From a virus (Duplodnaviria > Heunggongvirae > Uroviricota > Caudoviricetes), in the IMG/VR virus record IMGVR_UViG_2698536570_000003, positions 1-35,706 of that record: a stretch of 35,706 nt of DNA. One strand, 5' to 3'. Below, in pieces: positions 1 to 35,706 of this stretch. Within the stretch, counting starts at the first letter, position 1. Every line of letters starts with the position of its first letter. The translations under genes were made by a program, and so were the position numbers. The notes under the pieces were generated by a model. That model saw only the letters and a program-made list of their open reading frames with translations. It was not told the DNA's origin and made no database searches.

Positions 1-50
1 TCGGGAAGATGCGTGATCTGATCCTTCAACTCAGCAAAAGTTCGATTTAT

Positions 51-245
51 TCAACAAAGCCTCTGTACCAATGCAGCCATTTCTTTTTTCTGCTGTGTCG
101 TCATCCCCTCTTCCGATGAGATTTTCCCAAGCTTTTCAGTCAGCACCTGAATTTGTCTTGTGATTTTGGCTATTTCTGATGTTCCTTCCGGGGCGGAGTT
201 GTTTGAAATAACGGTTGAGGTATTTCCCTGAATTGTGACAGACAT
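51..245 (-). CDS. small hypothetical protein (64 aa), possibly FlxA-like
   Basis: Complete ORF in six-frame track, divergent from relB; identity is weak recall only. Confidence 0.3.
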   Translation of the reverse strand: MSVTIQGNTSTVISNNSAPEGTSEIAKITRQIQVLTEKLGKISSEEGMTTQQKKEMAALVQRLC

Positions 246-741
246 AGATTTCTCCTTTTAAAAAAGCACTATCGGCATGCACAAAAAAATCTTTAATCGT
301 ATTTCTTGTGTCATTAATTGTTTGATGTTCAGATTGTTTTCCTCGCGGGCTGGCGCGCCTCAGAAAGTAAAGCTTGTTGACAGGGGTAAACGTTCGGCAA
401 TAATTTTCTGCCGCATGCGGGTGTTGCATAAAACGTGTTACGTTCCTTTATCGACAGGTCAGGTCACCGCTCACCCGCCGACGAGAAAGCAACACTGACA
501 TGCTAAAGCAAAAAATAGATGAATAAGTTGAGTTGTGCATATGTAGCCTGACCGTCACAAAGTATATGGTGTCTGTACCAGTAAGATGATGGCCGGACTC
601 TTTAAAAACGAGCTGACCTGCACAATACAGGATGGACTTAGCAATGGCTGCTCCTGGCACAAAGCGGACAGTGATCACCGTTCTTACGACTACTTTCTGA
701 CTTCCTTCGTGACTTGCCCTAAGCATGTTGTAGTGCGATAC

Positions 742-765
742 TTGTAATGACATTTGTAATTACAA
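742..765. promoter_or_regulatory. relBE operator-like inverted repeat (TTGTAAT...ATTACAA) just upstream of relB
   Basis: Sequence TTGTAATGACATTTGTAATTACAA seen directly, 13 bp before relB ATG; RelB/RelE autoregulate through such repeats. Confidence 0.5.
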
Positions 766-777
766 GAGGTGTAAGAC

Positions 778-1017
778 ATGGGTAGCATTAACCTGCGTAT
801 TGACGATGAACTTAAAGCGCGTTCTTACGCCGCGCTTGAAAAAATGGGTGTAACTCCTTCTGAAGCGCTTCGTCTCATGCTCGAGTATATCGCTGACAAT
901 GAACGCTTGCCGTTCAAACAGACACTCCTGAGTGATGAAGATGCTGAACTTGTGGAGATAGTGAAAGAACGGCTTCGTAATCCTAAGCCAGTACGTGTGA
1001 CGCTGGATGAACTCTGA
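778..1017 (+). CDS. relB: RelB antitoxin (79 aa)
   Basis: Translation MGSINLRIDDELKARSYA... matches recalled E. coli RelB over full length; stop overlaps relE start. Confidence 0.93.
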   Translation: MGSINLRIDDELKARSYAALEKMGVTPSEALRLMLEYIADNERLPFKQTLLSDEDAELVEIVKERLRNPKPVRVTLDEL

Positions 1018-1304
1018 TGGCGTATTTTCTGGATTTTGACGAGCGGGCACTAAAGGAATGGCGAAAGCTGGGCTCGACGGTACGTGAACAGTTGAAAAAG
1101 AAGCTGGTTGAAGTACTTGAGTCACCCCGGATTGAAGCAAACAAGCTCCGTGGTATGCCTGATTGTTACAAGATTAAGCTCCGGTCTTCAGGCTATCGCC
1201 TTGTATACCAGGTTATAGACGAGAAAGTTGTCGTTTTCGTGATTTCTGTTGGGAAAAGAGAACGCTCGGAAGTATATAGCGAGGCGGTCAAACGCATTCT
1301 CTGA
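1017..1304 (+). CDS. relE: RelE mRNA interferase toxin (95 aa)
   Basis: Translation MAYFLDFDERALKEWRKLGSTVREQLKKKL... matches recalled RelE; coupled to relB. Confidence 0.93.
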   Translation: MAYFLDFDERALKEWRKLGSTVREQLKKKLVEVLESPRIEANKLRGMPDCYKIKLRSSGYRLVYQVIDEKVVVFVISVGKRERSEVYSEAVKRIL

Positions 1305-1375
1305 ACCAAAGCATGACATCTCTGTTTCGCACCGAAGGTGACACTTCTGCTTTGCGTTGACAGGAGAAGCAGGCT

Positions 1376-1531
1376 ATGAAGCAGCAAAAGGCGATGTTAA
1401 TCGCCCTGATCGTCATCTGTTTAACCGTCATAGTGACGGCACTGGTAACGAGGAAAGACCTCTGCGAGGTACGAATCCGAACCGGCCAGACGGAGGTCGC
1501 TGTCTTCACAGCTTACGAACCTGAGGAGTAA
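1376..1531 (+). CDS. hokD: Hok-family type I membrane toxin (HokD/RelF, 51 aa)
   Basis: ORF below the 60-aa track cutoff found by hand: MKQQKAMLIALIVICLTVIVTALVTRKDLCEVRIRTGQTEVAVFTAYEPEE; Hok family signature; position after relE as in K-12. Confidence 0.8.
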   Translation: MKQQKAMLIALIVICLTVIVTALVTRKDLCEVRIRTGQTEVAVFTAYEPEE

Positions 1532-1599
1532 GAGACCCGGCGGGGGAGAAATCCCTCGCCACCTCTGATGTGGCAGGCATCCTCAACGCACCCGCACTT

Positions 1600-1630
1600 A
1601 ACCCGCTTCGGCGGGTTTTTGTTTTTATTT
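1600..1630 (+). terminator. intrinsic terminator after relBE-hokD
   Basis: Hairpin AACCCGC-TTCG-GCGGGTT followed by a T-run. Confidence 0.5.
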
Positions 1631-1747
1631 TCAACGCGTTTGAAGTTCTGGACGGTGCCGGAATAGAATCAAAAATACTTAAGTAGCGCGCAGGGATAAG
1701 AGGGATGGTCCCTTAAAGGGGAGAGCTAATTATCCGGAAGGATTCTG

Positions 1748-1999
1748 ATGATGAACATCGAAGAACTGCGTAAAATTTTTTGTGAAGATGGCCTCTATGC
1801 TGTGTGCGTTGAAAATGGAAATCTTGTTAGTCATTACCGCATTATGTGTTTGCGAAAGAATGGGGCTGCGTTAATTAATTTTGTGGATGCTCGGGTCACG
1901 GACGGATTTATCTTGCGCGAAGGTGAGTTTGTCACTTCATTACAGGCATTGAAAGAGATCGGAATAAAAGCTGGCTTTTCTGCTTTTTCAGGAGAATAA
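1748..1999 (+). CDS. rem: Rem-like small prophage protein (83 aa)
   Basis: Length and position (between hokD and the DUF968 gene) match Qin rem; sequence recall only. Confidence 0.65.
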   Translation: MMNIEELRKIFCEDGLYAVCVENGNLVSHYRIMCLRKNGAALINFVDARVTDGFILREGEFVTSLQALKEIGIKAGFSAFSGE

Positions 2000-2306
2000 A
2001 CTCATCTACAATCTTGCGCGGGGCTGAACTCCCGCTGAGTAACACCGTGCCACCGGAGAAAACCGATGGCACGCAACGCAAAATATTACAATTCTGATAA
2101 TTCGCCCGTTCTTGCCTGCACGCACGGGCGGTATTCTCACGCATTCAAGTCTGAATGGTTCCAGCACCCTCCATGCACTGCAGAACAGGCCGAATGGCTG
2201 ATTCATTCTTACCGCAGGCGCGGGTTCGAGGTTAAGAAAGCTCTCAGTCTCGACTATCGGCACTGGATAATCTCTGTCAGGCTGCCTTATTCCGAACGCC
2301 CACCAC

Positions 2307-3395
2307 GTGCGTCCCGCACTTTCCAGCAACGGATCTGGAGGTAACGTGCGGGTATTACTTAGACCTGTTCTGGTGCCTGAGCTTGGGCTGGTGGTCCTTA
2401 AGCCGGGCCGTGAATCCATACAGATATTTCATAATCCTCGAGTGCTGGTGGAACCGGAACCAAAAAGCATGCGTAATCTGCCATCCGGAGTCGTTCCTGC
2501 CGTTCGCCAGCCGCTGGCGGAAGACAAAACATTGCTGCCGTTTTTTAGTAACGAACGGGTGATTCGTGCTGCTGGCGGCGTTGGCGCATTGTCCGACTGG
2601 CTATTACGTCATGTTACATCCTGCCAGTGGCCTAATGGCGATTACCATCACACTGAAACAGTCATTCACCGTTATGGTACCGGCGCAATGGTGTTGTGCT
2701 GGCACTGCGACAACCAACTGCGTGACCAGACATCGGAATCACTGGAGCTGCTTGCTCAACAAAATCTGACAGCATGGGTGATTGACGTCATCCGTCACGC
2801 AATAAGCGGTACGCAGGAGCGGGAATTATCTTTGGCTGAATTATCCTGGTGGGCGGTCTGCAATCAGGTGGTGGATGCACTACCTGAGGCTGTATCGCGT
2901 CGTTCGCTGGGATTACCAGCGGAAAAAATCTGCTCGGTGTACCGCGAAAGCGACATCGTACCGGGAGAGCAGACCGCCACCAGCATATTGAAACAACGCA
3001 CAAAAAATCTTGCACCGTTGCCTTACGCCCACCAGCAACAAAAATCACCACAGGAAAAGACGGTGGTAAGCATCACCGTTGATCCAGAGTCTCCGGAATC
3101 TTTCATGAAGCTGCCTAAACGTCGCCGCTGGGTTAAGGAGAAATACACACGTTGGGTTAAGACACAGCCGTGTGCTTGCTGCGGTATGCCAGCCGACGAT
3201 CCGCATCATCTGATTGGTCACGGGCAGGGCGGAATGGGAACAAAAGCACATGATCTCTTTGTGTTGCCTTTGTGCAGAAAGCATCACAACGAGCTGCATA
3301 CGGATACAGTGGCATTTGAAGATAAGTATGGCTCCCAGTTGGAGCTGATATTTCGTTTTATCGATCGCGCGCTGGCAATTGGCGTACTGGCGTAA
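2307..3395 (+). CDS. ydfU: DUF968-type prophage protein with Cys/His-rich C-terminal motif (YdfU-like); start codon uncertain
   Basis: 362-aa ORF; C-terminus CACCGMPADDPHHLIGHGQGGMGTKAHDLFVLPLCRKHHNELH is HNH/zinc-finger-like; synteny with Qin. Confidence 0.65.
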   Translation: MRPALSSNGSGGNVRVLLRPVLVPELGLVVLKPGRESIQIFHNPRVLVEPEPKSMRNLPSGVVPAVRQPLAEDKTLLPFFSNERVIRAAGGVGALSDWLLRHVTSCQWPNGDYHHTETVIHRYGTGAMVLCWHCDNQLRDQTSESLELLAQQNLTAWVIDVIRHAISGTQERELSLAELSWWAVCNQVVDALPEAVSRRSLGLPAEKICSVYRESDIVPGEQTATSILKQRTKNLAPLPYAHQQQKSPQEKTVVSITVDPESPESFMKLPKRRRWVKEKYTRWVKTQPCACCGMPADDPHHLIGHGQGGMGTKAHDLFVLPLCRKHHNELHTDTVAFEDKYGSQLELIFRFIDRALAIGVLA

Positions 3396-3408
3396 GTGGA
3401 GAACGAGC

Positions 3409-4161
3409 ATGAACCTTGAAGCCTTACCAAAATATTACTCCCCAAAATCTCCAAAATTGAGCGATGACGCTCCAGCGACAGGCACCGGTTGTTTAACAAT
3501 TACGGATGTAATGGCAGCGCAGGGGATGGTGCAGTCGAAAGCACCACTTGGGTTGGCCTTATTTCTGGCAAAAGTTGGTGTTCAGGACCCTCAGTTTGCG
3601 ATTGAAGGCCTGCTAAATTACGCGATGGCACTGGATAACCCGACATTGAACAAATTGAGTGAAGAAATCCGGTTACAGATTATTCCTTACCTCGTGAGTT
3701 TTGCCTTTGCTGATTACTCCAGGTCTGCGGCAAGTAAGGCTCGCTGTGAGCATTGTTCAGGTACGGGATTTTATAATGTATTGCGCGAAGTGGTGAAACA
3801 CTACAGACGCGGGGAATCTGTAATCAAGGAAGAATGGGTGAAGGAACTATGTCAGCATTGCCATGGTAAGGGCGAAGCCAGCACAGCGTGCAGAGGGTGT
3901 AAGGGTAAAGGGATTGTTCTGGATGAAAAAAGAACCCGGTTTCATGGCGTACCGGTATATAAGATTTGTGGGCGTTGTAATGGAAACCGGTTTAGTCGTT
4001 TACCGACCACGCTGGCACGACGTCATGTCCAGAAGCTGGTACCAGACCTGACCGATTATCAGTGGTATAAGGGGTATGCGGACGTCATTGGTAAACTGGT
4101 AACAAAGTGCTGGCAGGAAGAAGCATACGCGGAAGCGCAATTGAGGAAGGTGACGAGATAA
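3409..4161 (+). CDS. quuQ: Q-family late-gene antiterminator (250 aa)
   Basis: Several CxxC pairs (CEHCSG, CQHCHGKG, CRGCKGKG, CGRCNG); sits before the lysis cassette; start chosen at MNLEALPKYY to give 250 aa. Confidence 0.75.
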   Translation: MNLEALPKYYSPKSPKLSDDAPATGTGCLTITDVMAAQGMVQSKAPLGLALFLAKVGVQDPQFAIEGLLNYAMALDNPTLNKLSEEIRLQIIPYLVSFAFADYSRSAASKARCEHCSGTGFYNVLREVVKHYRRGESVIKEEWVKELCQHCHGKGEASTACRGCKGKGIVLDEKRTRFHGVPVYKICGRCNGNRFSRLPTTLARRHVQKLVPDLTDYQWYKGYADVIGKLVTKCWQEEAYAEAQLRKVTR

Positions 4162-4270
4162 ATGATTTTTGCTGAAGATGGCGACATGATGTTTGCATTT
4201 TTCAAAAAATATGGATAAAATTTTTTCAACGATGGGCTTTGTATACCCGACGTTAAGAAAAAGTAGAAAA

Positions 4271-4297
4271 CCCGCTGATGAGCGGGTTTTGTGCTTT
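4271..4297 (+). terminator. tR'-like intrinsic terminator downstream of Q
   Basis: Hairpin CCCGCT-GATG-AGCGGG followed by TTTTGTGCTTT. Confidence 0.45.
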
Positions 4298-4582
4298 AAA
4301 TGGGGCAATGGTAATGTTGAATCTCATCCCGGGACTCATGTCTGTTAACTTATTATTTAGCTGGTGACTTGGTTATTTGCCTGATGTTTAAAATGTTTTC
4401 TTCCAGTACAATGTCCCTAAACACAATGAGTCTGCTTATTATATTATTAGCAGAGCTATTACGGCCAAAGTACAGCATAAGCTTTTAAAGCCAATCAACC
4501 AGTCATCAAGACAGACGGGGTTATTCATAAAAACTCTCCATGTGTGATCCGATGGGGCCTGAAATTAAAGCTTTAATATAGC

Positions 4583-4795
4583 TCATGAAAGGTAAACATT
4601 GGCAGCTGAAGGGCCACGCAGACCATTTATCCGGCAAAATTCCACGCGTAATCCGGTGGTAATTTCTTCTGCATCGCGGAGATTGAGCGCTGAAACATGA
4701 AGCTGGACATCGATACGACCATCGGATGGGGTGATAAGACCCTTGCCGCTTTTGCCGTCAAAGGTTTTGACAATTCCTGTCATTTTACGGGACAA
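4583..4795 (-). CDS. cspF: cold-shock protein family (70 aa)
   Basis: [23 protein letters not shown]... cold-shock domain; Qin synteny. Confidence 0.85.
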
Positions 4796-5095
4796 AAAAA
4801 TTCCTTAATACTGATAACTTGGCGCACTATACACACGTTCCTGAAGAAAGCTATAGTTTTTTGATGGGGTTGAAGATGGCTGGATGTCTAAAATAAACAT
4901 TGCTTCATATGTTCAACTATGCGTTAATGATTGCGTCGGTTTGAAGAACAGACGATATACGAAGTAGTTTACTAAAGCAGTTCTCATTTCAGGTGTTATT
5001 CACTTATTCCTTCTTTGAGTCTCTCCAATTAAGTACGAAGTCGTTTCTGTTATGCAAACCATTTATGCCGAAAGGCTCAAGTTAAGGAATGTAGA

Positions 5096-5311
5096 ATGTC
5101 AAATAAAATGACTGGTTTAGTAAAATGGTTTAACGCTGATAAAGGTTTCGGCTTTATTTCTCCTGTTGATGGTAGTAAAGATGTGTTTGTGCATTTTTCT
5201 GCGATTCAGAATGATAATTATCGAACCTTATTTGAAGGTCAAAAGGTTACCTTCTCTATAGAGAGTGGTGCTAAAGGTCCTGCAGCAGCAAATGTCATCA
5301 TTACTGATTAA
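5096..5311 (+). CDS. cspB: cold-shock protein (71 aa)
   Basis: [23 protein letters not shown]...; RNP motifs KGFGFI and VFVHF; long 5' leader. Confidence 0.9.
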
Positions 5312-5583
5312 AATTCATCGCTCGTCTGTATACGATAACGAAGAAGGCTGATGCCTGAGTAGAGATACGGACAGAGTAGTGAATATTGGATCTCTTTAAT
5401 AAAAAGTAAGGAGGTCCAATACATGAAACAATGGCTAGCATATTTGGCAAAATCTTAATCAGGAAAAGTATGCTAACCATTGTGGTGAAGTGCAGGTTTG
5501 CTGCATGAATAGTTTTACAGCAGAAGCTAACTGCTGGCATGGCAAAACAAAGTGCGTAAGTGGATGACTCCCACAAAAAGCAC

Positions 5584-5606
5584 CACAATCTCAAACCCGC
5601 TCAGGC
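5584..5606 (+). terminator. intrinsic terminator-like hairpin
   Basis: AACCCGC-TCAG-GCGGGTT followed by TTTTTTATT. Confidence 0.45.
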
Positions 5607-5674
5607 GGGTTTTTTATTATCTGCTTTAAATATATTATTAAAATATAAAAAATACTTGTTACTAATAAAATCAA

Positions 5675-5896
5675 TCAGGCTACAGCTTTAAGATTTGTCT
5701 GGAATACTTTGTTGCAATGAGGGCAGATCAAAAGGGCACCTTTTTGTACTCTTGAAAAACTGTGTTCTGACTCTTGGGTGCAGTTTGGGCAGGAACATTT
5801 AACGAGATAATTACGGCGTGATTTTGAGTTTTTACGTTCTGACATAGGCTTTTCCTGTATAAATGGCCGTATACAGTACACTAAATATGAAAACAT
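5675..5896 (-). CDS. small zinc-ribbon-like protein (CSCPNC...CPHCNK); start uncertain
   Basis: Two Cys pairs spaced as a zinc ribbon; ORF in track. Confidence 0.35.
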   Translation of the reverse strand: MFSYLVYCIRPFIQEKPMSERKNSKSRRNYLVKCSCPNCTQESEHSFSRVQKGALLICPHCNKVFQTNLKAVA

Positions 5897-6064
5897 TTCT
5901 CGTATTATTATTTTATATATGACTTTCTTTCAAAATAATTACCCACATTTTTAATGTGTATGTTTTTTTAGCGCCGTTGAGAACAACGTGTGCTGTCAAA
6001 ACTACCCCGTAGACTCCGATCTTTTCAAACATATTGCACCATCCGTGTACATCGGGGTGAGGAT

Positions 6065-6280
6065 ATGAAATCAATGGATAAGTTAACAACAGGTGTTGCC
6101 TATGGCACATCGGCGGGTAATGCTGGTTTCTGGGCATTGCAGTTACTCGATAAAGTAACTCCGTCACAGTGGGCTGCAATCGGTGTGCTGGGTAGCCTGG
6201 TTTTTGGCCTGCTGACGTATCTGACAAATCTTTATTTCAAGATTAAAGAAGACAGGCGTAAGGCTGCGAGAGGAGAGTAA
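6065..6280 (+). CDS. essQ: class II holin (phage 21 S-like pinholin, 71 aa)
   Basis: [28 protein letters not shown]... with two TM segments and charged C-terminus; directly before the endolysin. Confidence 0.8.
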
Positions 6281-6284
6281 TCCA

Positions 6285-6592
6285 ATGACTCAAGACTATG
6301 AACTGGTTGTGAAAGGAGTCCGTAATTTTGAGAATAAAGTTACGGTAACTGTAGCCTTACAGGACAAAGAACGCTTTGACGGTGAAATTTTTGACCTGGA
6401 TGTCGCCATGGACCGTGTTGAAGGAGCTGCGCTGGAGTTTTATGAGGCAGCAGCCAGAAGGAGCGTCCGGCAAGTCTTCCTGGAAGTAGCAGAAAAATTG
6501 TCAGAAAAAGTTGAGTCTTATCTGCAGCATCAGTACTCCTTTAAGATTGAAAATCCTGCCAATAAGCACGAGCGTCCTCATCATAAATATCT

Positions 6593-6596
<4 letters not shown>
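6285..6596 (+). CDS. ydfR: YdfR-like protein of unknown function (103 aa)
   Basis: Position between holin and lysozyme as in Qin. Confidence 0.6.
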
Positions 6597-7620
<1,024 letters not shown>

Positions 7621-7982
7621 GGTAATATTAAATCGGAACATTTACATCGCGGAATGTAAAATTTAAATAAAAAGGACTCTTCCATGAGCCAAAATTCCTG
7701 AAATCTTAAGGGTAAGATAAAAGGTCTTAATCAGAATGACACGTTTTATTAATAAATAAAGCTATTCTTTCATTGCTGTGTTTTTCTTTACAAAAGTAAT
7801 CCTTGCTATGGGTGGTTAATCATGCGTTAATGGTGTTCTGGTTTGTTACAAATTTATCTGAAGCAGTCATTGTTATAATTTTATTATTTGTACCTCTTGA
7901 GATTTCCTTGTTGGTTTTTCTCTCTGATATTTTTTTTCGGACCATTCTGCCCAAGGGCTAATTTCTTCAAAAGGTAATAATT

Positions 7983-8195
7983 ATGTCTAACAAAATGACT
8001 GGTTTAGTGAAATGGTTTAACCCTGAAAAAGGTTTTGGTTTCATCACGCCGAAAGATGGCAGCAAAGATGTGTTTGTCCATTTCTCAGCAATTCAGAGCA
8101 ACGATTTCAAAACATTAACTGAGAATCAGGAAGTTGAATTTGGTATTGAGAACGGACCTAAAGGTCCTGCCGCTGTTCATGTAGTGGCGCTTTGA
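7983..8195 (+). CDS. cspI: cold-shock protein (70 aa)
   Basis: [23 protein letters not shown]... cold-shock domain. Confidence 0.9.
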
Positions 8196-8399
8196 GGTAG
8201 ACAATATTACAAACCATATTCACTTTAGATGCCCGTGTTGTCATGGTTCCCAGTATAGAACATCATCTTTTGATGTTTCTGACATGAATCCTTTCGGGGC
8301 AAAATGTATCTTTTGTAAATCAATGATGATTACATTTGATAATATTTCACAATACTTAAATGCCAGCCGTCTGTCGTTGGATTTGAAAAAGTGAAAATG

Positions 8400-8422
8400 A
8401 AGGCTCCTTCGGGAGCTTTTTT
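8400..8422 (+). terminator. intrinsic terminator-like hairpin
   Basis: GGCTCC-TTCG-GGAGC followed by TTTTTTGC. Confidence 0.5.
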
Positions 8423-8466
8423 GCTTGGTGTCTATTCGATGGATACTCACATACTACGGTAACATC

Positions 8467-8697
8467 ATGAAAAAAATCATAGTTTTTTTTAACTCTGAAC
8501 CAGCAGTGGTAGTGCCAGCGATGACTGGAGTTAACACCATCATGCGTGAATATCCAAATGGCGAAAAAACACACCTTACTGTAATGGCCGCAGGGTTTCC
8601 ATCTCTGACCGGAGATCATAAAGTCATTTATGTAGCCGCGGATCGACATGTTACTTCAGAAGAAATTCTGGAAGCAGCAATAAGGCTCTTGAGTTGA
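8467..8697 (+). CDS. hypothetical protein (76 aa from MKKIIVFF)
   Basis: ORF in track; start moved to internal ATG; no recognisable motif. Confidence 0.35.
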   Translation: MKKIIVFFNSEPAVVVPAMTGVNTIMREYPNGEKTHLTVMAAGFPSLTGDHKVIYVAADRHVTSEEILEAAIRLLS

Positions 8698-8868
8698 TTT
8701 GATGCTATTGCATTGATAATTCAGGAAAATTCTCTTTGTCTGTTTGTGTAAAATTTAGACTATCGTATGTTGATTATTGCGATGTTTCATCTTATCTTTT
8801 ACACGTTTGCACCATATAATCGACTTACTGTGTAACTGGAAAGTCATAACAGACTAAAAGAGGAAATG

Positions 8869-9042
8869 ATGAATATTGAAAACTTAAAAACAAAAGCAGA
8901 AGCAGATATTTCTGAATATATAACAAAAAAAATTATTGAACTTAAGAAAAAGACCGGGAAAGAAGTTACCAGTATTCAGTTTACCGCACGGGAAAAAATG
9001 ACGGGTCTTGAAAGCTATGATGTCAAGATTAATTTAATCTGA
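8869..9042 (+). CDS. gnsB: GnsB-like small protein (57 aa)
   Basis: ORF below track cutoff found by hand: MNIENLKTKAEADISEYITKKIIELKKKTGKEVTSIQFTAREKMTGLESYDVKINLI; Gns family. Confidence 0.75.
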   Translation: MNIENLKTKAEADISEYITKKIIELKKKTGKEVTSIQFTAREKMTGLESYDVKINLI

Positions 9043-9193
9043 TGTATTCAATAATAAAATTTATCCATAAACCTCGTTTTTACGGGGTTTTGTTATATTT
9101 GAATGGTTCCGAATATCTAAATCACAATTGTTGATGGTTTTTATTAAACCAATGCAGTCCGGCTCAGGAGTGAGAGAAGCCGGACGTTATGGT

Positions 9194-9604
9194 TTAGCGT
9201 GGTAAGATCTGTGTAGTTTTCTGGATGCTTTCAGTAAATAGTAATGATTTATCAAAGGTATAGTAATATCTTTTTTGTTCGTGGATATTTGTAACCCACC
9301 GAAAAACTCCTGCTTTAGCAAGGTTTCTTCTGTATTCCTGAAATGTGATCTCTCTGGATTTCAGCTTATTAGAGGTCGTTTCTATAAGATGCCTATCCTT
9401 TGAAAATTTGACAGACACAATGTTTTTTAGGCCCTTTAATAACACTGTATTATCATTTTTTAATACAATATGAACATTCTCTGTGGCTAAATAGTAAATG
9501 TAATGTGAGACATTGTGACGTTTTAGCTCAGAATAAAACCATTGATAGTTTAAATCGTTTCGAACTTTATCAAATATTTGTTTAAAAATGACTACCTGAT
9601 CCAT
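9194..9604 (-). CDS. ydfO: DUF1398-family protein YdfO-like
   Basis: Sequence and synteny recall; start taken at [11 protein letters not shown]. Confidence 0.65.
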
Positions 9605-9661
9605 AGATAAACCTTCCATGTGATATGAGGGGGCGTAGTCTGCACGATTATCTAAATTGCT

Positions 9662-9895
9662 TCAATCTGGTCTGACCTGTTTTCTGAGCAATTCAGTAAT
9701 GTCACTCTTTTCTTTGTTTGCTTCAGAAGAAACTCTTTTTTCTGAGCACAGTCTCCGGCGGCAGGCTTCAATGACCCAGGCTGAGAAATTCCCGGACCCT
9801 TTTTGCTCAAGAGCGATGTTAATTTGTTCAATCATTTGGTTAGGAAAGCGGATGTTGCGGGTTGTTGTTCTGCGGGTTCTGTTCTTCGTTGACAT
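9662..9895 (-). CDS. ynfO: small basic protein, YnfO-like (77 aa)
   Basis: Length and position match Qin ynfO; basic N-terminus. Confidence 0.5.
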   Translation of the reverse strand: MSTKNRTRRTTTRNIRFPNQMIEQINIALEQKGSGNFSAWVIEACRRRLCSEKRVSSEANKEKSDITELLRKQVRPD

Positions 9896-9960
9896 GAGGT
9901 TGCCCCGTATTCAGTGTCGCTGATTTGTATTGTCTGAAGTTGTTTTTACGTTAAGTTGAT

Positions 9961-10283
9961 GCAGATCAATTAATACGATACCTGCGTCATAATTGATTAT
10001 TTGACGTGGTTTGATGGCCTCCACGCACGTTGTGATATGTAGATGATAATCATTATCACTTTACGGGTCCTTTCCGGTGATCCGACAGGTTACGGGGCGG
10101 CGACCTCGCGGGTTTTCGCTATTTATGAAAATTTTCCGGTTTAAGGTGTTTCCGTTCTTCTTCGTCGTAACTTAATGTTTTTATTTAAAATACCCCCTGA
10201 AAAGAAAGGAAACGACAGGTGCTGAAAGCGAGCTTTTTGGCCTCTGTCGTTTCCTTTCTCTGTTTTTGTCCGTGGAATGAGCA
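9961..10283. other. lambda-type cos site: cosQ-side right-end sequence, cosN 12-nt cohesive end GGGCGGCGACCT at 10095-10106, cosB up to Nu1
   Basis: 9961-10093 matches the recalled last ~130 nt of the lambda genome; 10095 onward matches the recalled first nt of the lambda genome up to Nu1. Confidence 0.85.
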
Positions 10284-10803
10284 ATGGAAGTCAACAAAAA
10301 GCAGCTGGCTGACATTTTCGGTGCGAGTATCCGTACCATTCAGAACTGGCAGGAACAGGGAATGCCCGTTCTGCGAGGCGGTGGCAAGGGTAATGAGGTG
10401 CTTTATGACTCTGCCGCCGTTATAAGATGGTATGCCGAAAGGGATGCTGAAATTGAGAACGAAAAGCTGCGCCGGGAAGTTGAAGAACTGCGGCAGGCCA
10501 GCGAGACAGATCTCCAGCCAGGGACTATTGAGTACGAACGCCATCGACTTACGCGTGCGCAGGCCGACGCACAGGAGCTGAAAAATGCCAGAGACTCCGC
10601 TGAAGTGGTGGAAACCGCATTCTGTACTTTCGTGCTGTCGCGGATCGCAGGTGAAATTGCCAGTATTCTCGACGGGATCCCCCTGTCGGTGCAGCGGCGT
10701 TTTCCGGAACTGGAAAACCGACATGTTGATTTCCTGAAACGGGATATCATCAAAGCCATGAACAAAGCAGCCGCGCTGGATGAACTGATACCGGGGTTGC
10801 TGA

Positions 10804-10829
<26 letters not shown>
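10284..10829 (+). CDS. nu1: terminase small subunit Nu1 (181 aa)
   Basis: Near-identical to recalled lambda Nu1. Confidence 0.95.
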
Positions 10830-14510
<3,681 letters not shown>

Positions 14511-14530
<20 letters not shown>

Positions 14531-15830
14531 TCTCCCGCATATTGCCAGCATGGCCTTTAATGAGCCGCTGATGCTTGAACCCGCCTATGCGCGGGTTTTC
14601 TTTTGTGCGCTTGCAGGCCAGCTTGGGATCAGCCGCCTGACGGATGCGGTGTCCGGCGACAGCCTGACTGCCCAGGAGGCACTCGCGACGCTGGCATTAT
14701 CCGGTGATGATGACGGACCACGACAGGCCCGCAGTTATCAGGTCATGAACGGCATCGCCGTGCTGCCGGTGTCCGGCACGCTGGTCAGCCGGACGCGGGC
14801 GCTGCAGCCGTACTCGGGGATGACCGGTTACAACGGCATTATCGCCCGTCTGCAACAGGCTGCCAGCGATCCGATGGTGGACGGCATTCTGCTCGATATG
14901 GACACGCCCGGCGGGATGGTGGCGGGGGCATTTGACTGCGCTGACATCATCGCCCGTGTGCGTGACATAAAACCGGTATGGGCGCTTGCCAACGACATGA
15001 ACTGCAGTGCAGGTCAGTTGCTTGCCAGTGCCGCCTCCCGGCGTCTGGTCACGCAGACCGCCCGGACAGGCTCCATCGGCGTCATGATGGCTCACAGTAA
15101 TTACGGTGCTGCGCTGGAGAAACAGGGTGTGGAAATCACGCTGATTTACAGCGGCAGCCATAAGGTGGATGGCAACCCCTACAGCCATCTTCCGGATGAC
15201 GTCCGGGAGACACTGCAGTCCCGGATGGACGCAACCCGCCAGATGTTTGCGCAGAAGGTGTCGGCATATACCGGCCTGTCCGTGCAGGCTGTGCTGGATA
15301 CCGAGGCTGCAGTGTACAGCGGTCAGGAGGTCATTGATGCCGGACTGGCTGATGAACTTGTTAACAGCACCGATGCGATCACCGTCATGCGTGATGCACT
15401 GGATGCACGTAAATCCCGTCTCTCAGGAGGGCGAATGACCAAAGAGACTCAATCAACAACTGTTTCAGCCACTGCTTCGCAGGCTGACGTTACTGACGTG
15501 GTGCCAGCGACGGAGGGCGAAAACGCCAGCGCGGCGCAGCCGGACGTGAACGCGCAGATCACCGCAGCGGTTGCGGCAGAAAACAGCCGCATTATGGGGA
15601 TCCTCAACTGTGAGGAGGCTCACGGACGCGAAGAACAGGCACGCGTGCTGGCCGAAACCCCCGGTATGACCGTGGAAACGGCCCGCCGCATTCTGGCCGC
15701 AGCACCACAGAGTGCACAGGCGCGCAGTGACACTGCGCTGGATCGTCTGATGCAGGGGGCACCGGCACCGCTGGCTTCAGGTAACCCGGCATCTGATGCC
15801 GTTAACGATTTGCTGAACACACCAGTGTAA
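14511..15830 (+). CDS. C: head protease/scaffold gpC (439 aa, GTG start)
   Basis: MTAELRNLPHIASMAFNEPLM... matches lambda C; GTG start overlapping B end. Confidence 0.9.
15225..15830 (+). CDS. nu3: scaffold protein Nu3 (in-frame internal start within C)
   Basis: Internal ATG (MDATRQMF...) at the position corresponding to lambda Nu3. Confidence 0.55.
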   Translation: MDATRQMFAQKVSAYTGLSVQAVLDTEAAVYSGQEVIDAGLADELVNSTDAITVMRDALDARKSRLSGGRMTKETQSTTVSATASQADVTDVVPATEGENASAAQPDVNAQITAAVAAENSRIMGILNCEEAHGREEQARVLAETPGMTVETARRILAAAPQSAQARSDTALDRLMQGAPAPLASGNPASDAVNDLLNTPV

Positions 15831-15839
15831 GGGATGTTT

Positions 15840-16172
15840 ATGACGAGCAAAGAAACCTTTACCCATTACCAGCCGCTGGGCAACAGTGACCCGGCTCATA
15901 CCGCAACCGCGCCCGGCGGATTGAGTAAGAAAACGCCAGCAATGACTCCGTTGATGCCGGATACCTCCACCCGTAAGCTGGTTGCGTGGGATGGCACCAC
16001 CGACGGTGCTGCCGTTGGCATTCTTGCTGTTGCTGCTGACCAGACCAGCACCACGCTGACGTTCTACAAGTCCGGCACGTTCCGTTATGAGGATGTGCTC
16101 TGGCCGGAGGCTGCCAGCGACGAGGCGAAAAAACGGACCGCGTTTGCCGGAACGGCAATCAGCATCGTTTAA
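15840..16172 (+). CDS. D: head decoration protein gpD (110 aa)
   Basis: [27 protein letters not shown]... matches lambda D. Confidence 0.92.
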
Positions 16173-16227
16173 CCTGACCCTTCATCACTAAAGGCCGCCT
16201 GTGCGGCTTTTTTTACGGGATTTTTTT

Positions 16228-17160
16228 ATGTCGATGTACACAACCGCCCAGCTGCTGGCGGCAAATGAGCAGAAATTTAAGTTTGATCCGCTGTTTCTGC
16301 GTCTCTTTTTCCGTGAGAGCTATCCCTTCACTACGGAGAAAGTCTATCTCTCACAAATTCCGGGACTGGTAAACATGGCGCTGTACGTTTCGCCGATTGT
16401 TTCCGGTGAGGTTATCCGTTCCCGTGGCGGCTCCACCTCTGAATTTACGCCGGGATATGTCAAACCCAAGCATGAGGTGAATCCGCAGATGACCCTGCGT
16501 CGCCTGCCGGATGAAGATCCACAGAATCTGGCGGACCCGGCTTACCGCCGCCGTCGCATCATCATGCAGAACATGCGAGACGAAGAGCTGGCCATTGCTC
16601 AGGTCGAAGAGATGCAGGCAGTTTCTGCCGTGCTCAAGGGCAAATACACCATGACCGGTGAAGCCTTCGATCCGGTTGAGGTGGATATGGGCCGCAGTGA
16701 AGCGAATAACATCACACAGTCTGGCGTCACGGAGTGGAGCAAGCGTGACAAGTCCACGTATGACCCGACCGACGATATCGAAGCCTACGCGCTGAACGCC
16801 AGCGGCGTGGTGAATATCATCGTGTTTGACCCGAAAGGCTGGGCGCTGTTCCGTTCCTTCAAAGCCGTCAGGGAGAAGCTGGATACCCGTCGCGGCTCTC
16901 ATTCCGAACTGGAGACAGCGGTAAAAGACCTGGGCAAAGCGGTGTCTTATAAGGGAATGTATGGCGATGTGGCCATCGTCGTGTATTCCGGACAGTACGT
17001 GGAAAACGGCGTCAAAAAGAACTTCCTGCCGGACAACACGATGGTGCTGGGTAACACTCATGCACGCGGTCTGCGCACCTATGGCTGTATTCAGGATGCG
17101 GATGCATTGAGTGAGGGTATTAATGCGTCTCCCCGTTATCCGAAAAACTGGAAGACATGA
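16228..17160 (+). pseudogene. E: major capsid protein gpE, N-terminal 312 codons, interrupted; stop codon TGA supplied by the first bases of the insertion
   Basis: MSMYTTAQLLAANEQKFKFDPLF... matches lambda E up to ...PRYPKNWKT, then stop; the missing 29-codon C-terminus is at 24857-24952. Confidence 0.88.
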
Positions 17161-17202
17161 TCCACCGCGCGATAAATAAGCCGCAATCCGTGAGATAAAT
17201 GG
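17158..17202. repeat. left terminal region of insertion (TGATCC..., GATAAATA at 17171, CCGTGAGATAAATGG at 17188)
   Basis: Motifs mirror the right end in reverse complement. Confidence 0.6.
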
Positions 17203-17218
17203 ACACGGTGCGGCTTTT
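17180..17218 (+). terminator. hairpin plus T-run just inside left end of insertion
   Basis: GCCGCAATCCGTG...CACGGTGCGGC followed by TTTT; would stop read-through from E. Confidence 0.4.
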
Positions 17219-17245
17219 CAGATACTGCAAAGGAATTACAAATTA

Positions 17246-19723
17246 TCAGTCGTAAGCAACCCGGCGCTTACGGGCAAGAATAGCTTCCAGCGCTCTTTCA
17301 ATCTCAGGAATGGACAGCTTAAGCGCATTCGCTACATCCGGTGCTGGTGACTTGTTCTTGCCATCAATATAGATATGGTTAATGACGTTAATCCCTGCAC
17401 CTGCCGGTGAATGTGAATCCCGGCCTCTGGATAAGGTAAGGTCGCCGCGCATATAGCGCTCTAATACGGGTGGTACTTTCGGTACATCCGGCACCATCAT
17501 ATCAGCCAGCCGCGAGGAGGCTTTTAGCGCCAGCGATGCAGACTGACCGATACCAATCGCCGCCCCTTCTGCGATGTTTGAACCGAAGCCCATAAAGACC
17601 CGGCTTGGCGAGTGAATCCCCAGCTTTTCCTTGAACCACCCGCCGACGCTATCGCCCATCTCGGTAACGGTATTCTTGAGCGACTCCCACTTATTTTTGA
17701 TACCGTTCACCAGTCCGTCAATCAGGTGACCGCCAAACTCGGTAAACTGGCCGGGAAGGTCGATGTTAAACCACTTCATGACCCCCGCAAACGCCTTGTA
17801 GAACAGCCCCAGCGGCGACCAGTTCAGGATTAGCTTACTGACGCCGAGAACGCCGCCGTTAAAGGCCGTTTTGACTTCCTCCCATCGCTGTGAGAACCAT
17901 CGACTTATTGCCCCCCAGTTGCGGTATATCAGGTATGCGCCCCCGGCGATGACGGTTATCGCAATGCCTAAGGGATTCATCATCAGCGCCCGGCCAAACC
18001 AGAGAAATGCTTTTGCAACGACCATGACGCCCCTGAACAGCCCACCTGCCAGCGCTTTACCCAGCGTCCCGGCTCCCTTCGCTACGGTACTGAATCCAGT
18101 AGCCAGCCAGCGCAACCTGCCACCAACACCAAGTGCGGCTTTCAGCTTCACCCAATGAGTGTGTACCAGAACAGCGTTTTTCCACATCCCAACAAAAGGT
18201 GAAAAAAGCAGATTAAGGCCGAGCTTCAGACCGACAGTGGCAATTTTCAGCCCCAGCAGTGCGCCCACGGTTTTTGCCACACCCTGAACAAGCGTCGGAT
18301 GTTGCTCTATCCAGAGCTTCGTTGTCTGAATCATCGGGATTAATTGCCGGGTTGCTGACACAAATGTAGGGGACAACTGATCGCCGAGAGAGATAGATAA
18401 ATCACGGGTGTTTATCATCAGGGCTTTGGTTGCTTCCAGCGGCGATTTGAGCCTTTCAGCATAGGATGCCGCCAGCAGGTCATTATCAGCCGCTTTAAGT
18501 GCACCAGAGCGGATTGCCCTGTATTTATCCATGTTAGCAAGCATAGGGCGAACGAACGCCATTACCTGCATATCGGTGAACATCTCACCCAGCCCAAAGT
18601 TTTTAGCCAGACTTTGTAAGGCCTCGTCCCGCGCTTTGTTGTCCTGAATTTGCATTGCGGATTTAAAACCAGCCAGAGCTTTCGGACTCGTTGCATTAAG
18701 GTATCTTTGGGTTACATCCAGCATACCTTCAATGGGGGAAACTCCGGCTGCTTTATAATTCGCAAGAGACCCCATCAGGTCGATACCTAAATCGGCAAAT
18801 CGCTTCTGCGTATCAGGCGCAAAAATCTTGGTGAGGAAGTTCCTGAAATTGTTTGCAGTCTCATCCGGTGAACCTGAACCAATCATAGCGACCTGCAAAC
18901 TGGCCCCAATCTCCGCCACTGCATCCTTACCGTCTGCAATACCCTGCATCATCGGCGCAAGCGACTGAATCCATTTCACCTGGTCAGGGATTTCAAAAGA
19001 CCCCTGGTCACCTGCGTAGGCCATGATGTTCTGTACCGCGCCAAATTCTTTTGCGCTGCCTTTCAGCGAGTTTTGCCACACCGCCGCAACCTTTGCCCAT
19101 TCCGTTCCTGCGGTACGGGTTGCCGTGGCTGCACGGGCGATATTCGGCATGTAGTTGCCAATATCTGAAAGCCCGTCAATGTTATCGCTGATAAGTGAAC
19201 CAACGGCGTCCTGCATATCGCTCTGATACTGGTTGTATTTGAGCGACCACCCTTTGATTTGCTCTCCCAGAGTCTTACGGGTTTTATCGTCATATTTCGC
19301 TGTGATTGACATATCAATCATTTTATCTTCAAACGATGCCGACTGTTCTATAGCCGGGGACACAAGACTGTAAGCAGCCCTGACTTGTGCATACGCCTCT
19401 ACTCCCTGACCGTAGAGCGCCATGCGGTTAGATTTCAGGGCGTCAGAAGTGGCAGACGCTGCCGACAGGCGGGACTGCTGGCGGTTAAGCTGTTCCAGCG
19501 TTCTGCCGACCCGTTGCAGGTCATTGTTCAGGCGCGAGGCTACGCCCGAACCAACCTGACCGTAACGCTGCATGGCGCGTGACAGGCTGCTTTGCTGCTC
19601 CGTCAGTCGGCGTGAGGTGTCGCCGAGAGAATCCAGAGTACGCCGGGTACTGCTCATCGCGGAACGAAAACTGCTCCCGACAATGCCGCCAATCATCACG
19701 CCAACAGAAAAATTATTGCTCAT
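17246..19723 (-). CDS. tape-measure-like protein (825 aa)
   Basis: Long helical N-terminal part, Gly/Trp/Phe-rich hydrophobic middle, C-terminal GIHSPSRVF-type motif; no search run. Confidence 0.55.
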   Translation of the reverse strand: MSNNFSVGVMIGGIVGSSFRSAMSSTRRTLDSLGDTSRRLTEQQSSLSRAMQRYGQVGSGVASRLNNDLQRVGRTLEQLNRQQSRLSAASATSDALKSNRMALYGQGVEAYAQVRAAYSLVSPAIEQSASFEDKMIDMSITAKYDDKTRKTLGEQIKGWSLKYNQYQSDMQDAVGSLISDNIDGLSDIGNYMPNIARAATATRTAGTEWAKVAAVWQNSLKGSAKEFGAVQNIMAYAGDQGSFEIPDQVKWIQSLAPMMQGIADGKDAVAEIGASLQVAMIGSGSPDETANNFRNFLTKIFAPDTQKRFADLGIDLMGSLANYKAAGVSPIEGMLDVTQRYLNATSPKALAGFKSAMQIQDNKARDEALQSLAKNFGLGEMFTDMQVMAFVRPMLANMDKYRAIRSGALKAADNDLLAASYAERLKSPLEATKALMINTRDLSISLGDQLSPTFVSATRQLIPMIQTTKLWIEQHPTLVQGVAKTVGALLGLKIATVGLKLGLNLLFSPFVGMWKNAVLVHTHWVKLKAALGVGGRLRWLATGFSTVAKGAGTLGKALAGGLFRGVMVVAKAFLWFGRALMMNPLGIAITVIAGGAYLIYRNWGAISRWFSQRWEEVKTAFNGGVLGVSKLILNWSPLGLFYKAFAGVMKWFNIDLPGQFTEFGGHLIDGLVNGIKNKWESLKNTVTEMGDSVGGWFKEKLGIHSPSRVFMGFGSNIAEGAAIGIGQSASLALKASSRLADMMVPDVPKVPPVLERYMRGDLTLSRGRDSHSPAGAGINVINHIYIDGKNKSPAPDVANALKLSIPEIERALEAILARKRRVAYD

Positions 19724-19755
19724 GGTTCACTCCGGTAATGAGTGGTTCGGTGGCG

Positions 19756-20349
19756 TCATTCGGTCAGGGACAGGCCGCTGATTCCGGTAATCCCGGCAAT
19801 TTCCTCGCTGACAGCCATCAGTTCACTTTCAAGCCCGGTACGTTCGCTGACCAGCGCCGCAACGGTCTTACGGCGTTCTGCCAGTGACGGAAGTTTGTCA
19901 TTGCCCCACACCACGCTTTTATCCTTCTTAAGCGCTTCGGTCAGGCGGGTGGCGACCACATCCGGGAAGAAAAAGCAGAGCTTGCGCATAACCGCCATCC
20001 CGGTATCAGCCGGGGAGATGTTTCCACCCAACCCCACCAGACGGAACAGGCCGGAAATATCGCCGCTCTCATTCTCCAGATTGCCCCAGCGTTCGGCGTT
20101 CCCTTCACTGCCGGAACTGTTGCAGAGGACACGCTTGAATGACTGATATTCTTCCTGCCCGAATCGCTCAATATATTCAGGAATGAAAGAACAGTAATCA
20201 TTAAGCGATAAAGGCATATCCTGTAATGTGGTTATTTCGCCGTTAATTTCACTAATGCGGCGAGAGAGTTTTTCTTTCTGCTCATTCAGGGAGGCAAGAT
20301 TATTTTTAACGGCGTTCAGTGCTTCGATAAGGGAAATAACTGGTTTCAT
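19756..20349 (-). CDS. hypothetical protein with N-terminal coiled coil (197 aa); chaperone or scaffold candidate
   Basis: ORF in track, directly upstream of the tape-measure-like gene. Confidence 0.4.
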   Translation of the reverse strand: MKPVISLIEALNAVKNNLASLNEQKEKLSRRISEINGEITTLQDMPLSLNDYCSFIPEYIERFGQEEYQSFKRVLCNSSGSEGNAERWGNLENESGDISGLFRLVGLGGNISPADTGMAVMRKLCFFFPDVVATRLTEALKKDKSVVWGNDKLPSLAERRKTVAALVSERTGLESELMAVSEEIAGITGISGLSLTE

Positions 20350-20350
20350 T

Positions 20351-20965
20351 TTAATAACTCCAGATAAAAGGCGTGGTGAGTGTGAGTGCTTCGGAATAGG
20401 AGACGTTACAGGCTTCGCTTACATCCTTTATTAAAAGGTGCTGCGCTGCTCTCTGGCTGTCAGCTATGCCGTCGAACTCTGAGAAATAAACGTGTGATTC
20501 ATTGTGACCAAAACAGACCGGGTAAGCGCTTTCCATAAATTCCACCTGCTCCAGCCCTTTAACGGCTGGCGGCTGTGAGCCGAGAAAACCGATATGGCGT
20601 AGATACCAAGCTCCGGTGCCTGCCGGGTTGCTGGCCTCGCCGGGCTTATAGAATGACGCAGATACTTTCCTGTAACGCCCTGAGCGCACCAGCCCCAGCA
20701 GGGTATCATCCGGTTTTACCAGTGCGAAAAGCCTGCCGTTCTTGCTTATCAGTCCGGTGGTTTCGCCATAGGCCGGGCTGTTACTGGCCGGATGCCCCAG
20801 ACACAGCGGCGCACCGTAACCCGCGCTGCGATAGCCGTTATAGGCCGCTGCCATGTTGTCGATATCCTCGTCGGAAAAGCTGATTTCCTGTCCCGCCATC
20901 GCGGTATGCGTTCCCGCCCGGAATATCTCAATCGTTTTCCAGTTGCCCAAATTAAGATTTGTCAT
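20351..20965 (-). CDS. hypothetical protein (204 aa), tentatively Mu gpI-like protease-domain
   Basis: Motifs RSGRYRKVSASFY and LRHIGFLGSQPPAVKGL resemble my recollection of Mu-I family proteins; recall is uncertain. Confidence 0.35.
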   Translation of the reverse strand: MTNLNLGNWKTIEIFRAGTHTAMAGQEISFSDEDIDNMAAAYNGYRSAGYGAPLCLGHPASNSPAYGETTGLISKNGRLFALVKPDDTLLGLVRSGRYRKVSASFYKPGEASNPAGTGAWYLRHIGFLGSQPPAVKGLEQVEFMESAYPVCFGHNESHVYFSEFDGIADSQRAAQHLLIKDVSEACNVSYSEALTLTTPFIWSY

Positions 20966-21007
20966 TTACCTGTTCTCGGTTGTGATGTGTAAACAGTGCT
21001 TTGCTGC

Positions 21008-21382
21008 TTAGTGTCTGGCAGCGCTATCTTTCAGGCTGTTTCTGTATTCACGGCGTTTTTGGGCGATAATGTTGTAAATCCATTGCAGGGAATAGCCGTA
21101 TTTTTTCGCTATTTCAGCGATGGGAATACCTTCATTAAAGTCTGCAAAAACCAGATCATATTTCTCTTCATTCTGGTCTTTTGTTCCTTTTGGGAAGTAA
21201 AGGTTAAGCCCGCCGTATACATCTGACAGATACGCCATGATGTCTACAGCGATAGATTCAGACTGACGTTTATCGACACCGTACATGACAAGGCGGCAGG
21301 AAATGTGCGTAGCCATATCACTAAGCACTTCGGCAGATTGACGCATTTTTTGTTTGTTGGTCATGACTATCACCCGTTGCAA
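21008..21382 (-). CDS. Mor-family transcriptional activator-like protein (124 aa)
   Basis: C-terminal half (YGGLNLYFPKG...FADFNEGIPIAEIAKKYGYSLQWIYNIIAQKRR) aligns by eye with Mu Mor HTH region. Confidence 0.55.
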   Translation of the reverse strand: MQRVIVMTNKQKMRQSAEVLSDMATHISCRLVMYGVDKRQSESIAVDIMAYLSDVYGGLNLYFPKGTKDQNEEKYDLVFADFNEGIPIAEIAKKYGYSLQWIYNIIAQKRREYRNSLKDSAARH

Positions 21383-21603
21383 TATCAGTAATTCAGTCAG
21401 AAAAGGCTTTATAAAGCTTTACAGCGTGCGACTGGCGGTAAAGGCGAACCTTGACCGCAGCAAACCAGCCTGACGGCTTAGAAAGCGTTACAGCACCTTG
21501 TTAAAGTCAGTTAATAATATCGGGTGTGGGCGGGGATGTTTTTTAATGTACTTTAGATATGAAGAAGCCCCTCAGAGGAGGGGCTTCGCGGGATTACGCC
21601 AGA

Positions 21604-21894
21604 TTATTGAGGCCGTCTGTCTTTCCTCAATCCATCAAGTAGCGCCATTGCATCAGTAACCAGTATGCCAGCAGCATCCGTAACCATAGAAACATCAGAG
21701 GATGCACATGATTTATCCGTACCTAATGTAGACGCAAAATCAAGTAGCTTACGAACTGCATCAAGTCGGTAGGTGGCAGAGTCGTAAATTAACTCCTGAT
21801 TAGCATCAGTCTTTAAAAACATAATATCATCAGAGGCACCTTGTGAAAATGACGGCATCGCACGGAAAGTATTTTGAGTTTCAGCCTGTTTCAT
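21604..21894 (-). CDS. hypothetical protein (96 aa)
   Basis: ORF in operon context, overlaps neighbour by 4 nt. Confidence 0.35.
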   Translation of the reverse strand: MKQAETQNTFRAMPSFSQGASDDIMFLKTDANQELIYDSATYRLDAVRKLLDFASTLGTDKSCASSDVSMVTDAAGILVTDAMALLDGLRKDRRPQ

Positions 21895-22652
21895 TGTGCA
21901 GCCCTCCGGCTAATAGCGAATTTATTATAAACTTCATAACTGGCAGCATTCAGTCCGGGGTTGTATTTATCAGCCAGAGCACAGGCAATCATATGTTCAA
22001 TAAATTTTGTTATTGCGTTAAGTTCGGTTTCGTCTGAATAACGCAATGCCACTTTGAGTAACTCGCGGCAATATTGCTTTTTATTCTCTTCGATTTGGCC
22101 TGATTGTTTTATTCCTGCCTTTTTATCTAACTCGTCCTCAACAGGCAAAGATGAGATATCCTCTTTATTGGTTAGCGTTCTTTCGCAAATAATATCTTCA
22201 CCAGATTGAATTACGCGCTGCAACTCTCTGGCGCTCATGCGAAGAATATCATCAAGCGTGTGGTCGTTATATGCCCCACCACTGGCAAGGAGATCCAGTG
22301 TCACTTCATCCAGCCGGGCAAGCAGATTTAACTTCGTTTTGCCGATATCTGTTTTGGCAATTGCGGCTCGTGGTGTGTCACCGCCGAACACATGAGCGAT
22401 TCGCATCGCTTTACGTGCATCGGGCAAGTTTATGCGCCATCTGTGAAGAAAGTTCGTAAACTCACCATGTTGCAGTTCCTCTTTACAGGCAAATATTTTC
22501 TTTCCCAAAGAAACCAAGCCTTCGGCCTCCGATGTCGTTTTAGCGTGAGAACTGTGAATCACGCCACTGACCACCGCAGATAAAACACTTTCTTGGTTTG
22601 TTCCAAATGAATCGTTAGACTTATCATTAGCCATGACTGTTATCCTACGCAT
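21891..22652 (-). CDS. hypothetical protein (253 aa, start uncertain), first gene of leftward operon
   Basis: ORF in track; translationally coupled to the 96-aa ORF. Confidence 0.4.
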   Translation of the reverse strand: MRRITVMANDKSNDSFGTNQESVLSAVVSGVIHSSHAKTTSEAEGLVSLGKKIFACKEELQHGEFTNFLHRWRINLPDARKAMRIAHVFGGDTPRAAIAKTDIGKTKLNLLARLDEVTLDLLASGGAYNDHTLDDILRMSARELQRVIQSGEDIICERTLTNKEDISSLPVEDELDKKAGIKQSGQIEENKKQYCRELLKVALRYSDETELNAITKFIEHMIACALADKYNPGLNAASYEVYNKFAISRRAAQ

Positions 22653-22772
22653 AACGGTTTACTGGTTAGGCCATAGCAAGTGCTCGCAACATTTGTTATG
22701 GCCGTTTCTCTAGACCTTTCCCTGTGTTAAGGTATAGACCTAATAAGCAAACACTAAGCTATAGGTCTATAC

Positions 22773-22964
22773 ATGTCAACTATCTTGCGAGATAAAAGCC
22801 CTAAAGGGGCAGGTAAAGCCCCGATGTTCAATGTCAGGATTTCACCAGAACTGAAAGAACAGTTTGAATCACAAGCAAAAAAAGAAGGTGTTAGCTTAGG
22901 GAATTGGCTCAAAGAGCTTGGGAGAGCAGAGCTTAAGCGCAACGGAATTGACCCGAAGGCTTAA
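22773..22964 (+). CDS. Arc/Mnt-like ribbon-helix-helix DNA-binding protein (63 aa)
   Basis: PMFNVRISPELKEQFESQAKKEGVSLGNWLKE fits the RHH pattern of P22 Arc; divergent from the leftward operon. Confidence 0.5.
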   Translation: MSTILRDKSPKGAGKAPMFNVRISPELKEQFESQAKKEGVSLGNWLKELGRAELKRNGIDPKA

Positions 22965-23000
22965 ATTTAGTTACTAAAAAACAATAGCTTAAGGTATTTT

Positions 23001-23086
23001 TGATAAATATTTATCACTTGTATTCGACATCATAGTGATAAATATTTATCATTCACAGCGCATCGGCACATGATAAAATGTTATCA
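23001..23086. promoter_or_regulatory. three 16-bp palindromic operator-like sites, 35 bp centre to centre
   Basis: TGATAAATATTTATCA at 23001-23016 and 23036-23051 (identical, perfect palindromes); TGATAAAATGTTATCA at 23071-23086. Confidence 0.6.
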
Positions 23087-23101
23087 CTTTGAGGCTAGTT
23101 T

Positions 23102-23446
23102 ATGCGTATACATGTTACTCTTAATGGCAAAAAAACAACCATATCGATAGATGACTTGCTCTTCGACTATCTTGGTGCATGGTTGGTTGAACAAAGACCC
23201 AAACTGCACTCAAAACCTAAAGAGCAGTATGACCAAGCTAAGTCTCAGATTCGTAAATATGTGCAAGATAACGCAGAAAAACTCCCATCTAAGAACCTTA
23301 GCCAGCACATACAAAATGCCATTTTAGAAATAATTATGCCGAAAGAATTAAATGAAATTCTAGAGAAAAGAGGGCCAAGATATGAGAAGAAAAAGTTTGA
23401 TGTGACCACAATTTTCCCTGATTGGGAAAATTATCTGAGAAAGTAA
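23102..23446 (+). CDS. hypothetical protein (114 aa), possible DNA-binding/regulatory
   Basis: ORF in track with GAGG RBS, directly after the operator array. Confidence 0.45.
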   Translation: MRIHVTLNGKKTTISIDDLLFDYLGAWLVEQRPKLHSKPKEQYDQAKSQIRKYVQDNAEKLPSKNLSQHIQNAILEIIMPKELNEILEKRGPRYEKKKFDVTTIFPDWENYLRK

Positions 23447-23465
23447 TTAAATCAATGGATTGTAT

Positions 23466-23607
23466 ACCGCTCAGCGCTGAGCGGTTCTGTGGCTCTAGAT
23501 CTGCCAACGTTGGCAGATTTGCCAATACCGCATTTGATTGATGGTATCGAATCGCAAATGTCCCAGCGCTGGGAATCATCCCCAAAGGCGCAGACATCTG
23601 CGCCTTT
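23466..23607. repeat. cluster of four distinct palindromes/hairpins
   Basis: ACCGCTCAGCGCTGAGCGGT (23466-23485), ATCTGCCAACGTTGGCAGAT (23499-23518), TCCCAGCGCTGGGA (23561-23574), AAAGGCGCAGA-CA-TCTGCGCCTTT (23584-23607). Confidence 0.6.
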
Positions 23608-23734
23608 GAGAAGCACGGAACTAAAATCCGTTTCACTGTATGACTGTATGGTATGAGGCTTTCAGATGCTTACTGAGGCTTAAATAAGCTAATGAAGTTT
23701 GCATCATCTGTTCCAAGTTAGTACACTTATCCCT

Positions 23735-23766
23735 GTTAGTGGATGCGTGACGCGCTCTGGTTGAGG
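23735..23766. repeat. left arm of 32-bp perfect inverted repeat
   Basis: GTTAGTGGATGCGTGACGCGCTCTGGTTGAGG; exact reverse complement at 23925-23956. Confidence 0.8.
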
Positions 23767-23820
23767 CTCATTACCTTGAACAGAGATTCATCACCTTAAG
23801 CACCCAAAGAAAAAAGCCTG

Positions 23821-23870
23821 NNNNNNNNNNNNNNNNNNNNNNNNNNNNNNNNNNNNNNNNNNNNNNNNNN
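23821..23870. other. run of 50 N (assembly gap or masked sequence of unknown true length)
   Basis: Seen directly. Confidence 0.99.
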
Positions 23871-23924
23871 GCATGTGAAACGTGTTCAAGCCCTGGCTGG
23901 ATTACGGGTGGTGCCGCTCCAGTG

Positions 23925-23956
23925 CCTCAACCAGAGCGCGTCACGCATCCACTAAC
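23925..23956. repeat. right arm of 32-bp perfect inverted repeat
   Basis: CCTCAACCAGAGCGCGTCACGCATCCACTAAC. Confidence 0.8.
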
Positions 23957-24028
23957 AATGCAACACCGTTAACCAGGCAGTGGAAGGGCTTTAATGGTGA
24001 TGCCGCGCTCCTGTAGTGGAGCAAACGG

Positions 24029-24112
24029 ATGAAGGGATTTCTTCAAATCGCTGTCATCGCTCTTAAGGCAATTGTCGCCTTTATTGAGCTGATTCTGGCC
24101 TGCTTACCGTAA
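24029..24112 (+). CDS. candidate 27-aa hydrophobic peptide (MKGFLQIAVIALKAIVAFIELILACLP), type I toxin-like
   Basis: ATG with GGAG 8 nt upstream; single predicted TM helix; followed 20 nt later by a strong terminator. Confidence 0.3.
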   Translation: MKGFLQIAVIALKAIVAFIELILACLP

Positions 24113-24133
24113 GCAACCGGGAAACGTAAGTAA

Positions 24134-24166
24134 GGCCACCGGCTCACCCCCGGTGGCCTTTAACAT
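24134..24166 (+). terminator. intrinsic terminator
   Basis: GGCCACCGG-CTCACCC-CCGGTGGCC followed by TTTAACATTTT. Confidence 0.55.
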
Positions 24167-24365
24167 TTTAAGTCTGCCTCGCCGCTCTACCGGCCATTCA
24201 TTTTTGAAGCTGGCTGAGTGTTAAGGCTAAATTTAAGGTGGCACTGACGGCTTAAATTCCTGCGATATCCTGGCATGTCGTTATGATTAAAGCGCATTAG
24301 AAACAAATTTCATCGTTCTGATTAAACATGTTTACCTGACTATTCAAAGTAAGGTAAATCTCAAT

Positions 24366-24710
24366 ATGGCACGACCTCAGACGGTTAATCAGTTACCCGA
24401 CTCTATCAAGAAGAAACTGAATAAAAAGCTGACGGAAAGTTCATTCAGCGGCTACGTTCAGCTTACTGAGTGGTTAAACTCGTTGGGATACCCGGTTTCA
24501 AAATCATCAGTGCATCGCTATGCTGAACGTCGCCGCCTGTCACTTATAGCAGGGAGCGATACTCCCGGCGCAACAGCTAACATTGTGGATACGAAACTTC
24601 GCTGTCTGGAGCTTGCCTCGCTCTCTTTAAAAACGGACGAGAAGTTGTCAGCAGATGAAGTAAAAAAATATGCTGAAAATTTGATGGGGTGGCTTTACGA
24701 CCAGAAATAA
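24366..24710 (+). CDS. HTH-containing small protein (114 aa) near right end of insertion; regulator or terminase-small-subunit-like
   Basis: Segment YVQLTEWLNSLGYPVSKSSVHRYAERRR looks like a helix-turn-helix; ORF in track. Confidence 0.45.
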   Translation: MARPQTVNQLPDSIKKKLNKKLTESSFSGYVQLTEWLNSLGYPVSKSSVHRYAERRRLSLIAGSDTPGATANIVDTKLRCLELASLSLKTDEKLSADEVKKYAENLMGWLYDQK

Positions 24711-24809
24711 TTGACTGCGCGGGAGGCGTGCCCTCCCGTTACGTATATGGAAACTGTTTTACAAATTCCCATCCAACCTTTTCCAACATCTTCCCCCATA
24801 GTCCCACAA

Positions 24810-24850
24810 TTATCTCACGGATAACCCTGTATTTATCTCATGTCTAATCA
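24810..24850. repeat. right terminal region of insertion (reverse complement carries CCGTGAGATAA at +30 and CATGAGATAAATA at +8)
   Basis: Mirrors the left end. Confidence 0.6.
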
Positions 24851-24856
24851 AAGACA

Positions 24857-24952
24857 TCCGGCGATCCGGCGCGAGAGTTCACCATGATTCAGTCAGCACC
24901 GCTGATGCTGCTGGCTGATCCTGATGAGTTCGTGTCCGTTCAACTGGCGTAA
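24857..24952 (+). pseudogene. E: detached C-terminal 31 codons of major capsid gene E (SGDPAREFTMIQSAPLMLLADPDEFVSVQLA)
   Basis: Matches the lambda E C-terminus; in frame with the N-terminal fragment if 17158-24856 is removed. Confidence 0.85.
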
Positions 24953-24993
24953 TCATGGCCCTTCGGGGCCATTTTCTCTCTGTGGAGGAATCC

Positions 24994-25389
24994 ATGACGA
25001 AAGATGAACTGATTGCCCGTCTCCGGTCGCTGGGTGAGCAACTGAACCGTGATGTCAGCCTGACGGGGACGAAAGAAGAACTGGCGCTCCGTGTGGCAGA
25101 GCTGGAAGAGGAGCTTGATGACACGGATGACGCAGCCGGTCTGGACACGTCTGTCAGCCCGGAAAATGCGCTGACCGGACATGAAAATGAGGTGGTATCA
25201 GCGCAGACGGATACCGTGACTGATACGGCTGCTCTGGTCACGGTTGTGGCACTGGTGACGCTGCATACTGATGCACTTCACGCCACGCGGGATGAGGCTG
25301 TGGCATTTGTGCTGCCGGGAACGGCGTTCCGTGTCTCTGCCGGTGTGGCAGCTGAAATGACAGCGCGCGGCCTGGCCAGAATGCAATAA
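24994..25389 (+). CDS. FI: DNA-packaging accessory protein gpFI
   Basis: MTKDELIARLRSLGEQLNRDVSLTGTKEELALRVAEL... matches lambda FI; GGAGG RBS. Confidence 0.88.
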   Translation: MTKDELIARLRSLGEQLNRDVSLTGTKEELALRVAELEEELDDTDDAAGLDTSVSPENALTGHENEVVSAQTDTVTDTAALVTVVALVTLHTDALHATRDEAVAFVLPGTAFRVSAGVAAEMTARGLARMQ

Positions 25390-25400
25390 CGGGAGGCGCT

Positions 25401-25754
25401 GTGGCTGATTTCGATAACCTGTTCGATGCTGCCATTGCCCGCGCCGATGAAACGATACGCGGGTACATGGGAACGTCAGCCACCATGACATCCGGTGAGC
25501 AGTCCGGCGCAGTAATACGTGGTGTTTTTGATGACCCTGAAAATATCAGCTATGCCGGACAGGGCGTGCGCGTTGAAGGCTCCAGCCCGTCCCTGTTTGT
25601 CCGGACTGATGATGTGCGGCAGCTGCGGCGTGGAGACACGCTGACCATCGGTGAGGAAAACTTCTGGGTAGATCGGGTTACGCCGGATGATGGCGGAAGC
25701 TGTCATCTCTGGCTTGGGCGGGGGGTACCGCCTGCCGTTAACCGTCGCCGCTGA
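25401..25754 (+). CDS. FII: head-tail connector protein gpFII (117 aa)
   Basis: Matches lambda FII. Confidence 0.9.
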   Translation: MADFDNLFDAAIARADETIRGYMGTSATMTSGEQSGAVIRGVFDDPENISYAGQGVRVEGSSPSLFVRTDDVRQLRRGDTLTIGEENFWVDRVTPDDGGSCHLWLGRGVPPAVNRRR

Positions 25755-25765
25755 AAGGGGGATGT

Positions 25766-26344
25766 ATGGCCATAAAAGGTCTTGAGCAGGCCGTTGAAAA
25801 CCTCAGCCGTATCAGCAAAACGGCGGTGCCTGGTGCCGCCGCAATGGCCATTAACCGCGTTGCTTCATCCGCGATATCGCAGTCGGCGTCACAGGTTGCC
25901 CGTGAGACAAAGGTACGCCGGAAACTGGTAAAGGAAAGGGCCAGGCTGAAAAGGGCCACGGTCAAAAATCCGCAGGCCAGAATCAAAGTTAACCGGGGGG
26001 ATTTGCCCGTAATCAGGCTGGGTAACGCGCGGGTTGTCCTGTCCCGACGCAGGCGTCGTAAAAAGGGGCAGCGTTCAGCCCTGAAAGGTGGCGGCAGCGT
26101 GCTTGTGGTGGGAAACCGTCGTATTCCCGGCGCGTTTATTCAGCAACTGAAAAACGGCCGGTGGCATGTTATGCAGCGTGTGGCCGGGAAAAACCGTTAC
26201 CCCATTGATGTAGTGAAAATCCCGATGGCGGTGCCGCTGACCACGGCGTTTAAACAAAATATTGAGCGGATACGGCGTGAACGTCTTCCGAAAGAGCTGG
26301 GCTATGCGCTGCAGCATCAACTGAGGATGGTAATAAAGCGATGA
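25766..26344 (+). CDS. Z: tail completion protein gpZ (192 aa)
   Basis: Matches lambda Z by length, order and sequence recall. Confidence 0.85.
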   Translation: MAIKGLEQAVENLSRISKTAVPGAAAMAINRVASSAISQSASQVARETKVRRKLVKERARLKRATVKNPQARIKVNRGDLPVIRLGNARVVLSRRRRRKKGQRSALKGGGSVLVVGNRRIPGAFIQQLKNGRWHVMQRVAGKNRYPIDVVKIPMAVPLTTAFKQNIERIRRERLPKELGYALQHQLRMVIKR

Positions 26345-26736
26345 AACATACTGAACTCCGTGCAGCCGTACTGGATGCACTGGAGAAGCATGACACCGGG
26401 GCGACGTTTTTTGATGGTCGCCCCGCTGTTTTTGATGAGGCGGATTTTCCGGCAGTTGCCGTTTATCTCACCGGCGCTGAATACACGGGCGAAGAGCTGG
26501 ACAGCGATACCTGGCAGGCGGAGCTGCATATCGAAGTTTTCCTGCCTGCTCAGGTGCCGGATTCAGAGCTGGATGCGTGGATGGAGTCCCGGATTTATCC
26601 GGTGATGAGCGATATCCCGGCACTGTCAGATTTGATCACCAGTATGGTGGCCAGCGGCTATGACTACCGGCGCGACGATGATGCGGGCCTGTGGAGTTCA
26701 GCCGATCTGACTTATGTCATTACCTATGAAATGTGA
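26341..26736 (+). CDS. U: tail terminator protein gpU (131 aa)
   Basis: Matches lambda U. Confidence 0.88.
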
Positions 26737-26743
26737 GGACGCT

Positions 26744-27484
26744 ATGCCTGTACCAAATCCTACAATGCCGGTGAAAGGTGCCGGGACCACCCTGTGGGTT
26801 TATAAGGGGAGCGGTGACCCTTATGCGAATCCGCTTTCAGACGTTGACTGGTCGCGTCTGGCAAAAGTTAAAGACCTGACGCCCGGCGAACTGACCGCTG
26901 AGTCCTATGACGACAGCTATCTCGATGATGAAGATGCAGACTGGACTGCGACCGGGCAGGGGCAGAAATCCGCCGGAGATACCAGCTTCACGCTGGCGTG
27001 GATGCCCGGAGAGCAGGGGCAGCAGGCGCTGCTGGCGTGGTTTAATGAAGGTGATACCCGTGCCTATAAAATCCGCTTCCCGAACGGCACGGTCGATGTG
27101 TTCCGTGGCTGGGTCAGCAGTATCGGTAAAGCGGTGACGGCGAAGGAAGTGATCACCCGCACGGTGAAAGTCACCAACGTGGGACGTCCGTCAATGGCAG
27201 AAGATCGCAGCACGGTAACAGCGGCAACCGGCATGACCGTGACGCCTGCCAGCACTTCGGTGGTGAAAGGGCAGAGCACCACGCTGACCGTGGCATTCCA
27301 GCCGGAAGGCGCAACCGACAAGAGCTTCCGTGCGGTGTCTGCGGATAAAACAAAAGCCACCGTGTCGGTCAGTGGTATGACCATCACCGTGAAAGGTGTT
27401 GCTGCAGGCAAGGTCAACATTCCGGTTGTATCCGGTAATGGTGAACTTGCTGCGGTTGCAGAAATTACCGTCACCGCCAGTTAA
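26744..27484 (+). CDS. V: major tail protein gpV (246 aa) with C-terminal Ig-like domain
   Basis: [22 protein letters not shown]... matches lambda V. Confidence 0.92.
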
Positions 27485-27499
27485 TCCGGAGAGTCAGCG

Positions 27500-27922
27500 A
27501 TGTTCCTGAAAACCGAATCATTTGAACATAACGGTGTGACCGTCACGCTTTCTGAACTGTCAGCCCTGCAGCGTATTGAGCATCTCGCCCTGATGAAACG
27601 GCAGGCAGAACAGGCGGAGTCAGACAGCAACCGGAAGTTTACTGTGGAAGACGCCATCAGAACCGGCGCGTTTCTGGTGGCGATGTCCCTGTGGCATAAC
27701 CATCCGCAGAAGACAAAGCTGCCGTCCATGAATGAAGCCGTTAAACAGATTGAGCAGGAAGTGCTTACCACCTGGCCCACGGAGGCAATTTCTCATGCTG
27801 AAAACGTGGTGTACCGGCTGTCCGGTATGTATGAGTTTGTGGTGAATAATGCCCCTGAACAGACAGAGGACGCCGGGCCCGCAGAGCCTGTTTCTGCGGG
27901 AAAGTGTTCGACGGTGAGCTGA
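27500..27922 (+). CDS. G: tail assembly chaperone gpG (140 aa)
   Basis: Matches lambda G. Confidence 0.9.
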   Translation: MFLKTESFEHNGVTVTLSELSALQRIEHLALMKRQAEQAESDSNRKFTVEDAIRTGAFLVAMSLWHNHPQKTKLPSMNEAVKQIEQEVLTTWPTEAISHAENVVYRLSGMYEFVVNNAPEQTEDAGPAEPVSAGKCSTVS

Positions 27923-28338
27923 GTTTTGCCCTGAAACTGGCGCGTGAGATGGGGCGACCCGACTGGCGTGCCATGCTTGCCGGGATGTCATCCACGGAGT
28001 ATGCCGACTGGCACCGCTTTTACAGTACCCATTATTTTCATGATGTTCTGCTGGATATGCACTTTTCCGGGCTGACGTACACCGTGCTCAGCCTGTTTTT
28101 CAGCGATCCGGATATGCATCCGCTGGATTTCAGTCTGCTGAACCGGCGCGAGGCTGACGAAGAGCCTGAAGATGATGTGCTGATGCAGAAAGCGGCAGGG
28201 CTTGCCGGAGGTGTCCGCTTTGGCCCGGACGGGAATGAAGTTATCCCTACTTCCCCGGATGTGGCGGACATGACGGAGGATGACGTAATGCTGATGACAG
28301 TATCAGAAGGGATCGCAGGAGGAGTCCGGTATGGCTGA
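27904..28338 (+). CDS. T: T portion of tail assembly chaperone gpG-T, reached by -1 frameshift at GGGAAAG (27898-27904)
   Basis: Slippery heptamer G_GGA_AAG in G frame, seen directly; downstream ORF matches lambda T. Confidence 0.85.
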   Translation: MFDGELSFALKLAREMGRPDWRAMLAGMSSTEYADWHRFYSTHYFHDVLLDMHFSGLTYTVLSLFFSDPDMHPLDFSLLNRREADEEPEDDVLMQKAAGLAGGVRFGPDGNEVIPTSPDVADMTEDDVMLMTVSEGIAGGVRYG

Positions 28339-30892
28339 ACCGGTAGGCGATCTGGTCGTTGATTTGAGTCTGGATGCGGCCAGATTTGACGAGCAGATGG
28401 CCAGAGTCAGGCGTCATTTTTCCGGTACGGAAAGTGATGCGAAAAAAACAGCGGCAGTCGTTGAACAGTCGCTGAGCCGACAGGCGCTGGCTGCACAGAA
28501 AGCGGGGATTTCCGTCGGGCAGTATAAAGCCGCCATGCGTATGCTGCCTGCACAGTTCACCGACGTGGCCACGCAGCTTGCAGGCGGGCAAAGTCCGTGG
28601 CTGATCCTGCTGCAACAGGGTGGTCAGGTTAAGGACTCCTTCGGCGGGATGATCCCCATGTTCAGGGGGCTTGCCGGTGCGATCACCCTGCCGATGGTGG
28701 GGGCCACCTCGCTGGCGGTGGCGACCGGTGCGCTGGCGTATGCCTGGTATCAGGGCAACTCAACCTTGTCCGATTTCAACAAAACGCTGGTCCTTTCCGG
28801 CAATCAGGCGGGACTGACGGCAGATCGTATGCTGGTCCTGTCCAGAGCCGGGCAGGCGGCAGGGCTGACGTTTAACCAGACCAGCGAGTCACTCAGCGCA
28901 CTGGTTAAGGCGGGAGTAAGCGGTGAGGCTCAGATTGCGTCCATCAGCCAGAGTGTGGCGCGTTTCTCCTCTGCATCCGGCGTGGAGGTGGACAAGGTCG
29001 CTGAAGCCTTCGGGAAGCTGACCACAGACCCGACGTCGGGGCTGACGGCGATGGCACGCCAGTTCCATAACGTGACGGCGGAGCAGATTGCGTATGTTGC
29101 TCAGTTGCAGCGTTCCGGCGATGAAGCCGGGGCATTGCAGGCGGCGAACGAGGCCGCGACGAAAGGGTTTGATGACCAGACCCGCCGCCTGAAAGAGAAC
29201 ATGGGCACGCTGGAAACCTGGGCAGACAGGACAGCACGGGCATTCAAATCCATGTGGGATGCGGTGCTGGATATTGGTCGTCCTGATACCGCGCAGGAGA
29301 TGCTGATTAAGGCAGAGGCCGCGTTTAAGAAAGCGGACGATATCTGGAATCTGCGCAAGGATGATTATTTTGTTAACGATGAAGCGCGGGCGCGTTACTG
29401 GGATGATCGTGAAAAGGCCCGTCTTGCGCTTGAAGCCGCCCGAAAGAAGGCTGAGCAGCAGAGTCAACAGGACAAAAATGCGCAGCAGCAGAGCGATACC
29501 GAAGCGTCACGGCTGAAATATACCGAAGAGGCGCAGAAGGCTTACGAACGCCTGCAGACGCCGCTGGAGAAATATACCGCCCGTCAGGAAGAACTGAATA
29601 AGGCACTGAAAGACGGGAAAATCCTGCAGGCAGATTACAACACGCTGATGGCGGCGGCGAAAAAGGACTATGAAGCGACGCTGAAAAAGCCGAAACAGTC
29701 CGGCGTGAAGGTGTCTGCGGGCGATCGTCAGGAAGACAGTGCTCATGCTGCCCTGCTGACGCTTCAGGCAGAACTCCGGATGCTGGAGAAGCATGCCGGA
29801 GCGAATGAGAAAATCAGCCAGCAGCGCCGGGATTTGTGGAAGGCAGAAAGTCAGTTCGCGGTACTGGAGGAGGCGGCACAACGTCGCCAGCTGTCCGCAC
29901 AGGAGAAATCCCTGCTGGCGCATAAAGACGAGACGCTGGAGTACAAACGCCAGCTGGCTGTACTTGGCGACAAGGTCACCTATCAGGAGCACCTGAACGC
30001 GCTGGCACAGCAGGCGGATAAATTCGCACAGCAACAACGGGCAAAACGGGCCGCCATTGATGCAAAAAACCGGGGGCTGACTGACCGGCAGGCAGCGCGG
30101 GAAGCCATGGAACAGCGCCTGAAGGAACAGTATGGCGATAATCCTCTGGCGCTGAATAACGTCATGTCAGAGCAGAAAAAGACCTGGGCAGCTGAAGACC
30201 AGCTTCGCGGGAGCTGGATGGCAGGCCTCAGGTCAGGCTGGAGTGAGTGGGAAGAGAGCGCCACGGACAGTATGTCGCAGGTAAAAAGTGCAGCCACGCA
30301 GACCTTTGATGGTATTGCACAGAATATGGCGGCGATGCTGACCGGCAGTGAGCAGAACTGGCGCAGCTTCACCCGTTCCGTGCTGTCCATGATGACAGAA
30401 ATTCTGCTTAAGCAGGCAATGGTGGGGATTGTCGGGAGTATCGGCAGCGCTATTGGCGGGGCTGTTGGTGGCGGCGCATCCGCGTCAGGCGGTACAGCCA
30501 TTCAGGCCGCTGCGGCGAAATTCCATTTTGCAACCGGAGGATTTACGGGAACCGGCGGCAAATATGAGCCAGCGGGGATTGTTCACCGTGGTGAATTTGT
30601 CTTCACAAAGGAGGCAACCAGCCGGATTGGTGTCGGCAACCTGTACCGCCTGATGCGGGGCTATGCGGAAGGTGGTTATGTGGGCGGTGCCGGAAGTCCG
30701 GCGCAGATGCGGCGGGCTGAAGGCATTAATTTTAATCAGAACAATCACGTGGTGATTCAGAACGACGGTACGAATGGTCTGCCAGGTCCACAGATGATGA
30801 AGGCAGTGTATGACATGGCCCGCAAGGGTGCCCGTGATGAAATTCAGACACAGATGCGTGATGGTGGCCTGTTCTCCGGAGGTGGACGATGA
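28331..30892 (+). CDS. H: tail tape measure protein gpH (853 aa)
   Basis: Length and sequence match lambda H. Confidence 0.93.
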   Translation: MAEPVGDLVVDLSLDAARFDEQMARVRRHFSGTESDAKKTAAVVEQSLSRQALAAQKAGISVGQYKAAMRMLPAQFTDVATQLAGGQSPWLILLQQGGQVKDSFGGMIPMFRGLAGAITLPMVGATSLAVATGALAYAWYQGNSTLSDFNKTLVLSGNQAGLTADRMLVLSRAGQAAGLTFNQTSESLSALVKAGVSGEAQIASISQSVARFSSASGVEVDKVAEAFGKLTTDPTSGLTAMARQFHNVTAEQIAYVAQLQRSGDEAGALQAANEAATKGFDDQTRRLKENMGTLETWADRTARAFKSMWDAVLDIGRPDTAQEMLIKAEAAFKKADDIWNLRKDDYFVNDEARARYWDDREKARLALEAARKKAEQQSQQDKNAQQQSDTEASRLKYTEEAQKAYERLQTPLEKYTARQEELNKALKDGKILQADYNTLMAAAKKDYEATLKKPKQSGVKVSAGDRQEDSAHAALLTLQAELRMLEKHAGANEKISQQRRDLWKAESQFAVLEEAAQRRQLSAQEKSLLAHKDETLEYKRQLAVLGDKVTYQEHLNALAQQADKFAQQQRAKRAAIDAKNRGLTDRQAAREAMEQRLKEQYGDNPLALNNVMSEQKKTWAAEDQLRGSWMAGLRSGWSEWEESATDSMSQVKSAATQTFDGIAQNMAAMLTGSEQNWRSFTRSVLSMMTEILLKQAMVGIVGSIGSAIGGAVGGGASASGGTAIQAAAAKFHFATGGFTGTGGKYEPAGIVHRGEFVFTKEATSRIGVGNLYRLMRGYAEGGYVGGAGSPAQMRRAEGINFNQNNHVVIQNDGTNGLPGPQMMKAVYDMARKGARDEIQTQMRDGGLFSGGGR

Positions 30893-31218
30893 AGACCTTC
30901 CGCTGGAAAGTGAAACCCGGTATGGATGTGGCTTCGGCCCCTTCTGTAAGAAAGGTGCGCTTTGGTGATGGCTATTCTCAGCGAGCGCCTGCCGGGCTGA
31001 ATGCCAACCTGAAAACGTACAGCGTGACGCTTTCTGTCCCCCGTGAGGAGGCCACGGTACTGGAGTCGTTTCTGGAAGAGCACGGGGGCTGGAAAGCCTT
31101 TCTGTGGACGCCGCCTTATGAGTGGCGGCAGATAAAGGTGACCTGCGCAAAATGGTCGTCGCGGGTCAGTATGCTGCGTGTTGAGTTCAGCGCAGAGTTT
31201 GAACAGGTGGTGAACTGA
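30889..31218 (+). CDS. M: tail tip protein gpM (109 aa)
   Basis: Matches lambda M. Confidence 0.9.
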   Translation: MKTFRWKVKPGMDVASAPSVRKVRFGDGYSQRAPAGLNANLKTYSVTLSVPREEATVLESFLEEHGGWKAFLWTPPYEWRQIKVTCAKWSSRVSMLRVEFSAEFEQVVN

Positions 31219-31916
31219 TGCAGGATATCCGGCAGGAAACACTGAATGAATGCACCCGTGCGGAGCAGTCGGCCAGCGTGGTGCTCTGGGAAATCGACCT
31301 GACAGAGGTCGGTGGAGAACGTTATTTTTTCTGTAATGAGCAGAACGAAAAAGGTGAGCCGGTCACCTGGCAGGGGCGACAGTATCAGCCGTATCCCATT
31401 CAGGGGAGTGGTTTTGAACTGAATGGCAAAGGCACCAGTACGCGCCCCACGCTGACGGTTTCTAACCTGTACGGTATGGTCACCGGGATGGCGGAAGATC
31501 TGCAGAGTCTGGTCGGCGGAACGGTGGTCCGGCGTAAGGTTTACGCCCGTTTTCTGGATGCGGTGAACTTCGTCAACGGAAACAGTGACGCCGATCCGGA
31601 GCAGGAGGTGATCAGCCGCTGGCGCATCGAGCAGTGCAGCGAACTGAGCGCGGTGAGTGCCTCTTTTGTACTGTCCACGCCGACGGAAACAGACGGCGCT
31701 GTTTTTCCGGGACGTATCATGCTGGCCAACACCTGCACCTGGACCTATCGCGGTGACGAGTGCGGTTATAGCGGTCCGGCTGTCGCGGATGAATATGACC
31801 AGCCAACGTCCGATATCACGAAGGATAAATGCAGCAAATGCCTGAGCGGTTGTAAGTTCCGCAATAACGTCGGCAACTTTGGCGGCTTCCTTTCCATTAA
31901 CAAACTTTCGCAGTAA
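31218..31916 (+). CDS. L: tail tip protein gpL (232 aa)
   Basis: Matches lambda L. Confidence 0.9.
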   Translation: MQDIRQETLNECTRAEQSASVVLWEIDLTEVGGERYFFCNEQNEKGEPVTWQGRQYQPYPIQGSGFELNGKGTSTRPTLTVSNLYGMVTGMAEDLQSLVGGTVVRRKVYARFLDAVNFVNGNSDADPEQEVISRWRIEQCSELSAVSASFVLSTPTETDGAVFPGRIMLANTCTWTYRGDECGYSGPAVADEYDQPTSDITKDKCSKCLSGCKFRNNVGNFGGFLSINKLSQ

Positions 31917-31921
31917 ATCCC

Positions 31922-32665
31922 ATGACACAGACAGAATCAGCGATTCTGGCGCACGCCCGGCGATGTGCGCCAGCGGAGTCGTGCGGCTTCGTGGTAAGCA
32001 CGCCGGAGGGGGAAAGATATTTCCCCTGCGTGAATATCTCCGGTGAGCCGGAGGCGTATTTCCGTATGTCGCCGGAAGACTGGCTGCAGGCAGAAATGCA
32101 GGGTGAGATTGTGGCGCTGGTCCACAGCCACCCCGGTGGTCTGCCCTGGCTGAGTGAGGCCGACCGGCGGCTGCAGGTGCAGAGTGATTTGCCGTGGTGG
32201 CTGGTCTGCCGGGGGACGATTCATAAGTTCCGCTGTGTGCCGCATCTCACCGGGCGGCGCTTTGAGCACGGTGTGACGGACTGTTACACACTGTTCCGGG
32301 ATGCTTATCATCTGGCGGGGATTGAGATGCCGGACTTTCATCGTGAGGATGACTGGTGGCGTAACGGCCAGAATCTCTATCTGGATAATCTGGAGGCGAC
32401 GGGGCTGTATCAGGTGCCGTTGTCAGCGGCACAGCCGGGCGATGTGCTGCTGTGCTGTTTTGGTTCATCGGTGCCGAATCACGCCGCAATTTACTGCGGC
32501 GACGGCGAGCTGCTGCACCATATTCCTGAACAACTGAGTAAACGAGAGAGGTATACCGACAAATGGCAGCGACGCACACACTCCCTCTGGCGTCACCGGG
32601 CATGGCACGCATCTGCCTTTACGGGGATTTGCAACGATTTGGCCGCCGCATCGACCTTCGTGTGA
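31922..32665 (+). CDS. K: tail tip assembly protein gpK (JAMM/MPN plus NlpC/P60 domains); long ORF, classical annotated start would be 32066
   Basis: HSHPGGLPWLSEAD JAMM motif; matches lambda K. Confidence 0.85.
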   Translation: MTQTESAILAHARRCAPAESCGFVVSTPEGERYFPCVNISGEPEAYFRMSPEDWLQAEMQGEIVALVHSHPGGLPWLSEADRRLQVQSDLPWWLVCRGTIHKFRCVPHLTGRRFEHGVTDCYTLFRDAYHLAGIEMPDFHREDDWWRNGQNLYLDNLEATGLYQVPLSAAQPGDVLLCCFGSSVPNHAAIYCGDGELLHHIPEQLSKRERYTDKWQRRTHSLWRHRAWHASAFTGICNDLAAASTFV

Positions 32666-33234
32666 AAACGGGGGCTGAAGCCATCCGCGCACTGGCCACA
32701 CAGCTCCCGGCGTTTCGTCAGAAACTGAGCGACGGCTGGTATCAGGTACGGATTGCCGGGCGGGACGTCAGCACGTCCGGGTTAACGGCGCAGTTACATG
32801 AGACTCTGCCTGACGGCGCTGTGATTCATATTGTTCCCAGAGTCGCCGGGGCCAAGTCAGGGGGCGTATTCCAGATTGTTCTGGGGGCTGCCGCCATTGC
32901 CGGATCATTCTTTACTGCCGGAGCCACTCTTGCAGCATGGGGGGCAGCCATTGGGGCCGGTGGTATGACCGGTATCCTGTTTTCTCTCGGTGCCAGTATG
33001 GTACTTGGTGGTGTGGCGCAGATGCTGGCACCGAAAGCCAGGACGCCCACGGCAGCAAGTACAGATAACGGCAAACAGAACACCTATTTCTCCTCACTGG
33101 ATAACATGGTTGCCCAGGGCAATGTTCTGCCCGTTCTGTACGGTGAAATGCGCGTGGGGTCGCGGGTGGTCTCTCAGGAGATCAGCACGGCAGACGAAGG
33201 GGATGGTGGTCAGGTTGTGGTGATTGGTCGCTGA
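32563..33234 (+). CDS. I: tail tip protein gpI (223 aa)
   Basis: Matches lambda I; overlaps K end. Confidence 0.9.
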   Translation: MAATHTLPLASPGMARICLYGDLQRFGRRIDLRVKTGAEAIRALATQLPAFRQKLSDGWYQVRIAGRDVSTSGLTAQLHETLPDGAVIHIVPRVAGAKSGGVFQIVLGAAAIAGSFFTAGATLAAWGAAIGAGGMTGILFSLGASMVLGGVAQMLAPKARTPTAASTDNGKQNTYFSSLDNMVAQGNVLPVLYGEMRVGSRVVSQEISTADEGDGGQVVVIGR

Positions 33235-33291
33235 TGCAAAACATTTTATGTGAAACCGCCTGCGGGCAGTTTTGTCGTTTATGGAGCGTGA

Positions 33292-35706
<2,415 letters not shown>

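What the first reader, a model, noticed from the sequence alone, without database searches (positions are those of the whole stretch)
24029..24166. Candidate 27-aa hydrophobic peptide with its own terminator (type I toxin-like)
ORF MKGFLQIAVIALKAIVAFIELILACLP has a GGAG Shine-Dalgarno about 8 nt upstream, is essentially one transmembrane helix, and is followed 20 nt later by a strong intrinsic terminator (GGCCACCGG-CTCACCC-CCGGTGGCC then a T-run). Size and composition resemble small membrane toxins of type I toxin-antitoxin systems (DinQ, ShoB or Hok-type peptides), which are typically paired with an antisense RNA and structured leader. The adjacent inverted repeat could provide that. It is too short to appear in the ORF track.
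Basis: inference. Interest (0 to 1): 0.55.

Follow-up and report, generated by a model that had tools for sequence, protein, structure and literature searches.

The report
Unannotated DinQ-like toxin with tandem antitoxin RNA
The 27-codon ORF is a real, conserved gene for a DinQ-like membrane peptide, and the nearby inverted repeat marks its small antitoxin RNA, so this is an overlooked variant of a known type I toxin-antitoxin family, carried on a small transposable phage-derived element.

Summary
The window is E. coli AW1.7. Its 50-N run (23821-23870) hides 111 real bases. These hold the antitoxin terminator, the toxin promoter and the mRNA 5' end.

With those bases restored, the locus aligns with E. 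coli K-12 dinQ along the whole ~330-nt mRNA. The 5'UTR is 190 nt (194 in dinQ). The SD-to-start spacing, conserved UTR blocks and 3' motif plus terminator all match.

The ORF is under purifying selection (pN/pS about 0.1 across five genera). Its peptide profile matches the DinQ/Dql family (hhalign 97.4%).

The 34-nt perfect inverted repeat is the sRNA-mRNA pairing site. Its left arm is the 5' end of a predicted ~110-nt sRNA with its own promoter and terminator.

Differences from dinQ/agrB:
- The sRNA is co-oriented upstream (tandem), not divergent.
- There is no LexA box.
- The family-invariant Arg is replaced by Leu.
- The peptide fails both NCBIfam models and the sRNA fails Rfam AgrB, which probably explains why the locus is unannotated.
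- The published 5'-truncation switch that frees the SD is not reproduced in silico.

Toxicity and transcription were not tested. Verdict: a new variant of a known kind, of moderate interest.

The parts
23699..23727 (+). Predicted sigma-70 promoter of the antitoxin sRNA: TTGCAT (23699-23704), 17-nt spacer, TACACT (23722-23727).
   Evidence: Read. The geometry matches the K-12 agrB promoter TTGCAA-17-TAGTAT-6-GTTAG. A -35/-10 pair sits at the same position in Pluralibacter, Cedecea, Symbiopectobacterium and Xenorhabdus relatives. It is too weak for the consensus scanner, which did not call it.
23735..23820 (+). Visible part of the predicted antitoxin sRNA, about 110 nt in all. It starts GTTAG at 23735. 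The last ~26 nt, including the 3' half of the terminator AAAAAAGCCTGACCTCACCAGTCGGGCTTTTTTT, lie under the N run (L001 6136-6247).
   Evidence: The RNA folds with z = -3.96. The terminator segment is about 87-95% identical to the sRNA region beside dqlB on conjugative plasmids. The same unit, 81-114 nt on the toxin strand, is present in 7 tandem-clade loci. Rfam AgrB gave no hit at E<=1.
23735..23767 (+). Left arm: the 33-nt 5' seed of the sRNA, complementary to the toxin 5'UTR (34 nt if T23734 is counted).
23821..23870 (.). Run of 50 N replacing 111 real bases. Hidden here: the sRNA terminator 3' half, the toxin promoter TTGAAT-16-TATAAT, and mRNA nt +1 to +32 (GTTAGTGGGTGTCCCGTTCTGACACAACGCAG).
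   Evidence: The AW1.7 record is 100% identical on both flanks. The promoter scan found a 10/12 match at L001 6267-6294.
23871..24170 (+). Visible part of the toxin mRNA (nt +33 to about +332).
   Evidence: It aligns with the K-12 dinQ mRNA and 26 other family mRNAs. It folds with z = -2.77.
23924..23956 (+). Right arm: the sRNA target in the 5'UTR (mRNA +86..+118). It is also the predicted partner of the mRNA's own 5' end (stem S1) and of the anti-SD strand.
   Evidence: The dinQ equivalent is G88-A119.
24003..24028 (+). SD-sequestering hairpin CCG-C-GCTCC-TGTAGT-GGAGC-AAA-CGG, with GGAG at 24018-24021.
   Evidence: -11.3 kcal/mol, against -6.2 for the dinQ hairpin. It is paired in the MFE and centroid structures. 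The outer stem covaries: CCG/CGG here, CACG/CGTG in Pluralibacter.
24029..24112 (+). Toxin ORF, 27 aa: MKGFLQIAVIALKAIVAFIELILACLP.
24120..24169 (+). Family-wide 3' motif GGAAACGTAAGTAAGG (24120-24135), overlapping the terminator hairpin (24134-24158), followed by TTTAACATTTT.
   Evidence: The motif is invariant in 28 aligned family mRNAs and the hairpin covaries.
17158..24850 (.). Carrier: a ~7.75-kb non-autonomous BcepMu-like transposable element (TGATCC...TAATCA). It has a 6-bp target duplication AAGACA (17152-17157 and 24851-24856) and is inserted in the Qin major capsid gene.

Best explanation
This is a dinQ/agrB-family type I toxin-antitoxin module.

Proposed mechanism:
- A near-consensus sigma-70 promoter, hidden under the N run, makes a ~330-nt mRNA.
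- In that mRNA the first ~20 nt (GUUAGUGGGUGU...) pair with nt ~99-118, and the SD is locked in a local hairpin. The primary transcript should therefore be translationally inert (predicted fold).
- An upstream ~110-nt sRNA on the same strand begins with 33 nt perfectly complementary to mRNA +86..+118.
- By analogy with AgrB, sRNA binding keeps the SD closed and creates a long duplex for RNase III (inferred).
- When the sRNA is lost or outcompeted, and the mRNA is processed, the 27-aa single-helix peptide is made. It inserts into the inner membrane and depolarises the cell (inferred from DinQ and DqlB).

The module is cargo on a small transposable phage-derived element. It most likely stabilises that element or the replicon carrying it (inferred).
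For: Homology to dinQ:
- The mRNA aligns with K-12 dinQ in length (about 332 vs 331 nt), 5'UTR (190 vs 194 nt), conserved blocks (AAGYCCTGG, TACGGGTGGTGCCG, CAGGCAGTG), GGAG-7nt-start, and the 3' motif plus terminator.
- The peptide clade profile against the rest of DinQ/Dql gives hhalign probability 97.4%.

Coding:
- pS is 0.49-0.54 against pN 0.05-0.12 versus the Pluralibacter and Cedecea copies. Variable columns by codon position are 7/2/19.

Antitoxin:
- The inverted repeat is 34 nt and perfect.
- In 26 of 27 family loci a cognate 33-nt segment pairs at 25-33 of 33 positions. The best of 30 shuffled-target controls was 19-23 (run). There are 3-6 pair types at most duplex positions.
- A compensatory change is present: CTCTGG/CCAGAG in AW1.7 against CTCAGG/CCTGAG in L014 and L015.
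- A promoter, a GTTAG start and the same terminator are conserved in 7 tandem-clade loci from 5 genera.
- Co-folding sRNA with mRNA gains about 43 kcal/mol.

Function in relatives:
- DinQ depolarises the membrane and AgrB counteracts it (PMC3567139; mechanism in PMC5066626).
- Plasmid DqlB/AgrB is toxic, is rescued by the sRNA, and acts as an addiction module (PMC12365149).
Against: - There are no expression or toxicity data for this clade.
- The K-12 dinQ control reproduces the published switch in silico. P(SD unpaired) rises from 0.07 to 0.24-0.62 after 5' truncation and falls to 0.01 when the target is blocked. In this mRNA the SD stays paired (0.00) for nearly every 5' end up to +166, peaking at 0.15 around +86. 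How translation is activated is therefore unresolved.
- The peptide misses both curated NCBIfam models.
- The family-invariant Arg of ELIR is Leu here.
- The sRNA gets no Rfam AgrB hit, while the K-12 control scores 106-108 bits.
- The sRNA promoter is weak by consensus.
- The toxin terminator has an interrupted T tract.
Confidence: 0.8

Rival explanations
1. The module is a conserved but silenced or decaying dinQ-like locus. The mRNA is made, but the peptide is effectively never translated because the SD hairpin is too stable, so it does not work as a toxin-antitoxin system.
For: The SD is predicted paired in the full-length mRNA and in nearly every 5'-truncated form. The SD hairpin is -11.3 kcal/mol against -6.2 in dinQ, and the 2:3 helix is weaker, -15.2 against -18.5.
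Against: Strong purifying selection on the ORF across genera requires translation. The sRNA-target complementarity is maintained by compensatory changes. Thermodynamic models ignore co-transcriptional folding, standby binding and unknown cleavage sites.
Confidence: 0.08
2. The ORF encodes a conserved small membrane peptide with a non-toxic role, for example modulating a membrane process for the phage-derived element. The inverted repeat then acts mainly in cis, as a long hairpin in read-through transcripts, rather than through a separate sRNA.
For: Both arms are on the same strand. A transcript reading through the sRNA terminator would fold them into a 33-bp hairpin. Toxicity is untested. The clade has lost the invariant Arg.
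Against: A dedicated promoter and a strong terminator flank the left arm and are conserved in distant members. The left arm starts exactly at the predicted +1, as in agrB. Every tested relative is toxic (PMC3567139, PMC12365149).
Confidence: 0.1
3. The ORF is a chance reading frame in a non-coding regulatory region of the element.
For: It is only 27 codons. It is not annotated in RefSeq, has no Pfam or NCBIfam hit, and is absent from the 15-billion-protein collection.
Against: Variable columns by codon position are 7/2/19 and pN/pS is about 0.1. The frame, SD and start are conserved in 17 copies found. Profile homology to DinQ/Dql is 97.4%.
Confidence: 0.02

Closest known systems
dinQ/agrB type I toxin-antitoxin of E. 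coli K-12 (Weel-Sneve 2013, PMC3567139; Kristiansen 2016, PMC5066626)
   Same: - A ~330-nt mRNA with a ~190-nt structured 5'UTR and shared sequence blocks.
- The 5' end pairs with the sRNA target region.
- An SD hairpin, GGAG-7nt-start, and a 27-aa single-helix peptide with the A-x-x-A-x-[LI]-E-L-I core.
- The same 3' motif and terminator.
- An sRNA whose first 33 nt (starting GTTAG) pair with the same UTR position.
   Different: - The sRNA is upstream on the same strand (tandem), not divergent, and there is only one copy (no agrA).
- There is no LexA operator: best 10 of 20 matches against 15 of 20 in dinQ.
- ELIR is ELIL.
- The seed sequence is unrelated. K-12 AgrB pairs at only 16 of 33 positions with this target.
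- It lies below the NCBIfam toxin_DinQ cut-off and has no Rfam AgrB hit.
- The SD-opening switch is not reproduced in silico.
- It is carried on a mobile element rather than at arsR-gor.
dqlB/agrB (DinQ-like B) of conjugative plasmids, validated on pOXA-48 (PMC12365149)
   Same: It is on a mobile element and has no LexA box. The complementarity is ~33-35 nt. The sRNA terminator segment is about 87-95% identical to ours. A role in maintenance (addiction) is plausible here too.
   Different: DqlB is 31 aa with an inserted RAVAALAN segment. Its sRNA is divergent, giving a direct repeat in the DNA. Our peptide gets no NF041473 hit.
Other DinQ-family loci with a co-oriented sRNA: the AF[LI]ELI clade in Symbiopectobacterium, Cedecea and Xenorhabdus (L017, L052, L036)
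   Same: Tandem sRNA, terminator, promoter, then mRNA. They share the GAGCGCG / CGCGCTCC elements and the same sRNA terminator.
   Different: They keep the invariant Arg (ELIR) and reach the NCBIfam DinQ cut-off (38.3 and 37.3 bits for the two scanned). I found no description of the tandem layout in the papers I searched. T1TAdb assumed one fixed family orientation (PMC8594479).
shoB/ohsC and zorO/orzO type I systems
   Same: Small hydrophobic toxin, long 5'UTR, and a separately encoded sRNA that pairs with the UTR. ShoB-like loci share the exact 3' motif GGAAACGTAANTAAGG-hairpin-CCTTTAA. The sRNA gets a weak OrzO-P Rfam hit, 24.5 bits against a cut-off of 60.
   Different: The peptide sequence differs and the UTR blocks do not align. 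The sRNA is divergent in those systems.

Membership tests
DinQ/AgrB (dinQ and dql genes; Kristiansen 2016) | 5'UTR sequence similarity to dinQ, with a sigma-70 promoter, a correctly placed SD and start, and a Rho-independent terminator | tested here: met
   Alignment A1 of 28 mRNAs and direct comparison with K-12. Promoter TTGAAT-16-TATAAT. GGAG-7nt-ATG. The terminator hairpin covaries.
DinQ/AgrB (dinQ and dql genes; Kristiansen 2016) | Small single-transmembrane peptide with the family signature residues | tested here: inconclusive
   hhalign probability 97.4% and a shared A-x-x-A-x-[LI]-E-L-I core. However, the Arg that is invariant in 15 other members is Leu in all 6 clade members.
DinQ/AgrB (dinQ and dql genes; Kristiansen 2016) | sRNA with about 30-35 nt of complementarity to the 5'UTR upstream of the RBS | tested here: met
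   33 of 33 Watson-Crick pairs at mRNA +86..+118, against G88-A119 in dinQ.
DinQ/AgrB (dinQ and dql genes; Kristiansen 2016) | sRNA gene transcribed divergently from the toxin gene | tested here: not met
   The repeat is inverted in the DNA, so the sRNA is on the toxin strand. Its promoter and terminator are on the + strand.
DinQ/AgrB (dinQ and dql genes; Kristiansen 2016) | Mutually exclusive 5'UTR structures: SD closed in the +1 form, opened by 5' processing, reclosed by the sRNA | tested here: inconclusive
   The S1 stem and the SD hairpin are predicted, and the 2:3 helix covaries (GAGCGCG:CGCGCTC against GAGCGTG:CACGCTC). SD opening is not reproduced here, whereas the dinQ control does reproduce it.
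dinQ proper (SOS gene) | LexA operator overlapping the promoter | tested here: not met
   There is no CTG-N10-CAG at the promoter. The best match to the 20-mer consensus is 10 of 20, against 15 of 20 in K-12.
NCBIfam NF041472 toxin_DinQ / NF041473 DinQ_rel (DqlB) | Score at or above the curated cut-off (30 and 35 bits) | tested here: not met
   The window peptide has no hit at E<=10. The Cedecea clade member scores 20.7 bits against NF041472. Control peptides from other clades score 37-69 bits against their best model.
Rfam RF02891 AgrB | Score at or above the gathering threshold (40 bits) | tested here: not met
   No AgrB match at E<=1 on the unmasked locus. K-12 agrA and agrB score 106 and 108 bits.
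Type I toxin-antitoxin systems (general) | The peptide is toxic when over-produced, and the RNA antitoxin blocks its synthesis | not testable with these tools
   Shown only for relatives: DinQ (PMC3567139) and DqlB (PMC12365149).
Hok/Sok | A ~50-aa Hok with an overlapping mok frame and a cis-overlapping Sok antisense RNA | tested here: not met
   The peptide is 27 aa and has no Pfam hit. The upstream 44-aa frame is broken by a stop in MS 115-1. The sRNA does not overlap the mRNA.

The most novel reading that the evidence does not exclude
The co-oriented layout may be a distinct design rather than a trivial inversion. Placing the antitoxin seed upstream on the toxin strand means any transcript that reads into the toxin gene from outside carries its own 33-nt anti-target and self-neutralises in cis. 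That would suit cargo on an element that lands inside transcribed genes.

On this reading the module, together with its ~7.75-kb transposase-less BcepMu-like carrier, belongs to an undescribed family of mini transposable-phage satellites with swappable cargo. A sibling element with different cargo sits in E. coli KCJ3K291.
Probability: 0.15. Interest if true: 0.6.

Novelty: new variant of a known kind. Interest (0 to 1): 0.4.

Why it matters
- It adds an unannotated toxin gene and sRNA to E. coli AW1.7, MS 115-1 and other genomes.
- It shows that curated models (NCBIfam DinQ and DqlB, Rfam AgrB), and pipelines that assume one fixed antitoxin orientation, miss a clade of the DinQ family.
- It gives a natural test case for how antitoxin orientation and SD-hairpin strength tune a type I system that lacks SOS control.
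- Because the module rides on a small element that transposes into chromosomes, prophages and a conjugative plasmid, it may contribute to the persistence of that element.
- It does not open a new class of system.

Tried and rejected
- Pfam and NCBIfam scans of the peptide gave no hits.
- The exact peptide is absent from the 15-billion-protein collection.
- The phage record collection has no match to the locus in near or distant mode.
- Rfam gave only sub-threshold hits: an STnc40 terminator-like hairpin, Thr_leader and OrzO-P. I read all three as terminator-driven, the last possibly a distant relationship.
- SOS control is rejected because there is no LexA box.
- A Hok/mok-like or tisA-like upstream ORF (44 aa, 23882-24016) is rejected because a stop breaks it in MS 115-1.
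- Thermodynamic reproduction of the dinQ +44 activation switch failed for this mRNA, although it worked for the K-12 control.
- The first version of the complementarity scan found only the trivial self-antisense and used a wrong anchor. It was redone.
- PADLOC and Pfam scans of the element's unknown proteins, and of the sibling element's cargo, gave nothing.
- A literature search for the peptide sequence returned nothing relevant.
- The supplements of Kristiansen 2016 are not held. I could not check whether one of their 14 Dql peptides, or dqlA, belongs to this clade.

Full report
**Observation.** The 27-codon ORF is at window 24029-24112 on the + strand and encodes MKGFLQIAVIALKAIVAFIELILACLP. 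GGAG lies at 24018-24021, 7 nt before the ATG. The hairpin GGCCACCGG-CTCACCC-CCGGTGGCC lies at 24134-24158, 21 nt after the stop codon. The tail is TTTAACATTTT, not a clean T run, and the consensus scan did not call it on the + strand. The adjacent inverted repeat is real: arms at 23734-23767 and 23924-23957, 34 nt, 100% complementary.

**Hidden sequence.** The window is 100% identical to E. coli AW1.7 (NZ_CP073624.1). Window 23821-23870 is 50 N that stand for 111 real bases, L001 6222-6332. Those bases contain three features:
- the 3' half of a terminator, AAAAAAGCCTGACCTCACCAGTCGGGCTTTTTTT;
- a near-consensus promoter, TTGAAT-16-TATAAT, pointing at the ORF;
- the first 32 nt of the resulting mRNA.

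No gene is annotated between the flanking CDSs in any of the RefSeq records examined.

**What it is.** Distant BLAST linked the terminator segment to conjugative plasmids, next to genes annotated 'DinQ-like type I toxin DqlB'. I then compared the locus directly with the K-12 dinQ-agrAB locus. The two are homologous along the whole mRNA:
- The predicted +1 is a G starting GTTAG, 6 nt after the -10 box.
- The 5'UTR is 190 nt (194 in dinQ).
- The blocks AAGYCCTGG, TACGGGTGGTGCCG and CAGGCAGTG are shared.
- GGAG-7nt-start is shared.
- Both peptides are 27 aa.
- The 3' motif GGAAACGTAA-N-TAAGG runs into a hairpin followed by CCTTTAAC.
- Total length is about 332 nt, against 331 nt for dinQ (PMC5066626).

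**Family survey.** An exact-pattern scan for the 3' motif found 48 loci among species-representative genomes and 14 in IMG/VR. Nearly all are in Enterobacterales, and most have a DinQ-like ORF at the expected place. The window's peptide type (…AFIELILACL[PS]) occurs in the following:
- E. coli, in 9 of 5,426 complete genomes;
- a Citrobacter IncFIC plasmid;
- Pluralibacter gergoviae, Cedecea davisae, Erwinia tracheiphila and Ca. Erwinia dacicola;
- a MAG and several viral contigs.

**Is the ORF a gene?** Yes. Against the Pluralibacter copy, pS is 0.49 and pN is 0.049. Against the Cedecea copy, pS is 0.54 and pN is 0.116. Variable columns by codon position are 7/2/19. A profile of the clade matches a profile of 15 other DinQ/Dql peptides with 97.4% probability. 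The shared core is A-x-x-A-x-[LI]-E-L-I. The Arg after ELI, invariant in all the others, is Leu in this clade.

The window peptide gets no hit from either NCBIfam model, toxin_DinQ (cut-off 30 bits) or DqlB (cut-off 35 bits). The Cedecea member reaches only 20.7 bits. Control peptides from other clades score 37-69 bits against their best model. This probably explains why PGAP does not annotate the gene. The exact peptide is also absent from the 15-billion-protein collection.

**The antitoxin.** The left arm of the inverted repeat begins exactly where an sRNA would start. The layout TTGCAT-17-TACACT-7-GTTAG (23699-23739) has the same geometry as the agrB promoter, TTGCAA-17-TAGTAT-6-GTTAG. The unit ends at the hidden terminator, giving an RNA of about 110 nt that folds with z = -3.96. 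Its first 33 nt are perfectly complementary to mRNA +86..+118, which corresponds to the AgrB site G88-A119 in dinQ.

Across 27 family loci, a cognate segment pairing at 25-33 of 33 positions exists in 26. The best of 30 shuffled-target controls was 19-23 (run). The seeds are otherwise unrelated between clades, with 3-6 pair types at most duplex positions. Within the clade there is a clean compensatory change: CTCTGG/CCAGAG in AW1.7 against CTCAGG/CCTGAG in L014 and L015. A single mismatch is seen as the intermediate state in MS 115-1, CX21 and the Citrobacter plasmid. The Pluralibacter and Cedecea pairs differ from AW1.7 at many positions. The Pluralibacter pair still matches at all 33 positions, with G-U as its only non-Watson-Crick pairs. 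The Cedecea pair keeps 30 of 33, with three internal mismatches.

**Orientation.** In dinQ, DqlB and the other clades, the complementarity is a direct repeat in the DNA, so the sRNA is divergent. In this clade, and in its AF[LI]ELI relatives (Symbiopectobacterium, a second Cedecea locus, Xenorhabdus), it is an inverted repeat. The sRNA therefore sits upstream on the toxin strand. All seven tandem loci inspected have their own -35/-10 and the same terminator on that strand. Rfam's AgrB model scores the K-12 sRNAs at 106-108 bits but finds nothing here at E<=1. T1TAdb's prediction pipeline kept only RNA pairs in each family's defined orientation (PMC8594479). I found no description of the tandem layout in the papers I searched.

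**Mechanism: what is shown and what is inferred.**
- Predicted from the sequence: the +1 mRNA pairs its first ~20 nt with nt 99-118. This is the S1 lock of dinQ, conserved here with a different sequence. The SD sits in the hairpin GCUCC-UGUAGU-GGAGC, extended by CCG/CGG.
- Predicted from the sequence: the target region contains CAGAGCGCG, which can pair with the anti-SD strand CGCGCUCCUG. This is the equivalent of the dinQ 2:3 helix. It covaries in Pluralibacter (GAGCGTG:CACGCTC).
- Predicted from the sequence: co-folding the sRNA with the mRNA forms the 33-bp duplex and gains about 43 kcal/mol.
- Inferred from dinQ (PMC5066626, PMC3567139) and DqlB (PMC12365149): 5' processing activates translation; the sRNA blocks this and triggers RNase III cleavage; the peptide depolarises the inner membrane.

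One step does not transfer cleanly. With the same script, K-12 dinQ reproduces the published switch. P(SD unpaired) rises from 0.07 to 0.24-0.62 on truncation and falls to 0.01 with the target blocked. In this mRNA the SD stays paired (0.00) for nearly every 5' end up to +166, peaking at 0.15 around +86. Its SD hairpin is stronger (-11.3 against -6.2 kcal/mol) and its 2:3 helix is weaker (-15.2 against -18.5). How translation is activated is therefore open.

There is no LexA box: the best match is 10 of 20, against 15 of 20 in dinQ. Control is probably purely post-transcriptional.

**Context.** The module is cargo near the right end of a ~7.75-kb element at window 17158-24850.
- Its termini are TGATCC…TAATCA, and repeated GTGAGATAAAT-like motifs lie near both ends.
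- It makes a 6-bp target duplication: AAGACA here, GCCGAA and ACTCAT in two other copies.
- It has landed in the Qin major capsid gene (AW1.7), between dacD and sbmC (CX strains, MS 115-1), in a PTS EIIC gene (LR536431), and in the leading region of an IncFIC plasmid.
- It encodes a tape measure protein whose relatives are BcepMu-like transposable phages. It also encodes Mor, DUF3102, an Arc/HicB-like protein and a Gp27 N-terminal domain. It has no transposase.
- A sibling element in E. coli KCJ3K291 has the same left core but different cargo.
- In one viral contig the same toxin clade sits beside myovirus tail genes and an O-antigen acetylase. The module therefore moves between prophage contexts.

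A maintenance (addiction) or exclusion role is plausible but untested.

**Verdict.** The locus is a member of the DinQ/AgrB superfamily by descent. It is a distinct, unannotated clade with these departures:
- a co-oriented antitoxin;
- no SOS control;
- a lost signature Arg;
- a more tightly closed SD.

I rate it a new variant of a known kind, of moderate interest.

Noticed in passing
window 23821-23870: The 50-N run replaces 111 real bases, read from the 100%-identical AW1.7 record. It hides the sRNA terminator, the toxin promoter and the mRNA 5' end. Window coordinates after it are shifted by 61 relative to the genome.
   Followed up: yes
window 17158-24850 (target duplication at 17152-17157 and 24851-24856): A ~7.75-kb transposase-less BcepMu-like element (TGATCC...TAATCA, 6-bp target duplication) is inserted in the Qin major capsid gene. 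Near-identical copies lie at three other sites, including a conjugative plasmid. It may be a natural mini-Mu-like element or a satellite mobilised by full-length BcepMu-like prophages.
   Followed up: partly
L072 33600-41422 (E. coli KCJ3K291, inside ybhJ): A sibling ~7.8-kb element has the same core (tape measure, two unknown proteins, Mor, unknown protein, DUF3102-like). In place of the toxin module and gp27 it carries a 318-aa protein with no Pfam or PADLOC hit. This suggests a variable cargo slot near the right end.
   Followed up: partly
L055 7770-7819; L058, L060, L063, L064: ShoB-like peptides (for example MEPRRLVKQVIRIVIAVLQLILLFL) are followed by the same 3' motif as the DinQ family, GGAAACGTAANTAAGG-hairpin-CCTTTAA. 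This points to common ancestry of the shoB and dinQ mRNA 3' ends.
   Followed up: no
window 23882-24016 (+): A 44-aa GTG-start ORF lies inside the toxin 5'UTR. It is interrupted by a stop codon in the MS 115-1 copy, so it is not conserved.
   Followed up: yes
window 23501-23516 and 23584-23607: Two palindromes lie upstream of the sRNA promoter: CTGCCAACGTTGGCAG, and AAAGGCGCAGACATCTGCGCCTTT. The second gives a sub-threshold Rfam match to the STnc40 terminator hairpin on both strands. They are probably bidirectional terminators of the preceding gene. Other copies of the element have a different hairpin here.
   Followed up: no
window 20351-20965 and 24366-24710: Two element proteins look like fragments of larger phage proteins. 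The 204-aa protein matches only the N-terminal part of a head maturation protease family (phrog_976, profile positions 31-173 of 415). The 114-aa Gp27-family protein matches only the first ~55 residues of the small-terminase-like Gp27.
   Followed up: partly
window 778-1531: The Qin prophage part of the window carries the annotated relBE type II system and the hokD type I toxin, so the window holds a second, already known, type I toxin gene.
   Followed up: no
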